From Thermodesulfobacteriota bacterium (GTDB lineage: Bacteria; Desulfobacterota_D; UBA1144; Nemesobacterales; Nemesobacteraceae): DNA of 64,000 nt. The stretch spans positions 206,650 through 270,649 of the forward strand of contig OZ242012.1 in assembly GCA_965204795.1 (NCBI GenBank), in the 5' to 3' direction. The translations under genes and the position numbers were made by a program. The number at the start of each line of letters is the position of its first letter. The first letter of the stretch is position 1. Below, piece by piece: positions 1 through 64,000 of the stretch. The notes below the pieces were generated by a model, which was not told the origin of the DNA, searched no databases, and saw only the letters and a list, made by a program, of their open reading frames with translations.

Positions 1-150
1 GGCATCCCCGTCGACGCCAAGGAAGCCGTCGCCTTCGCGATTCTCGCCAACGAAGCCGTGTGCGCCAACAGGGGAAACGTCCCCGCGGCCACGGGGGCCC
101 GAGGCCCGACCATTCTCGGGAAAATCTCGATAGGAAAAAACCACGCCTAG
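1..150 (+). CDS. anmK: anhydro-N-acetylmuramic acid kinase, C-terminal fragment (5' end lies outside window)
   Basis: Frame-1 translation ...EAVAFAILANEAVCANRGNVPAATGARGPTILGKISIGKNHA* matches the conserved AnmK C-terminus (E. coli ...[36 protein letters not shown]). Stop TAG at 148-150. nagZ follows directly. Not in ORF track because it has no start in the window. Confidence 0.75.
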   Translation, partial: GIPVDAKEAVAFAILANEAVCANRGNVPAATGARGPTILGKISIGKNHA

Positions 151-154
151 CCCC

Positions 155-1672
155 ATGTACGAAAATCCCGCGGTGTTTTCCCTGAAGGACGTGCCGCCCG
201 CCCGGAGGGCGGGGCAGTTCGTCATGCCGAGAGTGGATTTCGCCGACCCCGGGTCGGTCGCGCGGGCGGAGGAGCTCGTGCGGGATTTCGGAGTCTGCGG
301 GTTCATAGTGTTTCGGGGGGAGATGGAAGAAGTGAGGCGGACCGCCGAGAGGCTGAACGCCCTTTCGGATTTCCCGCTTCTTTTCGGCTGCGACGTCGAA
401 AGGGGCCTCGGACAGCAGGTCCGCGGCGCGACTTATTTCCCGTTCGCGATGTCCCAGGGAGCGGCGGACGACCCGGACCTCGTCCGCCGCCAGGCAGCCG
501 CCACGGCGGAGGAGATGAAATACTGCGGTCTCAACCTCGCCTTCGCCCCGGTTCTCGACGTGAATTCCGAGCCCCGAAACCCCATAATAAACGTGAGGGC
601 GTTTTCCGACGACCCGGCCGCGGTTTCGCGCCTGGGCGGAATCTTCGCCGAAACCCTCCAGAAAGAGGGCGTCATGGCGTGCGGAAAGCATTTTCCCGGT
701 CACGGGTCCACGACGCGCGATTCCCATGTCGAGCTTCCGGTGGTCGGAGGATCCCTCCGAAGTCTCATGGAACGCGACGTCGCTCCCTTCCGCGAGGCGG
801 TCGCCAGAAGGCTCTGCTGCGTCATGCCCGCCCACGTCTCGTATCCCGCTCTCGACCCCGACGGGCTTCCCGCCACGCTTTCGTCCCGCATACTGAAGGA
901 CCTTCTTCGGGAAGAGCTGGGATTCGACGGTCTCGTGGTCTCGGATTCCTTCATGATGGACGCTCTCGGGGGAGCGGGCGGCGAGGAGGAGAACATGCTC
1001 GCCGCGATTTCCCGGGGCGTGGACGTGGTTCTCGACCCCAGGGACCCCGCCGGGTTTCTCGAAAGAAACGGGCGGAGCGGGTTTTTCTCCGACCCCGCCC
1101 GGGCGGAGTCCCTGGCCAGGATATTCCGCGCGCGGGGACTTTTCGCCCCGGGCGGGGCGGACGCTCCCGCGCCCGGTCTCGGGCGAAACCGCAAGCTCGC
1201 CGAAGAGATATCGCTACGCTCGGCCTGCCTCCTGCGGGGAGGGCCTCTTCGCGGAGAAAGGACGTTCCTCTGCTGTTTCGGAACCGCGGAGAACTCCGAG
1301 CTTCTCGACGAACTCGCCGCGGCGCTCGAGAGGGGAGGAAAGCGTGTGGAGAAAAGGTTCGCGTTTCCCGAAACCCCCGCCCTTCCCGACGGCGGCTCGC
1401 TTCTCTGCGTGGTTTCGACGGGAGTTTCCGCCTGGACCGAAAACTGCCTCGTTCCCGACGAAGCCGTCTCGTGGATAAACGGGTTTTCCCGCTTTTCGGG
1501 CGAAAAGGCGCTTCTGTGCTTCGGCTCTCCCTATCCCGCGGGGCGCTTCGGCTTTTTCGACGCGGCGGTCGCGCTTTTCGATTCCATGCCTTGCGCCGGC
1601 CGCGCGGCGGCCGAGGTTCTTCTGGGAAAGAGGAGCGCCGCGGCGAAGCTTCCGGTGGACATAGGCCGATGA
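155..1672 (+). CDS. nagZ: beta-N-acetylhexosaminidase, GH3 family (peptidoglycan recycling)
   Basis: 505 aa. GH3 motifs KHFPGHG and GFDGLVVSD are present. Sits immediately downstream of anmK. Confidence 0.88.
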   Translation: MYENPAVFSLKDVPPARRAGQFVMPRVDFADPGSVARAEELVRDFGVCGFIVFRGEMEEVRRTAERLNALSDFPLLFGCDVERGLGQQVRGATYFPFAMSQGAADDPDLVRRQAAATAEEMKYCGLNLAFAPVLDVNSEPRNPIINVRAFSDDPAAVSRLGGIFAETLQKEGVMACGKHFPGHGSTTRDSHVELPVVGGSLRSLMERDVAPFREAVARRLCCVMPAHVSYPALDPDGLPATLSSRILKDLLREELGFDGLVVSDSFMMDALGGAGGEEENMLAAISRGVDVVLDPRDPAGFLERNGRSGFFSDPARAESLARIFRARGLFAPGGADAPAPGLGRNRKLAEEISLRSACLLRGGPLRGERTFLCCFGTAENSELLDELAAALERGGKRVEKRFAFPETPALPDGGSLLCVVSTGVSAWTENCLVPDEAVSWINGFSRFSGEKALLCFGSPYPAGRFGFFDAAVALFDSMPCAGRAAAEVLLGKRSAAAKLPVDIGR

Positions 1673-3408
1673 CCCTTCACTCCGTCGACTGGATTCTCGT
1701 CGGCTGCTACCTGGCCTTCTCCCTCGGGGTCGGGTTCTGGTTCTCGAAAAGGGCGTCGGGAAGCGTCTCCTCCTACTTCGTTTCCGGCAGAAAGCTTCCG
1801 TGGTGGCTTCTCGGAACCTCCATGGTCGCCACCACCTTCGCCGCCGACACTCCTCTCGCCGTGACCGGGTGGATAAGGACCGAGGGGATATGGAAAAACT
1901 GGTTCTGGTGGAACTACGCGCTGAGCCACGCCCTGGTGATAATCGTCTTCTCGAGGCTCTGGAGAAGGGCCGAGGTGGTGACCGACAACGAGCTCATAGA
2001 GCTTCGCTACTCGGGGCGCCCCGCCGCGTTTCTTCGGGGGTTCAAGGCGTTTTACTTCTCGACGGTCTTCAACTTCATAGTCATGGGGTGGGTGATAACC
2101 GCCATGACCAAGGTGTTTTCCGTCTTTTTCGGGGTGGGGCAGATATACGCGGTATGTCTCTGCGTGGGAGTCGTTCTGGTCTACACGGTCTTTTCAGGGC
2201 TATGGGGAGTGGTGGTGACGGATTTCGTCCAGTACGCCGTGGCCCTTTTCGCCACGGCGGCGCTCGCGGTCATAGTGATAAACTCGGACGCCGTCGGGGG
2301 ATACTCGGGGTTTCTCGCGAAAATCGGGGAACTGGACCCCGAAAAAACCTCCATGTTCATATCCCCGCCCGCGGGCGGAGGGGAGTTTTTCTCCTCCGAC
2401 TTTTTCACCTTCGCCGTCTTCATGACCGTGGTCTGGTGGTCTTCCCACAACGCCGACGGCGGCGGCTACTTCATCCAGCGCCTGTGCTCGGCCCGCGACG
2501 AGCGCCACGCGCTTTGGGGAACGGCGTGGTTCGCGCTCAACCACTACGTGCTGCGCTTCTGGCCCTGGGTGCTGGTGGCTCTCGCCTCCGTCGCCGTCTT
2601 TCCCGACGCGTCCCCCGCGGGAGGGGACGAGGAGGCCATGTACCTCGTGATGATAAACGAGTTTCTCTCCCCGGGACTGCGGGGTCTTCTCCTCGTCTCC
2701 TTCCTGGCGGCCTTCATGTCCACGGTGTCCACGCATCTTAACTGGGGAGCCTCCTACCTGGTGAACGACGTGTACGGAAGGTTCGTGCGGAAAAACGCCT
2801 CCCAGGGGCACTACGTGCGCGTCTCGAGAATCGCCACCGTGGTCCTCGCGGTCTGCGCCGGGGCCGTGGCGCTTCGGATAAAAAACATAGGGGACGCGTG
2901 GATATTTCTCTGGGCCATGAGCTCGGGAATAGGACTCGTTTTGATTCTGAGGTGGTTCTGGTGGCGGATAAACGCGTGGAGCGAGATAGCCGCCCTGGGC
3001 TCCTCGCTTCTCACCATGACGGTGCTGGTCCTCTACACCGGGGCCGCGGGGACGCCGCTTGAGCTCCGCCACCAGATACTGGTCGTCCCGGTGTCGATAG
3101 CCTGCTGGGTGGCGGCCACCTTTCTCACCGCCCCCGAGCCCGCCGAGAAGCTCCGCGCCTTCTGCGAGAGGGTGAGGCCCCCCGGGTTCTGGTCCCCTGT
3201 GCGCCCCCCGGCGGGCGCGGCGAAAGGGGGAACGGGCTTCGGGAAAATCGTCGCGAACTGGCTTCTGGCGGCGTCCTTTCTTCTGTGCCTCATGCTCGGG
3301 ACGGGAAAGCTGCTTCTGGGCGAAACGGCCTCCGCTCTCGGTCTTCTCGCGGCCGCCGCCCTGGGGCTCGTCGCCATCGTCGTCCGCCGCCGCGGTTTTT
3401 TCCTCTAG
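1669..3408 (+). CDS. sodium:solute symporter (SSS) family transporter
   Basis: ATG at 1669 overlaps the nagZ stop (ATGA). The product MTLHSVDWILVGCYLAFSLGVGFWFSKRASGSVSSYFVSGRKLPWWLLGTSM... has about 13 hydrophobic helices and SSS-family N-terminal signatures. The 679-start ORF in the track is an upstream R-rich artefact of the same frame. Confidence 0.8.
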   Translation: MTLHSVDWILVGCYLAFSLGVGFWFSKRASGSVSSYFVSGRKLPWWLLGTSMVATTFAADTPLAVTGWIRTEGIWKNWFWWNYALSHALVIIVFSRLWRRAEVVTDNELIELRYSGRPAAFLRGFKAFYFSTVFNFIVMGWVITAMTKVFSVFFGVGQIYAVCLCVGVVLVYTVFSGLWGVVVTDFVQYAVALFATAALAVIVINSDAVGGYSGFLAKIGELDPEKTSMFISPPAGGGEFFSSDFFTFAVFMTVVWWSSHNADGGGYFIQRLCSARDERHALWGTAWFALNHYVLRFWPWVLVALASVAVFPDASPAGGDEEAMYLVMINEFLSPGLRGLLLVSFLAAFMSTVSTHLNWGASYLVNDVYGRFVRKNASQGHYVRVSRIATVVLAVCAGAVALRIKNIGDAWIFLWAMSSGIGLVLILRWFWWRINAWSEIAALGSSLLTMTVLVLYTGAAGTPLELRHQILVVPVSIACWVAATFLTAPEPAEKLRAFCERVRPPGFWSPVRPPAGAAKGGTGFGKIVANWLLAASFLLCLMLGTGKLLLGETASALGLLAAAALGLVAIVVRRRGFFL

Positions 3409-3453
3409 CGCGGGTTTAATGTTCTCCCTTTATGTGTTATATAGAAGAGTGCC

Positions 3454-4053
3454 GTGTCCGTAAGCGTGAAAGTGATGAAGCGCCCCCGCCTTTCCTTCTG
3501 GGAGAAGCTCTACCTGCCCCAGGTGCTGAGAGGGCTCGCCATCACCCTTAGGCACATAACGCGCTTTCGGCCCATAACCGTGAAGTATCCCGAAGAGGTG
3601 AAGGCCCTTCCCGAAAACTACAGGGGGCTTCACGTGATGCCGGGAGACGACGAGGGGCGCATAAGGTGCGTGGCGTGCAAGCTCTGCGAAATCGCGTGTC
3701 CCACCCAGGCGATCTCCATAGTGTCGGAACCGGCGGACGACTACGGCGTCGAGAGGCGTCCCAGGGTGTACAACATAGACTTCATGCGCTGCGTTTTCTG
3801 CGGGTTCTGCGTGGAGGCGTGTCCCTGCGACGCGCTTCGGATGGGAATGAAGTACGAACTCGCGTCCTACAGCCGCGCGGGGCTCGTTCACACCAAGGAG
3901 GTTTTCTTCGACCCCGACGTGAAGAGCCTGGCGCCCAGGGACAACGCGAACTTTCTCTACGGCATGGGACTGGGAGAGATACTGGATTCTTCCGAAGAAG
4001 TCTCCGAAGCGAAGAAGCTTGACGGCACCTATTCCGTGAAGCGGAGTTCCTGA
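3454..4053 (+). CDS. nuoI: NuoI-like 2x[4Fe-4S] ferredoxin subunit (NADH-quinone oxidoreductase subunit I family), orphan
   Basis: Two CxxCxxCxxxCP motifs (CVACKLCEIACP and CVFCGFCVEACP) with NuoI-like spacing and an N-terminal region YPEE. GTG start at 3454; ATG at 3475 is an alternative. No other nuo genes are adjacent. Confidence 0.8.
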   Translation: MSVSVKVMKRPRLSFWEKLYLPQVLRGLAITLRHITRFRPITVKYPEEVKALPENYRGLHVMPGDDEGRIRCVACKLCEIACPTQAISIVSEPADDYGVERRPRVYNIDFMRCVFCGFCVEACPCDALRMGMKYELASYSRAGLVHTKEVFFDPDVKSLAPRDNANFLYGMGLGEILDSSEEVSEAKKLDGTYSVKRSS

Positions 4054-4107
4054 AGCCTTCCTCGGCTGATTTTTTGACGACTTCCGCGAAACTCTTTGTT
4101 TTAACCG

Positions 4108-4130
4108 TTACGGAAATTTGACATTTCCGT
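4108..4130 (+). promoter_or_regulatory. near-perfect palindrome TTACGGAAAT-ttgac-ATTTCCGTCA overlapping a TTGACA -35 box upstream of higB; candidate HigA operator
   Basis: ACGGAAAT (4110-4117) and ATTTCCGT (4123-4130) are exact reverse complements. TTGACA lies at 4118-4123, about 80 bp upstream of the higB ATG, in an AT-rich intergenic region. Confidence 0.4.
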
Positions 4131-4205
4131 CAAGTGCGTTTAACTTTGCGGAAAGTTTAGGGAGCAATGTACTTCAGTTCTATTTGAGAGCGTTGAAGTT
4201 GAGTT

Positions 4206-4499
4206 ATGCGGATCATATCCAAAAAGACGTTAAGGAAGTTCTGGGAGCGTTACCCTGACGCCAAAAAGGGTCTTGACAGTTGGTATCATGAAGTTAAGAG
4301 AGAAAACTGGGACAGTCCGGCCAAAGTTAAAGCCAGGTACAACGACGCCAGGATTATTGGAGGGAATCGCGTGGTTTTCAAGATCAACGGCAATAAATAC
4401 AGATTGGTGGTGGAGATTACGTATAAATACCGCATTGTCTACATATGTTTTGTTGGTACCCATGCGGAGTATGACTCTATAAACGTAAAGGAGGTGTAA
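4206..4499 (+). CDS. higB: type II toxin HigB family (RelE-fold mRNA interferase)
   Basis: 97 aa. ...VFKINGNKYRLVVEITYKYRIVYICFVGTHAEYDSI matches the HigB_toxin signature (..GN.YRLI..I.....I.FI.THAEYD). Lies in a low-GC pocket. Confidence 0.85.
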   Translation: MRIISKKTLRKFWERYPDAKKGLDSWYHEVKRENWDSPAKVKARYNDARIIGGNRVVFKINGNKYRLVVEITYKYRIVYICFVGTHAEYDSINVKEV

Positions 4500-4501
4500 A
4501 A

Positions 4502-5722
4502 ATGGCCGATATTAAACCGATTCGCACCGAAGCGGATTATGAGGCCGCGCTGGCGCGCATCAGAAAGATTTTTCATTCCGACCTTGGAACTCCCGAGGGC
4601 GATGAGCTTGATGTTCTGGCCGACTTGGTTGAACGGTATGAAGACAGACATGAAGTGGTCGACTGTCCCGACCCCGTCGACGCGATCAAGTTCCGCATGG
4701 AGCAGGCGGGGCTGAAGCAGCGCGACCTGATTCCTTACGTGGGAAGTCGTGCCAAGGTTTCGGAGGTTCTTTCCGGCAAGCGTGCTATAACGATGTCCAT
4801 GGCGCGCGCGCTGCACGAACATCTGGGCATTCCTGCGGATGTTCTGCTTCGGAAACCGGGCGGGACGTTTGAGAATCCGTTGAGTGATATTCAATGGAGC
4901 CGATTTCCGCTCAAGGAAATGGCGAAGCGTAAATGGATTCCCGATGCTCCCGATCTTGAGGCGCACGCGGAAAAATCCGTCGGCGAAATGATGAGAAAGG
5001 CCGGCGGATGGGACGAGACGCGCGCCGCCGCGCTGTTCAGAAAAAACGATCACCGGTATGTCAACTCCAAAACGGATTCTTACGCTCTTAAGGCCTGGTG
5101 CCTGCAGGTCTTGGTGACCGCAACCCAGAATCCCCCGCCGGCAAACTACAGGTCGGGCACGGTCACTCCGGATTTTCTCAATAAAGTCGCCCGCATCAGC
5201 CGGTCGGAAAACGGCCCGCGGCTCGCGAAAGAGTTCTTGGAAAAGCACGGGATTTCCCTGGTGACTCTGAAGCATTTACCGAGAACTTATCTGGACGGGG
5301 CCGCCTTGCGTCTGGGCGACGACCGACCGGTGATCGGGCTTACCCTGCGTCACGACCGCATAGACAGTTTCTGGTTCTGCCTGCTGCACGAGCTCGCGCA
5401 TCTGGGACTTCACATGGACAAAGACGACGGGGAAGCTTTCGTCGACGATCTGACTCTGCGCGAAACCGGAGCGGCGGCGCGGGATTCGAAAGAAGCGCAG
5501 GCGGACCAATGGGCGGAAGAAGCGCTGATACCGGAATCGGTCTGGGAAACAAGCGAGGCGCGACTGCGACCCACCGCCATGGCCGTTATCGACCTGGCGA
5601 ATTTTCTGAATATTCATCCGGCTATAGTCGCGGGCAGGGTGCGCCGCGAACGGGACAATTACCGCCTGCTCTCCCAGTTCGTCGGAAACGGCATGATCAG
5701 GCCGCAGTTCGATTTTTCCTGA
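4502..5722 (+). CDS. higA: HigA-family HTH antitoxin fused to an ImmA/IrrE (M78) zinc-metallopeptidase domain
   Basis: Perfect SD AAGGAGGTG sits 7 nt upstream. The N-terminal ~115 aa match the canonical HigA motifs (IKPIRTEADYEAALARI...GTPEGDELDVLADLVERYEDRH...PDPVDAIKFRMEQAGLKQRDL...SRAKVSEVLSGKRAITMSMARALHEHLGIPADVLL). The C-terminal ~250 aa carry HEXXH (LLHELAHLGLH) plus a downstream E, typical of the COG2856 ImmA/IrrE family. It starts 3 nt after the higB stop. Confidence 0.85.
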   Translation: MADIKPIRTEADYEAALARIRKIFHSDLGTPEGDELDVLADLVERYEDRHEVVDCPDPVDAIKFRMEQAGLKQRDLIPYVGSRAKVSEVLSGKRAITMSMARALHEHLGIPADVLLRKPGGTFENPLSDIQWSRFPLKEMAKRKWIPDAPDLEAHAEKSVGEMMRKAGGWDETRAAALFRKNDHRYVNSKTDSYALKAWCLQVLVTATQNPPPANYRSGTVTPDFLNKVARISRSENGPRLAKEFLEKHGISLVTLKHLPRTYLDGAALRLGDDRPVIGLTLRHDRIDSFWFCLLHELAHLGLHMDKDDGEAFVDDLTLRETGAAARDSKEAQADQWAEEALIPESVWETSEARLRPTAMAVIDLANFLNIHPAIVAGRVRRERDNYRLLSQFVGNGMIRPQFDFS

Positions 5723-5725
5723 CGG

Positions 5726-7576
5726 CTAAAGCCAGTCTTCTCCGCCGAAGATGTCGGCTTCCTCGTGGCGAAACCCGGGTTCCGGGTCGCTGTTGCGAAA
5801 TCCCCTGAACTGCAGGAGTCCCGAAACGGCGGACTTTATCTGCCTTCTCTCGGCCACCAGGTGAACCCCGCCGTTGTCGTCGTAGAACTCCGAAGACATT
5901 ATCTTCGGGTCGACCCCCCGGCCGCCGCTCGTGAGCTTCACCACCCTGTCTCCGGCAAACGCTATGGTCGCCTTTTTCTCCGCTATTATGAAATCCCCCT
6001 GCACGGCGTAGCTCGCGAGCGCCCCTCCGGTCGTCGGGTGTCCCAGAATGGAGATGTTCGGAAGCCCGTGCTCCCGAAGTCTCATCAGCGCCTCTATGGT
6101 CTTGGCCATCTGGTAGAGCGCGACGGTTCCTTCCTGCATGCGCGCTCCTCCGCTCACGGTGACCGTTATCAGGGGAAGCCTGTGCTCCACGGCGTAGCTC
6201 ACGACCATGTTCATCTTCTCCCCGAAAACGCTGCTCATCGACCCGCCCATGAACCGGAAGTCGCAGACGGCCACCGCCACGGGCATTGCGAACATCGTGC
6301 CGTAGCCCGTGACCAGGGAGTCCCTGGAGTCGGTCTTTCCGGCGAGCTTCTGCCTGGAGGACGCGTAGTTGAAAAACTTGTACGCGGGGTCTATGTCCTC
6401 CACGGCCAGCTCGGGCTCTATTTCGTGAAACGACTCCCCGTCGAGCAGGAAGTCGAGGTAGTCGTCGGAGCTCAGCGCCTCGGGCCTGTGGCAGTAGGGA
6501 CAGGAGGAGTTGTTGGCGTGAAGCTCTTCCTTGGTGAGCTGGCTCTTGCAGCCGGGTCGGATCGTCTTGCCCTGGCCGTCCTTTTCGTCGTTGCAGAAGT
6601 GGGGCTCGGAGCCGTAGATGGCTATCTGCATCTCCGATATGTCGTGGCTCTGCCTGCTTCCGCTGAAGTAGTTGGGAAGCCAGGCCTTTATCTTTTTCGA
6701 TATTCCCTCGTAGATTCTCCGCTGCTTCTTTACCCGCCCGCACCTTCTTATCTTTTCCCGAAGCTCCTCCGAGAGGCGCCTCGTCTCCGAGTTCTCGAGC
6801 TCCCGCACGGCCGCGGCGAGCGACTTTCCCAGGCTTTTCAGCGTCTGGGTCATGTAGCCGGGTTTTCCGAGCGGCGCCTCCTTCACTATCTCGTCTATTA
6901 TTCCGTAGCGCTTCATGTGCACGGCGGTGGGCTGGAGCACCTCGAGGGCCTCGGCCACCTTGTCCGCGCTTCGAAACAGTATCGCCGAGCACCCCTCGGC
7001 GGTTATGACGGAGTATTCGGCGCGCGACAGCATGAGCCTCCTGTGCCCGAGCTGTATGGCTATGGCGCCCCCGCTTCCCCCGAGTCCCAGCACCGTGGTC
7101 ACGGTCCTCGTGCGAAGCGAGATCATCTTCGACTGGCAGTAGGAGATGAGCCACGACTGGAGCTTCTCGGCCGAGTACTCGTAGGGATCCCCTCCCACGG
7201 TGTCGACGAACGTGAAGAGCGTGAGGCCGTTTCGCTCCGCGTAGTCCATCATGCACCACGAAAGCCCGTACCCGTCGGCCTTCACCATTCCGTAGTTGAG
7301 CGCCGCCCTTTCCTTTTCGCCCGAGGGCGTCTGCTGGGCTATCACGGCCGAGAGCGTTCCCGTGGGCTTGAACCTCGCCGTTCCCACTATCACCGAGGGG
7401 TCGTTGACGAACTCTATCTTTTTTCCCGAGGGGGCGTGGATGAAGCTTCTGAATCCAGAAAGCTCGTTCCAGGGAGTGAAGTCCGTGAAAAGCGCCGAGA
7501 GCACGTGCTTCGACTTCACGCGGTCGTAGGACTTGGCCTCTTCGTGGGACTGGAGGATTTTGGGGGTCTTCGCCAT
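5726..7576 (-). CDS. accA-accD: acetyl-CoA carboxylase carboxyltransferase, fused alpha (AccA) and beta (AccD) subunits
   Basis: 616 aa. The N-terminal half matches AccA (FVDTVGGDPY...LGLGGSGGAIAIQLGHRRLMLSRAEYSVITAEGCSAILFRSADK). The C-terminal half matches AccD, with a zinc-ribbon CPYCHRPE, then FAMPVAVAVCDFRFMGGSMSSV and SGGARMQEGTVALYQMAKT. Confidence 0.88.
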   Translation of the reverse strand: MAKTPKILQSHEEAKSYDRVKSKHVLSALFTDFTPWNELSGFRSFIHAPSGKKIEFVNDPSVIVGTARFKPTGTLSAVIAQQTPSGEKERAALNYGMVKADGYGLSWCMMDYAERNGLTLFTFVDTVGGDPYEYSAEKLQSWLISYCQSKMISLRTRTVTTVLGLGGSGGAIAIQLGHRRLMLSRAEYSVITAEGCSAILFRSADKVAEALEVLQPTAVHMKRYGIIDEIVKEAPLGKPGYMTQTLKSLGKSLAAAVRELENSETRRLSEELREKIRRCGRVKKQRRIYEGISKKIKAWLPNYFSGSRQSHDISEMQIAIYGSEPHFCNDEKDGQGKTIRPGCKSQLTKEELHANNSSCPYCHRPEALSSDDYLDFLLDGESFHEIEPELAVEDIDPAYKFFNYASSRQKLAGKTDSRDSLVTGYGTMFAMPVAVAVCDFRFMGGSMSSVFGEKMNMVVSYAVEHRLPLITVTVSGGARMQEGTVALYQMAKTIEALMRLREHGLPNISILGHPTTGGALASYAVQGDFIIAEKKATIAFAGDRVVKLTSGGRGVDPKIMSSEFYDDNGGVHLVAERRQIKSAVSGLLQFRGFRNSDPEPGFRHEEADIFGGEDWL

Positions 7577-7721
7577 TTCGGGTTTCGGGGGCTTTCGACC
7601 GCGCGCGGGCTTTTAGCCGTTTCTTCGGGTCCGGCGGTGCGCCAGACGGCGGCGGGTCCGCTTTTTCCCCGAAGGGAGGCACGTGGCGCCGGCCGGGCGT
7701 CCGCGCCGGGTCTCGGCCTTC

Positions 7722-8045
7722 TTACGCCGTGAAAGACTGTCCGCAGCCGCACGAACCGGTCGCGTTGGGGTTTTCGATGGCGAATCCCTTTCCGTTGAGA
7801 CCGTCTTTGAAGTCGAGCACGGCTCCGTCGAGATATGTGTAGCTGAGTTCGTCTATGGCGACTTGCACGCCTCCCGATTCGATCATCCTGTCCGAGTCCC
7901 CGGTCTCGTCGTCAAATCCCATCTCGTAGGAAAACCCGGAGCAGCCCCCGGGCACGATTCTCACCCGAAGAAACGCGTTGTCGAAATCGTCTTCGGCAAG
8001 CAGCCTTTTAATTTCGCTTACGGCCTTGGGAGTTACGGAAAACAT
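7722..8045 (-). CDS. erpA: iron-sulfur cluster insertion protein ErpA/IscA family
   Basis: MFSVTPKAVSEIKRLL...VRIVPGGCSGFSYEMGFDDE...GSCGCGQSF, a Cys-X(n)-Cys-Gly-Cys A-type carrier. GGAGG sits upstream of the ATG at 8045. The longer track ORF is an N-terminal extension artefact. Confidence 0.88.
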   Translation of the reverse strand: MFSVTPKAVSEIKRLLAEDDFDNAFLRVRIVPGGCSGFSYEMGFDDETGDSDRMIESGGVQVAIDELSYTYLDGAVLDFKDGLNGKGFAIENPNATGSCGCGQSFTA

Positions 8046-8336
8046 CTCTTTCCTGCCTCCTCTCCATTGTTTTTCTTCCCCTGCCCCTGTAGGACTAAAA
8101 TACAGTTCCGGCGGGGGATTGTCAAAGCGGTGTCGGTTCAGACGCCTCAGGATGCTTTTCCGCTTCCACGGGCCGCCGCATGGTGTATGTCGTGAACGAT
8201 TGAATCTGCCCGGCAATCATGCGTCGGATTCCGCCGTGACGGCAAGCCGTTGACAAGACGGACGGTTATCGACCATACTTAAGAACGATTACGGTTGCGC
8301 GGGAGAAACTCTTCTTGAGTAACCAGGGGGATTGGC

Positions 8337-8525
8337 ATGAGCAAAAAGGAGAAAGTCCAGGACAACTATCTTGAAACGTTGGAAAAGGTTAAACAGCAGT
8401 ATCAAGAATATATCGAGGTCAGCAAAATTTACGAACTGCCCACGTTTGAAGAAGAAAAACCGATAGAATACCAGCCCCCTAGCCCCGAACATCCACTGAC
8501 GACCAATACCTTCGACGTAAAGTAA
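8337..8525 (+). CDS. hypothetical small acidic protein (62 aa), first gene of a low-GC two-gene cassette
   Basis: AGGGGGA lies 6 nt upstream of the ATG. The product MSKKEKVQDNYLETLEKVKQQYQEYIEVSKIYELPTFEEEKPIEYQPPSPEHP... is E/K-rich with no TM segment. Local GC is markedly below the window average. The stop is 1 nt before the next start. Confidence 0.5.
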   Translation: MSKKEKVQDNYLETLEKVKQQYQEYIEVSKIYELPTFEEEKPIEYQPPSPEHPLTTNTFDVK

Positions 8526-8526
8526 A

Positions 8527-9480
8527 ATGGCTTCTTGGAGTGAACTGGCAAAGGCTCTTGCCAATCAGGGAAATGTTGTCAACTGGCTCTACGGTTCTCT
8601 GGCGGGTCGGCTGGGGGAAGTATCGAAGCTTCGCAAAGGAACTTCCGTCATTTTCTACGCCTCCGCTTTTCTGCAGAAAAAAAACTCCACAAACGTGTCA
8701 ATCGACCGTGAGGACATCAACGGTTTTATGGACGCAATATACAAAGCTCAAACCGATAATGGCCTTACCTTGATACTTCACACGCCTGGCGGGGACATTT
8801 ACGCCGTTGAGAGCATAGTTGATTATTTACACGCCAAATTCTCCAAGATTGAAGTCGTAGTGCCGTACTTGTCCATGTCCGGCGGGGCCATGATGAGTCT
8901 TGCTAGCGACCTTGTGATACTAGGCAAGCAAAGCCAGCTTGGTCCAATTGATCCTCAGTTTTCCGCGGGAAACAAATCGTATTCCGCCAGAGCGATTGAG
9001 GAGGGATTCAACAATGCGAAAAAAGATATAGAGAACGATACCAGTCTGGCTCACCTGTGGGCTCCTATCCTGCAAAGCATGGGACCTTCGCTCATCACGG
9101 AATCTCAGAGAGCCTTGTCTTACAGCAAGGAATTAGTAAAGAAATGGCTCAAAGAGCGAATGTTCAAGGATGAAGACGAGAAGGAAAGAGAAAGAATCAT
9201 CAACGACATAGCGGGATATTTTAACGCTGAGAAAAAAGACGGCGACGAGGGAACAAAACTCGGGCAAGTTCACGTTCACGGGCAGAGGATAGGATTTCAA
9301 AAGCTCGAAGAACTTGGAGTAAGGGTGGAAAAGCTTGAAAAAAGCCAACCGTTGCAGACCGCCGTATTGACTGCATACCATTTGATGACTCTGATTTTTG
9401 AGAGGTCTCCTTCCCTGAAATTCATATCCAGCGACCAAGGCACTATGTGGTCTAAACAGCAACAAATTCGTACGCAATGA
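8527..9480 (+). CDS. ClpP/crotonase-fold serine peptidase of the SDH (S49-like, 'serine dehydrogenase proteinase') family
   Basis: 317 aa. ...GLTLILHTPGGDIYAVESIVDYLHAKFSKIEVVVPYLSMSGGAMMSLASDLVILGKQSQLGPIDPQ shows the SppA/ClpP-like oxyanion and Ser motif arrangement typical of PF01972. It sits in a low-GC island between erpA and the M24 peptidase. Confidence 0.65.
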   Translation: MASWSELAKALANQGNVVNWLYGSLAGRLGEVSKLRKGTSVIFYASAFLQKKNSTNVSIDREDINGFMDAIYKAQTDNGLTLILHTPGGDIYAVESIVDYLHAKFSKIEVVVPYLSMSGGAMMSLASDLVILGKQSQLGPIDPQFSAGNKSYSARAIEEGFNNAKKDIENDTSLAHLWAPILQSMGPSLITESQRALSYSKELVKKWLKERMFKDEDEKERERIINDIAGYFNAEKKDGDEGTKLGQVHVHGQRIGFQKLEELGVRVEKLEKSQPLQTAVLTAYHLMTLIFERSPSLKFISSDQGTMWSKQQQIRTQ

Positions 9481-9580
9481 CAAATTCTTGTAACGCCAAA
9501 CACTTTCGCATAGTCAAAAAAATTAAGAGAATTCTTGGTTCTCGCTGATTCGCGAAAAATCCACAGCGCAATATTTCCAC

Positions 9581-10711
9581 ATGAGCAGGACCGCCTACCT
9601 CATAATCGATTCGAGCGAAGCCAACTCGGACCTTTACCACAGAACGGGATTCTTCGTTCCGGACCCCGTCATATTCTTCGAACGCGACGGAAAGACCACG
9701 CTCGTTCTGAGCGACCTCGAGCTTGAAAGGGGCGAAAAGCGGGGCGCCGCCGACGAGATAGTCTCCTTCTCGCGCTGCGTCGCCGGGCTTCGCGGCAAGG
9801 GAAACAGGTCTCCCTCGACGGCGGAGGTCGCCGCCGCGGTTCTTCAGGAAAGGGGAATAAGAAGCCTCGTCGTCCAGAGAACCTTTCCCGTCTTTTTCGC
9901 CGACGCTCTCCGCGAGGCCGGTTTTTCCGTGAAGACCGCGAAGACGCATTTTCTTTTCGAGGACCGTCTCGTAAAATCCCCCCGGGAGGTCTCGTTCATA
10001 AAAAAGGCGCTTTCCGTCACGGCGCAGGCGATGAGACGCGCGGTCTCGCTCGTCTCGTCCTCGACTCCGAAGGGAGGACTTCTTTTTCTCGGGAAAAAGC
10101 CTCTCACCTCCGAGACGGTGAGGTCGGAAATCGACTCCTTTCTCGCCGCCCGGGGCTACCTCGCCTCGAACACCATAGTGGCGGGAGGGGTTCAGGGCTC
10201 GATGCCCCACGAGAAGGGCTCGGGACCGCTTCGGGCCGGGTGGCCCGTCGTGATGGACATATTTCCCCGCTCCCAGGAAAACGGCTACTTCGGCGACATG
10301 ACGAGAACCGTGGTCAGGGGGGAGCCTTCGCGGGAGCTTCTGCGGATGTACGACGCGGTGCTCGGGGGTCAGAAAACGGCGCTTTCGATGATAAGGGACG
10401 GCGCGAGGTCGAGGGACGTGCACGCGGCGGTGGAAGAGTTTTTCTCCGGGCGGGGTTTCGAAACGGGAGTTTCGGACTCGGGAAAGCCCCGGGGGTTCAT
10501 TCACTCCACCGGACACGGCCTCGGCCTCGACATCCACGAGCCGCCGAGGATTGGTCCGGGAAAGGAGATTCTCAGGGAGGGAAACGTCGTCACGGTGGAG
10601 CCCGGGCTTTACTACGAGAGTCTCGGGGGAGTGAGGATAGAGGACGTGGTGGTGGTCGGGCGCGGGGGGTGCGTTAACCTCACGAGATGCTCGAAGAGAT
10701 TCAGGGTGTAG
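9581..10711 (+). CDS. M24 family Xaa-Pro aminopeptidase / dipeptidase
   Basis: 376 aa. The pita-bread-fold metal ligands fall in the contexts ...GDMTRTV..., ...[13 protein letters not shown]... and ...VVTVEPGLY...GGVRIED. Confidence 0.85.
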
Positions 10712-11502
10712 ACGGGAGAAGCTCGATGCGGGAGAAAAAGACTTTCGACGACGTGGTTTCGCTCTCGAGGCGGCTTCGGGCCCCGGACGGCTGCCCGTGG
10801 GACAGGGAGCAGACGATGGAGTCGCTTCGTCCCTACGTTCTCGAGGAGGCGTACGAGGTGATACAGGCCATAGAGAGCGGGGACGCGGCCAATCTCGTCG
10901 AGGAGCTCGGAGACTTTCTCTTCCAGGTCGTCTTCATATCGCAGATAGCCCATGAGGAAGGAAAGTTCTGCGTGGACGACGTTCTGGCGGAACTCTGCGA
11001 CAAGCTCGTCAGAAGACATCCCCACGTGTTCGGGGAGAAAAAGGCGAAAAACGCGCGGGAAGCGGTCGACTCCTGGAACTCGCAGAAGAGAAAGGAGAAA
11101 AAAGGAAAGCCCGCCCTGGAGGAAGTGCCGAGAGCCCTGCCTTCTCTCATGAGGGCGCAGAGGGTCGGGGAGAAGGCCGCCCGCAGGGGATTCGACTGGA
11201 CCGGCGCCGCGGAGGTTCTGCGCAAGGTGAGGGAAGAGCTCTCGGAGCTTTCGCGGGAGATCGAGTCCGGAAATCTCGACCGCGCGCGCGGTGAGTGGGG
11301 CGACCTCGTTTTCTCCATGGCGAGCCTCGCGAGACACCTCGGCATCGACGCCGAAACCGCCTCCCACGAGGCCGTGGGGAAGTTCTCGGAGAGATTCTCG
11401 CTGCTGGAAAAAGCGGCCGAAGCGCAAGGCGGGGACATGGACGGCATGTCCGCCGAACGGCTCGACCGGCTCTGGGAAGAGGCCAAAAAATCCCGGCCGT
11501 AA
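10687..11502 (+). CDS. mazG: nucleoside triphosphate pyrophosphohydrolase MazG
   Basis: Tandem EExxE MazG motifs: LEEAYEVIQAIE...EELGDFLFQVVF and a second LREELSEL...GEWGDLVFS. An alternative start at 10726 (MREKK...) would avoid the 25-nt overlap with the upstream gene. Confidence 0.85.
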   Translation: MLEEIQGVDGRSSMREKKTFDDVVSLSRRLRAPDGCPWDREQTMESLRPYVLEEAYEVIQAIESGDAANLVEELGDFLFQVVFISQIAHEEGKFCVDDVLAELCDKLVRRHPHVFGEKKAKNAREAVDSWNSQKRKEKKGKPALEEVPRALPSLMRAQRVGEKAARRGFDWTGAAEVLRKVREELSELSREIESGNLDRARGEWGDLVFSMASLARHLGIDAETASHEAVGKFSERFSLLEKAAEAQGGDMDGMSAERLDRLWEEAKKSRP

Positions 11503-11505
11503 GTT

Positions 11506-12336
11506 CTAGAAACTCAGGCGCAAGCCCATGTCGAACGCGTGAAAGGGCTTTGCGGTCACGGAGACGGGCGCGGTCAGTCTTTCCGCGGCGAGGGCCAGAT
11601 TCAGGGAAGGCATGTGGACGAAGCGGTAGCCCGCCTGAAGCGCGAGGGACGGGGACAGGCGGAATCCGGCTCCCGCCTGAAGCTGCCAGATAAAGCCCCA
11701 CCGGTCGCTGGCTTTGTGGAACACTTTCGCCGGGGCGGTGTTCTGCTCGAGAGCCTCTCTGAGGTGGTCCAGATCTTCGAGAGGGGCTTCCGCCCTGGTC
11801 CTTATGTCGAGGTGAAACGTGCCGTGGACCGTCCCGGCGCCCGCTCCCACGTAAGGGCGAAACGCCCCGCCGACCGGAACGTCCCAGTAGGCGTTGACCA
11901 TGCCGGCCCAGACATCGAGGCGGCCCGAATCCCGGATGTCGCTCCCCGTGCTCGCCGACTGCTCGGGCGTGAGAGGAATGTTTCTGCCCCGCGCGTCCAG
12001 AAAACGGTGCGTGCGTACGATGCGGTCTATGCCCGCGCGCTGCCAGAACGCCTCGGTCTCGATTCTGAAGTCCCCTACGCGTCTGCCCGCGGCGAGCGCC
12101 GCTCCCCAGCCGGTTTTGAACTTCACGTCGGCGAGAAGATCGATCCTGGTGTTCGAGAATATCCCGTAGGGCATCGCGAGGTCGGCTTTTTCCGCGAGGG
12201 AGACGCCCCCGCGTCCCGACACGTACCAGTTTTTCTCCTCGCTTTCCCGAGCGGCCGCCGGGAACGCGGCCGCCAGGCACAGAAACACGGCGCACAGAAC
12301 CGCGGTCCGCGCGCCCGTAGGCGACGTTTTATTCAT
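11506..12336 (-). CDS. outer-membrane beta-barrel protein (OmpW/OmpA-like beta-barrel domain) with signal peptide
   Basis: The signal peptide is MNKTSPTGARTAVLCAVFLCLAAAFPAAA. The body has alternating hydrophobic beta-strand periodicity and ends in the aromatic residue ...GLRLSF. Confidence 0.7.
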   Translation of the reverse strand: MNKTSPTGARTAVLCAVFLCLAAAFPAAARESEEKNWYVSGRGGVSLAEKADLAMPYGIFSNTRIDLLADVKFKTGWGAALAAGRRVGDFRIETEAFWQRAGIDRIVRTHRFLDARGRNIPLTPEQSASTGSDIRDSGRLDVWAGMVNAYWDVPVGGAFRPYVGAGAGTVHGTFHLDIRTRAEAPLEDLDHLREALEQNTAPAKVFHKASDRWGFIWQLQAGAGFRLSPSLALQAGYRFVHMPSLNLALAAERLTAPVSVTAKPFHAFDMGLRLSF

Positions 12337-12450
12337 CTTTTTCTCCCGTCCGACCGGCGCGGGATTTTTTTCTCGGGGAAAAGGGCGCGGAAACGGACAT
12401 GATGAAATGATGACGGACGGCGGGAATTTTTCAAATTTTGGTACACGTCA

Positions 12451-12478
12451 TTGAAACTGTTCATTTATGGAGTAAAAT
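12451..12478 (+). promoter_or_regulatory. sigma70-like promoter (TTGAAA-N16-TAAAAT) upstream of the Panacea-domain gene
   Basis: TTGAAA at 12451-12456, a 16-nt spacer, then TAAAAT at 12473-12478. AAAAGGGAGA RBS precedes the ATG at 12500. Confidence 0.35.
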
Positions 12479-12499
12479 TTAAAAGGGAGATTTTATATA

Positions 12500-13018
12500 A
12501 TGCGGGAAAGCATTTGCAAAGCGGCACACATCGCGAATTTGATCCTCAACAGAGCGGATGCGGAAGGGCGAGATATAAGCATTTTGAAACTGCTCAAGCT
12601 GGTCTACATATTTTTCGGCTGGACAAGCGCCTTTCATACCAACCGCCCCGACCTCTTTTCAGACCGCATAGAAGCTTGGAAATACGGTCCCGTGATTCCC
12701 TCGCTTTATTACGAATTGCGCAGATTCGGCAGAAAGCCTATTAAAAGGGATCGCGCGCTTGTCTACGACCCTTCGGCCGATGCATCTCCCAGAGTGGCGC
12801 TGGAAAGCGAAATTGATGATAAAGAAGTACTTAAAACTCTGGAACTTCTCTGGAACTCGTATAAGGATGCCCCGGCGGAGCACATAGTCGCCCTGACACA
12901 TCAGGAAGATACTCCATGGCGGAAAGTTTATGACGAGAAAAAATATGGTACAGAGATTCCGAAGAATCTTATTCGGGATTACTACAAAGACTTGTATGAA
13001 AGGTTTGCTGCTAATTGA
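12500..13018 (+). CDS. Panacea-domain (DUF4065, SocA/PanA-type) antitoxin-like protein
   Basis: ILKLLKLVYIFFGWTSAFHTNRPDLFSDRIEAWKYGPVIPSLYYELRRFG fits the DUF4065 signature (KLqKLlYyaqgw...pLf.d.ieAWk.GPVvp.lY). Low-GC island. The stop overlaps the next start. Confidence 0.8.
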   Translation: MRESICKAAHIANLILNRADAEGRDISILKLLKLVYIFFGWTSAFHTNRPDLFSDRIEAWKYGPVIPSLYYELRRFGRKPIKRDRALVYDPSADASPRVALESEIDDKEVLKTLELLWNSYKDAPAEHIVALTHQEDTPWRKVYDEKKYGTEIPKNLIRDYYKDLYERFAAN

Positions 13019-13362
13019 TTGAAGGTAATAATAAAAGAAGACTGGTTGCCCGAGCTCTGCGGGAATTGATAGAAGAGCAGAGCGAGCAAAATGAATCGCA
13101 CTACGAGGGTCTTGCCGATGAGCGCTACAGGGAAGAAACTGCCGTAATAAAGCAGGAACGGGAATTACAAAAAAGAGTTGCGCGCTGGGTGATGTGGGTG
13201 GTTTCTGTGTGGCTTTTTTTCATAGCCGTCTTGTTGGTTTGCGTCGGGAGTTCTCAGCTCAATTACTCCGACGGCGTTCTTATCGCCTTGCTTGCGACGA
13301 CCACCGCCAACATCATAGGCTTGGCGTATTTCATGGCGAAGGGATTTTTCCCAAACAAGTAG
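13015..13362 (+). CDS. small two-TM membrane protein, candidate PanT-type toxin (115 aa)
   Basis: TTG start at 13015 overlaps the TGA stop of the Panacea gene (TTGA), indicating translational coupling. The charged N-terminus (RRLVARALRELIEEQSEQNESHYEGLADERYREE) is followed by two hydrophobic helices (WVMWVVSVWLFFIAVLLVCV and VLIALLATTTANIIGLAYFMA). Confidence 0.55.
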   Translation: MIEGNNKRRLVARALRELIEEQSEQNESHYEGLADERYREETAVIKQERELQKRVARWVMWVVSVWLFFIAVLLVCVGSSQLNYSDGVLIALLATTTANIIGLAYFMAKGFFPNK

Positions 13363-13664
13363 CTTTTTGCTGTTGACTTCAATCTCCCGTTTCAGGGGCC
13401 TACACAAGGGTGGCAGGTTGTTGCGTTGGGTCGTTTCGCGGAGAAAAGCGGTTTTTTCAGGACGGCGCGTTCGACGCGGGCTTGAGAACGAAATTTCGGA
13501 AAAAACGGAGAAATCACCGCTTCCCGCGCGGAGATTCCGAGCCGGGTGGGATTGATTTTTCCTGTTCCATCCTTTATTATTGGTCGCATGTTTGCCGGCG
13601 GGGTCGCCGGACGGAAATGCCGCTCCGCTCCCGCAGGCCCTTTCCGGAAAGGAGGTATGCAAAG

Positions 13665-14594
13665 TTGAGAAAACATTGTTTTGAAACGGTCGCGGGTTTC
13701 GTGCTGGGCGCCCTGCTGGTGGTTTTTCAGGCGGTCCCGGCCGCCGGAGCCGCGGACGGAAGGAACGGAAGCGGATTCTACGTGGGCGTCGAAGCCGGAA
13801 TCTCGAAACCGCAGAATTTCAGGATCGCGCAGTTCGCGGTCAACCACCCGACGCGCTGCGACGTGCTGCTCTACTCTAATCCTTCCGACGCGCCCTCGGG
13901 CGGCGCGTGCGCGAACAACACGTCGTCCGAGCTTGTCGAAAACAGGTTCGGTCTCGGCGCGGGCTTCGCCGGAGGCGCGACTCTGGGATACTCGCTCGGC
14001 AATTTCCGCTTCGAGGCGGAATACCTGAACCGCCGCCAGGGCCCCGTAAGCAAGCTCATCAGTCTGGGCTCCGGCGGAAACGACCCTCTGGCCACCAAGC
14101 AGAACGAGTGGAGCGAGGTGGACCCGCCGTCGGAGAGAGTGAGCGACTTCACGGCACAGCATTTCTTCCTCAACGCCTACTACGATTTTCGAAACGATTC
14201 GCCGCTGACGCCGTATCTCGGCGGGGGAGCGGGCTTCGGCCTCGTGGACATGAGGTACACGGCCCGCTTCACGCGAAAGGGCAACCTCGGAACGGCCGAA
14301 TGGCAGCAGGCCGCCTCCGGCACCACCAGCATAGTCGACACCAAGCTTCGGGGCACCCCTTTCGGTTTCCAGGCCGTCGGAGGGGTCGACTACGGGCTCA
14401 CCGAGCGCACTTCGGTCGGCGTGAAGGTGCGCTGGACGCGGTTTCTGGGCTTCAAGGACAACGACAAGCTGTGGAGGACGATTAGAAGTCACGCCCCCGT
14501 CCGCGCCGACGGCACGACGCCGTTTACGAGCGGATTCGATCTGGGCGCGATGAACGTCTGGACGGTTACGGCTGGAATGAAGTATTACTTCTGA
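13665..14594 (+). CDS. outer-membrane beta-barrel protein with signal peptide
   Basis: TTG start at 13665 with GGAGG 9 nt upstream gives the signal peptide MRKHCFETVAGFVLGALLVVFQAVPAAGAADG. The body is rich in G, Y and F beta-strands and ends at the C-terminal residue F (...AGMKYYF). The 13410-start track ORF is an upstream artefact. Confidence 0.7.
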   Translation: MRKHCFETVAGFVLGALLVVFQAVPAAGAADGRNGSGFYVGVEAGISKPQNFRIAQFAVNHPTRCDVLLYSNPSDAPSGGACANNTSSELVENRFGLGAGFAGGATLGYSLGNFRFEAEYLNRRQGPVSKLISLGSGGNDPLATKQNEWSEVDPPSERVSDFTAQHFFLNAYYDFRNDSPLTPYLGGGAGFGLVDMRYTARFTRKGNLGTAEWQQAASGTTSIVDTKLRGTPFGFQAVGGVDYGLTERTSVGVKVRWTRFLGFKDNDKLWRTIRSHAPVRADGTTPFTSGFDLGAMNVWTVTAGMKYYF

Positions 14595-14603
14595 GCCCGC
14601 GCG

Positions 14604-15809
14604 TCAGGAAAGCAGTTTTCCCATGAGTTTCCATCCCCGCGCCTCGAAGACTCCGGTCGACCTCGCGCAGTCCTCGGTGTAGACCAGGGACTTTCGCTCT
14701 CCGGCGTCCGCGTCCGAGGAGTCGAGTATGGCGAAGGGCACGGGTTCGTTCACGTGGGTTCTCACGTCCACCGGAGTCGGGTGATCCGACATGACGAGCA
14801 CCCTGTATTCGCCGAACTCCCTTATCCCCTCGAGCGCCGGGCCCACCACCCTGAAGTCGAAGTCCTCGACCGCGCGCACCTTGAGTCCCGCGTCTCCCAC
14901 GTGCCCGGTTTCGTCGGTGGCCTCTATGTGTATCATCGCCAGGTCGACCCGGCGAAGCGACTCCAGCGCGTACTCCACCTTTCCCTCGTAGTTGGTGTCG
15001 AGATATCCCGTGGCCCCGGGAACGTCGATCACTTCCATTCCCGCGAACTTTCCTATTCCCTTCACCAGGTCGACGGCCGACACGACCGACCCGGAAATTC
15101 CGTAAAGCTCCCGCAGGGAGGGCATCTCGGGCCTGGTTCCCTGGCCCCACAGCCATATGGAGTCCGCCGTGTTTTTTCCCGACGCCCTTCTCTTGCCGTT
15201 CACGGGATGGTCCGCCAGGACGTCCTGGGATTTTTCCATGAGGGCCACGAGCTTTTCCGAACCGTCTCCCGAGGGAAGCCACCGTCCCGTCTCGCTTCCC
15301 GGAATGTCGTGGGGCGGAGTGGTTCGCACGTCGGGGTTTCCTCCGCGCCAGAGCAGAAGGTGGCGGTAGCTCACCCCCTGGCTCAGGGAGAACTCCTCGC
15401 AGTCGATTTCCTTCTTCAGGCTCTCGACTATCTCTCCCGCCTCCTCGTCCGTTATGTGTCCCGCGCTGTAGTCTTCGAGCAGCGTTCTTCCCCGTCTTCG
15501 CCGGAACGTGACGAGGTTGCAGCGCACGGCCACGTCCCCCTCGCCGAGCTCCACTCCTATGTTCGCCGCCTCGAGGGGAGCGCGGCCCGTGTAGTAGAGC
15601 GTCGGGTCGTAGCCGAGCACGGAGAGGTTTCCGACGTCGCTTCCCGGCGGAAGGGAGTCGGGGATGGTCTTGGCCGTTCCGAACGCCCGCGCGTTTCGGG
15701 CCACGAAGTCGAGGTTCGGGGTGCGGGCGGCCTCGAGAGGGGTCTTTCCCCCGAGACTCTGGAGCTTGTGGTCGGGCATGCCGTCGCCCTGGAGGATCAC
15801 GTATTTCAC
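14604..15809 (-). CDS. apgM: cofactor-independent phosphoglycerate mutase, archaeal type (ApgM family)
   Basis: 401 aa. MKYVILQGDGMPD...LDPGSDVGNLSVLGYDP and a metal-binding ...ATDETGH... context are characteristic of COG3635. Confidence 0.82.
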   Translation of the reverse strand: MKYVILQGDGMPDHKLQSLGGKTPLEAARTPNLDFVARNARAFGTAKTIPDSLPPGSDVGNLSVLGYDPTLYYTGRAPLEAANIGVELGEGDVAVRCNLVTFRRRRGRTLLEDYSAGHITDEEAGEIVESLKKEIDCEEFSLSQGVSYRHLLLWRGGNPDVRTTPPHDIPGSETGRWLPSGDGSEKLVALMEKSQDVLADHPVNGKRRASGKNTADSIWLWGQGTRPEMPSLRELYGISGSVVSAVDLVKGIGKFAGMEVIDVPGATGYLDTNYEGKVEYALESLRRVDLAMIHIEATDETGHVGDAGLKVRAVEDFDFRVVGPALEGIREFGEYRVLVMSDHPTPVDVRTHVNEPVPFAILDSSDADAGERKSLVYTEDCARSTGVFEARGWKLMGKLLS

Positions 15810-15867
15810 GGGAAAAAGATGGTATACGCAAATCGGGAGTAATCAAGACCGGCGGCGGGACGGCCGC

Positions 15868-16242
15868 TCACGATATGTCGACCGCGTGCTTCTTGAGGTC
15901 CGAAACGGGGATCACGTCGAGCGCCGCGGCGTGGGTCGAGCACAGGAACACGGGAGGGGCCGCGCCCGCCTCGAACGCCTCTTTCCAGCGAACCGCGCAG
16001 AGACACCACCTGTCGCCCGCGGCGAGCCCCGGGAATCCGAACTCCGGTCTCGGGGTCAGAAGATCGTTTCCCCGCGATTTCGAAAAGAGCAGGAACTCCT
16101 CGGTCATCTCCGCGCACACGAGATGCCTTCCCGGGTCCTCGGCCGAGGCCCGGCAGCACCCGTCCCTGAAAAACCCCGTCGCGGGGTCCGAACCGCACTC
16201 CTCGAGAGGCTCTCCGAAAACGTTTCTCTGGCCGCCTTCCAT
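15868..16242 (-). CDS. DUF2237 family protein
   Basis: MEGGQRNVFGEPLEECGSDPATGFFRDGCC...HLVCAEMTEEFL...GNDL..P.PEFGFPGL..GDRWCLC..RWKEA matches DUF2237. GGGGAG sits upstream of the ATG at 16242. The longer track ORF is an N-terminal extension. Confidence 0.7.
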   Translation of the reverse strand: MEGGQRNVFGEPLEECGSDPATGFFRDGCCRASAEDPGRHLVCAEMTEEFLLFSKSRGNDLLTPRPEFGFPGLAAGDRWCLCAVRWKEAFEAGAAPPVFLCSTHAAALDVIPVSDLKKHAVDIS

Positions 16243-16273
16243 CGTTTCTCCCCGGCGCTTTGCCGTCCCGACC

Positions 16274-16308
16274 ATTATATACTTATTCGCCCGCTTCGAG
16301 TATATAAT
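16274..16308 (+). promoter_or_regulatory. perfect 10-bp inverted repeat ATTATATACT-N15-AGTATATAAT in the divergent DUF2237/aroA promoter region; symmetric -10-like boxes
   Basis: 16274-16283 and 16299-16308 are exact reverse complements. TATAAT at 16303-16308 is 15 nt upstream of the aroA ATG. Its mirror, read on the minus strand, is 32-37 nt upstream of the DUF2237 ATG. Confidence 0.4.
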
Positions 16309-16323
16309 TTTCCCGATCGTTCC

Positions 16324-17613
16324 ATGTCCGACTTCGCGGTGAAGCAAAAACCCTGGGTGTTTCGGGGCGAAACGACTCCCCCGGGGGACAAGTCCGTTTC
16401 CCACAGGGCTGTTCTGCTGGGCGCCCTGGCCGAGGGAAAGACCCGGGTCCGGGGATTTCTCGCGGCGCAGGACACCCTGTCCACCGCCTCGGCCGTGAGA
16501 AGCATGGGCGTCGGGGTCGCGACGGGCCCCGGGGAGGCGGAGATTTCGGGCAACGGTCTTTTCGGACTGCGCGCCCCCCGGGGCGCCATAGACGCCGGAA
16601 ACTCGGGAACCACCGCGAGGCTGCTCGCGGGAATCCTAAGCGCCCAGAACTTCGCTTCCTCGATAACCGGAGACGCGTCCCTGCGCTCGCGTCCCATGTC
16701 CAGAATCACGCTTCCCCTGCGCCGGATGGGCGCCCGCTTTTCGGGAAAGGGCGATTTTCTTCCGCTCGGGATCGAGGGGGCGGACCTCGTGGGAACGACC
16801 TACGCTCCTCCGCAGGCGAGCGCCCAGGTGAAGTCGGCCGTTCTCCTCGCGGGACTCTACGCCGAGGGGGAGACGCGCGTCGTTGAAAAGGTTCCCACCC
16901 GCGACCACACCGAGAGAATGCTCCGCCACTTCGGGGTCGGGGTCGGGGTCCGCGGAAACGAGGTCTCGGTCTCCCGCGCCGCGCCGTTTCGCGCCGCGGA
17001 CGTGGAGGTTCCCTCGGACATTTCCTCCGCCGCGTTCTTCATGGTGGCGGCCGCGATAAATCCCGGCTCCGAGGTGCTTGTGAGAAACGTGGGAGTCAAC
17101 CCGCTTCGCGCGGGCGTGCTCGACGTTCTGCGGGAAATGGGAGCGGACATCTCCGAGGAGAACCGGAGGGAGGTCTGCGGGGAGCCCGTGGCGGATCTGG
17201 TCGCCCGCTACGCGCCGCTTCGCGCGACGCGCGTGGACGGGGATCTGGTGTCCCGGGCAATAGACGAGCTCCCCGCAGTCGCGGTCGCCGCGTGCTTCGC
17301 CGAGGGAGAGACGGTCATAACGGGGGCGGGAGAGCTTCGGGTGAAGGAAAGCGACAGGATAAGCGCGATGGTGGGGGAGCTTCGCGCGCTCGGGGCGGAC
17401 GTCGAGGAGCTTCCGGACGGAATGGCGATAAACGGGGCGGAAGACGTCCGGGGCGGGCGGTGCCGTTCTCTCGGCGACCACAGGGTCTGCATGTCGCTTG
17501 CGGTCGCGGCCACGCGGGCGCGGGAGGAGACGGTCGTCGAGGGCGCGGAGTGCGCGGCCGTTTCGTTTCCCGGGTTTTTCGAGACCTTCTCCGCCCTCGG
17601 AAGCAGGGGATGA
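16324..17613 (+). CDS. aroA: 3-phosphoshikimate 1-carboxyvinyltransferase (EPSP synthase)
   Basis: 429 aa. Motifs LGNSGTTARLL, the active-site context ...RPMSRI... and LRVKESDRI.. are present. The 15664-start track ORF is an artefactual extension. Confidence 0.9.
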   Translation: MSDFAVKQKPWVFRGETTPPGDKSVSHRAVLLGALAEGKTRVRGFLAAQDTLSTASAVRSMGVGVATGPGEAEISGNGLFGLRAPRGAIDAGNSGTTARLLAGILSAQNFASSITGDASLRSRPMSRITLPLRRMGARFSGKGDFLPLGIEGADLVGTTYAPPQASAQVKSAVLLAGLYAEGETRVVEKVPTRDHTERMLRHFGVGVGVRGNEVSVSRAAPFRAADVEVPSDISSAAFFMVAAAINPGSEVLVRNVGVNPLRAGVLDVLREMGADISEENRREVCGEPVADLVARYAPLRATRVDGDLVSRAIDELPAVAVAACFAEGETVITGAGELRVKESDRISAMVGELRALGADVEELPDGMAINGAEDVRGGRCRSLGDHRVCMSLAVAATRAREETVVEGAECAAVSFPGFFETFSALGSRG

Positions 17614-18284
17614 GCGCGGACGACAACATAATCACCATAGACGGGCCCGCGGGAGTGGGCAAAAGCACCGTGTCGCGGCTCGTGGCCGACGCCCTCGGGT
17701 TTTTCTGCCTCGACACGGGAGCCATGTACAGGGCGGTCGCGCTCAAGGCGGCCGCGACGGGAACGGATTTCCGCGACCCCGCGGCGCTGGAGGCGATGCT
17801 TCGGGAGACGACCGTGGGGTTTTCCGAAGCCGGGAGGATTCTTCTCGACTCCCGCGACGTGTCGGGCGCGATAAGGACCGCGGCCGTCTCCTCCCTTTCC
17901 TCCGAGCTCGCGGCGCTCGGAGAAGTGAGGAAGTTTCTCGTCGCGGTACAGAGAAAGATCGGGGAGGGGGGGCGCGTCGTCGCCGAGGGCCGGGACATGG
18001 GAACGCACGTCTTTCCCCGGGCGGCGCACAAGTTCTACATCGACGCGCCGGCCTCCGAGAGGGCGAAAAGGAGATTTCTCCAGGACGCTCCGGCGGGGGC
18101 GGGCGTCGGGGAGATAGAGGCGGGGCTTCGCGAGCGGGACCGCCGCGACGCGCGTCGGGAAAAAAGCCCGCTGCGTCCCGCTCCCGACGCCGTCGTGATA
18201 GACACCGCCCGCCTAGACGCGCGGGGGGTGGCCCGCGAAATACTCGCCCGGACGGGGAACCTCCGCCCCGGGGACGGAAAATAA
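17610..18284 (+). CDS. cmk: cytidylate kinase
   Basis: ATG overlaps the aroA stop (ATGA). P-loop ITIDGPAGVGKST. Conserved aroA-cmk-rpsA arrangement. Confidence 0.9.
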   Translation: MSADDNIITIDGPAGVGKSTVSRLVADALGFFCLDTGAMYRAVALKAAATGTDFRDPAALEAMLRETTVGFSEAGRILLDSRDVSGAIRTAAVSSLSSELAALGEVRKFLVAVQRKIGEGGRVVAEGRDMGTHVFPRAAHKFYIDAPASERAKRRFLQDAPAGAGVGEIEAGLRERDRRDARREKSPLRPAPDAVVIDTARLDARGVAREILARTGNLRPGDGK

Positions 18285-18380
18285 CTTTTCCCCGCCGTCT
18301 CCCGCGCTTTATTTTTGGCGGTTTTCGTGTACTCTCTTGCTTTCAAGCACCCAAAAACTGACACAAGGCGGCCGACCGAC

Positions 18381-20096
18381 ATGATCCAGGAAAACGAAAT
18401 AACCGATTCCGGCGAGAAGAGCTTCGAGGAGCTGCTCGACGAGAGCATGGAGTCGAACTTCAGCGAGCCCGAAAACGGCGAACTCGCCGTGGGAAGGGTG
18501 ATAAGGGTGGATTCCGACTCCGTCTTCATAGACCTCGGGTTCAAGTTCGAGTGCATGGTTCCCCTGGGCCAGTTTCCGATGAAGGACGGGCGCCGCGAGG
18601 TGGAAGTGGGTTCCGAGATAGAGGTGCTGGTCGAGCGGCCCAATCCCAACACGGTCAGGGCGTCGAAGCACAAGGCCGACCAGGTGCGGGAGAAAAGGGC
18701 CATAGGGGAGAAGTTCAGAAACGGGGAGCCCGTGGCGACGAAGATACTCAAGCGCGTCAAGGGCGGCTTTTCCTGCGACATAGGCACCGACACGTCCTTC
18801 AAGGTCTTTCTTCCCGGTTCGCAGGTCGCGCTTCGCCCCATCGGGGATTTCGACCAGATGGTGGGCCGCACCATCGAGACCCGCATAATCCAGAACGACG
18901 ACCACGGGGTGGTGGTGTCGCGAAGGGTCATTCTGGAGGAGGAGAGGGAGGAGAAAAGAAAGCAGACGCTCGCCACCATAGCCGAAGGCCAGACGGTGCC
19001 GGGACGGGTGGTGAAGATAATAGACACGGGGGCGTTCGTCGACATAGGGGGCATGGAGGGCTTCGTTCCCATAGGGGAGATTTCCTGGGGAAGAGTGAGG
19101 CATCCCGGCGACGCGATCAGCGAGGACCAGGAGGTCGAGGTGAAGATCCTCAAGCTCGAGATCGAAAGCGGGAAGATGACCCTCGGCATAAGACAGACCA
19201 CCGAGGACCCGTGGGAAACCGTCGCGCGCAGGTACTCGGCCGGCGCCAGGGTGAGGGGAAAGGCCGTCTTCGCGGCGGATTTCGGCGTGTTCGTGGAGCT
19301 TGAGCCCGGCGTGGAGGGGCTTGTGCACGTAAGCGAGCTTTCCTGGCTCAAGAACTTCCGCCATCCCAAGGAGGTCGTGGAGGCCGGAAGCGAGCTCGAA
19401 GTGGCGGTCCTGGCGGTGAAGCCCAGGGAAAGAAGGATATCTCTCAGTCTCAGGCAGATACAGAAAAATCCCTGGGACGAGTTTCGCGAAACCCATCCCC
19501 CCAACACCAGGATCAAGGGCACGATAAGGAACGTCACCGACATAGGGATTTTCGTCGAGGTCGCTCCCGACATGGTGGGGCTGGTGCGCCCCGAGAACAT
19601 AAGCTGGGAGGGGGACGCAGACGCCCTCGGGACGTTCTCGAGCGCCGACGTCGGAAAAGAGATAGAGGTGGCGATCCTGAACGTCATTCCCAGGCAGAGA
19701 AAGATAGGGCTCGGAATAAAGCAGCTCACGCCGGATCCGTGGAACAAGGTGCTCAGGGAATACAAGGTGAACGAGACCGTCGTCACTTCGACCGTGGAGG
19801 AGATACTCGACGCGGGAGTCACGGTGGTTCTCGGGGACAACGTGCGCGGCTTCTACGGCATCCGCGAGTTCAGGGGCGACGCGGGGGAGCCGGGACACCG
19901 CTCCCTCAAGGTGGGCGACGAGATAAGCGGTCTCGTCACGGGCTTCAACAAGCCCAAGCACCAGGTCAACCTGAGCCGCAGGAGACTCGAGAAGAAGCAG
20001 GAGAAGGAAACCGTGAAGAACTTCGCCTCCTCGGGCGAGGACGGCTCCTTCAAGCTCGGGGACATACTGAACGAAAAACTGAAGGCCCTCGACTAG
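18381..20096 (+). CDS. rpsA: 30S ribosomal protein S1
   Basis: 571 aa with six S1 repeats (e.g. GQTVPGRVVKIIDTGAFVDIGGMEGFVPIGEISW and ARVRGKAVFAADFGVFVELEPGVEGLVHVSELSW). Confidence 0.92.
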   Translation: MIQENEITDSGEKSFEELLDESMESNFSEPENGELAVGRVIRVDSDSVFIDLGFKFECMVPLGQFPMKDGRREVEVGSEIEVLVERPNPNTVRASKHKADQVREKRAIGEKFRNGEPVATKILKRVKGGFSCDIGTDTSFKVFLPGSQVALRPIGDFDQMVGRTIETRIIQNDDHGVVVSRRVILEEEREEKRKQTLATIAEGQTVPGRVVKIIDTGAFVDIGGMEGFVPIGEISWGRVRHPGDAISEDQEVEVKILKLEIESGKMTLGIRQTTEDPWETVARRYSAGARVRGKAVFAADFGVFVELEPGVEGLVHVSELSWLKNFRHPKEVVEAGSELEVAVLAVKPRERRISLSLRQIQKNPWDEFRETHPPNTRIKGTIRNVTDIGIFVEVAPDMVGLVRPENISWEGDADALGTFSSADVGKEIEVAILNVIPRQRKIGLGIKQLTPDPWNKVLREYKVNETVVTSTVEEILDAGVTVVLGDNVRGFYGIREFRGDAGEPGHRSLKVGDEISGLVTGFNKPKHQVNLSRRRLEKKQEKETVKNFASSGEDGSFKLGDILNEKLKALD

Positions 20097-20119
20097 CCCA
20101 GGAGGGGGGAGGCTTCGAC

Positions 20120-21004
20120 CTGAACCGCTTTCTCAAAACCTTTCTCTGCGTGCTCGCCGTGTTCTTCGCCGTCTGCTTCGGGATCGGAATAGGGTTTCTC
20201 GTTTCGGGGGAGAAGGGCGATCTCGGCCGCCCGGGCGTGGCCGTCGTGAACGTCGAGGGAGTCATACTCGACTCCTCCGCCTACCTCGAAAGCCTGAGGC
20301 TCATACGCCGAAACGACTCGGTCAAGGCCGTGGTGGTGAGGATAAACTCCCCCGGCGGGGCGGTGGCGGCCTCCCAGGAGATCTACGAGGAGGTGGAAAG
20401 GCTCGGCGAGCTGCTGCCCGTCGTGGCGAGCATGGGGAACGTCGCCGCTTCGGGAGGCTACTACGTGGCGTGCGCGGCCGACACGATCTACGCGAACCCC
20501 GGGACCGTGACCGGAAGCATAGGAGTCATAGCCCAGTTCGCCAACTACGAGCAGCTGCTCGAGTGGGCGAGGATAGACGTCGAGGTGATAAAGAGCGGAA
20601 AGATGAAGGACATGGGTTCGCCGCTTCGCGAGATGCCCGAGGAGGAGAGGGCGTATCTCCAGGGTCTCATGGACGAGGTTCACGAGCAGTTCAAGGGCGC
20701 GGTCGCCGAGAGCAGGAAGATCGACCGCGCGAAGGTCGAGTCGTTTTCCGACGGAAGGATAGTTACGGGAGCCGCGGCCAGGGAGCTCGGGCTGGTGGAC
20801 GAGACTGGAAACCTCGAGACCGCGGTCGCCGAGGCCAGAAGGCTCGCGGGTCTCGAAGACGACGCGCCCGTGGTCGAGTACCCGAAAAGAAAGCACCCCC
20901 TGCTGGAGCTTCTCTTTCCCGAAGGCTCCGTCGCCCGCGGCATCTTCGCCTCTCCCGTCGGGACGGGCTTCGGACTTTTCTACCTGGCCGGCGTCGCCCC
21001 CTAG
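20120..21004 (+). CDS. sppA: signal peptide peptidase SppA (36K type, S49 family)
   Basis: The N-terminus has a TM helix, then VVVRINSPGGAVAASQEIYEEV...ASMGNVAASGGYYVACAADTIYANPGTVTGSIGV. The start is uncertain: no in-frame ATG or GTG after the AGGAGGGGG RBS at 20100-20108, so CTG at 20120 is assumed. Confidence 0.8.
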   Translation: MNRFLKTFLCVLAVFFAVCFGIGIGFLVSGEKGDLGRPGVAVVNVEGVILDSSAYLESLRLIRRNDSVKAVVVRINSPGGAVAASQEIYEEVERLGELLPVVASMGNVAASGGYYVACAADTIYANPGTVTGSIGVIAQFANYEQLLEWARIDVEVIKSGKMKDMGSPLREMPEEERAYLQGLMDEVHEQFKGAVAESRKIDRAKVESFSDGRIVTGAAARELGLVDETGNLETAVAEARRLAGLEDDAPVVEYPKRKHPLLELLFPEGSVARGIFASPVGTGFGLFYLAGVAP

Positions 21005-21105
21005 GCGGGAGCGCCGCGATTGTCTTTCGCCGCGAAAGCTGATATTCTAGGACGAAACGGCCGGGGCGCGCCGCGACGGCCGCCCGCGACGTTTTCGGAC
21101 TGCCC

Positions 21106-21501
21106 ATGAAGCACGTAAAAAGATTCTTTCTCGTCCTGCTGCTCGTTTTTCTCGCCGTCTTCTACTTTCAGAACAGCGGGGCGGTCGGGGAGATGTTCAC
21201 CAAGGTTTTCCTGTTCAGGCTGGATCTCCTGGTGTTCGACCAGTTCGGCCCCGTGGGCGTCTACAACGCCGGCCTGATGGCCGCCGTGTTCGTTCTCGGC
21301 GCGCTTTCGGTTTTCCTCCTGGGTTTTCTCAGAAAATCTTCGAGCCGCTCGGAGCTCAAACGGAGCAGGGAAACGGTCGGGAAACTCGAGCGCAAGGTCG
21401 AGGAGCTTGAGAAAAGTCTTCTCGAGCAGAAGGTCGAGCGTCTCAGCGAAAAGGCTCCCGAAAGCGGCGGGGGGCGAACCCCCTTTCAGTCTCCGAAATG
21501 A
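21106..21501 (+). CDS. LapA-family (DUF1049) inner-membrane protein with C-terminal coiled coil
   Basis: Two N-terminal hydrophobic helices are followed by RSELKRSRETVGKLERKVEELEKSLLEQKVERL. Confidence 0.65.
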   Translation: MKHVKRFFLVLLLVFLAVFYFQNSGAVGEMFTKVFLFRLDLLVFDQFGPVGVYNAGLMAAVFVLGALSVFLLGFLRKSSSRSELKRSRETVGKLERKVEELEKSLLEQKVERLSEKAPESGGGRTPFQSPK

Positions 21502-22499
21502 GCCGCGCGCTTCGCGAAACGCGCTCCCGCGGCCCGGTCTCCGGTTTCCGCGCGAAGCCCGAATGGATAAGGGCCAGGATTCCGGGCGGGGCCAACTACT
21601 CGAGGCTTCGGGGACTCGTGCGGGAACTCGGCCTCCACACCGTCTGCGAGGAGGCCAGGTGTCCCAACATAGGGGAGTGCTGGGGCGCGGGCACCCTCAC
21701 CTTCATGATTCTCGGGGACGTGTGCACGAGAAGCTGCGGATTCTGCCACGTGAAGACCGGAAGGGGAGGGCCGCTCGACCGGGAGGAGCCCTCGCGGGTG
21801 GCCGAGGCGGTGGCGCGGCTTCGGGAAAGCGACGCGCGCGTCTCCCACGTGGTCGTCACTTCGGTGAACAGGGACGACAGGAACCTTGAAAGCGCCCGCA
21901 TTTTCGCGCGCACGGTGAGGGAGATAAGAAAAACCTCCCCCGGCGTGAACATAGAGGTGCTGATTCCCGACTTCAAGGGCGAGGCGGAAGCGATAGAGCA
22001 GGTGCTGGACTCGGGTCCCGACGTGCTAAACCACAACGTGGAGACCGTGCCGAGACTCTACTCCCTGCCCCAGAAGACTCCCTCGGGCGCGACCAGGTCC
22101 GTGAGGCCGCAGGCGGTATACCGCAGGTCCCTCGACCTGCTTTCGAAGTCGAGGAGGGAAGGACCCGCCGCGATGCTCGTCAAGTCGGGCGTCATGGTAG
22201 GTCTCGGGGAGAACTGCGAGGAGCTTCTCGGGACTCTCGGGGACCTTCGGGACGCGGGCTGCGACATAGTGACCGTGGGACAGTACCTGCAGCCCACCGC
22301 CGACCACATACCGGTGTCGCGGTTCTATCATCCGGTCGAGTTCGAGTCGCTTAAAAGCTACGGAGAGAATATTCTGGGAATTTCTCACGTGGAGTCGGGA
22401 CCGCTGGTGAGAAGCTCCTACCACGCCGAAAGGCAGGTCGGGGAGCTTTCGCGCGCTCCGGCGGAGGCCGTCCGCGAGGCGGCTTCGGCCGTCAGCTGA
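21498..22499 (+). CDS. lipA: lipoyl synthase (radical SAM)
   Basis: Carries the auxiliary-cluster cysteines (CEEARCPNIGEC) and the radical-SAM motif CTRSCGFC. Confidence 0.92.
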   Translation: MSRALRETRSRGPVSGFRAKPEWIRARIPGGANYSRLRGLVRELGLHTVCEEARCPNIGECWGAGTLTFMILGDVCTRSCGFCHVKTGRGGPLDREEPSRVAEAVARLRESDARVSHVVVTSVNRDDRNLESARIFARTVREIRKTSPGVNIEVLIPDFKGEAEAIEQVLDSGPDVLNHNVETVPRLYSLPQKTPSGATRSVRPQAVYRRSLDLLSKSRREGPAAMLVKSGVMVGLGENCEELLGTLGDLRDAGCDIVTVGQYLQPTADHIPVSRFYHPVEFESLKSYGENILGISHVESGPLVRSSYHAERQVGELSRAPAEAVREAASAVS

Positions 22500-23613
22500 G
22501 AAGCTCTGCCAGCTCCTCCGCCAGGGCCTCGAGCTTCTCCCCGGGGATTTCGTATTCCTCCGAAATTCTTCTTGCGTCCTCCCGGGAAATACGCGTCCCC
22601 CGTACCTTCTCCGTCACGGGGTTCAGTCCCCGCCTGTCGAGAACAAGCCTCGCCACGTCCCACCTCGAGTAGTGGCCGAGGGAGTCGAACACGGCCTTCA
22701 CGGCCTTTATCTGGTTGGCCCAGCAGTCCGCGTACAGTATCTCGTCCTTTTCGAAGCTCGGACCGACGAGGTATCTTCCGGCGGGATTCACTATGGAGCT
22801 TCCCCCCGCCGCCCAGTCGTAGTTGATGTGGTCTCCGTCGCGCACCGCGCTCCATCTTTCGGGAAAGTCCTCCGGCCCGAGACATCCGCACGCGCTCAGA
22901 ACGAACGCTCCCGCCTCGAACGCGTGAACCCTCACCAGCGACTGCACGTTGCAACCCGCCCCCAGGTTTTCCGTCTCGGCGGCCAGAAGCTTCTCGTCCC
23001 CCCTTTTCCAGTTTCCGGGCCACACCGCCGCGTGAAAGTCGGCCCCGCTGTAGACCATCGCGGCTCTCACCAGCACCATGTGGTTCTCCCAGCATATGAG
23101 ACCGCCGATTCTTCCTATGTCGGTGTCGTAGGCGACGAGATCGCTTCCGTCCCCCTGGCCCCAGTAGATTCTCTCCGTGTAGGTGGGCACGAGCTTCCTG
23201 TGCCTGCCGAGCACCCCGCCCTCGCGCGATATGAAGAGAAGGGAGTTGTAGACCGTGCGGCTTCCCTCGCGGTCGGAAAGCTCGTTGCACCCCATCACCA
23301 GGTGCAGGTCCGCCGCCCTGGCGGCCTCGCACAGCGCCCCGGTCTCCTCGCCCGGAATCACGATCGAGTTGTCCTGAAGGGCGATCATGAAGTCCGTCCA
23401 CTCGTGGGCGCCCGTTTCGTAACCCACGGTGTAGTAGGCCGGATAGCACGGTATGAACGCCTCGGGAAACACCAGAAGCTCCGCGCCGCCTTCCCCCGCC
23501 TCCCGTATCAGCCCCAGGGCCTTTTCGAGGGTCCTCTCCCTGTCCATGAAGACGGGACTCGCCTGGGCCACGGCGACTCTTACCTTTTCCCTTCCGCCGA
23601 GAACTTTCTTCAT
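22492..23613 (-). CDS. nitrilase / carbon-nitrogen hydrolase superfamily protein
   Basis: Shows the E-K-C catalytic triad contexts: AELLVFPEAFIPCYP, ...RHRKLVP..., and the nucleophile in GGLICWENHM. Start taken at MKKVLGG (23613); the track ORF is longer. Confidence 0.8.
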   Translation of the reverse strand: MKKVLGGREKVRVAVAQASPVFMDRERTLEKALGLIREAGEGGAELLVFPEAFIPCYPAYYTVGYETGAHEWTDFMIALQDNSIVIPGEETGALCEAARAADLHLVMGCNELSDREGSRTVYNSLLFISREGGVLGRHRKLVPTYTERIYWGQGDGSDLVAYDTDIGRIGGLICWENHMVLVRAAMVYSGADFHAAVWPGNWKRGDEKLLAAETENLGAGCNVQSLVRVHAFEAGAFVLSACGCLGPEDFPERWSAVRDGDHINYDWAAGGSSIVNPAGRYLVGPSFEKDEILYADCWANQIKAVKAVFDSLGHYSRWDVARLVLDRRGLNPVTEKVRGTRISREDARRISEEYEIPGEKLEALAEELAELLS

Positions 23614-23633
23614 GAACCCGCCGCCCCGAGCCC

Positions 23634-24038
23634 CTAGGTTATTATCCTGCTTCCGCCCGCCGGCTCGGCGTCGCCTCCCGCCTTGCCCTGGTTCTGCTTG
23701 GCCCTTCTGTAGATGAGCTCGAAGAGCCTCTCCTTGAAGTCGTTGTCGAAGGCGCACACGCTCGGGATTATGTATCCCATGAGCGATATCTGCAGGAAAT
23801 ACTCGGTGTTGGCCTTGAGAAACGACTCGTTTATCTCTCCCCCGTATCCCTGCACGAAGTTCTGGTATATCTGCTTGCCGAGATCCTCGGCTATCTCCAC
23901 CACGCTCTTGGACTGACCGGCGGCCTGGTTGGCCGAAACGCCCAAGTTGAAGGCCATGTTTATGGAGTTCATGAAATTGTCCTCCGCGGCCTGCTCGGTA
24001 GCGCTCTGCTGGTTGGAGTTCTTTTCTTCTTCCGCCAT
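23634..24038 (-). CDS. hypothetical protein (134 aa) in a low-GC pocket
   Basis: The ORF runs MAEEEKNSNQQSATEQAAEDNFMNSINMAFNLGVSANQAAGQSKSV...GGDAEPAGGSRIIT. No recognisable family. Codon usage is more AT-rich than the flanking genes. Confidence 0.45.
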   Translation of the reverse strand: MAEEEKNSNQQSATEQAAEDNFMNSINMAFNLGVSANQAAGQSKSVVEIAEDLGKQIYQNFVQGYGGEINESFLKANTEYFLQISLMGYIIPSVCAFDNDFKERLFELIYRRAKQNQGKAGGDAEPAGGSRIIT

Positions 24039-24137
24039 TGCTGTCTCTCTCCCTTGGATTTTTGTGTGGTTAATTTCTCCCGCCGTATTATATTATATTC
24101 GCACTCTGAGTTTTTAACAATTTCTGGAGGAACATGA

Positions 24138-24611
24138 ATGAAAGCCGACCACCTTATACGCAGACTGGGGCTAAAGAAGCTCCCCGGCGAGGGAGGATAC
24201 TACAAGGAGACGTACAGGAGCAGCGAGACGGCCGGGGGGGAGCGGAACCTCTCCACGGCCATCTACTACCTCGTGACTTCCGAGGCGAACTCGAAGATGC
24301 ACAGGGTGCGTTCGGACGAGATATTCCACTTCTACTTCGGCGACCCGGTCCAGATGCTTCTTCTCTATCCCAGCGGGGAGTCGCGCATAGTGTTCATGGG
24401 CCACGACATGCCCTCCGGGCAGAAAGCGCAGATGGTGGTTCCGAAGGGAACGTGGCAGGGGTGCATGGTGGTGGAGGGGGAGCACGGCTACTCGTTCATG
24501 GGAACGACCATGGCCCCGGGATTCGAGTTCGACGATTTCGAGCTCGGGGCGGCCGAAAGCCTGGTGAGCAGGTTTCCCCAGCACGAGGGCATGATACGGG
24601 AACTTACCTGA
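24138..24611 (+). CDS. cupin-fold protein (Cupin_5 / DUF985 family)
   Basis: LGLKKLPGEGGYYKETYRS...STAIYYLV...HRVRSDEIFHFYFGDP..MLLLYPSGE..IV.MG matches DUF985. Confidence 0.75.
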   Translation: MKADHLIRRLGLKKLPGEGGYYKETYRSSETAGGERNLSTAIYYLVTSEANSKMHRVRSDEIFHFYFGDPVQMLLLYPSGESRIVFMGHDMPSGQKAQMVVPKGTWQGCMVVEGEHGYSFMGTTMAPGFEFDDFELGAAESLVSRFPQHEGMIRELT

Positions 24612-24631
24612 GAGGCGGCGGAGCGTTCGCG

Positions 24632-25051
24632 ATGGAAAGACGGGAAATACCGAAGCTTCCGGGGCCGGTGGTGTTTTTCGACGGCGTGTGCGGGGGCTGC
24701 AGCAGGTTCGTCGATTTCGTGATGGCGGCGGATGCGGACGGGGAGATCATGTTCTCCCCCGCCCAGGGAGAGACGGCGGGGAAGCTCGGTCTTTTCGCGG
24801 GCGAGGACCCGGGGGACTGGGCGATCGCGTACGTCGACGAAAGCGGACTCCGCGAGGGAGCCGACGCCGTTTTCGCCATACTGGCGAGGCTCGGGGGGTT
24901 GTGGAGGATTCCCGCTCTCGCGGCGTACCTGCCGGGACCTCTCAAGGGATTTCTCTACGGAGCGGTCGCGCGAAGCCGCTACCGCGTTTTCGGCAGGAGG
25001 GATTCGTGCCGCTCTCCGACGCCGGGGGAGCGGGAGAGATTTCTGCCCTAG
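24632..25051 (+). CDS. thiol-disulfide oxidoreductase DCC family (DUF393)
   Basis: VVFFDGVCGGCSRFVDFVMAADADGEIMFSPAQGETA carries the DxxCxxC motif of the DCC family. Confidence 0.75.
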   Translation: MERREIPKLPGPVVFFDGVCGGCSRFVDFVMAADADGEIMFSPAQGETAGKLGLFAGEDPGDWAIAYVDESGLREGADAVFAILARLGGLWRIPALAAYLPGPLKGFLYGAVARSRYRVFGRRDSCRSPTPGERERFLP

Positions 25052-25088
25052 CGGACTTTTTCGCGTCCGCGCGCCCGGGATTTCGGAG

Positions 25089-25901
25089 ATGACCGAAGAA
25101 AAGGAAGCTTCCGCCGCGCGCTGGGACCCCGATCGCTACGCCAGGTTCTCCGCCCACCGCCGCCGGGCGGCCGTCGAACTGCTCGCCCGGGTGCCGCCCG
25201 AAGATCCCGGACTCGCGTTCGATCTCGGATGCGGCGCGGGGGACTCGACGCGTCTTGTCGCCCGGCGATGGCCCTCGGCCGTCGTGTGCGGAGTGGACAG
25301 TTCGCCCGACATGCTGGCCCGCGCCCGCTCGCAAGACTCCGCGATCGGGTGGATCGAGGCGGACATAGAAAAGTGGGTCCCGGATTCTCCCCCGGGTCTC
25401 GTCTTCGCCAACGCCTCCCTGCAGTGGGTCGAAGGACACGAAGCGCTGTTTCCGAGACTCATGGGCTTTCTCGCCCCGGGAGGCACTCTCGCGGCGCAGA
25501 TGCCCGTGAGCCGCGACCTTCCCTCTCACGTCGCCATGCGGGAGATTCTCGATTCCGGCGGACCCGGCGGAACTCCCCTCGGTCCGCGGGCGCTTCGCCG
25601 GGAGATCGCGCGGCGGCGGACGCTCGACCCCGCGGACTACTTCGACCTCATCGCGCCTCTTGCGGCTTCGCTCGACGTGTGGGAGACCGAATACATGCAG
25701 GTTCTTCGGGGCGGGGACCCCGTGCTGGAGTGGATGAGCGCGACGGGCCTCCGTCCCGTGCTGAACGGTCTTTTCGGGGACGACCTCTCGCGGTTTCTCG
25801 ACGCCTACCGCCCGGCGCTCCGCTCCGCGTACCCCCGCCGGCGGGACGGTACCACTCTCTATCCCTTCAGAAGACTCTTCATCGTCGCGGTCGGATTCTG
25901 A
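25089..25901 (+). CDS. tam: trans-aconitate 2-methyltransferase
   Basis: WDPDRYARFSAHRRRAAVELLARVP...AFDLGCGAGDSTRLVARRWP...VVCGVDSSPDMLARAR...ANASLQWVEGHEALFPRLMGFLAPGGTLAAQMP...RLFIVAVGF matches E. coli Tam closely along its whole length. Confidence 0.88.
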   Translation: MTEEKEASAARWDPDRYARFSAHRRRAAVELLARVPPEDPGLAFDLGCGAGDSTRLVARRWPSAVVCGVDSSPDMLARARSQDSAIGWIEADIEKWVPDSPPGLVFANASLQWVEGHEALFPRLMGFLAPGGTLAAQMPVSRDLPSHVAMREILDSGGPGGTPLGPRALRREIARRRTLDPADYFDLIAPLAASLDVWETEYMQVLRGGDPVLEWMSATGLRPVLNGLFGDDLSRFLDAYRPALRSAYPRRRDGTTLYPFRRLFIVAVGF

Positions 25902-26001
25902 ATTCTTTTCCGGGTCCGGCCGCGTCGGAGACGGAGCGTTTCTCTTTGATAAAAGTTTCCGCCGGATGTATATTGAAGCGAAAGGAGACCTGCCGCTTTC
26001 C

Positions 26002-26634
26002 ATGCCCACGCTCGAAGAGCTTGTCCGGGGTTCCGGTCCCTCGGACGAAATAGCGCGCGCCGCCGGGATAGCCCGCGTCGAGTGGGAGAACATCCGCGGT
26101 TCCCTGTCTCTTTGCGGCGACGCGGGGGAATTTCGGGAAGAGGACTTCATGCTGGGGATAATTTCGGACGACGCGATAGCCAGAAACCCCGGGCGGAGTC
26201 CGACCAAGTCCGTCTCGCTTGGCTCGCCGACCTACTATCCGATGTATCTGGTGGACAATCTCCTGGCGTTTTCGGAAAAGTTCCCCGAGAAGAAGTACCG
26301 GACCACGGAGGCCCTCTACGTGTACGTGGAGCTTGTGACGAAGGCGGCCGCCCGGCTCGGGCTCGAGGGAAACCTGGGGATGGGGTTCGCCTGCGGCTAC
26401 TCGAACGCGAGAACGGGCTGGGTCGCGGAGAAGGGACTGGCCGAGCAGAGCGCGGTTTTTCGCGATATGTTCTTCTCGCAGAGACCCGAGGGCCACGACT
26501 GGGATTTTCACTGGACTTCCGTCCGCCGCGACCTTCGGAAAGTTTACGACAGGTTCGTTCTCTGGAGGGACCGCCCCGACATCCGCTTCGAGGAGTCGAA
26601 ATCCTCCGCGACGGTAAAACCCTTCATCGTCTAG
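26002..26634 (+). CDS. hypothetical protein
   Basis: About 210 aa with no recognised motifs. An alternative upstream ATG lies at 25966. Confidence 0.45.
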   Translation: MPTLEELVRGSGPSDEIARAAGIARVEWENIRGSLSLCGDAGEFREEDFMLGIISDDAIARNPGRSPTKSVSLGSPTYYPMYLVDNLLAFSEKFPEKKYRTTEALYVYVELVTKAAARLGLEGNLGMGFACGYSNARTGWVAEKGLAEQSAVFRDMFFSQRPEGHDWDFHWTSVRRDLRKVYDRFVLWRDRPDIRFEESKSSATVKPFIV

Positions 26635-26689
26635 CCCCGCTCGCTCGCCGGCTTCGGGGAAGGAAACGGCCGCCGCCCGGCGCTTCGGT

Positions 26690-27031
26690 TCACCCGAACG
26701 TTTCGCGCATGCGGACGACCGCGTTTTTCAGGGAATCCAGGTCTTTTGCGCATGTTTCCCATATCACGTCGACCCCGACCTGGTGATATCGGTGTCGGAG
26801 AATGTTTCCCAGTCCCGCGAGCTTGCCCCACTCGACTTCCCGTTCTTGCCGCTTGAGTTCGTCGGGAAGCCTGCGGCTGGCCTCGGACAGAATTTCCAGA
26901 TTCCGTTCGACCAGCTGGCGTGCCCGCCTGTCTTTTCGGAAGCTCTCGAAATCGTGGCCATCGATGTCGGCTCTTATGTTCTCCACGGCTTCCAGGATGT
27001 GGTCCGCCGCCGAAGAGGGATCTTTGGCCAT
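26690..27031 (-). CDS. hepT: HepT-family (DUF86) RNase toxin
   Basis: ...LAGLGNILRHRYHQVGVDVIWETCAKDLDSLKNAV carries the R-x4-H-x-Y-type HepT catalytic motif region. Immediately downstream of the mntA-like gene. Confidence 0.82.
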   Translation of the reverse strand: MAKDPSSAADHILEAVENIRADIDGHDFESFRKDRRARQLVERNLEILSEASRRLPDELKRQEREVEWGKLAGLGNILRHRYHQVGVDVIWETCAKDLDSLKNAVVRMRETFG

Positions 27032-27032
27032 G

Positions 27033-27467
27033 TCAGAAAATCTTCTCCGCTTCTTTCAGTATGCCTTCCTTCATTTTCGGATCAAGTCCTTCCCGCATCG
27101 CGACGTCCGCCTCGCGCCGAAGACCGTCTTCGAGGATATTCTTCACTCCGACCAGGTTGAGCAGAGTGAAGCGGGCCCGCGGGTCGACGTCGATGAGAAC
27201 GTCCACGTCGCTTTCCGGACCGGTCTCGCCGCGAACGACCGACCCGAACAGACTGAGGGAACTGACTCCTTCTTCGCGAAGCGGTTTTTCCAGAGACAGT
27301 ATCCGTCTGCGTATTTCGGCCTTCGAGGCGGACCCGGCCGGTCGTCCGTCCCCGCCGAACAGGAGCCTCAGGGCCTCGCGCACCACTTCGCTCGAGCTGT
27401 TGTAAAGCCCGGACGAGACTTTCTCGCGAATCATCTTCTCCAGCTCGGGAGTCAGAGAAACATTCAT
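27033..27467 (-). CDS. mntA: MntA-type minimal nucleotidyltransferase antitoxin with N-terminal ParD-like ribbon-helix-helix domain
   Basis: The N-terminus LTPELEKMIREKVSSGLYNSSSEVVREALRLL is the ParD/RHH signature. The C-terminus LSLFGSVVRGETGPESDVDVLIDV carries the GS-x9-DxD nucleotidyltransferase motif. GGAGG lies 9 nt upstream of the ATG at 27467. Confidence 0.8.
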   Translation of the reverse strand: MNVSLTPELEKMIREKVSSGLYNSSSEVVREALRLLFGGDGRPAGSASKAEIRRRILSLEKPLREEGVSSLSLFGSVVRGETGPESDVDVLIDVDPRARFTLLNLVGVKNILEDGLRREADVAMREGLDPKMKEGILKEAEKIF

Positions 27468-27503
27468 GAACCTGCGCCTCCGCGGAGAAAAAAATACGCT
27501 TTA

Positions 27504-27518
27504 TGACAAGCTTTGTCA
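27504..27518 (+). promoter_or_regulatory. palindrome TGACAA-gct-TTGTCA overlapping the -35 (TTGACA) of the mntA-hepT promoter; candidate RHH operator
   Basis: On the minus strand the region reads TTGACAAAGCTTGTCA-N-TATTTT, with a 17-nt spacer between TTGACA and TATTTT. It sits 37-50 nt upstream of the mntA ATG. Confidence 0.4.
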
Positions 27519-27587
27519 ATTTTTGCTATGATTTCGGTAAAGACGCCCGGCCGGCGGGAGTCCGGTCCGTTTCGCGGGGAATTCCCG

Positions 27588-28967
27588 CTAGACGAACCCT
27601 TCTTCGAATTCGTCCGACGGGTTCTCGAAGCTGGGAACCCCGTTTCGCTCGAGAAAAACGAGCTTCACCACTCCCTGGGGCCCGTTTCTCTGCTTTCCGA
27701 TTATGAGTTCCGCCGTTCCGTCCTTTTCCTCCGGGTCCTTTCTGTATATGTCCTGGCGGTGAATGAACAGAACGACGTCGGCGTCCTGCTCTATCGCCCC
27801 GCTTTCCCTCAGGTCGGCCAGCTGGGGTCTCCGGTCGGTTCTGGTCTCGGTCTGGCGGCTGAGCTGCGAGATGGCTATGACGGGGATGGACAGCTCCTTG
27901 GCCAGCGCCTTGAGGGAGCCCGATATCTCCGCTATCTCCCTCTCCCTCGACTCGTTTCTCGAGCCGCCGCCCCTCATGAGCTGCAGGTAGTCGACGATCA
28001 GCAGGTCGAGGCTGTTGTCCTTTTTGAGTCTTCTGGCCTTGGCCCGTATCTCCATGACGGTGAGCGCCGGCGTGTCGTCTATGAATATGTCCGCCCCGGA
28101 GTAGCGTTCGGCGGAATCGAAGAGCCTGTCGAGCTCCTCGTCTCTCATGTGGCCGCTTCTCATCGCCGAGAAGCTCACCTTCGAGTTTATGGAAAGAAGC
28201 CTCAACATCAGCTGCTCCTTGGTCATCTCCAGGGAGAACATGCCGACGGAGAGTCCCTCGCCGAGCGCGACGTTGCTTATTACGTTGAGACACAGCGAGG
28301 TCTTTCCCGCCCCCGGCCGCGCGGCGACGATCACGAGGTCCGAGTTCTGAAGGCCGGAGGTCATGTGGTCGAGCTTTTCGAACCCCGTCCTCACGCCCGT
28401 TATGAGCTCCTTTCTGTCGTGCAGCCGCCTGATGTTCTCTATGGCTTCCGGCGCGAGGTCCTTCGAATGCCAGAAGCTTCTCTTTATCTTGTCCTGCGCT
28501 ATCTCGAAGATCGACTGCTCGGCGCGGTCGAGAAACTCGTCCACGTCGAGGTCGGCTCCGTGGCCCCTGTGCGCTATGTCCGTCCCGGCGAGTATGAGCT
28601 TGCGCAGAACCGACTTGTTCTTCACTATCTGGGCGTAGTGGCGCACGTTGCGCGCCGTCGGCACGGTGGACGTGAGATAGGCCAGGTAGGCCGCGCCGCC
28701 CACGTCCTCGACGGTTCCCTCCGAGTCCATCCACTCGTATAGCGTGAGAACGTCTATGGGGCTGTCCTTCTTGTAGAGCTCCATCATGGAGGACAGTATC
28801 TTGGAGTGGTTCTCGTTGTGAAAGTCCTCCGCCACGAGCATCTCGGCGACGTGGTTCATGGAGGAGTTCTCTATCAGTATCGAGCCCAGGACCGCTCTTT
28901 CGGCTTCCTCGCTCGAGGGAAGCGGGGCCTTGGCGAGGCTTTCCATGTTCCGCTCGCGTCCGCTCAT
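27588..28967 (-). CDS. dnaB: replicative DNA helicase DnaB
   Basis: Walker A ARPGAGKTSLCLN, Walker B LLIVDYLQLM, the arginine finger region, and the N-terminal domain AERAVLGSIL. The ATG at 28967 overlaps the upstream stop (ATGA); ATG 28946 is an alternative. The 27588-30311 track ORF is an artefactual fusion. Confidence 0.92.
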   Translation of the reverse strand: MSGRERNMESLAKAPLPSSEEAERAVLGSILIENSSMNHVAEMLVAEDFHNENHSKILSSMMELYKKDSPIDVLTLYEWMDSEGTVEDVGGAAYLAYLTSTVPTARNVRHYAQIVKNKSVLRKLILAGTDIAHRGHGADLDVDEFLDRAEQSIFEIAQDKIKRSFWHSKDLAPEAIENIRRLHDRKELITGVRTGFEKLDHMTSGLQNSDLVIVAARPGAGKTSLCLNVISNVALGEGLSVGMFSLEMTKEQLMLRLLSINSKVSFSAMRSGHMRDEELDRLFDSAERYSGADIFIDDTPALTVMEIRAKARRLKKDNSLDLLIVDYLQLMRGGGSRNESREREIAEISGSLKALAKELSIPVIAISQLSRQTETRTDRRPQLADLRESGAIEQDADVVLFIHRQDIYRKDPEEKDGTAELIIGKQRNGPQGVVKLVFLERNGVPSFENPSDEFEEGFV

Positions 28968-30292
28968 TTTCCTATGAGAACTATTCCTATGTCCATCACG
29001 TTGGTTCCCGTGCTGCCGGTCTTTACCAGGTCTCCCAGCTTCTCGAAAAAAGTGTAGGAATCGTTGTCGGCGAGATGGTCCCTCGCGCTTATCCCCATGG
29101 CCCTGGCCGCCAGGCGCGACTGCCCGTCGCACACTGCTCCGGCGGCGTCTGTGGGGCCGTCTATGCCGTCGGTTCCGGCGAAAAGCCCCACCATGTCGCT
29201 CGTCCCTATTATCTCGAAGCAGAACGAAAGGGCGGTCTCGGTGTTTCTCCCCCCCCTGCCCCTGCCGAGCACGTTCACCGTGGTCTCCCCTCCGAAAAGT
29301 ATGCAGGCGGGCTTTTCGACGGGCCGGCCGAACCTGCGGACGTCGAAGCAGATTCCGGCGAGCGCCTTGGCCACCTCCCTGGCCTCCCCCGAGATCTGGG
29401 AGGAGAGAAAGAGGGTGTTGTACCCCATCTGCGCCGCCGCCGTCTCGGCCGACGCTATGGCCTTGCGGTTGCTTCCGACGACGACGGTCACGGCCCCGCT
29501 TTCGAGAAACCTCTCGCGCGTTATGTGGTCGGGAATCTCGTTTCTTCTTCCCTTCTCCAGGTGCACGACCACCCTCGGGGGAATCCTGTGCTCGAGCCCG
29601 AGCGCCTCGATCACTCGCCACGCGTCCTCGAACGTCGTGGTGTCGGGAACCGTGGGACCCGAGGCTATGAACTCCGGGCGGTCTCCGACCACGTCCGACA
29701 GAATCAGGGTGACCACCCGGGAGGGAAGGGCCTTTTCGAGAAGTCCCCCGCCCTTTATCCGCGACATCTTCTTTCTCACGGTGTTGAGGCCGTAGGTGTC
29801 CACCCCGGAGAGCATGAGCTTTTCCGTGACGGCCCGCTTGTCCTCTACGGTGAGTCCCTCGCGCGGCATGGCGAGCATGGAGCTTCCGCCCCCGGAGATC
29901 AGGAATATCACCAGGTCCCGCTTCCCCGACTTTTCTAGAAGGGAGACGGCTTTTTCGGCGGCCGCCACGCTTCTTTCGTCCGGCGCGGGATGGGAGGAGA
30001 GGTGAAACTCCATCCTGCGGAAGGGGGTTTCGGGTTCGACGTTCGAGACCACGAGTCCCCGCGTCACGAAGTCTCCGAGAAGCTCCTCGAGCGCCCCGGC
30101 CATGGCCGGGGCCGCCTTTCCGAACGCGACCGCGTACACCGACTCGAAATCCTCGAGATCGAAGACGGCGTCGGCGACGAAAAGCCTGCTTCCCCGAAGC
30201 TCGAGACGCTCGAGGACGCATTTTCTCGGGTCGGCCTCCTCCAGCGCCCTGTCGAAAAGCTCCCTGGCGTCCTTTCTCAGTTTCTCTCGCAT
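28964..30292 (-). CDS. glycerate kinase (MOFRL / GckA-TtuD family)
   Basis: 443 aa. ...VAFGKAAPAMA...ISGGGSSMLAMP...VGSNRKA...LFGGETTVNVLG.GRGGRNTE are MOFRL family motifs. Confidence 0.82.
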   Translation of the reverse strand: MREKLRKDARELFDRALEEADPRKCVLERLELRGSRLFVADAVFDLEDFESVYAVAFGKAAPAMAGALEELLGDFVTRGLVVSNVEPETPFRRMEFHLSSHPAPDERSVAAAEKAVSLLEKSGKRDLVIFLISGGGSSMLAMPREGLTVEDKRAVTEKLMLSGVDTYGLNTVRKKMSRIKGGGLLEKALPSRVVTLILSDVVGDRPEFIASGPTVPDTTTFEDAWRVIEALGLEHRIPPRVVVHLEKGRRNEIPDHITRERFLESGAVTVVVGSNRKAIASAETAAAQMGYNTLFLSSQISGEAREVAKALAGICFDVRRFGRPVEKPACILFGGETTVNVLGRGRGGRNTETALSFCFEIIGTSDMVGLFAGTDGIDGPTDAAGAVCDGQSRLAARAMGISARDHLADNDSYTFFEKLGDLVKTGSTGTNVMDIGIVLIGK

Positions 30293-30312
30293 GGGCCTCC
30301 GCGCTCGGCAAG

Positions 30313-30786
30313 TCAGCTTTTTTCGATCTCCTCCACTATCCGGTCGACTTTCGGCTTCGTCAGGTTTTCGTGCAGGGTGTCGTCCACGAGCATCGCGGGC
30401 GCGGTGCCGCACGAGGCCAGGCACTCGGCCTCCATCAGGGTTATCTTTCCGTCGGCCGTGGTCTCTCCCGTCTTCACGCCGAGTCGCTCGCACAGGTGAT
30501 GCTCGAGGTGCTCGGCCCCGCGAAGCGCGCACGAAAGCGTCCGGCAGAGCCAGATCACGTGCCGGCCCGCGGGCTCGGTGAAGAACATCGTGTAGAAAGT
30601 CGCCACGTTCCGGACCGAGGAGGGGGGAATCTCGAGCAGCCGCGCCACCTCCTCCATGGACTCGGCCGAAAGCCAGCCGAACTCCTTCTGAACTTCCCGA
30701 AGCGCGGGAATGAGGGACGAGAGCCTCGTTTCGTGCTCCCGGGCCATGTCCAGTATTCTGCTTCTTAGGTCTTCGGAAAAGGGCAA
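30313..30786 (-). CDS. nuoE: NuoE-like thioredoxin-fold [2Fe-2S] protein (NADH-quinone oxidoreductase subunit E family), orphan
   Basis: ALREVQKEFGWLSAESMEEVARLLEIPPSSVRNVATFYTMFF...HVIWLCRTLSCALRGAEH...LEAECLASCGTAP carries the four Cys of the NuoE/HoxF-N cluster. No other nuo genes are adjacent. Confidence 0.82.
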   Translation of the reverse strand: MPFSEDLRSRILDMAREHETRLSSLIPALREVQKEFGWLSAESMEEVARLLEIPPSSVRNVATFYTMFFTEPAGRHVIWLCRTLSCALRGAEHLEHHLCERLGVKTGETTADGKITLMEAECLASCGTAPAMLVDDTLHENLTKPKVDRIVEEIEKS

Positions 30787-30951
30787 CCTGGGTCTCCTCG
30801 AGGGCGGCGAAGCCGGAAGTTAAAGCTAACACCATTTGCCCCGCCGTTCAAGGCGGGTTTCTTTCCCCGCGGCCCCCGCCCGGCGGCGTTTTTCCGCCTC
30901 CGCGCCCGCCGAGCGATTGAAGCCGCCGAAGAGGCGGTTAAAATTTCCGCG

Positions 30952-31524
30952 ATGGCCAGAAGAAGGATAACCAGGGTGTACACGCGCGGGGGGGACGAAG
31001 GAAAAACCTCCCTGGTCGGGGGGACGAGGACGAGGAAGTCGTCTCCGAGGGTCGAGGCGTACGGAGAGGTCGACGAGCTGAATTCCGCCGTGGGGGCCGC
31101 GGCCTGCGCGGCGCGCGACCCGCGCATGGGAAAAATCCTCCTGGGCGTGCAGAACGACCTTTTCATCGTGGGAAGCGACCTGGCGGCGCCGAGGGAGGAG
31201 GAAATTTCCGCGCCCAGGGTCACGGGGGAGATGTGCGCCGCTCTTGAGAGGACGATAGACGGGTTCGTGGCGGAAACGGGAGATCTCAGGGAATTCATCC
31301 TTCCCGGGGGAAGCGAGGGGGCGGCGCGCCTTCACCTGGCGCGCGCGGTGTGCAGGAGGGCGGAGCGGCGAGTCGAGGCCCTTTTCGGAAGCTCGCCCGG
31401 GGGGCGGGACGTGCTGGTCTACCTCAACAGGCTCTCGGACCTTCTTTTCGTTCTGGCCAGGGCGGAGAACCGCGCGGCGGGAACCGGGGAGGTTTTCGCG
31501 GACTTCGGGGAGAAGGACGGATGA
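30952..31524 (+). CDS. PduO-type ATP:cob(I)alamin adenosyltransferase
   Basis: ITRVYTRGGDEGKTSL...RVEAYGEVDELNSAVG...QNDLF is the PduO-family signature. Confidence 0.85.
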   Translation: MARRRITRVYTRGGDEGKTSLVGGTRTRKSSPRVEAYGEVDELNSAVGAAACAARDPRMGKILLGVQNDLFIVGSDLAAPREEEISAPRVTGEMCAALERTIDGFVAETGDLREFILPGGSEGAARLHLARAVCRRAERRVEALFGSSPGGRDVLVYLNRLSDLLFVLARAENRAAGTGEVFADFGEKDG

Positions 31525-32162
31525 GCGGGACCGGCGCGCCGATAACGGACCCGCAGATCGAGGACTACATGTCTTCGCTCTATCCCCGCGTCCCGGAGGT
31601 GCTGCGCGACATGGAGAAGCGGGCCGAAGGAAGCGACGTCAGGATAGTCGGGCCGCTTGTGGGAAGGTTCCTGGCCTGGATGTGCCTGGTCTCGAAACCC
31701 CGGAGCGTTTTCGAGATGGGCTCGGGCTTCGGCTACTCCGCTCTGTGGTTCGCGCTTTCGCTGGACGCGGGGTGCTCGGTCACGTGCACCGACACGAGCC
31801 CGCGAAACGCCGAACTCGCCGGGGACTATTTCGCCCGGGCGGGAGAGTCGGAGAAGCTCGAGTTCATCGTCGGCGACGCGCTGGAGGCTCTTGAGAATTC
31901 CGCCCGCGGATTCGATATTATATTCAACGACGTCGACAAGGAGCTCTACCCCCGCGCGCTTTCCGTCGCGCGGGAAAAGCTCGCTCCGGGAGGTATCCTG
32001 ATAACCGACAACGCGTTTTGGCACGGAAGGGTCGTCCGCGACGACGGTTCGGAGAGCGCCAGGGGGGTCGCGGAGTTTAACCGCGCGGTCTTTTCCGACC
32101 CGGGGTTCGTCTCATCGGTCGTTCCCCTGCGGGACGGACTCGTGCTGAGCCTGAGAGTATAG
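31521..32162 (+). CDS. class I SAM-dependent O-methyltransferase (caffeoyl-CoA OMT-like)
   Basis: ATG overlaps the upstream stop (ATGA). Motifs VFEMGSGFGYSALWFA...FDIIFNDVDKELYP...LAPGGILITDNAFWHG. Confidence 0.78.
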   Translation: MSGTGAPITDPQIEDYMSSLYPRVPEVLRDMEKRAEGSDVRIVGPLVGRFLAWMCLVSKPRSVFEMGSGFGYSALWFALSLDAGCSVTCTDTSPRNAELAGDYFARAGESEKLEFIVGDALEALENSARGFDIIFNDVDKELYPRALSVAREKLAPGGILITDNAFWHGRVVRDDGSESARGVAEFNRAVFSDPGFVSSVVPLRDGLVLSLRV

Positions 32163-32172
32163 GAGGAAAGTC

Positions 32173-34800
32173 ATGTCAGATGTTTCGCCAACCGACGAAG
32201 CCGCAAAAAAGCGTCTCGTGGACTTTTTCTTCGAGTCCTACGAGGGACTGCGCGAGAAGCACTACGCCAGGAGAAGGAAGAACAAGGCTCTCATAGGCTT
32301 TGAGCTGGCGGGCCGGCGCTCCGACGTCGTGGACGAACTCATAAGGAGAGCGCTCGCCGAGTACGGCTACCCCCGGCTCGCCGGAGTCTCGGTGGTCGCC
32401 CTCGGGGGCTACGGCAGGAGGGAGCTTTGCCCCTACTCCGACATAGACCTTCTTTTTCTCTACGCCGACGGTTCCAAGGACCTGGCCGAGGAGGTGATAG
32501 AGAGGCTTCTCTACCTGCTCTGGGACCTTCGGCTGGACATCGGAAACTGCATGAGAAGCGTCGGGGAGTGCGCCGAGCTCTCCATGGACAGAAGCGACAC
32601 GACCATACTGAGCTCGCTTCTCGACGGCAGGTTCGTCTGCGGCGACGAGGGTCTTTACGCCGAGCTCGAAAAGGAGATATACGGCGAGGTGCTTCCCAAG
32701 ATATCGGGCGATTTCGTCAAGAGAAAGATCGAGGAGCGGGAGCGGCAGGCGGAAAAGCACGGGCAGACCCTCTACCTGCTCGAACCGAACGTGAAGGAGG
32801 GCAAGGGAGGGCTTCGCGAATTCCAGACGGCCATGTGGATAGCGCAGGCCAACTACAAGGCGGGAAGTTTCGAGGAGGTGCTCCACAGGGGGTTCGTCTC
32901 GGACAAGGAATACAGGGTTCTGCGCAAGTGCCTGAACTTCCTGCTGCTCGTGCGCGCCGAGATTCACTACCAGGCCGGGAGAAGACAGGACAACCTGAGC
33001 TTCGAGTTCCAGCAGGCCGCCGCCGGGTCCTTCGGCTACAAGGACGGAACTCTCCGCGCAGTGGAGAAGTTCATGAGAATCTACTATCTTCGCGCCGCGG
33101 TCGTCACCCAGCAGTCGAGAAGGGTGATAGAGAAATGCACCAGAAGCTACGCGCGGAAGAGAACCGCCAGAAAGACTGTCCATCTCGACCACGGGTTCAC
33201 CGTGCAGGGCGACCGGCTTTCGGTCACCAGCCGCAACGTTTTCAAAGAGGACGTGTGCAACTTCGTGCGCGCGTTCGAGTACGCCGACCGCCACGGCATC
33301 GAGTTCAGCGAGCACATGGAGTTTCTCATGAGCGAGCAGGTCACGCTCATAGACGAGAAGGTGAGAAACGACCCCGGGTTCAACACGATATTCAAGAGGC
33401 TGCTCCGGTTCGGAAAGAACGTCTCGAAGATGCTTTTCAAGATGAACGACATACGCCTGCTCGGCCGCTTAGTTCCCGAGTTCGGAAAGATAGTCTGCAT
33501 GGTGCAGTTCAACTCCTACCACATCTACACCGTGGACATCCATTCCATATTCATGGTGAGGGAGATAGAGATGCTGACGGGCTACGAGTACGAAAAGGAG
33601 TTCCCGTTTCTCACCAAGGTGGCCGAGAGCCTGGTGAAAAAGCACGTCCTTTTCCTGGCCTGCCTTTTCCACGACATGGGAAAGGGACGGGGCGGAAGCC
33701 ACGCCCAGAAGGGAGCCGCCATGATTCCCAAGATAGCGGGGAGGATGGGACTCTCGGAGTCCGACGCCGAGCAGCTGGAGTTTCTGGTGAGGCACCATCT
33801 GGCCATGGTTCACTTCTCGCAGAGAAGGGACATATCGGACCCGGTGGTAATAAAGCGGTTCGCGAAGTCGTTCCAGGACGAGGAGACCCTCTCGCTTCTC
33901 TACCTGCTCACCTTCGCCGACATAAGGTCGGTCGGTCCCGACGCGTGGACCGACTGGACGGGAATCCTGCTCCAGGAGCTCTACATAAGGACCCTTCGGG
34001 AAATGTCCGGGGAGACCTACAGGAAGAGCACCGACGAGGAGAGGGTGGAGAGGATGACGCGGGACGTCGCGGCGTCCGTGGAGGGAGACGTCGACGCGCG
34101 GGCGGCCGAAAGGATACTCTCGAAGATGCCCGTTTCCTACTTCCGGGGATTCTCGAAGACGAGCGTCGCGCGCCACGTGAGATTCCTCGCCGGTCTCCAA
34201 AGGGAGTTCGGAATGGAAGTCGTCCACTACCAGGGCTACTCGGAGGTGACGGTGGTCGCTCCCGACAGCAAGGGGATATTTTCCGTGTTCTGCGGGGTTC
34301 TGAGCGCCAACGGGCTCAACATTCTCGGAGCCAGGATCGTGACCACCCTCGACGGAAAGGCCTTCGACACCTTCTACGTGGAAAAGGTCGACCACTCCCT
34401 GCCCGAAGAGGACGAGGAGACGTGGGACAAGGTCCGGGCGAGCCTCGAGACGGTGCTCGAGGGAGACGTCGAGGTCGACGAGCTCGTGGAGAAGAGAAAG
34501 AGAAACTACCGCTCCTACGGAATGAAGGTGCCGGAGTATCCTCCCGAGATCGCGTTCGACGACGAATCCTCCGAAGCGGCGACGGTGATAGAGGTCTACG
34601 CCAACGACAGGGTGGGGCTTCTCTACGACGTCACCAGGACCATCTCCGAACTGGGGCTCTCCGTCGACTACGCCAAGATTTCCACCAGGGCGGACCAGGT
34701 GGCCGACGCGTTCTACGTGCGCGACTCGGAGGGACGCAAGGTGACCGACCCCGGGAAGCTCGAAAAGATAGAGACGGCCCTCGTGGCGGCGGTGAGCTGA
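32173..34800 (+). CDS. glnD: [protein-PII] uridylyltransferase / uridylyl-removing enzyme GlnD
   Basis: 875 aa. A nucleotidyltransferase domain (GGYGRRELCPYSDIDLLFL), an HD domain (HYQAGRRQDNL...LFHDMGKG), and two C-terminal ACT domains. Confidence 0.9.
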   Translation: MSDVSPTDEAAKKRLVDFFFESYEGLREKHYARRRKNKALIGFELAGRRSDVVDELIRRALAEYGYPRLAGVSVVALGGYGRRELCPYSDIDLLFLYADGSKDLAEEVIERLLYLLWDLRLDIGNCMRSVGECAELSMDRSDTTILSSLLDGRFVCGDEGLYAELEKEIYGEVLPKISGDFVKRKIEERERQAEKHGQTLYLLEPNVKEGKGGLREFQTAMWIAQANYKAGSFEEVLHRGFVSDKEYRVLRKCLNFLLLVRAEIHYQAGRRQDNLSFEFQQAAAGSFGYKDGTLRAVEKFMRIYYLRAAVVTQQSRRVIEKCTRSYARKRTARKTVHLDHGFTVQGDRLSVTSRNVFKEDVCNFVRAFEYADRHGIEFSEHMEFLMSEQVTLIDEKVRNDPGFNTIFKRLLRFGKNVSKMLFKMNDIRLLGRLVPEFGKIVCMVQFNSYHIYTVDIHSIFMVREIEMLTGYEYEKEFPFLTKVAESLVKKHVLFLACLFHDMGKGRGGSHAQKGAAMIPKIAGRMGLSESDAEQLEFLVRHHLAMVHFSQRRDISDPVVIKRFAKSFQDEETLSLLYLLTFADIRSVGPDAWTDWTGILLQELYIRTLREMSGETYRKSTDEERVERMTRDVAASVEGDVDARAAERILSKMPVSYFRGFSKTSVARHVRFLAGLQREFGMEVVHYQGYSEVTVVAPDSKGIFSVFCGVLSANGLNILGARIVTTLDGKAFDTFYVEKVDHSLPEEDEETWDKVRASLETVLEGDVEVDELVEKRKRNYRSYGMKVPEYPPEIAFDDESSEAATVIEVYANDRVGLLYDVTRTISELGLSVDYAKISTRADQVADAFYVRDSEGRKVTDPGKLEKIETALVAAVS

Positions 34801-34822
34801 GGGGCGGGGCGGGGAGCTTTGC

Positions 34823-36404
34823 GGTGAAAGAGGGAATCATCGACCTCGAGTTCGACTTTCTCATCGTGGGGGGAGGCCTCGCGGGTCTCTACGCGGCCGT
34901 CTGCGCCTCCTCGCTCGGCCGCTGCGCCGTCGTCACCAAGCAGACGCTCGTCGAGAGCAATTCCTACTGGGCCCAGGGCGGCATAGCGGCCGCGGTCGAC
35001 CCGGGCGATTCTCCCGTCTCCCACGGCGAGGACACGGTGAAGGCGGGAAGGGGGCTTTGCAACGAGCGGGCGGTGGAGGTCCTGGTGGAGGAGGGAAAGG
35101 AGAGGGTTTCCGACCTGATGAATCTCGGCATGAGGTTCGATTCCGACGACGGGGGTCTTCTGCTGGGTCTCGAGGGCGGCCATTCCAAGAGAAGGGTTCT
35201 TCACGCCGGGGGCGATTCCACGGGAAAGGAGATGGTGGAGTTTCTGATCTCCTTCGTCGGACGAAGCGGGTCGATAACGACGCTCGAGCTCACCACCGCG
35301 ACCGACCTGATCTCCGACGGGGACAGGTGCTACGGGGTGTGGGGCTACGACCAGGGACGCGGAAGCTACGTGAGGATTCTCGCTCCCGCCACCATACTGG
35401 CCACCGGCGGGGCGAGCGCCCTTTACGGAAGAACCACCAATCCCGAGGGCGCCTCGGGAGAGGGGATATCGCTCGCGTGGCGGGCCGGAGCGGAGATCTG
35501 CGACATGGAGTTCGTCCAGTTCCATCCCACCGTCTTCGTGGGGGAAAAGGGGGAGGCGTTTCTCATAACCGAGGCGGTGAGGGGCGAGGGCGCTTACCTG
35601 CTGAACGCCCGCGGGGAGCGGTTCATGCGTTCTCACAGTCCTCTCGGCGAACTCGCTCCCAGGGACGTGGTCTCGAGGGCGGTTCACGCCGAAACGGCCT
35701 CGGGCGAGGACCGCGTCTACCTCTCCCTAGCCCACCTCGACCCCGCCTTCGTGAGACGGAGGTTCTCCACCATAGGGAAACTCTGCGCGGATTCGGGATT
35801 CGACCTGGCCGCCGACAGGATTCCCGTGGCCCCGGCCGCCCACTACACCATAGGCGGAGTGAGAACCGCGCTTTCGGGGGAGACGAGCCTCGGGGGGCTC
35901 TACGCCTGCGGGGAGGTCTCGAACACGGGAGTGCACGGGGCAAACAGGCTCGCGAGCAACTCCCTTCTCGAATGCCTGGTGTTCGCGAAAAGGTGCGTCG
36001 ACGGGGCCGCGGCGGCGGGGTTTTCGGAGCGCGGCGGCGGGGACTTCAGGGGATTCGCCCTGGCCGACTCCGGGGGCGACCTCGGGGATTTTCCCGCCGC
36101 CGCCAGGGACACCGTTCTTCGCGGCATGAACAGGCGCCTGGGAATAGTGAGGGACGGAGACGGCATGAAGGAGTTTCTCGGCGAACTCGAGGAGCTTTCG
36201 GAGCGCGGCCGCGGGATTTCCGGCTGGTTCGGCTTCAGGCTCGGCGCCATGGTGGACGTCTGTTCCCTCGTCGCGCGGGCGGCCCTCGAGAGAAAGGAGT
36301 CGCGGGGGGCGCACATGAGGTCCGACTACCCGGAGGAGGACGCGCGGTACGAAAGACACATAGTTTTCAGAAAAAATCCCGGCGCGGGGGGAGGGGACGG
36401 ATGA
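34823..36404 (+). CDS. nadB: L-aspartate oxidase
   Basis: GTG start. FAD-binding DFLIVGGGLAGLYAA...SYWAQGGIAAA and the active-site region HPTVF...RGEGA are present. The flanking 32427-start track ORF is an artefact. Confidence 0.9.
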
Positions 36405-37249
36405 AGGAGCGGGGACCCGACCCGAGGGAAGTGGAGAGAATAGTAGACCTCGCTCTTCGCGAGGACGTGGGAAGCGGGGACATAACGTCCGGGAGCGTGT
36501 TCGGAGAGAACGAGGTCCTCTCGGCCGCCGTGCGGGTGAAGGAGAGGGGGGTGATCTGCGGCCTCGGCGTCGCGGGAGCGGTCTTTCGGAAAATGGACGG
36601 GGAGTGCGAGTGGGAGGAGATGACCCGTGACGGCCTGGCGACGGCTCCGGGCGACGTCGTCGCCCGCGTGACCGGCAACGCGCGGGGAGTTCTTTCCGCG
36701 GAGCGCTCCGCTCTCAACATCCTGCAGCGGATGAGCGGCATATCGACTCTCACCTCGCTTTTCGTCGAGGCCGTGCGGGGAACCGGAGTGCGGATAATGG
36801 ACACGAGAAAGACCGTTCCGGGTTTTCGCGCGCTGGCCAAGTACGCGGTCGCCGCGGGCGGAGGCCGGAATCACCGAAAGGGGCTTTACGACGGCGTGCT
36901 CATAAAGGACAACCACGTGAAGGCGGCGGGCGGAGTGGCCGTCGCGGTCGGCAAGGCGCGGGCGACGACGGCCGGAATGTTCGACATAGAGGTCGAGACC
37001 GGGACGATGGACGAGGTGCGGGAAGCCGTTTCGGCCGGGGCGGACGTGATAATGCTCGACAACATGTCCGTAGAAGAGATGACCGAGGCCGTGCGTTTCG
37101 TGGACGGCCGCGCGCTCGTGGAGGCGTCGGGGGGAGTGAACCTGGCCACCGCGAGGGAAATCGCCCTCGCAGGGGTGGATTTCATATCGGTCGGCATGCT
37201 CACCCACTCGGTCCCGTCTTTAGACATTTCCTTCGATGTGTTAGACTGA
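36401..37249 (+). CDS. nadC: nicotinate-nucleotide pyrophosphorylase (carboxylating)
   Basis: ATG overlaps the nadB stop. Motifs DITSG...RIMDTRKT.PGFR...KDNH...GADVIMLDNM. Confidence 0.9.
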   Translation: MKERGPDPREVERIVDLALREDVGSGDITSGSVFGENEVLSAAVRVKERGVICGLGVAGAVFRKMDGECEWEEMTRDGLATAPGDVVARVTGNARGVLSAERSALNILQRMSGISTLTSLFVEAVRGTGVRIMDTRKTVPGFRALAKYAVAAGGGRNHRKGLYDGVLIKDNHVKAAGGVAVAVGKARATTAGMFDIEVETGTMDEVREAVSAGADVIMLDNMSVEEMTEAVRFVDGRALVEASGGVNLATAREIALAGVDFISVGMLTHSVPSLDISFDVLD

Positions 37250-37284
37250 CGAGGGAAGTTTCTTCCGGCTTCTCCCCAGTTGCG

Positions 37285-38229
37285 ATGACCGACGTATACG
37301 AAGAGATAGACGCCCTCAGAAGGGAGAAAAACGCCGTAATCCTGGCGCACAACTACCAGATACCCGAGATACAGGATCTCGCCGACTACACCGGGGATTC
37401 CCTCGGGCTCTCGCAGAAGGCCTCGGAGACCGACGCCGAAATAATAGTTTTCTGCGGGGTCCATTTCATGGCCGAAACCGCGTCCATCATCTCCCCGGAC
37501 AAAAAAGTTCTCATTCCCGACCCCGGGGCCGGCTGCTCCCTCGCCGAAACGATAAACGTGGAGCAGCTTCGGGAGTGGAAGGCGCAGCACCCCGACGCGC
37601 TGGTGGTCTCCTACGTGAACACCTCGGCCGCGGTGAAGTCCGAAACCGACTACTGCGTCACTTCCTCAAACGCCGTCAAGGTGGTGGAGTCCATTCCCCG
37701 GGACAGGGAAATACTTTTTCTGCCCGACATGTATCTCGGCTCCTTCGTGGCCAGGACCACTGGGAGAAAGATCCATGTCTGGCCCGGGGAGTGCCACGTC
37801 CACGCGGGGATAAGACCGGCCGACATAAGGGAGATGAAGGAGAGCCATCCCGGGGCCGAGATGATCGTTCACCCCGAGTGCGGATGCACGACGACGTTTC
37901 TGGCCGCGGCGGCGCGCGACGAAGAGCTCGCGGGAGAGATAAAGTTCTTTTCCACAGGCAAGATGATCGATCACACGCGCAATTCCGACACGGAGGAATT
38001 CGTGGTCGCCACCGAAACGGGGATTCTCCACACCCTGAGAAAGCAGAGTCCGGAAAAAAAGTTCTGGCCGGCCAGGGAAGATGCGGTCTGCGAGTACATG
38101 AAGATGATAACGGTCGAGGGAGTGGCGAATTCCCTCAGAAAAGAGGTCCACGAGGTCAGGGTTCCGGAGGAGATAGCCGCGAAGGCGAAAAAGTCGATAG
38201 ACAGAATGCTCTACATATCGGCTCAGTAA
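37285..38229 (+). CDS. nadA: quinolinate synthase A
   Basis: 314 aa with the three-Cys motif contexts (AHNYQ...CSLAET; VVSYVNTSAAVK; ECHVHAG..HPEC). Confidence 0.9.
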   Translation: MTDVYEEIDALRREKNAVILAHNYQIPEIQDLADYTGDSLGLSQKASETDAEIIVFCGVHFMAETASIISPDKKVLIPDPGAGCSLAETINVEQLREWKAQHPDALVVSYVNTSAAVKSETDYCVTSSNAVKVVESIPRDREILFLPDMYLGSFVARTTGRKIHVWPGECHVHAGIRPADIREMKESHPGAEMIVHPECGCTTTFLAAAARDEELAGEIKFFSTGKMIDHTRNSDTEEFVVATETGILHTLRKQSPEKKFWPAREDAVCEYMKMITVEGVANSLRKEVHEVRVPEEIAAKAKKSIDRMLYISAQ

Positions 38230-38316
38230 CCTGCCGCTGCGCCCAAACCGGTCCGTTCGGAGGAATGTCGGCTCCGGCGCTGGCCGTAAGCGAGCGGAAA
38301 AGCGCTCCGGCGGTCT

Positions 38317-38928
38317 TTACTCCCGCCTAGCTTTCAGGGACAGGCTGATACAGTCTTTCGCCCGGCTCTTTCCTATGAGACCCACGACCCTGTCCTCGAT
38401 TTCCCCGGGAACGTTCATGTGCGCCTTGCGGAGAGCGTTGTATACGGCGTCTCTTTGCCCCTCCTTTCCCAGTGCCCGCCTTATCCTTTCATTGAACAGC
38501 AGGTCGATGGTCATGACCGTCGGGACCCGCGGAAAGCTCTTTTCGCATATCTTTTTGGCCTTTTTTTCGTCTATCATCGCTACCCCTCCGATTTCCGCGG
38601 CGTGGGCTATGACCGACGCTTCTCCGTCGTCGAGCGCGTGGAGAATCTCCCCCGAGACCAGGGATTCGAAGATTTTCTTCCCGACCTCGCCGAGGTCAGC
38701 CAGGCCGACGACCCCGCTCCCGGTCAGGGACTGAAGCTTCTCTCCGGTCCCGTGTCCTTTCTCCGCGCCTCGCGCCAGTTCGCGTCGCACGTCGCCCGTC
38801 ACGACCAGGGGATTGCGCAACGCCGCGACGATTCGTTCCAGGAACCCGGTGGCGGCCAGGTTGATCACGACGCTTGTATCGGCGACCAGGACGGCGTTCG
38901 GGTCAGTTGGGAAGTCTGAAGAGCTCAT
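38317..38928 (-). CDS. PIN-like domain protein (DUF4411-like), candidate toxin partner of the upstream ImmA/IrrE regulator
   Basis: 203 aa. The N-terminus AVLVADTSVVINLAATGF is a PIN-type first strand with an acidic residue. GEASVIAHAAEIGGVAMIDEKKA recalls the DUF4411 core. It overlaps the upstream XRE-ImmA/IrrE gene by 26 nt. Confidence 0.6.
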   Translation of the reverse strand: MSSSDFPTDPNAVLVADTSVVINLAATGFLERIVAALRNPLVVTGDVRRELARGAEKGHGTGEKLQSLTGSGVVGLADLGEVGKKIFESLVSGEILHALDDGEASVIAHAAEIGGVAMIDEKKAKKICEKSFPRVPTVMTIDLLFNERIRRALGKEGQRDAVYNALRKAHMNVPGEIEDRVVGLIGKSRAKDCISLSLKARRE

Positions 38929-40147
38929 TGGCTTCCTCTTGACCCATGTCGGCCAGTATCTTCCTGACCGCGATGCGGCCTAGGTCGAGGAGCCGGGCGA
39001 GCTGACCTTCGCTGTAGAAATCCCTTTTCCACGCCTCTCTCGCCAGAAGGACCAGCCGAGGCGGCAGGATGTCTCCGGCGACCGAAGCGCTTACGTGCCT
39101 GGGAGGCAGATGTCCTAGCACTTCCTTCGCCTGCCTGTCGGTGATTTTTCCGTTGGACTCGAACCATTCCCAGGTTCCTTCCCTGATCAGGGAAAGTTCC
39201 TCGAGTCTTCGCACCATGGCTTCGCGGGACACTCTGTGCTCGTGCGCGAGCAGTATGACATGACGCCGGGTGAAATGAGACTGGCCGTCGGTTATCCTGG
39301 CGAAGCTTTCGGCCACCCCGCGCGCCGGAGTCAGAAACGCGCGGGCGAAGCGGTCCGCGTATCTTTCCTCGCGGGAGCGGAATTTCTCGTCCTCGGTCAG
39401 GACTTCCGCCTGCTCTCGCGTCGAACAGAAGTGCCCGAGTTCGTGGGCCGCGGTCTGCCGTATGCGGTCGACCGGGTGGTTGGCGTTCAGCAGTATGCAG
39501 GCCCCGACGCTTTCTTCACAGGTGAACAGTCCCGATATCCTGTGGTCGATCTTCCTCGCGTACACGCGGATTCCCAGTCGCCGGTCGAGCAGCGATATGA
39601 TGTCCGGCGCCGGTCCCGCCCCGGTTCCCAGCCAGTCGCGCAGTTCCTGCGCGTTGCTCTCGGCCTGTGCCTCCACGTCGCCCGGAAGGATGGGACGCTG
39701 CGGCGGATATCGCCTCGTCCTGCCCGCCCCGAGCACGTTCTCAAGCTCGGTTTCCGCCTTGGCGAGCCTGCTTAGAAGGGCGGCCGCATAGTTTACGGCA
39801 TCGTCCTCGCTCCGTCGCAGCTTGCGGAAACGCGGAACGAGGTCGACATGTATCGCCTCGCGGCGCAATATGGCGTTTGCCGAAGTTCCGTAGAGCGCGG
39901 CGAGCCTCTGCAGTTCCTCTATGCCCGCGCGGCGGAGTCCCCGTTCCACGGCTACGAGGGTGGTCCGCGACAGGTCTGTTCTTTCCGCGGCCGCGGCCTG
40001 GGTCATGCGCGCCGACTTTCTGGCGATGCGAAGCCTTTCGCCGATCTCCCCGTCGCCGAGTCTTCCGGTTCCGCGCGATGCGGGAAGCCGCGCCGGGGGA
40101 GCCTTGCCGACCGCTGCGCCGTCCTGCTTTGTGATTTCTTTCGTCAT
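38903..40147 (-). CDS. XRE-family HTH regulator fused to an ImmA/IrrE (M78) zinc-metallopeptidase domain
   Basis: Start ATG 40147 (MTKEITK) has GGGAGG 8 nt upstream. HTH: IGERLRIARKSARMTQAAAAERTDLSRTTLVAVERG. HEXXH: TAAHELGHF, with a downstream E..YADRFA. The track ORF is extended 94 aa N-terminally. Confidence 0.82.
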   Translation of the reverse strand: MTKEITKQDGAAVGKAPPARLPASRGTGRLGDGEIGERLRIARKSARMTQAAAAERTDLSRTTLVAVERGLRRAGIEELQRLAALYGTSANAILRREAIHVDLVPRFRKLRRSEDDAVNYAAALLSRLAKAETELENVLGAGRTRRYPPQRPILPGDVEAQAESNAQELRDWLGTGAGPAPDIISLLDRRLGIRVYARKIDHRISGLFTCEESVGACILLNANHPVDRIRQTAAHELGHFCSTREQAEVLTEDEKFRSREERYADRFARAFLTPARGVAESFARITDGQSHFTRRHVILLAHEHRVSREAMVRRLEELSLIREGTWEWFESNGKITDRQAKEVLGHLPPRHVSASVAGDILPPRLVLLAREAWKRDFYSEGQLARLLDLGRIAVRKILADMGQEEANELFRLPN

Positions 40148-40349
40148 TCTGCCGTCCTCCCTAGTTTCCCGACAAACGATCCGGGTCCCGGAGATTTCAC
40201 GTATTGTTTCCGTTCGGCCGCATGTCCCGCCGCCCGCCCGTTCGTTCTTTTTTCCGCTTCGTCCCTCGAAATGCCCGGGACGGGCACCGGAACCGTCGCA
40301 TGTCTCCTGACCGGTTCGGACGTAAGGTTCTGCGGGGTCCGTCGCACAT

Positions 40350-40510
40350 GATTCAAACTTTATGTCAAAATAATGCTGTTTGTCGGTTGAAATGTCAAAC
40401 CCTGCCATGAAACTGAAAAATTCTTTCATAAGAGAAAATCACATTTTTCATTTCGGAATCGTTATACGGGAAAATCTTGGAAATGTTGTTATAAAAAAAA
40501 GTTTATGATT
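40350..40510 (-). promoter_or_regulatory. AT-rich intergenic region between ggt and the XRE-ImmA/IrrE gene with direct repeats ATGTCAAA; putative promoter/operator
   Basis: About 160 bp of roughly 25-30% GC sits in a ~65% GC context. ATGTCAAA occurs at 40362-40369 and 40392-40399, 30 bp apart. On the minus strand each repeat reads TTTGACAT and so contains a TTGACA -35 hexamer. Confidence 0.4.
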
Positions 40511-40752
40511 ATTTTGCGGGTTGGCCAACATGAAGAAATAGCCGGCCTCGGAGGGTCGCTGGCCGGAATTTTCGGTCCGGGCTTGGAGATGTTTCGCCGC
40601 GGGGAGTCGTTATGGCTGCGGCGCGGACCGGTCCTGGGCGGCCACGGCGGCGGGGAAGTCCGATGTCGGGCGAGAGGGAGCGGGAAAAGATTCCGTCGGG
40701 CGGTGCGGAAAAGCCGATGGACGGAATGTTCCGCGTATCCGCCCGGCAGCCG

Positions 40753-42555
40753 TCAAAAACCCGAAGCCCACGCTCCGGGCCGCCGTGCGTCCGCGGCCCC
40801 GAAAAGCGTTTTTCCGCGCACCGAGAGGCTCTGGGCCTTGCCTATGGAGTCCGCGGTCTTTACCGTGTGTCCTTTCCTGCGAAGCTCCGCGGCCACGTCT
40901 TTTCCCACTCCCGGTTCGAGGTAGAGAACGTCGGGAAGCCACTGATGGTGCGCCCTGGGGGCGTCCACGGCGCGACGAACGTCCATCCCGTGGTCTATCA
41001 CGTTGAGAATCACCTGCAACACGGTGGTTATTATCCTGCTCCCGCCCGGGCTTCCCGTGGCCAGCACCGGCCGCCCGTTTCTGGTCACTATGGTGGGAGT
41101 CATGGAACTCAGCATTCTCTTTCCCGGGGCTATGGAGTTTTTCTCGCCGCCCACGAGGCCGTAGGCGTTGGGCGCCCCCGGCTTGGAGGAAAAGTCGTCC
41201 ATTTCGTTGTTGAGCAGAATGCCGGTGCCCGGGACCGAAAGTTTCGAGCCGTAGGGAAAATTGAGCGTGTAGGTGTTGGAAACCACGTTCCCGAACCTGT
41301 CGGCCACGACGAAGTGGGTGGTGTCCTCGCCCCCGGCCGAAAGCGGGTCGCCGGGACTTACCGCCGCGCTAGGCGTCGCCCTCTCCGTGTCGACCAGCGG
41401 GAGGAGCCGCGCGGCGTATTTCTTCGAGGCGATCTCCCTGGCGGGAACTGGAGAGAAGTCGGGGTCGCCCAGATGCTTGGACCTGTCGGCGTAGGCGAGC
41501 TTCATGGTTTCCGCCAGAACGTGCAGGTATCGGGCCGAGTTGTGCCCGTAGTCCGAAAGGGGGTGGCTCTCGAGAATGTTCAGCATCTGCACCAGGTGCA
41601 CTCCGCCCGAGCTCGGAGGCGGCATGGAGTATATCCTGTGGCCCCTGTAGTCTCCGACGGTCGGGCTTCTTTCGGCCGGGGAGTACGCCGCGAGGTCCCG
41701 GCGGGTCACGAGGCCTCCTTCCTTTTCCATGTATGCCGCTATTTTCTCCGCCACCGCTCCCCTGTAGAAGGCGGCGGGTCCGTTTTTCCTTATTTCTCTC
41801 AGGGTCCAGGCGAGGTTTTTCTGCGCGAGAATCTCCCCCACCCGCGGCGGCTTCCCGTTTTTCGGGAAAAAGACCTCCATGCTCTCCCCGGATCTTTTCA
41901 TCCCTTCTCTCGCTTCCAGAAGGGACTCTCTGAGTTCCCGGTCCACGGGGAATCCCTTTTCCGCAAGCTCTATCGCGGGCTCCAGAGCCTTTTCGAGCGG
42001 GATGGTTCCGTATTTCTCGAGCGCCGTCGCGAGCCCAGCGACCGTTCCCGGAACCCCCGAAGAGTAGATGCTGTTTCTGGCCTTCTCGTTGTCGACCTCC
42101 CCGTTTTCGTCGAGAAACATGTCCCTCGTCGCTTTTTCGGGCGCCTTCTCCCTGTAGTCCACGGCCACGGCCTCGCCCCGGTCGGCAAGGTAGATCATCA
42201 TGAACCCGCCGCCCCCCAGGTTTCCGGCTCTCGGGAAAGTGACCGCCAGGGCGAATCCCATGGCGACCGCGGCATCCACGGCGTTTCCTCCGTTTCTGAG
42301 CACCTCGAGTCCGGCGAGGGTCGCCAGCCTGTCGGCCGACACCGCCATGCCGTTTTCGAACGGGCCGGACTGCCGCCCGCCCTCGCCGCGGGAGGAAAAC
42401 CTGGCGCAGGACGTCGCCGCCAGCAGAACGAGGCACAGGCAGAGCGCGGCGGCCCGTATTCCCGCGCGTCCCGTCTTTTCGCCGTGCCGGCGGAAGACGT
42501 TCAGAAGGAAAGGGCGTGGGCGTAGCGCCTCGACATGTTCATCCTGTCTTCGCAT
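40753..42555 (-). CDS. ggt: gamma-glutamyltransferase (lipoprotein-type signal)
   Basis: Lipobox ...LVLLAATSC. The Ntn-hydrolase nucleophile lies in ...GGEDTTHFVVADRFGNVVS and the C-terminus has GSPGGSRI. ATG 42555 is the only canonical in-frame start that includes the signal peptide; it overlaps the upstream sigma gene by 55 nt. Confidence 0.85.
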   Translation of the reverse strand: MRRQDEHVEALRPRPFLLNVFRRHGEKTGRAGIRAAALCLCLVLLAATSCARFSSRGEGGRQSGPFENGMAVSADRLATLAGLEVLRNGGNAVDAAVAMGFALAVTFPRAGNLGGGGFMMIYLADRGEAVAVDYREKAPEKATRDMFLDENGEVDNEKARNSIYSSGVPGTVAGLATALEKYGTIPLEKALEPAIELAEKGFPVDRELRESLLEAREGMKRSGESMEVFFPKNGKPPRVGEILAQKNLAWTLREIRKNGPAAFYRGAVAEKIAAYMEKEGGLVTRRDLAAYSPAERSPTVGDYRGHRIYSMPPPSSGGVHLVQMLNILESHPLSDYGHNSARYLHVLAETMKLAYADRSKHLGDPDFSPVPAREIASKKYAARLLPLVDTERATPSAAVSPGDPLSAGGEDTTHFVVADRFGNVVSNTYTLNFPYGSKLSVPGTGILLNNEMDDFSSKPGAPNAYGLVGGEKNSIAPGKRMLSSMTPTIVTRNGRPVLATGSPGGSRIITTVLQVILNVIDHGMDVRRAVDAPRAHHQWLPDVLYLEPGVGKDVAAELRRKGHTVKTADSIGKAQSLSVRGKTLFGAADARRPGAWASGF

Positions 42556-43814
42556 ATTCTTATCTTCTTCGAGTAGAAAGCCTTTTCGAAGGGTTCGCGG
42601 GCGAGGTCCGTCGCCCGGCGGAAGTTCGATATGGCGTCCCGGTAGCTGTGAAGCTCGAAATGAAGGTTTCCCAGAGTCGAGTACAGAAGGCCGTGCGACT
42701 CGAGCCGCTCTATGCCCCGGATTTCCCTCACTGCCTCCAGTCCTTCCCGCGGCCCGCGCTTTTTCGATACGGCTATCGCCTTGTGAAGTTCGACCACGGG
42801 GCAGTGCCTGCACGCCAGGTAGCTGTCGTAGAGGGAGATGATGCGGTCCCAGTCGGTGTCGCCGTATCTTTTCGCGAGGGAATGGACGGCTTCCACCCCG
42901 GCCTTCAGATGAATTTCCGTGACCTCGTTTCCGTCTTCCGCCGAAAGGGAGAGATGTTCGAATCCCCGCCTTATCATGTCCCCGTCCCAGAGGTCCCTGT
43001 TCTGCTCCCTTATGCCTACGGGTTTTCCCCCGGAGTCCCGCATGGTGTCGAGCCTCGCGGCGTTGAGAAGCATGAAGGACAAAAGAGCGTGCGTCGCGGG
43101 CCTTCTGGTAAGGGAAAAGCCGCAGAGCATCTCCCCGAGCCTTATCGCGGCGAAGCAGAGACGGGGCTCGGGAGACGTCTCCCCGCCGCGGCCGCCGAGT
43201 CCCATGGCGAAGATCTCGGAGACGTTTCTCGTCGCCGCCCCGAGATTGCGCTCCACGCCCCCGGGCGTCGTCATGGAGGCGGGAACGACCGTTCCGGAGA
43301 TTATCTTTTCCTTTTCGCGGGAAAGCTCCCTTTCGAGCGCCTTTTCGCTTTTTCCGAAAATCCTGGCCACGGAGGCGCAGGAAAATCCGCACAGCACGTC
43401 CAGCAGAAGCGGCTTTCGCAGCGAATCCCTTATCCGCGGCGAGCACAGCGAGAGAAGAAACCCGACCTGGCGTTCGGCCGCCTTTTCCTTTTCCGGAAAG
43501 GCCGGGCGGAACTTCGACACGTCGAACCTTTCCCCGCCGCGGCTTCTGCCCGCGAGATAGTTGACCTTGGCGCAGAAAAGCTTGCTCGAGTCTTCCGTTA
43601 TCTCGTTCCAGACGGCCGCCCGCGGGTCGCGGGGAATTCCGTTTCTCCCCCATTCGGCCCTGGCCTTTTCGAACGAGTTCCGACAGACCCTCTGCACGTG
43701 CTCCAGGCTCCGCATGCCGAAAACCCCGACCAGAGTGCATACTATCGCCCCGTAGTCGTCCGTCGTCTGCTTTTCTATCAGCCTGTTTACTTCCGGACTG
43801 TGACGCTTTATTCC
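42501..43814 (-). CDS. ECF sigma factor with C-terminal TPR-like extension (COG4941 / ECF42-type, DUF6596)
   Basis: Regions sigma2 (GIPRDPRAAVWN) and sigma4 (LLLDVLCGFSCASVARIFGKSEKALERELSREKEKI) are present. The C-terminal domain has REQNRDLWD, GDTDWDRIISLYDSYL and PVVELHKAIAV, which parallel COG4941 proteins. TTG start at 43814 (GGAGAG 5 nt upstream) is assumed; the track ORF is longer. Confidence 0.7.
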   Translation of the reverse strand, partial: GIKRHSPEVNRLIEKQTTDDYGAIVCTLVGVFGMRSLEHVQRVCRNSFEKARAEWGRNGIPRDPRAAVWNEITEDSSKLFCAKVNYLAGRSRGGERFDVSKFRPAFPEKEKAAERQVGFLLSLCSPRIRDSLRKPLLLDVLCGFSCASVARIFGKSEKALERELSREKEKIISGTVVPASMTTPGGVERNLGAATRNVSEIFAMGLGGRGGETSPEPRLCFAAIRLGEMLCGFSLTRRPATHALLSFMLLNAARLDTMRDSGGKPVGIREQNRDLWDGDMIRRGFEHLSLSAEDGNEVTEIHLKAGVEAVHSLAKRYGDTDWDRIISLYDSYLACRHCPVVELHKAIAVSKKRGPREGLEAVREIRGIERLESHGLLYSTLGNLHFELHSYRDAISNFRRATDLAREPFEKAFYSKKIRICEDRMNMSRRYAHALSF

Positions 43815-44093
43815 CAACCTGGCTCTCCGCGTTCCCAGCTTCCGCCATGGTCCGGATGTTCGTTTCCGGGCGCGCCGGCGGGGCGAGGAAAGTGCAAAAT
43901 TTCGGGTAAGGAGAGTAAAGCATAAAGCCCCGTAAAGCAAGAAAGAGGCGGGGCAACCAACCAAATTTAAAAAACCGGACATTTGTTTTGCTCGCAATTG
44001 ACACTCTCTGCTGGAGGGTTTAGATTTTCCATGCGCGGCTTGCCGCAAGGTGCCGTAGCGGAAACGGGTCGCCGGCTCTCGTTAGGAACGGTT

Positions 44094-44396
44094 ATGAATC
44101 TCATCGGATCGAGTTGCGTTGTTGTTGCCAACCGGCATAACCCGTCCATTCTCAATCCGGGCTGGCTTTCCAGAATGAAAATTGTTGACGCCGAGCGGGA
44201 AACGGCGGAACCGATCACAGTCACGCCCGCTTTCGCCAGATGCGCGCATTCCAACGATGTGGAGATAGCGTTGGACCCCGGCAAGCTGACCGTCAACCTG
44301 TCCTCGGAACTGCCGAAAATAGCGGGAAGGTACGCGAGAACCCTGAAACGCGTACCCTGCAAACATCAGGGCAACAATTTCAGGGTTTCGACCTGA
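44094..44396 (+). CDS. hypothetical protein (about 100 aa), low-GC island
   Basis: MNLIGSSCVVVANRHNPSILNPGWLSRMKIVDAERET...; no recognised family. A TTGACA-N17-TAGATT promoter-like element lies at about 44003-44031. Confidence 0.4.
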   Translation: MNLIGSSCVVVANRHNPSILNPGWLSRMKIVDAERETAEPITVTPAFARCAHSNDVEIALDPGKLTVNLSSELPKIAGRYARTLKRVPCKHQGNNFRVST

Positions 44397-44403
44397 CCGG
44401 CCC

Positions 44404-44823
44404 GTGAAACTTTCCGGCTCCAACGATTATTCGGAAATCCTTGGCGGGATTGAAAGCCAGGTGAAGGAACTTTCGCAAGACGCTCTCGAAGAAGAAGCAG
44501 AGGGTCAGCTTCCCTTGTCGGAACCTTCCCGTCTCGGGCTGGTCGCGTTCATGGACAGAGTAGCCGCTCTTGTTCCGCTCAACTCCGAGCTGCTTCCGGG
44601 CCTCGCCCTGACGTATGAAGGAGAGATCGTGGCGGAGTGGCGTCGCTCTTCCGACGAGAAGCTCGTGCTGGAGTTTCTCAATTTGGAAGACCTGAAATTC
44701 ATGTTTTTTTATCCCGATTCCGCCGACCCGGCCAGGATACGAAGGATCTCGGGAAGCGACTCCGTGGAGAGTTTTCTCTACGAGTATCCCAAGGCCCTGG
44801 ATTTTCTGCGAAGCCTCAAGTGA
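44404..44823 (+). CDS. hypothetical protein (139 aa), low-GC island
   Basis: MKLSGSNDYSEILGGIESQVKELSQDALEEEAEGQ...; no recognised family. It starts 7 nt after the preceding ORF. Confidence 0.45.
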   Translation: MKLSGSNDYSEILGGIESQVKELSQDALEEEAEGQLPLSEPSRLGLVAFMDRVAALVPLNSELLPGLALTYEGEIVAEWRRSSDEKLVLEFLNLEDLKFMFFYPDSADPARIRRISGSDSVESFLYEYPKALDFLRSLK

Positions 44824-45107
44824 CCGGACCCGTTTCCGATGACAAAGATATAGCGCGCTACGCAAGTCCTTCCAAGATAAACAAGAAAACCGGAAAGCTC
44901 TATCCAGCCCCGCCTGTTTGAGAATTTCGCTTGCGGCGCGTCTTTTCTTGATCTTGGAAACTACTATGAAGCTTCGGAAAACGACTGAAGCGAATTTTAC
45001 CGACATCCTTCACTTTCCTTTGGTTCTTGTGATATTGTTATTGTGCGGCTGACGGTTAAAACGGACTCGGAACGAAAACGCTTTCCCGACGACTCGGGTA
45101 TCTCTTC

Positions 45108-46037
45108 ATGATGGAGAACAGAACGATAATTCCGGTGAAAAGCTCCTTCAGCGCCCCGCAGCCTATTCCTTACCAGGGAAGCAAGCGCCGGGTCGCCCCG
45201 ACCATTCTGGAGTGCTTTCCTCCCAGAGTATCCCGTTTCGTGGAACCGTTCGCCGGTTCCGCCGCGCTGTCCATAGCGTCCGCCGCGCATTGCCGGGCGG
45301 ACAGCTTCTGGATTAACGACGCGCATTGCCCGTTAATTCAGCTGTGGCGGAAAATAATTGACCGTCCCGAAGAACTCGCGGGCGAATACGCATGTCTGTG
45401 GAAAGAGCAGCACGGTCGTGAACGCGAGTACTTCGACGAAGTGCGCGCCCGCTTCAACGACCGCCACGAACCCGCCGACTTTCTCTACCTGCTGGCCCGT
45501 TGCGCCAAGGCTTCGGTTCGATACAACGTACGCGGCGGGTTCAACAACACGCCGGACAACAGAAGAAAAGGAGCCCGCCCACAGGAAATGCGGCGGAGAA
45601 TAGTCGAAACGTCCCGTCTGCTGAGCGGAAAAAACCGGCTCACCTCCCTGGATTACAAGAGTGTTCTCAGTGAATGCGCCGAGGGCGATCTGGTTTACAT
45701 GGACCCGCCGTATCGGGGCGTCTGCGGAAATCGGGACCAGCGTTACCTTCCGAAAATCGATCATGACGAATTCTGCGAGGAACTGTCGAATCTCAACGAC
45801 CGGAACATCATGTTCGCCGTATCTTACGACGGCAGGACCGGCGCCAAGACGTACGGCGACCCGCTTCCGGGTTTTCTGGAACTGACCAGGCTGGAAATAC
45901 GCGCGGGCAGGTCGACGCAGGCGACGCTTCTGGGTCGGTCGGAGATGACGTACGAGTCGCTGTATCTGTCTTCGGCGCTGGCCTCTTCGCTCAAGCGGAC
46001 GGAACCCGCGAACGGGTTGCAGCTGACTCTGCTGTAG
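45108..46037 (+). CDS. D12-class N6-adenine DNA methyltransferase (Dam family)
   Basis: Motif I region PYQGSKRR...EPFAGSAALS and motif IV LVYMDPPY are present. Confidence 0.85.
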   Translation: MMENRTIIPVKSSFSAPQPIPYQGSKRRVAPTILECFPPRVSRFVEPFAGSAALSIASAAHCRADSFWINDAHCPLIQLWRKIIDRPEELAGEYACLWKEQHGREREYFDEVRARFNDRHEPADFLYLLARCAKASVRYNVRGGFNNTPDNRRKGARPQEMRRRIVETSRLLSGKNRLTSLDYKSVLSECAEGDLVYMDPPYRGVCGNRDQRYLPKIDHDEFCEELSNLNDRNIMFAVSYDGRTGAKTYGDPLPGFLELTRLEIRAGRSTQATLLGRSEMTYESLYLSSALASSLKRTEPANGLQLTLL

Positions 46038-46050
46038 AAAGAGCGGGAAG

Positions 46051-46803
46051 ATGGCGAAGAAAAGAACCTCGGGAAAACCGAAACTTCCGAAGGAATTTCT
46101 GGACCGCCTGGAATCGGTAACCGCGAGGCGGGCCAGGATTGTTATTGACCATATCCTGAAACACGGCTTCGTCACGACCGAGGAATTGAGAGAAGAATAC
46201 GGATACAGTCACCCGCCCCGGGCCGCTCGCGATGTGCGGGAACGGGGCATTCCCCTCGAGACTTTTCGCGTGACCGGAAAGCGCGGCAGAAGAATCGCAG
46301 CGTACAGATTTGTCGACCTGGACGATACCAAGGGTAGTGGATTCTCGGGTCGCAGGGCTTGGCCGAGAAACTTCAGGAAGACTCTGGCTAAACTTCACGG
46401 TTCGCGTTGCGGCATCTGTTTTTCGGAATACGAGTCCCGTCATTTGCAAATAGATCATCGCGTCCCGTTCGAGATTTCAGGAGACTCCCCGGGAACCCCC
46501 GACCCGTCTGAATTCATGCTGGTCTGCGGTTCCTGCAACAGGGCGAAATCGTGGTCGTGCGAACACTGCCGAAATTGGTCGGCAGACAGGTCGGTTGAAG
46601 TATGCAAGTCATGCTACTGGGCCGCCCCGCGTAATCACGTTCACGTCGCCTTGATGCCCGTCCGCCGCCTTGACCTGGTATGGTCGGATGATCAGGTGTC
46701 TCAGTATGAACGCCTCGTCAGGGTTTCAAAACGAGAGGGAAAAAGGCTTCCAGAGTTCGTGAAAGATGTCTTGCGCCGCGCGCTTGACGGAAAACCCGAT
46801 TAG
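46051..46803 (+). CDS. HNH endonuclease (putative restriction endonuclease partner of the Dam-family methylase)
   Basis: HNH/zinc-finger core CGICFSEYESRHLQIDHRVPF...CGSCNRAKS, plus CEHC...CKSC. It lies 14 nt downstream of the methyltransferase in the same low-GC island. Confidence 0.75.
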   Translation: MAKKRTSGKPKLPKEFLDRLESVTARRARIVIDHILKHGFVTTEELREEYGYSHPPRAARDVRERGIPLETFRVTGKRGRRIAAYRFVDLDDTKGSGFSGRRAWPRNFRKTLAKLHGSRCGICFSEYESRHLQIDHRVPFEISGDSPGTPDPSEFMLVCGSCNRAKSWSCEHCRNWSADRSVEVCKSCYWAAPRNHVHVALMPVRRLDLVWSDDQVSQYERLVRVSKREGKRLPEFVKDVLRRALDGKPD

Positions 46804-46957
46804 CTTTCCGTTAGATTCGCGATGCTCGGCCGTAAAGGACATTTTCCTCTTCAAAACCGGCACCGACGAAAAACCGCAAGTATCAGCCGGGACTTCGTTC
46901 TCAAGCCTGCCCCGCGGTTCTTTGAAGTCGGAAAACCGGTTTGAGGTTCCGGCGTCT

Positions 46958-47452
46958 TCACTCGCCCTGCCTGGATCCCAGCTCCGCGTCGAGAATCATG
47001 AGCGCCGCCCCGTTGTCCGAAGCGAGCTTGAGCTTCTCGACGACTTCCTCCGCGCTTTTCTCCTCTTCCACCTGCTCCTCTATGAACCAGTGAAGGGAGA
47101 CGGCCGTCGCGTGGTCGTTCTGGGAGACAGCGAGGTCGTAGAGACTGTTTATCATTCCCGTCACTTCACGCTCGTGCTCCAGCACCTCCTCGAACACCTC
47201 GAGAAGGGTTCCGAACTCCGAAGGGGGCTGGTCTATGGATTCGAGCACCACCCTCGCGCCCCTGTCCACCATGTAGTCGAAAAGCTTCATCGCGTGGACG
47301 AGCTCCTCCTCGCTCTGCCTGCGGAGCCAGCTCGCGCAGCCGGGAAAATTCCTCGATTCGCAGTAGGCCGACATGGACAGATAGAGATAGGAAGAATAGT
47401 ATTCGTTTCTTATCTGGGTGTTTATCGCGTCCTGCACGTCAGAGTCAAGCAT
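46958..47452 (-). CDS. ftn: non-haem bacterial ferritin
   Basis: Ferroxidase-centre residues occur in INTQIRNEYYSSYLYLSM...EELVHAMKLFDY...EHEREVT. Confidence 0.85.
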   Translation of the reverse strand: MLDSDVQDAINTQIRNEYYSSYLYLSMSAYCESRNFPGCASWLRRQSEEELVHAMKLFDYMVDRGARVVLESIDQPPSEFGTLLEVFEEVLEHEREVTGMINSLYDLAVSQNDHATAVSLHWFIEEQVEEEKSAEEVVEKLKLASDNGAALMILDAELGSRQGE

Positions 47453-47597
47453 TTTTGCGCCTCCTTGGTCTCTGGTTTCTGCTTTCGGCGTAATAATAAC
47501 CGTTCCGTTTGAAATTGCTACTACATGGTAAGAATTTCCAACAAGGGGAAACTCCGCGTACTTCGCGCCGCGTCGCGGGAAACCGCCGGGGTCCGGG

Positions 47598-48887
47598 TCA
47601 GACCAGAAAGACGAAGTTCGCGATTCCGACGAGGGCGAGCGCCACGATGGAGGGATTGAGGTCTTCGGTCCTGCGGTAGATGATCTTCAGCAGAAGATAG
47701 GAGATGAATCCCAGAAGGATGCCGTTTCCGATGGAGAAGGTGAAAGGGATCATCAGTATGGTGATGCCCGCCGGGACGGTCTCCGTCACGTCCGAAAAGT
47801 CGATGCTCTTCAGGTTTCCGAAAAAAAGCAGCCCCACGTAGATGAGCGCCGGGGCGGTCGCGTAGACGGGTATGGAGTTTATGAGGGGAAAGAAAACTAG
47901 AGAGACGGCGAAAAGCGCGGCGACGGTGACGGCCGTGAGTCCCGTTCTGCCTCCCGCCTGGATTCCCGTGGTGCTCTCCACATAGCTTGTCGTGTTGGAT
48001 GTCCCGAAAAGAGAGCCCATCACCGTGGCCGTCGAATCGGCCGCGAGCGCCTTCACCGAGAGCTCCCTCTCGTCTTTTTCGTCCATCATCATCTTCACCG
48101 AGGTGAGCGTGCCCGCCGTGTCGAAAAAGTCGACGAAGAGCAGGGAGAGGACCACCGACACGGTGCCCCACTGGACGGCGCTGGCTACGTCGAGTTCGAA
48201 AAGCACGGGCGAAACGGAGGGAACCGCTCCCGCCACGCCCCCGAACTGGTTTATTCCCAGGACGAACGAAACGGCGGTCACGGCCAGGATGCTCAGGATT
48301 ATGGAGCCCCGCACGCGCAGGCTGTCGAACAGGGCTATGAGGAAAAATCCCGCGACGGAGAGCAGCACGGTGAGCGAGGAGAGCTTGCCTATGCCCACGA
48401 AGGTGGCCGGATGGTCAACCACGATTCCCGCGGACTTGAGTCCTATGAACATGATGAAGAATCCCACCCCCGTTCCGATTCCGAGCTTGAGGTTCGGGGG
48501 AATGGACTCGATGAGGTACCTCCGCAGGCTCGTCACGCTGATTATGAAGAACAGGACGCCGCTCCAGAACACGGCTCCCAGGCCCACCTGCCAGCTGTGG
48601 CCCATGCCCAGCACGACGCCGTAGGTGAAAAAGGCGTTCAGGCCCAGTCCCGGGGCGAGCGCCACCGGCCAGTTGGCGAGCATCCCCATCACGAGGCATC
48701 CGACGATGGCCGCCGCCGCGGTGGCGACGAACACCGCCCCCTTGTCCATGCCCGTTTCCGAGAGAATGGAGGGATTCACCGCCAGTATGTACGCCATGGT
48801 GAGAAACGTCGTCGCGCCGGCGACCACTTCCGTCTTCGGGTCGGTTCCGAACTTTTTGAGGGAAAAGACTTTTTCCAGAAGATTCAT
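47598..48887 (-). CDS. NCS2 family nucleobase permease (AzgA/PurP-type guanine/hypoxanthine permease)
   Basis: 429 aa with about 13 TM helices. FGTDPKTEVVAGATTFLTMAYILAVNPSIL is the AzgA-subfamily N-terminal signature. Confidence 0.82.
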   Translation of the reverse strand: MNLLEKVFSLKKFGTDPKTEVVAGATTFLTMAYILAVNPSILSETGMDKGAVFVATAAAAIVGCLVMGMLANWPVALAPGLGLNAFFTYGVVLGMGHSWQVGLGAVFWSGVLFFIISVTSLRRYLIESIPPNLKLGIGTGVGFFIMFIGLKSAGIVVDHPATFVGIGKLSSLTVLLSVAGFFLIALFDSLRVRGSIILSILAVTAVSFVLGINQFGGVAGAVPSVSPVLFELDVASAVQWGTVSVVLSLLFVDFFDTAGTLTSVKMMMDEKDERELSVKALAADSTATVMGSLFGTSNTTSYVESTTGIQAGGRTGLTAVTVAALFAVSLVFFPLINSIPVYATAPALIYVGLLFFGNLKSIDFSDVTETVPAGITILMIPFTFSIGNGILLGFISYLLLKIIYRRTEDLNPSIVALALVGIANFVFLV

Positions 48888-48930
48888 GATGCCGCTCCCG
48901 CCCGGCCGCCGCGCAGCGGCGCCCGCGCCG

Positions 48931-49638
48931 TCAGAAATGATACTTGACCAGGGCGTTCAGGTTCTTTTCGTCCACGTCCCGGATGCCGAACTTGTTGAGC
49001 CAGAACACGTACTCGACCCCCACGTAGATCCTCTTTTTCAGCCCCGCGAGGCTTCCGACGTTTATCTTGAGCTGCGAGGTCCAGTTGAACTCCCCCTCGC
49101 GGTCGCTGTTTTTCGTGTACCAGTCTATGAACCCGTCGTAGAGAAGCTCCGCTTTTCCGAGGTCGACCCCCGCGGCCCACACGGGAGTGAACTGCCAGCT
49201 GTCGGCCTGGTCCTGGTTTATCCTGCGGTAGAAGTTGAGCTGAAGGAACCGCAGGCCGGGAACGTTCACGTCCACCGCCCCGCCGCCCAGAAGATGCGTG
49301 AAGCCGTCTCCCACCTCCGCCGTCGTCGAGAGGCCGAACGACTTGACGAACCCGCTCTCGAAGGACGCGAGGCTCAGCCGGGGCGAAACCTCCATGTAGG
49401 TCTCCCCGTCGCCGTCGTCCGACTGCAGGCGGTCTATGAAGACGAAGACGTCTCCCCAGGTGTGGGCGCTGAAGTGCTCGTAGGTGAAGACGGTTCTCTT
49501 GGGGTCGCCCACCTCGTAGTCGTGTCCCCGCAGGACCGAGAGGCTGTTGTCGGCGAAAAGGGTCTTCGCCCCGGAGGGCGCTGCGGCCAGGACGAGCGCC
49601 GCGAGAACCGGGAGAAAGATGGCGAGTTTTCCGATCAT
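48931..49638 (-). CDS. Tsx-like outer-membrane channel protein (nucleoside-specific channel family) with signal peptide
   Basis: The signal peptide is [24 protein letters not shown]. The body is an aromatic-rich beta-barrel ending in the C-terminal residue F (...KYHF). It lies adjacent to the nucleobase permease. Confidence 0.6.
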
Positions 49639-49697
49639 GACGTTTCTCGGGCGCCGCGGACGCCCCGCCCGTATATTGATAGCACGGATATTTGGGG

Positions 49698-49725
49698 TTG
49701 TAAATACCCCGATCGGTATTATATA
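49698..49725 (+). promoter_or_regulatory. sigma70-like promoter TTGTAA-N16-TATATA upstream of lon
   Basis: TTGTAA at 49698-49703 and TATATA at 49720-49725. GGGAGG RBS at 49747-49752. lon ATG at 49757. Confidence 0.35.
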
Positions 49726-49756
49726 CTTTATAAACCTGTTTCGTTCGGGAGGAAAA

Positions 49757-52168
49757 ATGTCCGATTCACCCCAAGGCGGCGAGAAGACCCTGCCGCTTCT
49801 GCCGCTTCGCGACGTCGTCGTCTACCCCTACATGCTGGCTCCCCTTTTCGTGGGCAGGGAGAAGTCCATAAAGGCCCTCGAGGAGGCCGCCAAGGAGAGC
49901 AAGGAGATATTCCTCTCGGCCCAGAAGGAGGCCAAGGTGAACGAGCCCGCCGCCGCCGACATGTATTCCGTCGGGACCGTGGGCACGATCGTGCAGATGC
50001 TGCGGCTTCCCGACGGCACGGTCAAGGTTCTGGTCGAGGGCAAGAAAAGAGCGCAGATAACGGATTTCGTCTCCGAGGGCGACATGTTCGTCGTGCGCGT
50101 GAGGGAGATGGAGGAGCCCCCGGGGGAGAGCGTCGAGGTCGAGGCCCTGATGAGGTCCGCCACGAAGCTTTTCGAGGACTACGTCAAGCTCAACAGCAAG
50201 ATTCCCTCCGAGACGCTGGTGACGTTCATGTCCATAGACGAGCCCGGAAAGCTCGGCGACACCATAGCGTCGCATCTCAACATGAAGCTTTCCGACAAGC
50301 AGGAGGTTCTCGAGGTGGTACATCCGCTCGAGAGGCTCGAGAAGCTCTGCGAGAAGATGCAGTCGGAGCTCGAGATACTGCAGATGGAAAAGCGCATAGG
50401 AAAGAGGGTCAAGAAGCAGATGGAGAAGGCCCAGAGGGAATACTACCTGAACGAGCAGATGAAGGCCATCCAGAAGGAGCTCGGAAACGGCGACGAGATG
50501 AAAAGCGAGATCGACGAGTTCGAGGAAAAGCTCAGGGAGAAGGAGCTTCCCGAGGAAGTCGAGCAGAGGGTGAAGAGGGAGATAAACAAGCTGCGCATGA
50601 TGTCCTCCATGTCGGCCGAGGCCACGGTCGTGAGAAACTACATAGACTGGCTTCTGGACCTGCCGTGGATAAAGGAGAAGACCGACGACCGCCTCGACCT
50701 CAAGGAGGCCGCCCGGATACTGGACGAGGACCACTACGGCCTGGAGAAGCCCAAGGAGCGGATTCTCGAGTACCTGGCCGTGCGGGTTCTCACCGAAAAG
50801 CTCAAGGGCCCCATACTGTGCTTCGTCGGACCTCCCGGGGTGGGAAAGACCTCGCTCGCCAAGTCCATAGCCCGCGCCATGGGAAGGAAGTTCGTGAGAA
50901 CCTCCCTAGGCGGCGTGCGGGACGAGGCCGAGATAAGGGGACACAGGAGAACCTACATAGGAGCCCTTCCCGGAAAGATCATCCAGGGGATGAAGAAGGC
51001 CGGAACGGTCAATCCCGTGTTTCTTCTCGACGAGATAGACAAGCTCGGAATGGATTTTCGCGGGGACCCCGCGTCGGCGCTTCTCGAGGCCCTGGACCCC
51101 GAGCAGAACTCGAGCTTCAACGACCACTACGTGGAGGCCGACTACGATCTTTCGAACGTGATGTTCATAATGACCGCCAACGTGCTTCACACCATTCCGT
51201 GGGCCCTCCAGGACCGCATGGAGATAATCCGCCTGCCGGGCTACACCGAGCAGGAAAAGCTCGAGATATCGAAAAAGTTCCTCGTGGGCAAGCAGACCGA
51301 CAGCCACGGCCTGGGGGACGGGAAGCTCAAGATAAGCTCCGAGGCGCTTCTGCAGGTGGTGAGAAGGTACACGAAGGAAAGCGGCGTCCGCAACCTCGAG
51401 AGGGAGATAGCCACCCTCTGCCGCAAGGTCGCGAGGGAGATAGTGGAGAAGGGAAAGAGCCACAAGGCGTCGGTCACCGCGAAGAACGTCCGCAAGTATC
51501 TGGGAACCCCCAAGTACGAGTACGGCGAGGTGGAAAAGACGGACCAGGTCGGGGCGGCCACGGGACTGGCGTGGACGGAGCTCGGGGGGGAACTGCTCAC
51601 CATAGAGGTCTCGATAGTTCCGGGCAAGGGGAACTTCACCGTGACGGGCAAGCTCGGGGAGGTGATGCAGGAATCCGCCCGGGCGGCGATGAGCTACGTG
51701 CGAAGCCGAGCCCAGCGCCTCGGGCTCGAGAGACTTTTCTACCAGAACGTCGACATTCACATCCACGTTCCCGAGGGGGCCACTCCCAAGGACGGGCCGA
51801 GCGCGGGGACGGCCATGGCCAGCGCCATAGTGAGCGCCATCACCAGAAAGCCCGTGAACAGGGAGATGGCCATGACCGGGGAGATCACGCTTCGCGGCAG
51901 GGTCCTGCCCATAGGCGGGCTCAAGGAGAAGATTCTCGCCGCCCACAGGGGAAGGGTGAAGGAGGTGCTGATTCCCGCCGACAACGCCAAGGACATGGAG
52001 GACATACCGGAGAACGTGAGAAAAGAGGTGAAGATAAGGACGGTGGAGCACATGGACGAGGTCGTCGAGAGGGCGGTGGTTTCCGACGAGCCGGTGCTCA
52101 AGAACTTCGTCGTTCCGAAAACGGGCTACGCGCTTGTGGACGAACAGGCGCCGAAGAACATAAACTGA
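49757..52168 (+). CDS. lon: ATP-dependent protease Lon
   Basis: 803 aa. N-domain [15 protein letters not shown], Walker [10 protein letters not shown], and the catalytic Ser-Lys context ...PKDGPSAG..K. The 49547-start track ORF is extended. Confidence 0.92.
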
Positions 52169-52253
52169 AGCCGCGCGGGCGCGCGGAAGGTTCGGGAAAA
52201 GCCCCGGGGCGGCCGATGCCGCTTCGGGGCTTTTCCGGTTCGGGAAGAGGGAC

Positions 52254-53315
52254 TTGGAGAGACGCGCGAAAAGACCGGCCGCGAAGGGAAGGGGCTCCCC
52301 CGAAAACCCCGCGGGCAGGTTCGAGAGAATAGAGTTCGTCGCGGAGGACGACTGCCCGGACGCCCCGCCGCGGTCTCCCGCCACCGTCTACTACAGGGAC
52401 GACGCGAAGAGGATAATCTCGAGAAACGACAGCCCCGACGTGCCGTTCGGCGCGAGCATGAATCCCTACAGGGGCTGCGAGCACGGGTGCGTGTACTGCT
52501 ACGCGAGGCCGACGCACGAGTACCTGGGACTGTCGGCCGGGCTCGACTTCGAGACGAAGATATTCGTCAAGGAAAACGCGGCGGAGCTTCTGCGGGCGGA
52601 GCTCGCCTCGCCCGGGTGGACTCCCGAGCCCGTGGCGGTAAGCGGCGTCACGGACTGCTACCAGCCCGCGGAGCGGCGCTTCGGAATAACGAGAAAATGT
52701 CTCGAGGTCTTCCTTGAGTTTCGAAATCCCGTCGGGGTAGTCACCAAAAGCGGACTCGTCGCCCGAGACGCCGACGTTCTCTCTGATCTCGCGAAGGTCG
52801 GCTGCGCGAGCGTGATCGTGTCGATAACGACGCTCGACGGCGAGCTCGCCCGCAGGATGGAGCCGCGGGCGTCGCAGCCGCGCCGCAGGCTCGAGGCCGT
52901 GGAAGCCCTCGCCTCGGCGGGGATTGCGGTGACCGTTCTGGTGGCGCCCGTGATTCCCGGTCTCACCGACCACGAGATTCCGGCCATACTGAAGGAGGCC
53001 CGCCGTCGCGGGGCCGCCGACGCGGGCTACGTCATGCTCAGGCTTCCCCACGGGGTGGGAGACCTTTTCTTCGATTGGCTCGGCAGGAACTATCCGCGCG
53101 GAAAGAAGAAGGTTCTCGGAAGGATTCAATCGGTTCGGGGAGGGAAGACCAGCTCCGCGCGCTACGGGGAGCGCATGAGGGGCTCGGGAGTGTTCGCCGA
53201 GCAGATAGAGAGGATGTTCCGCGTTTCCTACGGCAGGCTGGGCTTCGAGGGGAAAAAGCCTCTCGACGTCTCCCGGTTCAGAAGTTCCCGTCCCGCGCAG
53301 ATTCCGCTTCTGTGA
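52254..53315 (+). CDS. radical SAM protein, PA0069/SplB-like (COG1533) family
   Basis: The CxxxCxxC motif in NPYRGCEHGCVYCYARPTHEY is characteristic of the PA0069 family. Confidence 0.75.
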   Translation: MERRAKRPAAKGRGSPENPAGRFERIEFVAEDDCPDAPPRSPATVYYRDDAKRIISRNDSPDVPFGASMNPYRGCEHGCVYCYARPTHEYLGLSAGLDFETKIFVKENAAELLRAELASPGWTPEPVAVSGVTDCYQPAERRFGITRKCLEVFLEFRNPVGVVTKSGLVARDADVLSDLAKVGCASVIVSITTLDGELARRMEPRASQPRRRLEAVEALASAGIAVTVLVAPVIPGLTDHEIPAILKEARRRGAADAGYVMLRLPHGVGDLFFDWLGRNYPRGKKKVLGRIQSVRGGKTSSARYGERMRGSGVFAEQIERMFRVSYGRLGFEGKKPLDVSRFRSSRPAQIPLL

Positions 53316-53482
53316 AGGACTCCCGGTTCCTTCACGCGCCGGACGGTGGACATTCTCCCGGGTTCGACGGTCCGGAACCGTAACGCGGCGGAACGTCTAT
53401 TTAAAAGCGCGATCGAGAATTCTTCCGTAACCTGAAAAGCCGTTTTTTCGCTCTTTTCGTCGGTTCCGCTCGCCGCATCCGG

Positions 53483-53743
53483 TCAGAGGCCAAGCTCCTT
53501 TTCTATCTCGGACAAGGGAATCGTTTCTTCTCCCGAAGCCAGGAACTCCTCGTAAGCGCGCATGCCTTCCTCGTAGTCCTCCACGTCCTCGAGCTTTTTC
53601 ATCAGAAACAGCTCGAGACCCTTTCTCACGTAATAGCTCTTGGACCTCTCCTCCGCCTTCGACACCCTGTTTAGAATCTCGCCCAGGGCGGCGGGGATCC
53701 GCGCCGAAACGCCTACCGTTCTAGGTTCCTTGACTGCGCTCAC
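53483..53743 (-). CDS. ribbon-helix-helix (CopG/RelB-like) antitoxin-type DNA-binding protein, copy 1
   Basis: 86 aa. MSAVKEPRTVGVSARIPAALGEILNRVSKAEERSKSYYVRKGLELFL has the RHH beta-strand plus two helices. Acidic C-terminal tail. Confidence 0.7.
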   Translation of the reverse strand: MSAVKEPRTVGVSARIPAALGEILNRVSKAEERSKSYYVRKGLELFLMKKLEDVEDYEEGMRAYEEFLASGEETIPLSEIEKELGL

Positions 53744-54060
53744 GTCGCCGTCTCCTTGTCGGCTTTATTCTCCACATCGGGTCGTCGGAGATTCAGTTCT
53801 TTTTTTACCTCGGTCCAGGGGACGGCTTCTTCTCCCGAAGCCAGGAACTCCTCGTAAGCGCGCATGCCTTCCTCGTAGTCCTCCACGTCCTCGAGCTTTT
53901 TCATCAGAAACAGCTCGAGACCCTTTCTCACGTAATAGCTCTTGGACCTCTCCTCCGCCTTCGACACCCTGTTTAGAATCTCGCCCAGGGCGGCGGGGAT
54001 CTGCGCCGAAACGCCTACCGTCCTCGGTTCCTTGACTGTGCTCACGTCGCTGTCTCCTTG
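53521..54060. repeat. tandem direct duplication, period about 301 bp, roughly 97% identical over about 230 bp
   Basis: 53528-53760 and 53829-54060 are nearly identical, with only a few substitutions (e.g. ccgcgcc versus ctgcgcc). Each copy carries one RHH gene. Confidence 0.85.
53740..54045 (-). CDS. ribbon-helix-helix antitoxin-type protein, copy 2 (tandem duplicate, divergent C-terminus)
   Basis: GTG start at 54045 gives VSTVKEPRTVGVSAQIPAALGEILNRVSKAEERSKSYYVRKGLELFLMKKLEDVEDYEEGMRAYEEFLASGEE..., which is near-identical to copy 1 over about 75 aa. The C-terminal tail differs. Confidence 0.65.
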   Translation of the reverse strand: MSTVKEPRTVGVSAQIPAALGEILNRVSKAEERSKSYYVRKGLELFLMKKLEDVEDYEEGMRAYEEFLASGEEAVPWTEVKKELNLRRPDVENKADKETAT

Positions 54061-54203
54061 CCCGCAAATATAGCGAGGTCCGGCGGTTTCCACAAGGCAA
54101 GGCTTGCGGGGGCGGTTGACCCGAGATAATCTTTGTGTCTTGCGGGTGCCGTGCGTTGCGTTGCCGCATCCGGCCGCGGAGCGTCTCGGAGGGAGAAAAT
54201 CTC

Positions 54204-54473
54204 ATGTCGGAACTGCTGGAACGGAGAATAAGCCATATTGAAAACGACGTGGGCGAGATCAAAAGCGCCGTGAAGCGGCTTTCCGCCGGCGTCGAGAGAC
54301 TTTCCGCCGCCGTAGAGAGAATAGAGACCAAGATAGACGAAAGAGAAAAAGCGACCGAAGACAGGTTCGAAGACCAGGGAAAAGGAATTGACGGGCCGGG
54401 TTTTTGGTTCCGGGCGCTTGTCGTCGCAATAATCGGGGGACCGCTCTCGCTCATACGTAAAGTTTATTTCTAG
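54204..54473 (+). CDS. small coiled-coil protein with C-terminal transmembrane anchor (XhlA/haemolysin-like, 89 aa)
   Basis: GGAGGGA RBS. MSELLERRISHIENDVGEIKSAVKRLSAGVERLSAAVERIETKIDEREKATEDRFEDQGKGIDGPGFWFRALVVAIIGGPLSLIRKVYF has a heptad-repeat N-terminus and a single C-terminal hydrophobic helix. It is divergent from the RHH pair. Confidence 0.55.
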   Translation: MSELLERRISHIENDVGEIKSAVKRLSAGVERLSAAVERIETKIDEREKATEDRFEDQGKGIDGPGFWFRALVVAIIGGPLSLIRKVYF

Positions 54474-54557
54474 GAAAAATTCCCCGGCGGGTCGGAAGCG
54501 AACGGCGGGAACGGACGCAGGGGAAGGTGTAGCGGCGCGAAACTGCTCCGCGGCGGA

Positions 54558-55175
54558 CTATCTGGCCATCTCGAGCCTGGATATGAGTTCCTTTATCTCC
54601 CTCGACTTTATCTTCATGCTCACCTTGTTGACGATGAGCTTCGCGCTCACGTCGGTTATCTCCTCCACTATTTCGAGATCGTTCTTGCGGAGAGTCTCGC
54701 CGCTCGCCGTGAGATCGACTATGGCGTCGGCAAGACCTATGAGGGGAGCCAGTTCGACCGACCCGTAGAGCTTTATGACCTCGGCGCTTATTCCCTTGCG
54801 GTTGTAGAAGTCTCCCGCGATTTTCGGATACTTGCTCGCGATGCGGACCGACGAGCGCTCTCGCTTTCCGAAGTTCTTCGGGGCCGCCACCACCATCTTG
54901 CACTTGCCTATGCGCAGGTCGAGCGGTTCGTAGAGCCGGCAGTCCTGCTCCATGAGCGTGTCGCGCCCCACTATTCCGCAGTCCGCCGCCCCGTACTCGA
55001 CGTAGGCGGGAACGTCGGTGGGCCTCACCACGAGAAGCTTGAGACCCGACTTGGCGAACTCGAATATGAGCTTTCTCGAATCCCCCACCACTTCGGTTAT
55101 GTCTATGTCCGCCCGCTCGAAAAGCTCGACCGTCTCCTCGAGCAGTCTCCCCCTAGCCGCCGCTATGGTTATCAC
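54558..55175 (-). CDS. hisG: ATP phosphoribosyltransferase, short form
   Basis: GTG start overlaps the murA stop (GTGA). VITIAAARGRLLEET...LLVVRPTDVPAYVEYGAADCGIVGRDTL... About 205 aa, which is the HisZ-dependent short form. Confidence 0.85.
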   Translation of the reverse strand: MITIAAARGRLLEETVELFERADIDITEVVGDSRKLIFEFAKSGLKLLVVRPTDVPAYVEYGAADCGIVGRDTLMEQDCRLYEPLDLRIGKCKMVVAAPKNFGKRERSSVRIASKYPKIAGDFYNRKGISAEVIKLYGSVELAPLIGLADAIVDLTASGETLRKNDLEIVEEITDVSAKLIVNKVSMKIKSREIKELISRLEMAR

Positions 55176-56428
55176 TCCTTCTCCCTCCAGATGTCCGCCC
55201 CGAGCGAGGCGAGCTTCTCGTCCAGCCTCTCGTAGCCCCGGTCGAGGTGGTATATCCGCGACACCTCCGTCCTTCCCGACCCGAGAAGTCCCGCCAGAAC
55301 GAGCGAAGCGCTCGCCCGAAGGTCGCTCGCCATGATCGGGGCGCCCCGAAGCTCCGCCACGCCTCTCACCACCGCGCTGTTTCCGACGAGCCTTATGTCC
55401 GCTCCCATCCTGCGCAGTTCCGCCGTGTGCATGAACCTCTGGGGAAATATGTTCTCCGTTATCACGCTCATCCCGTCGGCCACGCACATGGGGATCATCA
55501 TCTGCGCCTGCATGTCCGTGGGAAATCCCGGGTAGGGCAGAGTCGCGAAGTCCACGCTCCGCGTCTCCCCCGCCCCTCGCACCCTGACCGAGTCTTCCGT
55601 CTTTTCTATCTCCGCTCCCGTCTGGAGAAGCTTTCCGGCGAGCGCCCCCAGGTGCTCGAACCTGCAGTTCGCGATCGTCACGTCGCTTTCGTTGAGAGCC
55701 GCCGCTATCATCAGGGTCCCGGCCTCTATCCTGTCGGGCATGATCCCGTAGCCGCGAAGCGGGCGAAGGGAGGAAACCCCCCTGACGGTCACTATGTCGG
55801 TTCCCGCTCCCCGGACGTCGGCCCCCATGGCGTTTAGGGCTTCGGCGAGGTCCGCGACCTCGGGCTCGCAGGCGGCGTTCAGCAGCACGGTCTCTCCCTC
55901 GCAGAGACACGCCGAGAGCATCAGGTTCTCCGTGCCCGTCACGGTGGAGAGGTCGAAGGGAACCGTGGCGCCCCTCATCTTCCGGGCCAAGACCCGGACG
56001 TAGCCCTCGTCGATTTCGACCTCCGCCCCCAGAATCCGAAGACCCTTTATGTGCTGGTCTATCGGCCGCTCCCCTATGGCGCATCCGCCGGGGAGGGAAA
56101 CCTCCGCCCTGCCGAACCGGGCCGCCAGGGGACCCAGAACCAGAACCGACGCCCTCATGGTCTTCACCAGGTCGTAGGGAGCCTTCCAGCCGCCGGCGTT
56201 TCGGGAGTCGATCGAAAGGTCGCCGTTTTCGTACCCGGTCTTCGCCCCCAGGGTTTCGAGGAGCTTCATCATCGTGCGCACGTCGGCGAGGTCCGGGACG
56301 TTTCGAAGCGTGCTCTCCCCCTCGCAGAGAAGACACGCGGCCATTACGGGAAGCACGGCGTTTTTCGCTCCGCCGACCGGCACTTCCCCCGAAAGCCTCT
56401 TCTTTCCTTCTATGACTATCTTTTCCAT
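55172..56428 (-). CDS. murA: UDP-N-acetylglucosamine 1-carboxyvinyltransferase
   Basis: 418 aa. The active-site Cys loop is LPGGCAIGERPID. Confidence 0.92.
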   Translation of the reverse strand: MEKIVIEGKKRLSGEVPVGGAKNAVLPVMAACLLCEGESTLRNVPDLADVRTMMKLLETLGAKTGYENGDLSIDSRNAGGWKAPYDLVKTMRASVLVLGPLAARFGRAEVSLPGGCAIGERPIDQHIKGLRILGAEVEIDEGYVRVLARKMRGATVPFDLSTVTGTENLMLSACLCEGETVLLNAACEPEVADLAEALNAMGADVRGAGTDIVTVRGVSSLRPLRGYGIMPDRIEAGTLMIAAALNESDVTIANCRFEHLGALAGKLLQTGAEIEKTEDSVRVRGAGETRSVDFATLPYPGFPTDMQAQMMIPMCVADGMSVITENIFPQRFMHTAELRRMGADIRLVGNSAVVRGVAELRGAPIMASDLRASASLVLAGLLGSGRTEVSRIYHLDRGYERLDEKLASLGADIWREKE

Positions 56429-57258
56429 GTCGCCTTCACCACCCTTCGCGCCCCGCCGGGGTCGGAGAAAAACTCCACTCCCCCGAAGCCGCGCGCCCTG
56501 AAAATCTCCCCGACCTCCCGCGCCCGCCCGTCCGCCGTTTCGACCAGCGCGAGCCCGCCTTCGCGAAGCACGCGCCCGGCCTGCGCGGCGATTCTCCTGG
56601 TCGGCCCGAGCCCGTCGGGGCCCCCCACAAGCGCGAGCGCGGGCTCGTGCTCCCTTATCCCGGGGGGAAGCTCCGCGTACTCCGCTTCGGACACGTAGGG
56701 AGGATTGGAAATTATCACGTCAAACGAAGATTTTGCAAAGGCGCCCAGCATGTCCGCCCTGACGAAGCGCGCCCGCGCGCCGTGTTCGAGGGCGTTTCGG
56801 CGGGCCACGGCCAGCGCCGGGGCCGACGCGTCGGAGGCGAACATCAGGCAGCCCGGCGCCTCGAGGGAGACCGTGACGGCCAGGCATCCGCTTCCTGTCC
56901 CGAGGTCGAGGACGCGCGGTTCCCGCATCCGCCCGGCCGCCTCGACGCAGGCCTCGGCCAGCGTTTCGGTTTCCGGTCTCGGTATCAGGACGTCGGGACT
57001 CACCGCGAAGGTTCTCGAGCAGAACTCCCTTCGGCCCGTCACGTACGAAAGCGGCTCCCCGCCGAGCCTGCGCAGCAGGAGCTTTTCGAACCCCTCGCGC
57101 GCCGCGGCCCCGACGGGCCTTCGCGGGCGGGAGTAGATCTCGAGGACGTCCGCGCCCAGGCTTTTCGAAAGCAGCGCCCGGGCCTCGGTTCCCGGGCTTT
57201 CGAAGCCGCCTTTCTCGAAGCTTCTTTTTCCCTTAAGGTAGAGTTCTCTAAGTTCCAT
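56416..57258 (-). CDS. prmC: release factor glutamine methyltransferase PrmC (HemK)
   Basis: VLDLGTGSGCLAVT and NPPY (DVIISNPPYV) are present. Start taken at MELREL (57258); the track ORF is extended. Confidence 0.85.
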   Translation of the reverse strand: MELRELYLKGKRSFEKGGFESPGTEARALLSKSLGADVLEIYSRPRRPVGAAAREGFEKLLLRRLGGEPLSYVTGRREFCSRTFAVSPDVLIPRPETETLAEACVEAAGRMREPRVLDLGTGSGCLAVTVSLEAPGCLMFASDASAPALAVARRNALEHGARARFVRADMLGAFAKSSFDVIISNPPYVSEAEYAELPPGIREHEPALALVGGPDGLGPTRRIAAQAGRVLREGGLALVETADGRAREVGEIFRARGFGGVEFFSDPGGARRVVKATWKR

Positions 57259-57656
57259 CTGGCTGGGAACGATGATTGTATACGCGCCGCGGGGGTTTTC
57301 AAGCTGCGCACGCCCCGGGCCGAAGACGGCCGACGCTCCCGGAGACTCGGCAGCTTCGCGGAGGCCGGCCGGCGTTTCCCGCCGCTCCCGCGCGCCGCGA
57401 ACGTCCCGGTTCGGCTCGGGAAACGCGGAAAATCGAAAATTCGAGAAAATTCCCCGCGCCGTCCCGCGCCCGACATGGTATGCTTGGAGCTGTGCGGACG
57501 AAGCATCGGCGCGCCTCGGAGGGGATGTCCCGGCCGCCGGCCCCGGTGGATGCAAGACGGACGGATATGGCGGCCGCGCCGACCGCGTTCGGCATTGACG
57601 TTTCCTAGCGCTCGGGGTCTCGGGCGGTTCTTAACGAGAGGGGAACGGAAGAAGCG

Positions 57657-57752
57657 ATGGCAGTTCGTCGTCCGCATCCCGGGTCCGAAACGCGAAGGGG
57701 AACGGTACGGGAAATCGTCAGGTTTCTGAAACACTTGGGGGTAGAGCCGTGA
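57657..57752 (+). pseudogene. hicA: hicA-like toxin remnant (31 codons; N-terminal fragment only)
   Basis: MAVRRPHPGSETRRGTVREIVRFLKHLGVEP* has REIVRFLKHLGV, which resembles the HicA N-terminal helix (E. coli SEFRRWLESQGV). It is truncated by a TGA that overlaps the hicB GTG start. Full HicA is about 60 aa. Confidence 0.4.
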
Positions 57753-58081
57753 TTGAATACAAGGGATACGTCGGCATGGTCGAATTTGACGATTACGCGG
57801 GGTGTTTTCATGGAAGAGTGGTGAACGGCGGTCCCTATTCGGTCGTCACTTTTGAAGCGACCGACGCGGAAGGAGTTCAGCGTGAATTCCGCCGGTCGAT
57901 CGACGAGTATCTTGCCTGGTGCGAAGAAGAGGGCGTTGAGCCCGGGAAGCCTCGTTCGGGCAAGCTCGACATCCGGCTCGATTCGGACCTGCATCGCAGA
58001 GTTCTGCTCTCGGCGGAAAAAAGCGGCATGAGCCTAAACGGCTGGATTGCGCAGGCCCTGGAGAAAAGCGTCTCCTGCTGA
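57749..58081 (+). CDS. hicB: HicB-family antitoxin (HicB N-domain plus C-terminal RHH/CopG-like tail)
   Basis: IEYKGYVGMVEFDDYAGCFHGRVVNGGPYSVVTFEATDAEGVQREFRRSIDEYLAWCEEEG..PGKPRSGK...RVLLSAEKSGMSLNGWIAQALEKS has a HicB-typical N-terminal domain and a C-terminal DNA-binding tail. Confidence 0.8.
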   Translation: MIEYKGYVGMVEFDDYAGCFHGRVVNGGPYSVVTFEATDAEGVQREFRRSIDEYLAWCEEEGVEPGKPRSGKLDIRLDSDLHRRVLLSAEKSGMSLNGWIAQALEKSVSC

Positions 58082-58316
58082 CTCCGCCCGCTCCGCCGGT
58101 TTCCGTTTCGCAGACGCGTTCCGCTCCCGCGGAAGCCGGTACCGGCCGTGGAGGGAACCGTTTGGTTTTACTGAGAATTGGACCTTGTTGCCCGCGGGGT
58201 CTCACGTTGACTGGTCCACTTCCGGTCCTTTTGCAAGTACCCGCCGAGTCCGTCGGACTTAATGAAAAACTGAGCAACGAGACATCACTGCGCCGGACCG
58301 TCAATTCCGGCGGTTT

Positions 58317-58487
58317 TCATGCGGACCGTTCGGGTATCTCCACGGACAAACAGCCTTCAACCGCTTCGTATATGTTGTCGAGCAGTTCTTCAAGGGATTC
58401 GCCTTGAGTCGCGCATCCGGAAATGGCTGGAACTTCCGCCCAGTAACCTCCTTCCTCCGCTTCGTGAATTACGACCGCGAGTTTCAT
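58317..58487 (-). CDS. UPF0150 / HicB-like N-domain small protein (56 aa), orphan
   Basis: MKLAVVIHEAEEGGYWAEVPAISGCATQGESLEELLDNIYEAV matches UPF0150 (..ED.GGYwvevPdLPGC.tqGdT.EEA..N..EA). GGGGGAGG RBS is upstream of the ATG at 58487. Its stop overlaps an ATG that opens only an 11-codon ORF. Confidence 0.7.
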   Translation of the reverse strand: MKLAVVIHEAEEGGYWAEVPAISGCATQGESLEELLDNIYEAVEGCLSVEIPERSA

Positions 58488-58780
58488 TGCCGAGACCTCC
58501 CCCGCCTGAAAAATCATGCGTACGAATCCGCCGGATTTTACGGATCAATCAAGCCGAGACAAGATTATCACAGGAATCGCGGAAGAGAAAAGCGTGTCCA
58601 GCCGATTGTGCCCGCTCCCGCGGGTTCCGCCCCCGCGGAGGCCGGACCCTCGCCGCGGAGAGACGCTTCGGTCCGCGATGCCGTCCTCGCGCGGCGGTCC
58701 CGCCGCCCCGCCCGCGAGGCTTCTTGATACATGGCGGATGCGGCGGTACATTAAGGCGGCGGTCGGGAGATACGGATCCG

Positions 58781-59473
58781 GTGAAACTCGAAGAGAACAT
58801 AGAGCGGGTTTTCGGGAGAATCGCGGATGCGTGCCGAAAGGCCGGCAGAAGCAGGGAGGAAGTGACCCTGGTCGCCGTGTCCAAGAAGTTTCCCGCCGGG
58901 GCGGTGGCCCGCGCCCGCGCTTCGGGACTTCTGGACTTCGGGGAGAACTACGCCCAGGAGCTTCGGGACAAGAGCCGGGAGCTTGAAAACGGCGCGGGAG
59001 AGCCCGTCAGGTGGCATTTCGTCGGCCGTCTCCAGAGAAACAAGGTAAGGTACGTGGTACCCCGGGCCGCGCTGGTGCACTCGGTGGACGGCATCCCTCT
59101 CGCGGCGGAGATCGACAGGCGGGCCGCGGCGGCGGGGACGCGCGCGAGGGCGCTTGTGGAGATAAACTGCGGGGAGGAGACCAAGGGGGGAATACGCGGG
59201 GAGGAACTCGGGAAGTTTCTCGAAGACGCCTCGGAGTTCGAAAACGTCTCCTTCGAGGGACTCATGGCGATGCCTCCCCCGGGCGGCGGCCCGCGGTGGT
59301 TTTCCCGCGTGAGGGAGCTTCGCGACGGGCTTTCGGGAGACTTTCCCCGCCTTCGGGAGCTTTCCATGGGAATGAGCGCGGACTTCGAGGAGGCGATAGG
59401 GGAGGGGGCGACCATAGTGAGGGTGGGCTCGGCCGTGTTCGGTCCGAGGCCCGGGACGAGAGGAGCGAAATGA
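58781..59473 (+). CDS. yggS: YggS-family pyridoxal-phosphate homeostasis protein
   Basis: GTG start at 58781 with GGGAGA 10 nt upstream. The PLP-lysine lies in ...LVAVSKKFP...; further motifs are HFVGRLQRNK and RVGSAVFG. Confidence 0.85.
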   Translation: MKLEENIERVFGRIADACRKAGRSREEVTLVAVSKKFPAGAVARARASGLLDFGENYAQELRDKSRELENGAGEPVRWHFVGRLQRNKVRYVVPRAALVHSVDGIPLAAEIDRRAAAAGTRARALVEINCGEETKGGIRGEELGKFLEDASEFENVSFEGLMAMPPPGGGPRWFSRVRELRDGLSGDFPRLRELSMGMSADFEEAIGEGATIVRVGSAVFGPRPGTRGAK

Positions 59474-60285
59474 GAAAGACGTGTTTCATAGGAGCGGGAA
59501 ACATGGCGGAGGCCCTCGTGAGGGGTCTTCTGGCCTCGGGGCGCTTCGGGAAAAAGGACATGGCGGTCTGCGACGTGAATCCCGGGAGGCTTTCGCTGTT
59601 TTCTTCCGAGTACGGAATCGCGGGCGACGGGGACGCGAGAAGCGTCGTCGCCGCCTCCGACGTCGTGGTCTTCTGCGTCAAGCCCGGGGTCGTTCCGGCG
59701 GTCTGCCGGCGGATACGGCCCGCCGCGGGAAAGAAGAAGCTCTACGTCTCCATAGCCGCCGGTGTGAGGATGTCTTCCGTTCTTCGGCTTCTGGGAGAGG
59801 GAACGAAGCTCGCGCGGGTCATGCCCAACGCCCCCGCCCTTTCGCTTTCGGGAGCGTCGTGCGTGTGCTTCGGCGAGGGGCTTTCCGCCGGGGAGGAGGA
59901 TTTCGTGCTCGGCATGTTCGGGTGCCTTGGAAAGGCGTTTCGGGTGGAGAGCGAGGAACTGATGGACGCCGTCACGGGTCTCGGCGGAAGCGGTCCCGCG
60001 TTCGTCGCGACGTTCGTCGAGGCCCTTTGCGACGGAGGGGTGAAGGCGGGGCTCGGGCGGGAGCTATCGCTCGCCCTTGCCCTGCAGACGGTTCTCGGAA
60101 CCTCGAGGATGATTCTCGAAAGCGGAGCGCACCCGGCCGAGATAAGGGACATGGTCGCCTCTCCGGGGGGGACCACCATGAGCGGAATGCATTCGCTCGA
60201 GCGGGGAGGATTCCGCGCCGCGGTGATGTCCGCCGTGGAGTCGGCGGCGCTTCGCTCCGCGGAACTTTCCGCGGGGGAGGACTGA
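59470..60285 (+). CDS. proC: pyrroline-5-carboxylate reductase
   Basis: ATG overlaps the yggS stop. Rossmann motif CFIGAGNMAEAL. C-terminal dimerisation-domain motifs are present. Confidence 0.88.
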   Translation: MRKTCFIGAGNMAEALVRGLLASGRFGKKDMAVCDVNPGRLSLFSSEYGIAGDGDARSVVAASDVVVFCVKPGVVPAVCRRIRPAAGKKKLYVSIAAGVRMSSVLRLLGEGTKLARVMPNAPALSLSGASCVCFGEGLSAGEEDFVLGMFGCLGKAFRVESEELMDAVTGLGGSGPAFVATFVEALCDGGVKAGLGRELSLALALQTVLGTSRMILESGAHPAEIRDMVASPGGTTMSGMHSLERGGFRAAVMSAVESAALRSAELSAGED

Positions 60286-60287
60286 CG

Positions 60288-60587
60288 ATGGACGTACTTG
60301 GAGGAAACTTCATCAGGGCCGCGGCCGAAGCGTTGAACATTCTGCTGTCGGTCTACATATGGCTGATAGTGGGAAGGGCGGTGATCTCGTGGGTGAGTCC
60401 CGATCCCTACAATCCGATCGTTAGGTTTCTCTACTCGGCCACCGAACCCGTGCTGGGCTTCGCGAGAAAGCGCCTGCCGCCCCTGGGCGGAACGCTCGAC
60501 CTGAGCCCCGTGGTGGTCCTGGTCCTGATAATCTTCGTGAAGCGCGCGGTCGTGACCTCGCTCGTTCAGCTGGCCTCGGGACTCTGA
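60288..60587 (+). CDS. yggT: YggT-family membrane protein
   Basis: 99 aa with two TM helices (LNILLSVYIWLIVGRAVISWV and SPVVVLVLIIFVKRAVV). The yggS-proC-yggT order is conserved. Confidence 0.8.
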   Translation: MDVLGGNFIRAAAEALNILLSVYIWLIVGRAVISWVSPDPYNPIVRFLYSATEPVLGFARKRLPPLGGTLDLSPVVVLVLIIFVKRAVVTSLVQLASGL

Positions 60588-60861
60588 ACCGCGTTCCTCG
60601 CTTCCGCCGCCGCCCGGAAGATTGACGCGCGGATATTCTTCAATCATGCCGGAGAACCGGAGCCGGCCGCGGCGCGTTCTGGTTCCCCGGGCGCGGGCCG
60701 TCGCGTCCGCGGGACGCGGAAGCCGGTGTCGGCGTATATTTCCGGGGAGGGGGGAGTCTTGACGAGCCGGTCGGTCGGGGATAGTCTTTTCCCTGTACGG
60801 ACGAGAAGGAATTATCGAGGAGCCCCGGCCCGGATTCGACCGGAGCGCGGGCGCGAGAGAA

Positions 60862-63800
60862 ATGAACGACCTCGGACGCAAGGAAAACCCGCATGATACC
60901 CCCCCCCCCCTATTTCGTTCCGGTAGAGCGGGGCTTTCCCGCTTTTCCGCGCGGGCGTTCCTGCTGATACTGGTTCTGGCCGGAGCGCTTTTTCCCGCGC
61001 AGCGGATTTTCTCCCAGACGGCTCCGAACCCGTCGGTGTGGAAAGACGGGATTACCCAGGGGGCCGATTCTACGCTTATCGATACCGAGTTTCTTTTCGC
61101 CGTCCAGACGCCCCAGACCGTCGTTTTTCGCCGGACCAACGTTCGTGAAGCGTGGCAGTATATTGCGATCCACGCCTGCGGAGACACGAAGGTGAAGCCC
61201 CCGAACCCGGCGCAAAGCATCCCGAGCAACTTCAGCAACTGCTCGCTGCTGATCAGCGGCGTCCCCACCGGCAGCCTCGAGTATACGAGGTCCTTCACTC
61301 CGACCGCGGCCATGATCGCAAACGGCGGGGTCGTGTTCGCGTTCCGCGCGATAGGCCAGCAGAGACCGGCGTTTCTGGTGAAGTGGGTTCCGGTGGTCGG
61401 CGCGGCGATAACCTCGACGAATCCCGTCTCCCTGTCGGAGTCGAACATAGACGGCGCGACGGTTACGGTGAAGATCGGCACGAGTTACGCGGCGGCCGGG
61501 AGCCTGGACAAAAACGACTTCGAACTCGCCAGGGCTCCCGCGGGAGTGACCGTAAGCTCGGCCGAGAGAAAAAGCGCGACCGAGGCGGTGCTGACGCTCG
61601 CTTACGACGACGGGAGCGATTTCGACGCGGCGGCGAAGCTAAGCGTCAGGGTGAAGGCGTCGGGACATTCGGGCTCGGGCGATTTTACGTCGGGGGAGGT
61701 GGACGTGGCCGCGGTGGTGGAGACGAGGCCTGCCCGTCCGACGGGACTTACGGCGACGGCGGCGAACCTGAGCGCGGTTCTCGGGTGGACGGACCCTTCG
61801 GACGCGACGATAACGGGCTGGGAGTACCGTCGCAAGCTTGCGAGCGCTTCGAACTACGGTCCCTGGACGCCGATGACCGGAAGCGGGGCGGCGACCGCCT
61901 CTTACACGGTGGGCGGGCTCAGCAACGATCTCGCTTACGATTTCCAGGTAAGGGCGGTGAACTCGCGGGCGCCGACGGAAGCGTCGCCGGCCAGCGCGAA
62001 GGCTTCGGCGACGCCGGTTGCGGCCGCGGCACCGACTTCCACGGAGTGGAGATACGGCCAGAATATCCAGCATTTCTGTCATAATGCGGTGTTCTACAGC
62101 GTACCGACGACGTCGCTTCTGCCCTCCGCGACCCCGCAGACCGTCACGTTCCACCTTAGACAAGTAATCGTCCGCTTCACCTGGCCGAGCCTTGAGCTTT
62201 ACGCGTGTCCCTGGACGTCGGCCACTCCGGCGGGCGATACGTCCGTCCGCCCGACCGGCTGCCAGAAACTGAAGGACCTCTGGGCAACCAGCAACTCCAG
62301 GGACTGGTCGGTCAATTTCACTCCGACGCAGGCGATGATAAGCAACGGCGGGGCGGTGATGCTCTCGTACTGCTTCAACTCGGGATTCCATGCTGCCAGA
62401 CGGATTATGCACACCAAGTGGGTGCCCATGACCGACGGCGCGTCGATAACGGGCACCGGCCCGGCGACGCTGGGGGAGGGGAACCTAAACGCCGCGACGG
62501 TCACGGTGGACCTTACCGGCCTCACCTTCCTGGCGGGAGTGGCGGCGGGAGACTTCGAGCTTTCGGGAGTTCCCGCGGGGGTGACCGTTTCGGTGCAGTC
62601 GGCCACGCGCCTCGCGGCCACCGACCAGGCCAGGCTCACGCTGTCTTACGGAGGGGAGGACTACGACTCGGATTTTTCGCTGGAGATAAAGGCCAAGGCG
62701 AGCGGACACACGGGCTCGGCCGACCTCCTAGCGGGGACGGTCCTGGTGGCCGCGACGGAGGAGACGGCCGCGATAACGGCCCAGAGCGCGGACCCCCTGA
62801 CGGAGGCGAACGTGGGCGGCGCCACGGTTACGGTTACGCTTTCGGGGGAGACCTACGTCACGTCGGGTTTCGGCAAGGAAGATTTCGAGCTCGCGAGCGC
62901 GCCTTCGGGCGTGACGATAAGCACGGCCGCGAGGAGTTCGGCGACGGCGGCTGTGCTCACGCTCGCTTACGACAGCACGGATTTCGATTCGGACGCGAAA
63001 CTGGGCGTGCGGGTTCTCGCGGCCGGCCACTCGGGGCCGGAGAACCTCGAGACCGGGGAGATAGACGTGGAGGCGGTAGTGGAGGCTCTGTCGGCTCCGA
63101 CGGGTTTTTCCGCGCTCGCGGGAGACGGCCGGGCGGGGCTCAGCTGGACCGACCCGAACAACGCGGCGATAGAGGGCTACGAGTACCAGAGGAGGAATTC
63201 GGGCGACGGCTGGCCGGGAACGTGGACGGCGATTCCGGGGAGCGGGGCCGGGACGACTTCGTACACGGTGACGGGTCTTTCGAACAACCAGGCGTACGAT
63301 TTTAGGATAAGGTCGACCAGCTCGAAGGCGACGGCGTCCGCGGCGAGCGCCGCGGCGTCGGCCACGCCTTCGGCCATGTCGGCGGCGATAACTTCGCAGA
63401 GCGTTGACCCCCTCACGGAGACGAACGTGGGCGGCGCCACGGTTACCGTGACGCTCACGGGCACGACGTACGCGGCGGCGGGGAGTTTCGACAAGGACGA
63501 TTTCGCTCTCGCTAGCGCGCCGCCCGGGGTGACGATAGGCACGGCGGCCAGAAGTTCGGCGACGGCGGCGGTGCTGACGCTCGCTTACGACGGCACGGAT
63601 TTCGACGCGACCGAGCAGATCGGGGTGCGGGTCAAGGCGTCGGGGCACTCGGGCGCGGGGGATCTCGAGACCGGGGAGATAGACGTGAACGCGGTCGTGG
63701 AGGAGGCTCCCGGGAAGCCTTCGGGCCTGAGGGCGGAGCCCAGGGACAGTCACGTGGTGCTGAAGTGGAACGACCCGGGGGATTCGACGATAACGGGCTA

Positions 63801-64000
63801 CCAGTACCGCGCGTTCTACGACGGCGAAAGCAGCTGGCGGGCCTGGGCGGCGATTTCGGGGAGCGGGGCGACCACCACGCAGTTCACGCAGAATCTCTAC
63901 TCGAACGCGAGGGGCGTGAGATACCAGATAAGGGCTTTGCGGGCCAAGGCCCCTCCGTCCGCGGCGAGCGTCGAGGTGCACGCCCATCCCGCCGCCGTCT
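60862..64000 (+). CDS. very large secreted repeat-module surface protein with fibronectin-type-III domains (3' end beyond window)
   Basis: Open frame from ATG 60862 to the window end, with no stops, over 1045 codons. The predicted signal peptide is ...RAFLLILVLAGALFPAQR. Two paralogous roughly 150-aa Cys-pair domains are present. There are at least four roughly 105-aa repeat modules (..DPLTE.NVGGATVTVTL.G.TY...G.F.K.DFEL..AP.GVTI..A.RSSATAAVLTLAYD..DFD...K.GVRV.A.GHSG...L..GEIDV.AVVE), each followed by an FN3 domain (..L.GWTDP.D..I.GYEYR......W.....SG..TTSYTV.GLSN..AYDF.IRA). It is absent from the ORF track because no stop lies in the window. Confidence 0.8.
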   Translation, partial: MNDLGRKENPHDTPPPLFRSGRAGLSRFSARAFLLILVLAGALFPAQRIFSQTAPNPSVWKDGITQGADSTLIDTEFLFAVQTPQTVVFRRTNVREAWQYIAIHACGDTKVKPPNPAQSIPSNFSNCSLLISGVPTGSLEYTRSFTPTAAMIANGGVVFAFRAIGQQRPAFLVKWVPVVGAAITSTNPVSLSESNIDGATVTVKIGTSYAAAGSLDKNDFELARAPAGVTVSSAERKSATEAVLTLAYDDGSDFDAAAKLSVRVKASGHSGSGDFTSGEVDVAAVVETRPARPTGLTATAANLSAVLGWTDPSDATITGWEYRRKLASASNYGPWTPMTGSGAATASYTVGGLSNDLAYDFQVRAVNSRAPTEASPASAKASATPVAAAAPTSTEWRYGQNIQHFCHNAVFYSVPTTSLLPSATPQTVTFHLRQVIVRFTWPSLELYACPWTSATPAGDTSVRPTGCQKLKDLWATSNSRDWSVNFTPTQAMISNGGAVMLSYCFNSGFHAARRIMHTKWVPMTDGASITGTGPATLGEGNLNAATVTVDLTGLTFLAGVAAGDFELSGVPAGVTVSVQSATRLAATDQARLTLSYGGEDYDSDFSLEIKAKASGHTGSADLLAGTVLVAATEETAAITAQSADPLTEANVGGATVTVTLSGETYVTSGFGKEDFELASAPSGVTISTAARSSATAAVLTLAYDSTDFDSDAKLGVRVLAAGHSGPENLETGEIDVEAVVEALSAPTGFSALAGDGRAGLSWTDPNNAAIEGYEYQRRNSGDGWPGTWTAIPGSGAGTTSYTVTGLSNNQAYDFRIRSTSSKATASAASAAASATPSAMSAAITSQSVDPLTETNVGGATVTVTLTGTTYAAAGSFDKDDFALASAPPGVTIGTAARSSATAAVLTLAYDGTDFDATEQIGVRVKASGHSGAGDLETGEIDVNAVVEEAPGKPSGLRAEPRDSHVVLKWNDPGDSTITGYQYRAFYDGESSWRAWAAISGSGATTTQFTQNLYSNARGVRYQIRALRAKAPPSAASVEVHAHPAAV
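60899..60910 (+). repeat. homopolymeric tract C12 inside the 5' coding region of the large surface-protein gene (candidate slipped-strand phase-variation site)
   Basis: Twelve consecutive C at 60899-60910. In the current state it encodes T-P-P-P-L, in frame with ATG 60862. With 13 C, the ATG at 60893, which has an AAGGAAA RBS 6 nt upstream, comes into frame instead. Confidence 0.9.
61440..63720 (+). repeat. divergent intragenic coding repeats (about 300-nt module units alternating with FN3 units) within the surface-protein gene
   Basis: Recurring nucleotide blocks such as acggtcacggtg / acggttacggt(g/t)ac(g)ct and gtgctgacgctcgcttacgacg occur at roughly 61450/61590, 62500/62640, 62810/62950 and 63420/63560. 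Confidence 0.75.

Follow-up and report, generated by a model that had tools for sequence, protein, structure and literature searches.

Between nadA and ggt, on the minus strand of a 64,000-nucleotide stretch of Thermodesulfobacteriota DNA (the whole stretch analysed, hereafter the window), lies a cassette of two overlapping genes, here called A and T, and the locus raises the question of what this pair does and how it came to stand behind DNA of such unusual composition. A first-pass annotation had read A as the window's second fusion of an XRE helix-turn-helix (HTH) with an M78 metallopeptidase (414 aa, HELGH), T as a PIN-like protein of the DUF4411 type (203 aa, VADTSVVINL) whose start is overlapped by A, and the DNA upstream as an AT-rich leader with two direct repeats. 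The fusion, the overlap and the placement between the two core genes were confirmed (nadA flank, PF02445, 1e-118; ggt flank, PF01019, 2e-177; both Pfam), and the DUF4411 label and the reading of the leader had to be revised.

Gene A (38903..40147, minus strand; ATG at 40147, stop at 38903) encodes 414 aa, with GGAGGA at 40160-40155 as its Shine-Dalgarno sequence. An XRE HTH (residues 34-97, 40048-39857; Pfam HTH_3 at residues 39-90, 1e-10) is joined to an M78 zinc-peptidase (residues 190-315, 39580-39203; Pfam Peptidase_M78, 1.3e-15), and residues 286-405 make up a conserved helical C-terminal region of ~120 aa. The HELGH motif lies at residues 235-239 (39445-39431) and the HExxH...E site is intact; within the family, HExxH plus the downstream Glu is invariant, as are, residue by residue, H235, E236, H239 and S258-R259-E261-Y263-A264. 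Among the PADLOC models, A matches RmrA (up to 4.4e-29, residues 37-325), capP (2.5e-16) and capH (9e-5), and in NCBIfam it has weak matches to the RamB and PuuR HTHs. A fold search picks up only the XRE HTH, which can be superposed on ImmR, DdrO and SinR at about 1 Å; the structure model of A is of low quality (pLDDT 58), the 37-sequence alignment behind it being too uniform (77% mean column identity). The first HTH-M78 fusion of the window (4502-5722, plus strand, HELAH) is unrelated to A by sequence, being detected only via the HExxH motif and Pfam, and no second copy of A or T was found in the 64-kb window by tblastn or phmmer.

Gene T (38317..38928, minus strand, 203 aa, containing VADTSVVINL) shares 26 nt with A (38928-38903). 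Its PIN-fold nuclease domain spans residues ~13-135, the assignment to the PIN fold and the VapC-like superfamily being confident; the C-terminus (residues ~140-203) forms a conserved helical domain of about 65 aa. The earlier assignment had been tied to the acidic residues of the PIN site, and these are nearly invariant: D17, E50, D101 (plus E103) and D120 are at least 90% conserved among 136 family representatives. The DUF4411 type, on the other hand, was not supported, since T has no PF14367 match at E <= 1 in Pfam, and none of the family members (0/136) matches this model at E <= 0.1. The Pfam PIN model (PF01850) is matched weakly, by 33 of the 136 members, the T of the window not being one of them; NCBIfam and PDB sequence searches gave no match for T, and its PADLOC matches are to PDC-S70 models only. 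COG2405/DUF3368, of which we take SSO1118 (2mdt) to be the COG2405 representative, appears to be a nearer subgroup for T than DUF4411, the current Pfam model (PF11848) giving no match. The ATG of T sits 16 codons ahead of D17 in 89 of 95 loci. As in VapBC, a VapC/PIN fold with four acidic residues is present; unlike in VapBC, the partner is a 414-aa HTH-peptidase and not a small RHH/AbrB/Phd antitoxin (about 70-100 aa), and T carries the additional C-terminal helical domain. Relatives of T were absent from IMG/VR viral contigs.

The stretch of very low GC upstream of the pair is real, with a GC content of 0.29 for 40350-40510 versus 0.615 for the whole window, and the lowest-GC 160-bp windows of the entire 64 kb fall within it. 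However, it is a promoter-operator region and not the leader for which it had been taken; the true leader (40356-40148, 210 nt) is GC-rich. The sole promoter-like site found in 38000-41000 is of the sigma-70 type (40370..40398, minus strand), agreeing with the consensus at 10 of 12 positions (-35 TTGACA at 40398-40393, 17-nt spacer, -10 CATTAT at 40375-40370), and from it a transcription start near 40363 is predicted. This layout recurs in related loci. Farther upstream, an AT-rich region (40400..40525, minus strand) forms the left edge of the mobile cassette. The two direct repeats that had been noticed are ATGTCAAA at 40362-40369 and at 40392-40399, 30 bp apart from start to start, each giving TTGACA on the coding strand. 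In Markov simulations, an exact 8-mer repeat in such AT-rich DNA has a P of about 0.5 and is non-significant as stand-alone evidence; for two TGTCAA hexamers P is about 0.015. We accept the boxes as real because about 30 other loci keep both of them at this spacing.

Putative operator box 1 (TGACATTTCAA, 40387..40397, minus strand) overlaps the -35 element and repeats the family palindrome TGACA(T/A)TGTCA in degenerate form, the family form at this place being TGACATTGTCA; about 30 loci have the consensus TTGACA[T/A]TGTCA at the box 1 position, ahead of the operon. Putative box 2 (TGACAT, 40362..40367, minus strand) follows box 1 at a distance of 30 nt and falls on the predicted transcription start. 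The conserved promoter-operator can be described as TTGACAnTGTCA over the -35, then (C/T)TGACAT 30-31 nt downstream, start to start. This two-box pattern has 32 coding-strand matches in the locus set, 28 of them upstream of the operon, with two more loci also carrying the pattern, and only 5 opposite-strand matches in 570 kb. Presumably, it is the HTH of A that binds the TGACA boxes.

Judged by the similarity of its two parts, the leader is a relic of the start of one gene and the end of another. In about 70% of related species, two extra genes lie between the promoter and A, encoding a ~190-aa protein starting MSDGP (B-like, or B) and a QatC-like protein of the QueC family (C). In the window, a relic of the B-like start is located at 40311..40349 (minus strand; ATG at 40349, MCDGPRRTLRPNR), its ATG 48 nt after box 1. 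The intact operons of loci L006, L093 and L094 have precisely this spacing; the relic peptide matches MSDGPHSTLPLNR of L093, and its frame continues for 50 codons without similarity. The last ~60 codons of a QatC-like gene are recognizable at 40144..40332 (minus strand), inside a 70-codon open frame (40356-40144) whose TGA overlaps the ATG of A as ATGA. When a profile of 60 QatC-like C-termini was run against the window's 1042 six-frame segments, this frame alone matched (E = 5.3e-7), and residues 413-480 of the L093 C protein align with the relic at 37% identity without gaps (tblastn, E = 1.7e-8). Both conserved Trp residues of the QatC-like C-terminus are replaced in the relic; the window contains no other QatC-like sequence, and an intact QatC gene is absent. 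The possibility that the 70-codon frame encodes a functional small protein was rejected, given that it is unconserved (stop at codon 4 in the L001 leader, further deletion of about 100 nt in the L010 leader) and has the invariant Trp residues replaced. No known RNA element was found in the leader by an Rfam scan of 38000-41000, where a P31 match was attributed to chance (22 bits versus a gathering score of 40 bits, on the wrong strand inside gene A). The cassette of the window would have arisen from an ancestral operon of four genes (B-like, QatC-like, A, T) when ~1.8 kb were lost from its interior, the promoter, A and T being spared.

Co-conservation in other genomes, on which the first-pass annotation had also staked its reading, is pronounced: A is directly followed by T in 91 of 92 related loci, which span many phyla and include conjugative plasmids; the single exception is a truncated contig, and no sampled locus has T without A upstream. 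Among GTDB species representatives the family comprises at least 496 loci, with copies on rhizobial conjugative plasmids. In L001 and L011, the same cassette, at 87% nucleotide identity, is found in other surroundings, between unrelated genes, and homology with these loci stops at 40525 and 38321, beginning on the left side at 40525/40519 with 67-69% identity. We read the cassette as a self-contained, horizontally mobile unit of the HTH-M78-peptidase plus PIN-nuclease type. The four-gene operon is widespread and apparently undescribed, and is reported here as a new finding; a literature search for ties of QatC or QueC to XRE, M78, ImmA or PIN returned nothing relevant. An intact four-gene operon is found, for example, on Labrenzia pTHAF187b_c (FIV03_RS31010-31025, NZ_CP045347.1). 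At least 17 species representatives have a two-gene form, in some cases with the promoter abutting A and no relic in between. B and C have been lost repeatedly and independently, with differing deletion endpoints, and A-T and the promoter are always kept; for some two-gene loci, the nearest relatives are four-gene loci (92-95% A identity). Decay of A or T, where seen, hits T, with its start codon lost in L001, L011, L012 and L093 while A is intact, and with an altered T C-terminus as well in L011. Among two-gene relatives, both genes are under purifying selection (dN/dS of 0.15-0.41 for A and 0.22-0.35 for T). A is the better conserved of the two (54-65% identity, versus 40-53% for T); most classical type II pairs show the opposite pattern.

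In our reading, A-T is most likely an autoregulated pair of the toxin-antitoxin or abortive-infection kind, resembling RosmerTA. RosmerTA (RmrT/RmrA) is an anti-phage toxin-antitoxin system for which an antitoxin with a Zn-peptidase is documented (Millman et al. 2022, 10.1101/2022.05.11.491447; Ernits et al. 2023, PMC10440598), and pairings of the ImmA node with PIN-like domains were described in NetFlax (Ernits et al. 2023, PMC10440598). The likeness consists in an RmrA-type partner with an N-terminal HTH and an ImmA/M78 zinc-peptidase (the 4.4e-29 match) and in a two-gene operon with a variable toxin. On the other side, T lacks a match to the RmrT models of PADLOC, which lowers membership in RosmerTA but not the analogy, because RmrT families are heterogeneous. 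Moreover, A has the conserved C-terminal extension of ~120 aa, the A-T family has its own conserved operator, and in most species the operon has four genes, a QatC-like one among them. A further parallel is found in the in silico "three-component" modules of HTH, DUF955 (COG2856) and PIN-like parts, defined by a PIN-like gene at most 100 nt downstream of an HTH-DUF955 gene on the same strand; one of them, from Geobacillus, has a COG2405 PIN gene behind an HTH-DUF955 fusion (Matelska et al. 2017, PMC5499597). Here, a fused HTH-M78 gene stands directly upstream of a same-strand PIN-like gene with a complete acidic site, the two overlapping by 26 nt, and the same arrangement is seen in 91/92 loci; the operator, the C-terminal domain of T and the link to the QueC/QatC family are not mentioned in that study.

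Our best explanation, to which we assign a probability of roughly 0.6, is that of a mobile, autoregulated HTH-M78/PIN cassette with a T released by cleavage, descended from the four-gene operon. Dimers of A would bind the TGACA boxes and repress the operon, and A would restrain T, the conserved C-terminal region of A probably being responsible. Infection by a phage, DNA damage or a similar cue may then activate the peptidase domain, which would cleave A (or A would be titrated), by analogy with ImmA/ImmR, IrrE/DdrO and CapP/CapH; with A cleaved, the operon would be derepressed and T freed to cut RNA, and growth would arrest. We infer each step of this scheme, from the toxicity of T and its neutralisation by A to DNA binding and proteolysis. 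The pattern can be called addiction-like, since the loss of B-C is recurrent, A-T and the promoter persist throughout and decay affects T while A is intact. Weighing against the explanation are the missing RmrT match of T, the higher conservation of A than of T, and the lack of T relatives in IMG/VR. Also, the four-gene form is the commonest, so the native role may depend on the missing QatC-like and B-like proteins.

A broader proposal, which we hold tentatively and at somewhat less than even odds, is that A-T is the regulator/effector half of an undescribed four-gene, Qat-like defence system, in which the QatC-like enzyme would modify a protein partner, the peptidase-repressor would read this event and the PIN nuclease would be unleashed. 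In the anti-phage system QatABCD (PMC13279940, PMC13376578, PMC13329287), QatC is a QueC-family protein and is preceded by QatB. A small partner likewise precedes the QatC-like gene of the relatives; the latter is directly upstream of A, carries the QatC-cluster motifs and encodes a protein matching solved QatC at 8.6e-27. In contrast to QatABCD, neither the window nor the four-gene relatives contain qatA (ATPase), qatB or qatD (TatD), the relatives' protein reaches 112 bits with the NCBIfam QatC model, far under the 280-bit cut-off, its PP-loop reads S(D/E)GxDS, and the window holds only the ~60-codon 3' relic. The B-like protein has no sequence support as a QatB homologue, showing no similarity to QatB in PADLOC or the PDB and starting with MSDGP, not MGTS. 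If the proposal is true, the cassette of the window would be a naturally reduced version of the system, produced by one B-C deletion among many independent ones, with A-T as the autonomous, addictive core and B-C as an optional sensor or modifier layer.

Returning to the RosmerTA-like pair, its strongest competitor, in our view rather unlikely, is that A works purely as a transcriptional switch, a fused CapH/CapP-type protein that represses the operon via the TGACA operator and cleaves itself after DNA damage or infection, thereby inducing T; T would then be a plain inducible effector nuclease, with no protein-protein neutralisation, and the two would not form a true toxin-antitoxin pair. In the systems CapH/CapP, ImmR/ImmA and DdrO/IrrE, an XRE repressor and an M78 peptidase (HExxH...E) act at a promoter, as A would here; they differ in that A fuses both functions, so that one subunit would have to cleave itself or another, and in that A would control a PIN nuclease to which it is translationally coupled. 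The PADLOC matches to capP and capH speak for a switch, as do the resemblance of the HTH to ImmR and DdrO, natural substrates of M78 peptidases, the strong conservation of the operator over the -35 and +1, and its position in four-gene relatives upstream of the first gene, where it would control the whole operon. Against such a switch stand the strict 1:1 linkage of A and T, with overlap and fixed order (91/92 loci), the recurrent loss of B-C with T never found without A upstream (truncated contig apart), and the loss of T start codons while A is intact. These linkage and loss patterns fit a direct dependence of the cell on A, and transcriptional control as the sole brake is also compatible with them.

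It is less probable still that the copy in the window is a non-functional, decaying remnant, disabled by the loss of B-C and persisting by inertia or addiction. The leader is indeed a pseudogene fragment without the conserved Trp residues, box 1 is degenerate (TGACATTTCAA versus TGACATTGTCA) and the T start codon is lost in the sister copies L001, L011 and L012. However, both ORFs of the window are intact with all catalytic residues present, the promoter and the Shine-Dalgarno sequence are kept, dN/dS among two-gene relatives is 0.15-0.41, and two-gene forms exist in no fewer than 17 species representatives, some with the promoter directly abutting A. Finally, a role of A as a metabolic regulator of ggt or nadA with T unrelated (RamB/PrpR/ScfR type, which the fusion at 4502-5722 resembles) would agree with the existence of metabolic regulators among HTH-DUF955 fusions and with the weak RamB and PuuR HTH matches, but is very improbable, as A travels with T and not with nadA/ggt, its 87% copy lies among unrelated genes in L001 and L011, further copies are on plasmids, and cassette homology ends at 40525 and 38321.

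Taken alone, the two-gene cassette is another uncharacterised member of the HTH-M78-peptidase plus toxin kind, with an unusually clear and testable putative operator (palindrome over the -35 and half-site at the predicted start, 30 bp apart). Its leader reveals a wider family, the usual form of which couples a QatC-like enzyme and a small partner to a peptidase-repressor and a PIN nuclease. The 2026 structural papers on Qat leave unanswered how QatC-type enzymes act on partner proteins and by which route this leads to immunity, and a variant with a protease-gated repressor and a PIN nuclease downstream would offer a different, simpler read-out for QatC chemistry. The natural B-C deletion series provides a ready-made dissection of the four-gene system. 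The neighbourhoods of the relatives are rich in defence or toxin-antitoxin genes (HEPN/MNT, AAA_15, AbiJ, toxSAS, HipA, AbiEii).

The observation made in the first-pass annotation, an XRE-HTH/M78 peptidase fusion (A) followed by a PIN-like protein (T), is confirmed as a whole, and its interpretation holds in outline. The two genes form an overlapping minus-strand pair flanked by ggt, whose stop is at 40753, and the convergent nadA, whose stop is at 38229; Pfam confirms both flanks (2e-177 and 1e-118, respectively). Gene A runs on the minus strand from an ATG at 40147 to 38903 (414 aa; GGAGGA at 40160-40155, 5' of the start) and gene T, on the same strand, from an ATG at 38928 to 38317 (203 aa), with an overlap of 26 nt. 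The minus-strand gene upstream of ggt (42501-44048) has a 515-aa product in which a DUF6596 domain is recognised (1.7e-16). In A, Pfam identifies HTH_3 (residues 39-90, 1e-10) and Peptidase_M78 (residues 190-315, 1.3e-15), the latter with HELGH at residues 235-239. In PADLOC it matches models of the RosmerTA antitoxin, RmrA, at best at 4.4e-29, as well as capP (2.5e-16) and, weakly, capH. Across 84 distinct A sequences the HTH, the HExxH and a SREERYA..F..F..P motif are kept, and so are two stretches of the C-terminal region, 286-345 and 362-405. In ImmA/IrrE-type enzymes the SREERYA motif supplies the third zinc ligand. The structure model of A (pLDDT 58, above 70 only in the HTH and residues 270-400) is too poor to judge an A-T interface; a fold search with this model retrieved XRE HTH domains only, including ImmR (7t8i) and DdrO (6rnz).

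T has no match in Pfam, NCBIfam or PDB sequences, and its sole PADLOC match is the candidate PDC-S70 (2.8e-9). The AlphaFold2 model, built with 14 homologues, is confident (pLDDT 89.4, pTM 0.86), and a Foldseek search of the PDB gave PIN/VapC domains as all of its 50 best matches. An exhaustive profile search (E <= 1e-30) gave 405 representatives at 50% identity, nearly all ~200 aa in length. When 136 of these were aligned, D17, E50, D101, G102, E103 and D120 proved conserved at 90% or more. D17/E50/D101/E103/D120 are the PIN acidic site, so the lack of acidic residues that the first-pass annotation named as a possible objection is not seen. A second, helical domain spans residues 140-203 and has conserved positions of its own (R170, M171, G186, C193, S195, L196). 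The DUF4411 label proposed earlier was rejected, since PF14367 matches neither T nor any of the 136 members; PF01850 (PIN) is weakly matched by 33 of these. The precomputed Pfam annotation gives a strong PF11848 (DUF3368) for every T homologue (P0001-P0015 and the gene tables of L001-L012). A local 2025 Pfam-A scan found no PF11848 match in T or the 136 members, a discrepancy that may come from a changed model version. The subgroup is thus termed "COG2405-like, unconfirmed".

The pairing was followed in 92 loci with a T relative, 12 obtained by exact look-up of the closest proteins and 80 drawn from 496 confirmed matches among GTDB species representatives, these 80 ranging over Thermodesulfobacteriota, Alphaproteobacteria, Gemmatimonadota, Acidobacteriota, Binatia, Chloroflexota and Planctomycetota. 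The proposed co-conservation is borne out: in 91 of the 92 loci an A homologue lies immediately 5' of T on the same strand, usually overlapping it by a few codons, and in the remaining one the contig ends 75 nt upstream of T. Identity is higher for A (54-65%, over its full length) than for T (40-53%). A copy with 87% nucleotide identity occurs on a 2.27-Mb contig in another neighbourhood (ApbE, HEPN/MNT, AAA_15 and FTR1 genes), and homology to it spans 40525 to 38321 in the window and then stops, so that the ~2.2-kb cassette is mobile; the span singled out in the first-pass annotation fits this extent nearly exactly. The pair also occurs on 26 plasmid records, most of them from rhizobia and 14 of the 26 being conjugative, where the annotation reads only "XRE family transcriptional regulator" and "hypothetical protein"; it was absent from IMG/VR viral contigs. 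The cassette is flanked by a 9-bp direct repeat (minus-strand sequence CGGCCAGCG, at 40557-40565 and 38278-38286), ~32 nt beyond the left edge of homology and ~31 nt beyond the T stop codon; with a chance expectation of ~0.05 for such a match, it may reflect target-site duplication or be coincidental. Around other copies, defence or toxin-antitoxin genes were observed (L093, 473-3802 and 8481-11851; L002, 5130-8811; L011, 5314-6043 and 9253-10812), namely AAA_15/DUF4435, AbiJ/Abi_C, RelA_SpoT (toxSAS-like), Gp49/HigB-like, HipA/HipB, NERD-UvrD helicase and HEPN/MNT. These neighbourhoods are defence-island-like; the window cassette stands alone amid housekeeping genes.

Upstream of A, the only sigma-70-like promoter in 38000-41000 is found on the minus strand (TTGACA 40398-40393, 17-nt spacer, CATTAT 40375-40370). 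The first copy of the repeated element ATGTCAAA is its -35, and the second lies just past the -10, where transcription is expected to start. Judged from the window sequence only, this repeat is weak evidence (P ~0.5 for any 8-mer repeat, ~0.015 for two TGTCAA hexamers). The element is nevertheless real, as the same layout is shared 5' of the operon in ~30 other loci, with the box 1 consensus TTGACA(T/A)TGTCA, a perfect palindrome over the -35, and the box 2 consensus CTGACAT beginning 30-31 nt after the start of box 1. Across 570 kb of locus DNA, the pattern occurs 32 times on the coding strand, 28 of these at the operon-upstream position, against only 5 times on the opposite strand. The repeat is thus a conserved promoter-operator, and a -35 palindrome with a half-site at +1 is as expected for an autorepressing dimeric HTH protein, A being the likely binder; in the window copy the palindrome has a degenerate right half (TGACATTTCAA). 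It follows that the 160-bp stretch described earlier as an AT-rich leader, although indeed the lowest in GC within the 64 kb (0.29), is promoter and upstream DNA.

For the actual leader (40356-40148, GC 0.62), the earlier reading was incomplete, and larger relatives show what it is. Two extra genes are present between promoter and A, in full in ~57 of the 80 GTDB loci and partly deleted in 3 more, and in the four-gene arrangement every gene is translationally coupled. Intact operons are found at L045 89-3630, L093 4003-7834, L006 133-3825 and L094 1912-5615 (Labrenzia plasmid NZ_CP045347.1, 25250-28953). The first gene encodes a B-like protein of ~190 aa (N-terminus MSDGPH..LP, C-terminus G(L/I)D(E/D)GPxL) with no match in family-model searches. 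The second, named "7-cyano-7-deazaguanine synthase" in RefSeq, encodes a C-like, or QatC-like, protein of the QueC family (~457-482 aa, PP-loop S(D/E)GxDS), which matches NCBIfam QatC at 2.5e-32, but at 112 bits, well under the 280-bit cut-off, PADLOC QatC (7e-31) and Pfam QueC (6e-6). Searched as a profile, these proteins match solved QatC structures (9vlk, 8.6e-27; 9zee, 7.5e-24), and the alignment contains D-x4-R...WxR, DxWxxxF, RxRxxxF, ExG, HP, P-x4-TK and CGxCxxC..RR, the motifs that define the QatC cluster (PMC13329287). No qatA or qatD was found alongside these genes.

Both extra genes have left remains in the window leader, the start of the B-like gene and the end of the QatC-like one. 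The B-like relic begins at an ATG at 40349, 48 nt past box 1, the same spacing as in the intact L006, L093 and L094, and reads MCDGPRRTLRPNR versus MSDGPHSTLPLNR in L093. In a separate frame, 70 open codons, whose terminal TGA overlaps the ATG of A (ATGA), align gap-free to the C-terminus of QatC-like proteins; with a profile of 60 such C-termini, this frame was the only match among 1042 six-frame window segments (E = 5.3e-7), and it is 37% identical to residues 413-480 of the L093 protein (E = 1.7e-8). The deletion junction lies somewhere from ~40332 to ~40311, with a loss of ~1.8 kb. A conserved small ORF was considered and rejected: both family-invariant tryptophans are substituted, the leader region (40206-40350) is ~100 nt longer than in the 90%-identical L010 and ~146 nt longer than that of L001, and the L001 leader has an early stop. 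Thus, the leader is decaying non-coding sequence, evidently being shortened step by step, and independently, in copies that are close relatives.

By the same comparison, loss of B-C is recurrent, with A-T always kept. Deletion endpoints vary by lineage, the QatC-like gene being kept from residue 86 (L020), ~327 (L047), 379 (L060) or ~425 (window); L043 and L061 retain ~25 of its codons and L054, L077 and L073 none. Two-gene loci are scattered on a neighbour-joining tree of A, and for several the nearest relative is a four-gene locus, at 92-95% identity (L043/L023, L037/L056, L064/L089). Among the two-gene relatives of the window locus, A and T both evolve under purifying selection, with dN/dS at 0.15-0.41 and 0.22-0.35, respectively. 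The T ATG lies 16 codons 5' of D17 in 89 of 95 loci. It is changed to ACG or ACA in L001 (~5941), L011 (~7941), L012 and L093 (~7250), where A is intact, no substitute ATG, GTG or TTG occurs 5' of D17, and the codons before D17 are still conserved and in frame; the T C-terminus is altered too in L011 and L012. Either toxin silencing or non-canonical initiation would account for this. An expendable B-C, an A kept wherever T was sampled and a T occasionally silenced make up the evolutionary signature expected of an addictive toxin-antitoxin core, and are indirect evidence for one.

Component identities, intact catalytic motifs, operon layout, operator and relic can be read from the sequences, and the window locus is a reduced and probably functional derivative of a larger Qat-like operon. 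In the mechanism we propose, A would repress its own promoter via the TGACA boxes and hold T in check, probably by contact via the conserved C-terminal region; a signal would switch on the M78 domain and inactivate A, by analogy with ImmA/ImmR, IrrE/DdrO and CapP/CapH, and the freed T would cut RNA and cause growth arrest. The main rival, in which A is a transcriptional switch only, shares the autorepressor-like operator with this mechanism and differs from it over contact with T, for which the conserved C-terminal region is the candidate. It is less likely that the window copy is an inert remnant, its degenerate half-palindrome and decaying leader standing beside intact catalytic motifs and selection on A and T among its relatives. 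Regulation of the adjoining core genes by A is likewise less likely for a cassette found in other neighbourhoods.

Matelska et al. 2017 (PMC5499597) had already predicted the two-gene architecture in silico; they place COG2405, DUF4411, PIN_14, PIN_20 and PIN_26 adjacent to HTH-DUF955 and give as an example a Geobacillus HTH-DUF955 fusion 5' of a COG2405 gene. ImmA-PIN pairings were also noted by NetFlax (PMC10440598), and the cassette fits the RosmerTA concept, in which a Zn-peptidase antitoxin is paired with a toxin that varies (10.1101/2022.05.11.491447). The Qat papers (PMC13279940, PMC13376578, PMC13329287) treat qatABCD and type IV CBASS only, and state that only about a third of QatC-cluster genes adjoin qatA or qatD. 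In the literature searched there is no account of the A-T family operator, the T C-terminal domain or the four-gene arrangement with a QatC-like gene, and targeted searches returned nothing. The window locus is of more interest as a pointer to this four-gene family than in itself.

The window contains another HTH-M78 fusion (4502-5722, plus strand; 406 aa, HELAH; Peptidase_M78 4e-6, HTH_3 1e-5), which lacks detectable similarity to A and is not followed by a partner gene. Its neighbours are a ferredoxin gene (3454-4053) on one side and, on the other, a convergent acetyl-CoA carboxylase carboxyltransferase (5726-7576, minus). The fusion is possibly a metabolic regulator of the RamB/PrpR type.

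Follow-up and report, generated by a model that had tools for sequence, protein, structure and literature searches.

The locus described here occupies the region around positions 53,395 to 54,473 of the 64-kb stretch of DNA that was analysed as a whole (hereafter, the window). It contains two tandem genes for ribbon-helix-helix (RHH) antitoxins, c2 and c1, a toxin-gene relic after each of them, and a divergently transcribed gene for a small membrane protein. All positions are those of the window; loci used for comparison carry L numbers and related proteins carry P numbers. The features are as follows.

53395..53478, minus strand: relic 2, an internally deleted relE/parE toxin gene (tblastn, alignment)
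53483-53743, minus strand: c1, the downstream RelB-family RHH antitoxin gene (86 aa, GTG start)
53740-54045, minus strand: c2, the upstream RelB-family RHH antitoxin gene (101 aa, GTG start)
53748..53777, minus strand: relic 1, the start of a toxin gene fused to a copy of the antitoxin leader and ribosome-binding site (alignment)
53785..53787, minus strand: the lost stop codon of c2 (ancestral TGA, now CGA)
54053-54059, minus strand: AAGGAGA ribosome-binding site upstream of c2
54067..54095, minus strand: putative sigma-70-type promoter of the c2-c1 operon (TTGTGG, 17-nt spacer, TATATT)
54204-54473, plus strand: gene for an 89-aa protein with a coiled coil and a C-terminal transmembrane (TM) helix, divergent from c2-c1

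Tandem antitoxin genes

The two direct repeats of roughly 300 bp that the initial annotation reported are present. The copies comprise segments 53482-53763 and 53784-54065, which gives a period of 302 nt. Their identity, first put at about 97%, is 92% when measured over 282 ungapped nt, and a chance origin of a repeat of this length and identity is far excluded. The identity is distributed as a mosaic. Between positions -20 and +45, counted from the GTG start, the copies differ at 7 positions, and from +46 to +218 there is no difference over 173 nt, while at the end of the coding sequence (+219 to +257, 39 nt) c1 and c2 are about 64% identical. The two proteins are 90% identical; they had been described as differing only in their C-terminal tails, which do differ, but residues 3 and 15 differ too. 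The stop of c2 and the start of c1 share a 4-nt overlap, GTGA. In scans of the whole window for Rfam families (at gathering thresholds), tRNAs and tandem repeats, no RNA element appeared at the locus, and TRF did not report the 302-nt period.

The array of two genes was also found in at least eight other distinct contigs (L001 to L005, L007, L028 and L029). These were assembled independently, from several ENA samples, and include a circular 2.13-Mb contig with 139x coverage and one short-read scaffold (L028). Because of this recurrence the array is not an assembly artefact, and the two copies are genuine, as the initial annotation had assumed.

The assignment of both products to the RHH proteins (RelB/CopG-like) was borne out, since they are RelB-like by hidden Markov model and ParD-like by fold. 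The NCBIfam model NF048017, which describes RelB-like antitoxins and has a cutoff of 50 bits, gave 50.0 bits for c1, which barely passes, 45.7 for c2, which is under the cutoff, and 55.2 for the paralogue P0023. Pfam DUF6290 remained below its threshold for the RHH proteins (20.7 against 27), and PADLOC gave no defence-system match for them. The AF2 model of c1 (pLDDT 79) has an N-terminal ribbon-helix-helix fold followed by a C-terminal segment. Its top Foldseek match is ParD of the P. aeruginosa ParDE complex (6xrw), which aligned over the full length with a TM score of 0.75-0.85 and an rmsd of 1.7 Å over 77 columns. The next matches are 7etr, CopA_SO, AtaR, Arc and CopG. Sequence searches of the PDB with c1 and with the family profile returned nothing significant, and the fold search alone was informative.

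The ancestral stop codon of c2 is TGA in the aligned genes of L013, L022 and L031, and CGA in the window. This loss adds 15 residues to c2. The read-through tail, RRPDVENKADKETAT, corresponds to the last 15 codons and varies among strains; in L028 the stop is still intact and c2 has 86 aa.

The putative promoter upstream of c2 is in register with the upstream regions of the intact relBE modules L031, L022, L013 and L024. It was not called in a consensus promoter scan, because its -35 hexamer matches at 3 of 6 positions. Promoter homology is confined to the region upstream of c2, and c1 has no such element of its own. An inverted-repeat search of 54030-54210 found no operator-like palindrome.

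Toxin relics and intact counterparts

No intact toxin ORF follows either copy, and to this extent the RHH genes are orphans, as was first noted. The accompanying statement that no toxin gene lies downstream holds for intact ORFs, but relics of a toxin gene follow both copies. Across the 64-kb window, no ORF is similar to the toxin except a 25-codon relic.

Relic 1 consists of the first 5-7 toxin codons (ATGTGGAGAATAAAGCCGAC, giving MWRIKPT) and aligns with the toxin starts MWRIKLT of L031 and MWRVKLT of L013. It is the junction of the duplication and now forms the leader of c1. What is left of the toxin gene in relic 2, after c1, is a 5' part of about 70 nt (MRRAEPTKRAKKRLFRLRKNS...) and a 3' part of about 15 nt, with about 190 nt gone. 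When the L013 toxin was used as a tblastn query, the best match in the whole window was 53478-53404, and the internal gap is visible against the intact toxin genes of L031 and L022. A second decayed module, with a HicA remnant and an intact HicB, is located 3.3 kb away.

The intact form exists at the same chromosomal site. L030 and L031 have one antitoxin gene and an intact gene for a 90-aa RelE/ParE toxin there, in the order radical-SAM gene, toxin, antitoxin, coiled-coil/TM gene and HisG. Their toxin matches TIGR02385 (RelE/StbE) with 30.3 bits against 27.9 and PF05016 with 47.8 bits. The absence of a toxin, which the initial annotation took as given, is thus not the primary state of this locus, as the intact form at the same site and the relics after both copies demonstrate.

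Intact paralogous modules are also known. The nearest paralogues of the antitoxin, P0021 (84%), P0023 (80%), P0039 (76%) and P0055 (68%), each have a PF05016 gene of 90-92 aa located 4-7 nt downstream, and paralogous loci with the toxin directly after the antitoxin are L013, L022, L024 and L017. The intact relBE of L013 and the tandem array of L007 share one circular contig. In a closely related complete genome, an intact paralogous relBE lies 0.52 Mb away, with an antitoxin 80% identical to c1. Among the 44 family loci of species-representative genomes, a full-length toxin ORF is directly downstream in about 30, and in about 14 the toxin has decayed and the antitoxin is left. The decayed toxins of L016, L018, L019 and L021 have the change W2stop plus a frameshift.

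Origin of the array

The ancestral locus had one promoter, one gene for an 86-aa RHH antitoxin and one for a 90-aa RelE/StbE-family toxin, with a PA0069-type radical-SAM gene on one side and the gene for the small coiled-coil/TM protein on the other, and this arrangement is kept in sister strains. The tandem 302-nt segment extends from the antitoxin leader to toxin codon ~5-7. The full toxin copy after the second antitoxin was lost through internal deletion, and the first antitoxin lacks its stop, so that an unconstrained 15-aa tail runs on to the GTGA shared with c1. Gene conversion has homogenised the copies over their central 173 nt, the stretch that codes for the RHH and dimerisation part.

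The strains form a series, from antitoxin plus toxin in L031, through two antitoxins of 86 aa in L028, to antitoxins of 101 and 86 aa in L029 and in the window. Identity between the two cores is 100% in the window, 98% in L005 and 94-95% in L028 and L029, and identity between the two tails is 62-64% in all strains. In L005 and L007, the alleles at +6, +23 and +43 are swapped between the copies. At 5.5% divergence, the absence of any difference in 173 nt has, by our own arithmetic, a chance of about 6e-5.

The duplication had been thought very recent in view of the near-identity of the copies. The array is, however, common to strains in which the cores are 5-6% apart and the tails have diverged by about 36-38%, and the near-identity in the window is a local conversion tract. 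The mosaic identity and the 94-95% cores of L028 and L029 rule out a simple recent tandem duplication. Two independently inserted modules are unlikely, because the leader of c1 fuses toxin codons 1-7 with an antitoxin leader and the c1 relic turns L031-like again after about 20 nt. It had further been proposed that recombination could expand or contract the array; no strain with one or three copies and without a toxin was found, and there is therefore no sign of such changes.

The tail of c2 is 92-95% identical to the antitoxin of the intact L031 module at the same chromosomal site, and the c2 leader from -40 to -21 is 95% identical to that of the L031 antitoxin. By sequence, c2 and the antitoxin gene of the intact relBE module in the sister strains are orthologues. 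The tail of c1 instead matches the antitoxin of the relBE module L022, with 90-92% identity. The tails, of about 40 nt, thus represent two allele classes, that of c2 resembling the local module and that of c1 an L022-type module. The L022-like patch in c1 could be due to ectopic conversion or to recombination between two alleles.

As a whole, the locus is best explained as a decayed chromosomal relBE-type type II toxin-antitoxin (TA) module of a Candidatus Dadabacteria bacterium, and we consider this explanation likely.

Apparent maintenance of the antitoxin genes

Nucleotide divergence reaches about 5% among the 9 arrays examined, yet both antitoxin ORFs are intact in each of them, and both tail classes are kept at the protein level across many variants. 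Across strains, dN/dS was 0.06-0.23 for c1 and 0.18-0.28 for c2, a range similar to that of intact modules, each comparison resting on 5-15 substitutions and being blurred by gene conversion. The exception is c2 of the window against L005 (1.18), a near-identical pair with very few changes. On these comparisons, both antitoxin genes look selectively maintained.

We suggest that c1 and c2 are probably autoregulated antidotes to paralogous RelE toxins. In such a scheme c2 and c1 would be co-transcribed from the single conserved putative promoter upstream of c2, to which their products would still bind as RHH dimers and which they would thereby autorepress. The tails would correspond, by analogy with ParD, to the toxin-binding C-terminus. 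Neutralisation of related RelE toxins, whether encoded at other sites in the genome or brought in on mobile DNA, may be the reason why both genes have been kept.

Alternatively, the antitoxin genes may have no function and be the part of a dead TA module that decays slowly, in which case drift has preserved them for now and conversion has homogenised them passively. This is a real possibility, if a somewhat unlikely one. The toxin is gone, and ongoing decay fits equally well both the variable 15-aa read-through tail of c2, which lacks its stop, and the repeated loss of toxins in the family (about 14 of 44 loci, and the changes in L016, L018, L019 and L021). The HicA remnant next to an intact HicB in the vicinity points the same way, as do population surveys, in which orphan antitoxins are common, for example in K. 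pneumoniae (PMC7192599). A drifting relic is, however, at odds with ORFs that are intact in 9 of 9 arrays, with dN/dS values that lie mostly at 0.06-0.28, as in intact modules, and with the conservation of both tail classes as protein.

Selective maintenance could also go further. The array may be a selected two-antidote cassette of co-transcribed orphan RelB antitoxins, with one concertedly evolving DNA-binding and dimerisation core and two different toxin-recognition tails. The antitoxins, perhaps as heterodimers, would then neutralise RelE toxins of two specificity classes, which come from paralogous relBE modules or from invading ones. We regard this as doubtful. If true, the cassette would serve a TA-rich sponge symbiont for anti-addiction or immunity.

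The divergent membrane-protein gene

The 89-aa protein has the architecture first ascribed to it, a coiled coil and a single C-terminal TM helix. The sequence contains a heptad repeat and a hydrophobic C-terminus, FWFRALVVAIIGGPLSLI. In the AF2 model, which is of low confidence (pLDDT 60) and trivially helical, a helix comprises residues 2-55 and a hydrophobic C-terminal helix residues 66-88. A 21-nt tandem repeat, equivalent to one heptad, is found within the gene at 54266-54320; the family alignment has a mean identity of 82%, and its 82-aa and 89-aa forms differ by one heptad.

The classification of this protein as XhlA-type could not be sustained. Pfam XhlA (PF10779) gave no match at E<=1, all of its Pfam matches were to generic coiled-coil families and under their cutoffs, and PADLOC returned coiled-coil noise only. 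PHROG 937 'hemolysin' was matched weakly over the full length (E=1e-3, 20.4 bits), and the distant relatives P0097 and P0113 have XhlA scores of 23 and 20.5 bits, the gathering score being 34.7. An exhaustive profile search of the family against 1.84 billion representative proteins yielded 33 weak relatives, none in a named family. No phage lysis genes (holin, endolysin) were found near the gene. In the window it is flanked on one side by the relBE relic and the radical-SAM gene, and on the other by HisG, MurA and PrmC.

The initial annotation had proposed that the RHH proteins repress this gene. In the full form of that proposal, the RHH pair is the dedicated repressor, or an antitoxin-like partner, of a divergent XhlA-like 'toxin', and the copy number tunes the dose. 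The divergent arrangement, in which 158 nt of the window separate the two start codons, is compatible with it, as are the PHROG 937 match and the sub-threshold XhlA scores of the two distant relatives. A 62%-identical homologue in L032 is likewise divergent from a TA module, though one of the Phd/YefM-PIN type. In other Dadabacteria (L033 to L039), however, homologues of the gene are flanked by DeoC and aminotransferase genes or adjoin other small genes, and neither RHH nor TA genes are next to them; a dedicated repressor-target pair is unlikely because the membrane protein occurs there without any RHH gene. The start codons are about 500 nt apart in the sister strains, where about 340 extra nt separate the membrane-protein gene from the RHH promoter (L028 to L031); this extra segment is not a repeated element among the sequences compared. 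The 87 nt directly upstream of 54204 (54117-54203) are conserved. In the relBE modules to which the RHH genes and their promoter are orthologous, and in the intact paralogous ones to which they are homologous, the partner is RelE. The lack of strains with one or three copies and no toxin, of an XhlA match and of phage lysis genes also speaks against this proposal, which we consider very improbable. The 89-aa gene is an unrelated, conserved neighbour in Dadabacteria and lies outside the TA relic.

That a single gene was doubled through mis-assembly has next to no probability and is in practice refuted: short-read scaffolds do break or carry N-gaps here (L009, L026, L027 and L030), but the array recurs in the other contigs listed above, and its fixed, strain-consistent differences between copies (tails, relics, lost stop) are not expected of an artefact.

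Comparison with known systems

The main value of the locus is a clean natural series of TA decay at a single chromosomal site. It leads from an intact relBE, through tandem duplication of the antitoxin gene and deletion of the toxin gene, to loss of a stop codon, with conversion between the copies, and it illustrates how 'orphan RHH regulators' originate. It also cautions that near-identity of tandem genes is not the same as recency. If the tails indeed confer two toxin specificities, the array would serve as a simple natural test-bed on which to study antitoxin specificity and anti-addiction; if not, the locus is an ordinary genomic relic.

The closest known systems are RelBE and ParDE (E. 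coli relBE, and P. aeruginosa ParDE, 6xrw). The antitoxins belong to the same family, as indicated by NF048017 and the ParD-like fold, the layout of promoter, antitoxin and toxin in one operon is shared, and the intact orthologues and paralogues carry PF05016 or TIGR02385 toxins. In contrast to these systems, the toxin gene is destroyed in the window and the antitoxin gene is present twice, and the locus is therefore no longer a TA module. In the anti-addiction model, chromosomal antitoxins neutralise the toxins of related mobile TA modules. The array resembles orphan and anti-addiction antitoxins in that related intact modules exist elsewhere in the genome, and it differs from them in its two tandem copies, its concerted DNA-binding core and its two putative toxin-binding tail classes. 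XhlA is a membrane protein of the lysis cassette of the Bacillus subtilis prophage PBSX. The 89-aa protein is similar to it in its small size, N-terminal coiled coil, single C-terminal TM helix and weak PHROG 937 match, but differs in lacking a PF10779 match, in its chromosomal housekeeping neighbours, in the absence of a holin or endolysin, and in belonging to a rare family. The array also has the mosaic identity, the strain-specific homogenised tract and the swapped alleles of tandem paralogues under concerted evolution by gene conversion. Among such paralogues it is nothing unusual, and the tract ends where the tails have become too diverged.

Tandem repeat and its two antitoxin genes

The window carries a direct repeat at 53482-54065, with a period of 302 nt, and each of the two repeat copies contains one minus-strand ORF. 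These ribbon-helix-helix (RHH) genes will be hereafter referred to as c1 and c2.

Features of the locus (window coordinates, strand)
53482-53763 and 53784-54065: repeat copies
54067-54095, minus: putative promoter upstream of c2, TTGTGG-17 nt-TATATT, with ribosome-binding site (RBS) AAGGAGA
53740-54045, minus: c2, 101 aa, GTG start
53785-53787, minus: lost stop codon of c2, ancestral TGA now CGA
53777-53758, minus: toxin-start relic after c2, ATGTGGAGAATAAAGCCGAC, encoding MWRIKPT, seven nt beyond the lost stop
53483-53743, minus: c1, 86 aa, GTG start
53478-53404, minus: toxin relic directly after c1, reading MRRAEPTKRAKKRLFRLRKNSRSRF and then a stop
54204-54473, plus: gene of the 89-aa membrane protein, divergent from c2-c1
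54266-54320, plus: 21-nt tandem repeat inside the 89-aa gene, one heptad (LSAGVER / LSAAVER)
57609-57749, plus: truncated HicA remnant, PF07927 positions 19-58 only of 58, E=3e-4
57749-58081, plus: intact HicB gene, 110 aa, PF05534, 61 bits, directly downstream of the HicA remnant

c2 stops and c1 starts within the same four nucleotides, GTGA. The initial annotation described two direct repeats of about 97% identity; the repeats are there, but they are 92% identical over 282 ungapped nt, an average that masks a mosaic. Counted from the start codon, c1 and c2 differ at 7 positions between -20 and +45 and at none of the 173 nt between +46 and +218, and the final 39 nt of the coding sequences are ~64% identical. 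The C-terminal tail (last 13 residues), the putative toxin-binding part, is where the proteins differ most, but it is not the only difference as had been described, since residues 3 and 15 differ too.

The assignment of both proteins as RelB-like RHH proteins holds. NCBIfam NF048017 ("type II toxin-antitoxin system RelB family antitoxin") matches c1 with 50.0 bits, just equal to its cutoff of 50, and c2 with 45.7 bits, below it; Pfam DUF6290 is sub-threshold. The AF2 model of c1 (pLDDT 79) comprises an extended segment, 9-17, and helices 18-31, 35-69 and 77-83. The closest PDB structure is ParD in the P. aeruginosa ParDE complex, 6xrw chains D and B (TM 0.75-0.85, rmsd 1.7 Å, 77 columns), followed by 7etr, CopA_SO, AtaR, Arc and CopG. 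In RelB/ParD antitoxins, the N-terminal RHH binds the operator, and the C-terminal helix and tail bind the toxin; from this analogy and the 6xrw match, c1 and c2 would do the same. At >58% identity the family comprises 66 clusters, one of which is named Candidatus Dadabacteria by NCBI.

Remnants of a relBE module

No intact toxin gene lies downstream, as initially reported, but toxin relics follow both copies. The relic after c1 aligns to toxin N-termini, e.g. MWRVELTKKARKQLLKL... of L022, a locus with an intact paralogous relBE module, and it is the best match anywhere in the window of the toxin of L013, another such locus. Compared with intact toxin genes it has an internal deletion of ~190 nt, so that ~70 nt at the 5' end and ~15 nt at the 3' end remain; the deletion in L028, a sister strain with the array, is different and larger. 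The MWRIKPT relic after c2 corresponds to the L031-type toxin start, MWRIKLT, and after 5-7 toxin codons it is fused to a duplicate of the leader and RBS that precede the antitoxin. The 302-nt unit therefore consists of leader, antitoxin and first toxin codons. The junction lies where the leader (CAAGGAGACAGCGA) resembles toxin codons 7-11 (GACGAAGAAAGCGA), which makes recombination at this microhomology a plausible origin of the duplication. The 15-aa extension of c2 (RRPDVENKADKETAT) is read-through into former intergenic and toxin DNA, and it differs between strains.

Decisive evidence for the missing toxin comes from sister strains. Their chromosomal slot has a PA0069-type radical-SAM gene on one side and the coiled-coil/TM gene, then HisG, MurA and PrmC, on the other; in L030 and L031 this slot is occupied by one 86-aa antitoxin and an intact 90-aa toxin, which scores 47.8 bits with PF05016 and passes TIGR02385 RelE/StbE (30.3 bits vs 27.9). 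A PF05016 (ParE/RelE) gene of 90-92 aa also lies 4-7 nt downstream of each nearest non-orthologous relative, namely clusters P0021 (84% identical, L022), P0023 (80%, L010 to L015), P0039 (76%, L024) and P0055 (68%, L017). The P0023 module of L013 and the tandem array of L007 are ~0.52 Mb apart on the same circular chromosome. Among 44 antitoxin-family loci in species-representative genomes, a full-length toxin ORF is directly downstream at ~30, a truncated one at ~7 and none at 7; no locus has a tandem antitoxin.

In the P0055 lineage, relE/parE has been independently inactivated in L016, L018, L019 and L021, with the antitoxin intact, by W2stop (TGG to TGA) and a 1-nt insertion (~5270-5550 in L016, L017); in contrast, the L017 toxin is intact. 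The Dadabacteria chromosome OZ251569.1 (2.27 Mb) has four loci of this family (L040, L041, L042, L054), two of them only ~4.6 kb apart, and the L041 toxin is truncated. Dadabacteria genomes are generally dense in toxin-antitoxin (TA) and defence genes, with HicAB, DUF1902, VapB, DarT, Gp49/HTH and ApeA in the flanks. Other phyla also have members at 51-64% identity, mostly with a RelE partner (L059-L078), in MAGs and symbionts that include Bathymodiolus gill symbionts, Gammaproteobacteria, Alphaproteobacteria, Poriferihabitaceae, Trichodesmium and Spirochaetia. This distribution across phyla suggests that the family has spread horizontally between host-associated marine bacteria.

Array age and conversion between the copies

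An assembly artefact is ruled out, and the two copies are real. The exact c1 and membrane-protein sequences recur on several other contigs (ENA samples ERZ25070167, ERZ25068400, ERZ26167708), all of which carry the 101 + 86 aa pair and one of which is circular (2,125,509 bp, 139x coverage); judging from their names, these are probably long-read metagenome assemblies. Identity between the window and these loci is 97.5-99.4%, never complete, so they represent different strains, and two further strains, L028 and L029, also have two copies. Short-read scaffolds (L009, L026, L027, L030) tend to have breaks or N-gaps at this spot, as expected of a repeat.

The near-identity of the copies had been taken as a sign of very recent duplication, a view that the other strains contradict. 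In the window the cores of c1 and c2 are 100% identical; L005 has 98% core identity, and L028 and L029 have only 94-95%. If copies diverge by 5.5%, a 173-nt stretch free of differences has a probability of ~6e-5 by our own arithmetic. The copies of L005 and L007 have swapped alleles at +6, +23 and +43 relative to other strains. Together, these comparisons indicate that the array predates the split of these strains and that a recent conversion tract accounts for the near-identity in the window.

The tails of c1 and c2 are 62-64% identical in every strain. The c2 tail shares 92-95% identity with the antitoxin from the intact module in L031, and the c1 tail 90-92% with the L022 antitoxin. The L022-like patch spans only ~75-80 nt, from antitoxin +219 to about toxin +20, past which the relic is L031-like again; it looks like a short conversion or recombination tract. 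Clusters P0018 and P0019 are hybrid tails within the population.

The divergent membrane-protein gene

The 89-aa protein had been described as XhlA-type. Its architecture agrees, the AF2 model (pLDDT 60) having a long helix, 2-55, and a hydrophobic C-terminal helix, 66-88, but the family does not: there is no XhlA (PF10779) match at E<=1 in Pfam, where the other matches are coiled-coil only and sub-threshold. A weak match to PHROG 937 "hemolysin" covers residues 6-82 (E=1e-3). An exhaustive profile search of 1.84 billion representatives gave only 33 relatives at E<1e-3, all small proteins that combine a coiled coil with a C-terminal TM helix; in Pfam they match best, below threshold, XhlA and DUF2951, and P0098 alone exceeds a gathering score, with DUF7201 (29.6 bits vs 27). 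The family is tightly conserved among Dadabacteria (mean identity 82%), and its 82-aa and 89-aa forms differ by exactly one heptad, a coiled-coil length polymorphism.

The proposal that the RHH proteins repress this gene, as a dedicated repressor-target pair, is not supported, because homologues in other Dadabacteria have no RHH gene close by: those in L033 to L036 are flanked by DeoC and aminotransferase genes, and those in L037 to L039 lie upstream of two other small genes. Moreover, the start codons of the 89-aa and RHH genes are 158 nt apart in the window vs ~500 nt in L028 to L031, where ~340 extra nt separate the relBE promoter from the conserved 87 nt upstream of the 89-aa gene. This segment (L028 3531-3940, L031 3521-3940) is absent from the window lineage at about 54116/54117, and it contains no convincing ORF and is not repeated elsewhere in the sequences compared. 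A 62%-identical homologue in L032 (3020-4526) is again divergent from a TA module, though of another family, Phd/YefM-PIN. In L032 and L037 to L039 (L037 4001-4717), 1-2 further small genes follow the homologue (~85 aa with a TM segment, and 56 aa). This arrangement may have come about by chance, in genomes rich in TA genes, or may be a small conserved cluster of membrane-protein genes.

Possible role of the antitoxin pair

The locus is a decayed relBE module, whose orphan antitoxin has been duplicated in tandem, with the copies undergoing gene conversion; the 89-aa gene is a conserved neighbour unrelated to this relic. As an evolutionary example it is neat; in other respects it is ordinary. 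Another decayed TA module, the HicA remnant with its HicB gene (57609-58081), lies 3.3 kb away, and gene content near it varies by strain, with 87-aa or 133-aa HicB-like genes nearby in L001 to L006.

Every array seen has both antitoxin ORFs intact. Between strains, Nei-Gojobori dN/dS, based on small counts, is 0.06-0.23 for c1, 0.18-0.28 for c2 (one near-identical pair, 1.18) and 0.06-0.19 for intact modules. The putative promoter and RBS upstream of c2 are conserved in register with intact relBE paralogues, and c1 has no promoter of its own, so c2 and c1 likely form an operon. The toxins of the paralogous modules share 62-63% identity with the local toxin that was lost, so c1 and c2 could conceivably cross-neutralise them. 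That c1-c2 is a selected antidote cassette with two tails is compatible with the data, and is the sole reading with some novelty; we consider it improbable. Anti-addiction or cross-talk functions have been suggested for orphan antitoxins, which are common (PMC7192599).

Follow-up and report, generated by a model that had tools for sequence, protein, structure and literature searches.

A C12 homopolymer behind two start codons: a probable contingency switch in a giant surface-protein gene

The window, by which the whole 64-kb stretch of analysed DNA is meant, runs into the 5′ part of a giant surface-protein gene, and an uninterrupted run of 12 cytosines lies close to the beginning of that gene (Table 1). 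The encoded protein has a Pfam fn3 match (3.5e-18). A putative signal peptide can be recognized by eye in alignments from its basic n-region, a hydrophobic core of 13 residues and an A-x-A-like site, and the family alignments show a conserved site of the type A-x-A/Q-T-T-P-N-P (the slash marking cleavage) at the predicted cleavage position. Over 473 aa the window protein is 58% identical to P0026, a protein of 5633 aa with Calx-beta domains at its C-terminus and a match there to PF03797 (Autotransporter beta-domain) at 21.1 bits, below the 26-bit cut-off. The C-terminal ending ...QGRLNW is shared by P0025, P0026, P0037, P0039 and P0046. It should be mentioned that the C-terminus of the window protein falls outside the window, and the autotransporter trait is read from these relatives. 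From the domains, we infer that the window protein may be expressed, located at the cell surface and able to function as an adhesin.

Table 1. Features at the 5′ end of the window gene, and the homopolymer tracts of the related cassettes L005, L001 and L006 (n, tract length; SD, Shine-Dalgarno sequence).
Feature	Position	Strand	Description
G-rich run GGGGAGGGGGG	60744–60754	+	Directly 5′ of the −35-like hexamer; G4AG6
Promoter-like element	60759–60787	+	TTGACG (60759–60764), 17-nt spacer, TAGTCT (60782–60787); predicted from conservation only
5′ 3.1 kb of giant surface-protein gene	60862–64000	+	FN3 domains and repeated ~100-aa modules; runs off the window
ATG1, upstream start	60862–60864	+	In frame with the large ORF at C12 (n = 0 mod 3); weak SD GAGAG
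Signal-peptide coding region	60862–61014	+	Basic n-region holding the tract; h-region AFLLILVLAGALF; predicted cleavage ..RIFS/QTAPNP (by eye)
Shine-Dalgarno-like AAGGAAA	60880–60886	+	6 nt 5′ of ATG2
ATG2, second start	60893–60895	+	+1 frame relative to ATG1; in frame with the ORF at n = 1 mod 3 (C13, C10)
C12 homopolymer	60899–60910	+	Hypermutable element; uninterrupted; 37 nt into the large ORF
Family-defining N-terminal domain	61015–61431	+	Predicted Ig-like beta-sandwich; second copy at ~aa 395–525 of the same protein
L005 tract, C10	10007–10016		ATG2 in frame; syntenic yggS-proC-yggT; 76% aa identity to window
L001 tract (ortholog), C8	2958–2965		Neither ATG in frame; ORF open >3140 codons
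L006 minus-strand paralog tract, C10	3099–3090	−	ATG2 in frame
L006 plus-strand tract, C6T6	1184–1195	+	Neither ATG in frame; decaying copy beside an IS110 transposase gene

A sequence-only reading of this DNA had claimed a tract of 12 C that is exceptional for the genome, and a census of homopolymers bears this out. The tract consists of exactly 12 C, and the next-longest homopolymers in the 64 kb are 8 nt long (A8 twice, C8 once). Runs of C or G of 4, 5, 6, 7 and 8 nt number 511, 140, 31, 5 and 1, respectively, and are followed only by the single 12-mer. Under a first-order Markov model, about 0.06 runs of at least 12 nt of any base are expected in the window, and about 0.05 of C or G. Hypermutability of G/C homopolymers is associated with perfect repeats of roughly at least 8 units, a class to which C12 belongs.

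The two start codons 5′ of the tract are in different frames owing to their spacing of 31 nt. When tract lengths of 6 to 16 C were simulated, ATG1 was found to be in frame with C9, C12 and C15 and ATG2 with C7, C10 and C13; with C8, C11 and C14 both ATGs run into stops after 8 to 43 codons. Simulation confirmed the frame logic in the window, L001 and L005. A change of one unit thus alters whether ATG1, ATG2 or neither is joined to the ORF, depending on n mod 3. Reading of the window sequence found no in-frame ATG, GTG or TTG after the tract and before the signal-peptide hydrophobic core, so initiation must occur 5′ of the tract. The simulation agrees with the sequence-only reading, according to which the two ATGs lie in different frames, 12 C make the large frame continuous from ATG1 (it is open to the window end, with at least 1046 codons and no stops), 13 C would join ATG2 instead, and 11 C leave neither start in frame. 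Also confirmed is the better SD claimed for ATG2, AAGGAAA at 6-nt spacing as against the weak GAGAG of ATG1.

Four further copies of the 5′ cassette were found in three independent assemblies, all of them with a homopolymer at the homologous site. From 5′ to 3′ it comprises a promoter-like TTGACN-17-TAGNCT (recognizable in three of the four copies), ATG1, ATG2 within CATGAT at a spacing of exactly 31 nt, the poly-C tract and the signal peptide. The cassette is common to at least two paralogs in L006 and to orthologs. Its flanks have diverged to ~68% nucleotide identity; the position of the tract is kept and its length varies. The five cassettes represent different species or paralogs and not strains of one species. 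One observation named beforehand as a possible refutation, that related genomes lack the homopolymer, is contradicted by tracts of 12, 10, 10, 8 and C6T6 at the same place. Homopolymers of 8 to 16 are error-prone in short- and long-read assemblies, and single ±1 differences among these lengths could be technical.

The individual copies are informative about the states of the tract. The L005 product, P0001, begins at ATG2 (MIPPPLFRSG); an internal 1-nt frameshift in this gene lowers the trust in the L005 assembly. The C8 allele of L001, followed by more than 3140 stop-free codons, is what would be expected of a reversible OFF state and not of a pseudogene. The plus-strand copy of L006 has the IS110 neighbour, an internal deletion and a truncation, and its tract is broken by C-to-T changes. 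The confinement of tract interruption to the one visibly decaying copy is consistent with selection that keeps the tract pure only while the gene is in use. Relatives occur in both ATG1- and ATG2-type frames.

As to the scope of the searches, the scan of genome contigs gave one true relative (L001) and three FN3-only matches, L002 to L004, which were left out. A scan of JGI metagenomes with the leader pattern GCATGATRCCCCCCN{0,16}TATTTCRTYC gave no matches, and a protein-pattern scan derived from alignment A1 gave no confirmed matches. Alignment A5 was too divergent to yield patterns. An exact look-up of the YggT product of the window returned no record of an identical product in other assemblies of the same strain. 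The word-index homolog search with aa 1–190 returned nothing even though P0001 is 76% identical, which reflects a limitation of the index and not biology.

We consider it probable, at roughly 70%, that the C12 tract is a simple-sequence contingency switch acting at translation. The slipped-strand ON/OFF or expression-level switch suggested by the sequence-only reading gains support, though not proof, from the comparison, in which length varies at a kept site. Slipped-strand mispairing at replication would change n by ±1 at high frequency. At n = 0 mod 3, the state of the window (C12), ATG1 is joined to the ORF, and the product would have the long n-region MNDLGRKENPHDTPPPLF... and probably be made in smaller amounts. 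Where n = 1 mod 3, it is ATG2, with its better SD, that is joined, and the product would begin MIPPPPLF.... Where n = 2 mod 3, neither ATG is joined; translation would yield nothing but peptides of 8 to 43 codons, which would leave the adhesin OFF. The N-terminal peptides MNDLGRKENPHDTPPPLFR (ATG1 start) and MIPPPPLFR (ATG2 start) would distinguish the two products. The use of ATG1 is predicted; its SD is weak, and the window allele could be low or OFF. A clonal population would always mix cells with the ATG1 product, cells with the ATG2 product and cells with no protein, and host recognition, phage or grazers would select on this standing variation. The same cassette would drive more than one paralogous giant gene of this lineage, so that each of them could be switched on its own. 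A link to adhesion or phage-receptor variation is plausible.

The alternative that survives best is a two-state switch in which ATG2 is the sole real start and ATG1 is either a short upstream ORF or fortuitous; C12 would in that case be an OFF or very weakly expressed allele, and C13 or C10 would be needed for ON. It agrees with the better SD of ATG2, with the invariance of CATGAT around ATG2 in all five cassettes, with the ATG2 frame of the L005 and L006 minus-strand copies, and with the weakness of the ATG1 SD in every cassette copy. At the SD position of ATG2, L001, L005 and the L006 plus-strand copy have a purine-rich AAGGA/AGGGA, of which the L006 minus-strand copy has only a poor version. 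We nevertheless regard this two-state arrangement as rather unlikely. ATG1 is also kept in all five DNA cassettes, always exactly 31 nt 5′ of ATG2 and with no indels in between, whereas the adjoining UTR upstream carries indels. Moreover, three independent giant relatives (P0025, P0026 and P0037) are called from the ATG1-equivalent start, with N-termini of the form M..(H/Y)DTPPL; the tract lengths of these proteins, as well as of P0039, P0046 and the 'RRGGGP' clade, come from the protein sequence only. The licA gene discussed below also shows that starts in two frames are a used design.

A second alternative is that the tract encodes a tolerated poly-proline linker in the n-region with no switching, the out-of-frame lengths being assembly errors. 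Assemblies do often misjudge the length of homopolymers, L005 does carry another 1-nt frameshift, and all ON-state products have PP to PPPP. However, the codons within the tract are always CCC, and the tract is pure in four of the five cassettes and at most loci of a sister clade, which argues against a constraint at the protein level, as such a constraint would permit CCG, CCA or CCT. The lengths, 8–12 here and 10–29 in the sister clade, are far beyond a ±1 error, and the number of prolines is not fixed (2, 3, 4, 5, 6 or 8 across the relatives), with no sign of a fixed requirement. A non-switching linker is improbable in view of these observations.

The sister clade comprises small secreted proteins with the same N-domain, and has poly-C at the equivalent position of the leader. 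The homopolymer is seen in eight sister-clade loci. Tract lengths of 10, 13, 14, 14, 15, 16 and 29 C occur between near-identical flanks in different samples. The loci with C14, C15 and C16, again from different samples, have an identical 172-aa product; clusters with identities of at least 90% contain both PPP and PPPP as well as an 8-proline variant. In this clade, a TTG start 3′ of the tract has a strong SD, and the tract there may modulate expression rather than gate it. Across the family, the role of the tract may therefore not be simple ON/OFF.

A third alternative is correction at the RNA level: if RNA polymerase slips or the ribosome shifts frame on the C run, every allele would yield a mix of frames, and the gene would not be switched but expressed constitutively, with tract length setting the amount. 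Transcriptional slippage is favoured by long homopolymers, and ribosomes stall on consecutive proline codons; this mechanism would also account for the intact ORF of the out-of-frame L001 allele. Slippage, however, is best documented on A/T runs. Folded as RNA, the leader with its tract is no more stable than shuffled sequence (z = +1.31), so that neither a riboswitch nor a frameshift-stimulating structure finds support, and Rfam gave no accepted match in 60300–61100. The only candidate of that search, Moco-II, was a sub-threshold hit on the opposite strand (E = 0.55) and was rejected. Two conserved ATGs in two frames would also be left unexplained. We judge RNA-level correction slightly less probable still than the poly-proline linker; it is also compatible with switching at the DNA level and need not replace it. 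That the C12 run is an assembly or polishing artefact of the window, the other refutation foreseen by the sequence-only reading, is very improbable, as nothing specific speaks for it beyond the general homopolymer caveat and a homologous-site homopolymer is present in the four other cassettes from three independent assemblies as well as in the eight sister-clade loci.

The leader upstream of ATG1 has conserved elements of its own. The three related cassettes other than L005, which has an assembly gap (run of N) at this place, share the −35-like TTGAC(G/A) with the window. The 17-nt spacer followed by a TAG-type −10 is found in the window, in L001 (TAGCCT) and in the plus-strand copy of L006 (TAGTTG); a TAG-type −10 at this spacing is absent from the minus-strand copy of L006. 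A generic sigma-70 scan called no promoter in the window, having missed the promoter-like element because its −10 is weak. The G-rich run directly upstream could possibly be a second, promoter-level repeat. G runs are seen in the same place in L001, as an uninterrupted G10 (2804–2813), and in the L006 minus-strand paralog, as GGGGAGAGGG. There are only two homopolymers of at least 8 nt in the 12.4 kb of L001, and both are within this leader.

A wider interpretation is offered tentatively, with the odds somewhat against it. A promoter with its G run, a pair of ATGs in different frames, the poly-C tract and the signal peptide might together form a lineage-wide portable 5′ module. It would equip the whole Ig-like N-domain family of uncultivated, probably sponge-associated bacteria, small secreted proteins as well as giant autotransporter-like adhesins, with a stochastic three-state switch (isoform A, isoform B, OFF) per gene. 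The window itself comes from an uncultivated, probably sponge-associated bacterium. Giant proteins with FN3, Calx-beta and Ig-like domains belong to the 'eukaryote-like' class thought to mediate contact between symbiont and host. Should such a portable module exist, no contingency-locus system would have been described earlier from symbionts of marine invertebrates, and symbiont populations would continuously vary their host-facing, eukaryote-like adhesins. If the switching is real, the cells of a symbiont population would differ in phenotype with respect to their largest adhesins, which bears on host recognition, evasion of phagocytosis and phage resistance. Switching would also account for the annotation of such genes in MAGs as truncated, N-terminally shortened or pseudogene (the P0002 call, the 172-aa calls of the sister clade and the promoter gap of L005), and metagenomic reads that already exist would allow a direct test of it.

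Every ingredient of the proposed switch has a known precedent. Homopolymer contingency loci are textbook knowledge in host-adapted pathogens such as Neisseria, Haemophilus, Campylobacter and Helicobacter; to our knowledge, uncultivated lineages, whether environmental or symbiotic, offer hardly any documented cases. In the opa genes of Neisseria (CTCTT repeats) and the OMP genes of Helicobacter pylori (CT repeats), members of paralog families each have their own repeat in a conserved 5′ signal-peptide cassette and switch independently. The cassette of the window is likewise common to at least two L006 paralogs and to orthologs, whereas the opa and H. pylori repeats have penta- or dinucleotide units and the products are small beta-barrel outer-membrane proteins. 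Promoter homopolymers are found in Bordetella fim and Neisseria porA and opc, either between promoter elements or between an activator site and the −10. These offer a possible parallel to the promoter G run (G10 in L001, G4AG6 in the window), with the difference that the G run of the window sits 5′ of the −35-like hexamer.

The systems that most resemble the proposed switch come from Neisseria meningitidis, Gardnerella and Haemophilus influenzae. The nalP and ausI (mspA) genes of N. meningitidis encode poly-C phase-variable autotransporters, and a putative autotransporter-like beta-barrel (sub-threshold in Pfam) forms the C-terminal end of relatives of the window protein. The two Neisseria products, proteases of ~1000 aa, have one start codon each; the window protein, in contrast, is a giant array of FN3, Calx-beta and Ig-like domains with two starts. 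In the nanH3 sialidase gene of Gardnerella, 8 to 14 C lie ~100 nt into the ORF beside the signal-peptide region, with C9 and C12 in frame; tract lengths differ within and between strains, and automated annotation was confused by them (bioRxiv 10.1101/2020.09.16.300947). Poly-C near the signal-peptide coding region of a cell-surface protein is thus common to both genes. The nanH3 tract, however, is 3′ of the signal peptide, has one frame ON and belongs to a Gram-positive human commensal, and the tract of the window is 5′ of the hydrophobic core. In licA (lic1) of Haemophilus influenzae, the repeat sits within the ORF close to its 5′ end and is preceded by starts in two of the three frames, so that two classes of repeat number are ON, each by way of a different start, and the third is OFF (PMC2212159). 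That repeat is a tetranucleotide, CAAT, in the gene of a cytoplasmic choline kinase, as against a homopolymer in the gene of a secreted giant, and there is no sequence relationship; the logic, with starts in two frames 5′ of the repeat, is the same as that of ATG1 and ATG2 in the window.

The sequence-only reading had placed 12 consecutive cytosines at 60899-60910, and both the count and the position are exact. The tract starts 37 nt inside the frame of the ATG at 60862 (ATG1), which, as claimed, has no stop in the 1046 codons before the window ends. Another ATG, at 60893 (ATG2), does lie in a different frame (+1), with the better SD that had been noted (AAGGAAA, spacing of 6 nt). Long homopolymers are indeed otherwise absent from the 64 kb, the next longest being 8 nt. 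In a census of this sequence (G+C, 61.5%), the C/G runs of length 4, 5, 6, 7 and 8 number 511, 140, 31, 5 and 1, followed by the single 12; a first-order Markov model predicts ~0.06 runs of at least 12. The C12 tract is genuine and clearly exceeds chance expectation. Apart from it, the sole C/G run to reach 8 is a C8 at 29249-29256.

Replacing the tract in silico by C6 to C16 gave the frame rule. When the number of cytosines, n, is 0 mod 3, the long ORF is joined to ATG1, and when n is 1 mod 3, to ATG2; when n is 2 mod 3, neither ATG is joined to it and both frames close within 8 to 43 codons. The simulation reproduced the prediction that 13 C would bring ATG2 into frame and that 11 C would leave no start. 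Everything that the earlier reading stated about the sequence itself proved correct. In the window gene, no in-frame ATG, GTG or TTG follows the tract before the signal peptide reaches its hydrophobic core, and translation must therefore start upstream of the tract.

Four additional copies of the 5' cassette (promoter-like element, both ATGs, poly-C and signal peptide) were recovered: one on an ENA scaffold (L005), one on OZ251569.1, a Thermodesulfobacteriota MAG chromosome and the closest named relative (L001, ~67% aa identity), and one on each strand of a third locus, L006. L005 is syntenic with the window (hisG, aroA, prmC, yggS, proC, yggT; 76% protein identity). In L001 the ORF frame remains open for >3140 codons (9.4 kb) to the end of the retrieved L001 DNA despite the out-of-frame starts, and both homopolymers of at least 8 in its 12.4 kb fall within the cassette leader. 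The plus-strand copy of L006, beside an IS110 transposase gene, is truncated and has also lost ~30 aa internally; this otherwise decaying cassette is the sole one with an interrupted tract. The minus-strand paralog is more divergent. CATGAT is identical in 5/5 cassettes, as is the ATG1-ATG2 distance of 31 nt, without indel, while the UTR just upstream contains indels. The tract position is kept across flanks of ~68% identity, the lengths differ by non-multiples of three, and the ATG1, ATG2 and OFF frames are all represented. The giant relatives P0025, P0026 and P0037 have ATG1-type N-termini, M..(H/Y)DTPPL; their tracts would equal C9 if the codons were CCC.

Tracts in the related cassettes (L001, L005, L006) and in the leaders of the sister clade (L007-L016)
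Locus	Tract	Coordinates	Strand	Start in frame; product
L005 (ENA scaffold)	C10	10007-10016		ATG2; P0001, starts MIPPPLFRSG
L001	C8	2958-2965		neither ATG
L006, plus-strand copy	C6T6	1184-1195	+	neither ATG
L006, minus-strand paralog	C10	3099-3090	-	ATG2 at 3105; product starts MIPPPQSGSRTRAGLSRLASYAFLL
L007	C10	4038-4047		
L008	C10			
L009	C15	1065-1079		
L010	C14	304-317		
L011	C16	401-416		
L012	C14	1537-1550		
L013	C14			
L014 (4.18-Mb contig)	C13	1466-1478		
L015	C8TC4	1466-1473		
L016	C29	520-548		

In L006 (386-952, 1147-2408 and, on the minus strand, 3136-2400), the two cassette-bearing paralogs are convergent and adjoin the IS110-family transposase gene. In the minus-strand copy, 61 codons are followed by an in-frame stop, beyond which the same frame runs on into FN3 and the N-domain, a predicted Ig-like domain. 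At ~11530-11545 of L005, a short G run has lost 1 nt (TGGGTG in the window, AGGTG in L005), which divides the ortholog into products of 514 aa and 1097+ aa; the loss is either genuine or an error of assembly. L005 has a hicA-hicB toxin-antitoxin pair between prmC and yggS (7198-7670); the corresponding part of the window is ~57560-58300.

In the window, two starts in different frames precede the tract, and the signal-peptide core follows it. High slippage rates are known for G/C runs of at least 8 in Neisseria, Haemophilus and Campylobacter. Slipped-strand mispairing would shift n by +/-1 at high rate, ATG2 with its better SD would give higher expression than ATG1, and expression would be high, low or off, as happens at H. 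influenzae licA, with the C12 allele in the ATG1 state. A kept position, a varying length and an intact ORF in the OFF allele form the pattern that marks a contingency locus when sequences are compared. The slipped-strand switch proposed earlier is supported by the tract being kept in place and varying in length among relatives, and we assign a probability of roughly 0.7 to the C12 tract being a phase-variation switch. It is rather unlikely that ATG2 is the sole functional start and the C12 allele OFF: ATG1 is conserved, its 31-nt spacing is fixed, and relatives exist in the ATG1 frame.

A profile search revealed a sister clade of 131-200 aa proteins, comprising signal peptide and N-domain alone, whose genes lie in a conserved fabF-fabH-X-thuA neighbourhood and also have a poly-C tract in their leaders. 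The loci L009, L010 and L011, from three samples, encode the same 172-aa product within near-identical flanks, with C15, C14 and C16, and within clusters sharing at least 90% identity the one N-terminal difference is in proline number (PPP versus PPPP, one 8-P variant). Judged from the assembled sequences, such differences cannot be assembly noise, being too large. A harmless poly-proline linker with odd lengths due to assembly errors is an improbable account; it is opposed by the exclusive use of CCC codons (tract pure in 4/5 cassettes), the length ranges of 8-12 in cassettes and 10-29 in the sister clade, and the variable proline number. The sister-clade tract is closely followed by a TTG start whose SD, GGAGGAG, is strong; the window gene has no such downstream start. 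Gene callers alternate between ~196-aa and 172-aa forms with tract length. Rather than gating expression outright, the tract there may toggle an upstream ORF or an N-terminal extension; given the downstream start, the family-wide role may include modulation besides ON/OFF.

Where the window clade has PPP in its signal-peptide n-region, another clade of the family (P0027, P0031, P0032, P0034, P0035, P0040, P0044) has ..FPRRGGGPSRVPARAVLLLL.. (GGG or GGGG). The motif is interrupted in P0040 (RRCAGP), and P0044 is apparently frame-shifted there. The motif may represent a poly-G counterpart of the poly-C switch.

Correction of the frame at the RNA level, by slippage or frameshifting, is a shade less probable than the linker: folding of leader plus tract against shuffles found no stimulatory structure, the leader has no Rfam match, and the two ATGs would be left unexplained. 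RNA-level slippage may nevertheless coexist with DNA-level switching. That C12 is an artefact is hardly credible in view of the homologous tracts at other loci.

A -35-like TTGAC(G/A) lies 5' of the leader in every cassette with a sequenced promoter region. It is followed by a 17-nt spacer and a TAG-type -10 in the window, L001 and the L006 plus-strand copy, with no recognisable counterpart in the L006 minus-strand paralog. Directly 5' of the -35-like TCTTGAC is a G-run: G4AG6 in the window (60744-60754), G10 in L001 (2804-2813) and GGGGAGAGGG in the L006 minus-strand paralog (3231-3222). In L005 a run of N (9794-9892) falls exactly there, as though the assembly broke. The G-run may be a second hypermutable tract, at promoter level. 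About 120 nt of non-coding sequence upstream of the promoter is conserved between the window (60617-60740) and L001 (2655-2780). This block contains GATTGACGCGCGGATATTCTTCAATCATG...CTGGTTCCCCGGGCGCGG...GGAAGCCGG, and the L006 minus-strand copy has parts of it too. Its conservation, with yggT upstream in the window and an unrelated gene in L001, suggests that it moves together with the cassette. The block might encode a small RNA or bind a regulator; Rfam gave no match for window 60617-60740.

The window protein, encoded downstream of yggS, proC and yggT, begins with a signal peptide predicted by eye (basic n-region, core AFLLILVLAGALF and an A-x-A|QT(T/A)PNP-type site conserved in the family), followed by a ~140-aa domain and then ~100-aa repeated modules and FN3 domains (Pfam fn3, 3.5e-18). 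Searched exhaustively with phmmer, using aa 1-190 as the query, 1.84 billion representative proteins gave only 23 relatives, several of them giants, such as P0025 (5703 aa) and P0026 (5633 aa). P0026 is 58% identical to the window protein over 473 aa and has Calx-beta domains. The C-termini of giant relatives read ...QGRLNW and match the Autotransporter beta-domain below threshold (21 bits, 26-bit cut-off). Together this gives good support to the prediction of a giant surface protein; the window protein, whose own C-terminus lies beyond the window, is probably an autotransporter. A second N-domain is present at 62044-62440 (~aa 395-525; motifs ACPWTS, TPTQAMISNGG, KWVP). In P0026 the N-domain is internal only, with none directly following the signal peptide.

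All four sequence-testable features of an SSR contingency locus were found across the window gene and its relatives, and the predicted function of the window gene is that of a classical locus of this type. The ENA scaffold prefix PANK22-1 presumably denotes re-assembled sponge metagenomes. Our literature search found no report joining homopolymer phase variation with sponge symbionts, an absence that is weak evidence. The present case adds one conserved cassette common to surface proteins of a single family, giant and small alike, in uncultivated bacteria, and a switch hypothesis open to testing on existing reads. The known systems that it resembles are without sequence homology to the window gene. 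The closest analog of its two-frame start logic is licA of H. influenzae, whose CAAT repeat is preceded by start codons in two of the three frames (PMC2212159). Close analogs are also the meningococcal autotransporter genes nalP and ausI, for their poly-C tracts (PMC5472700), and Gardnerella nanH3, in which 8-14 C adjoin the signal-peptide region and mislead annotation (bioRxiv 10.1101/2020.09.16.300947).
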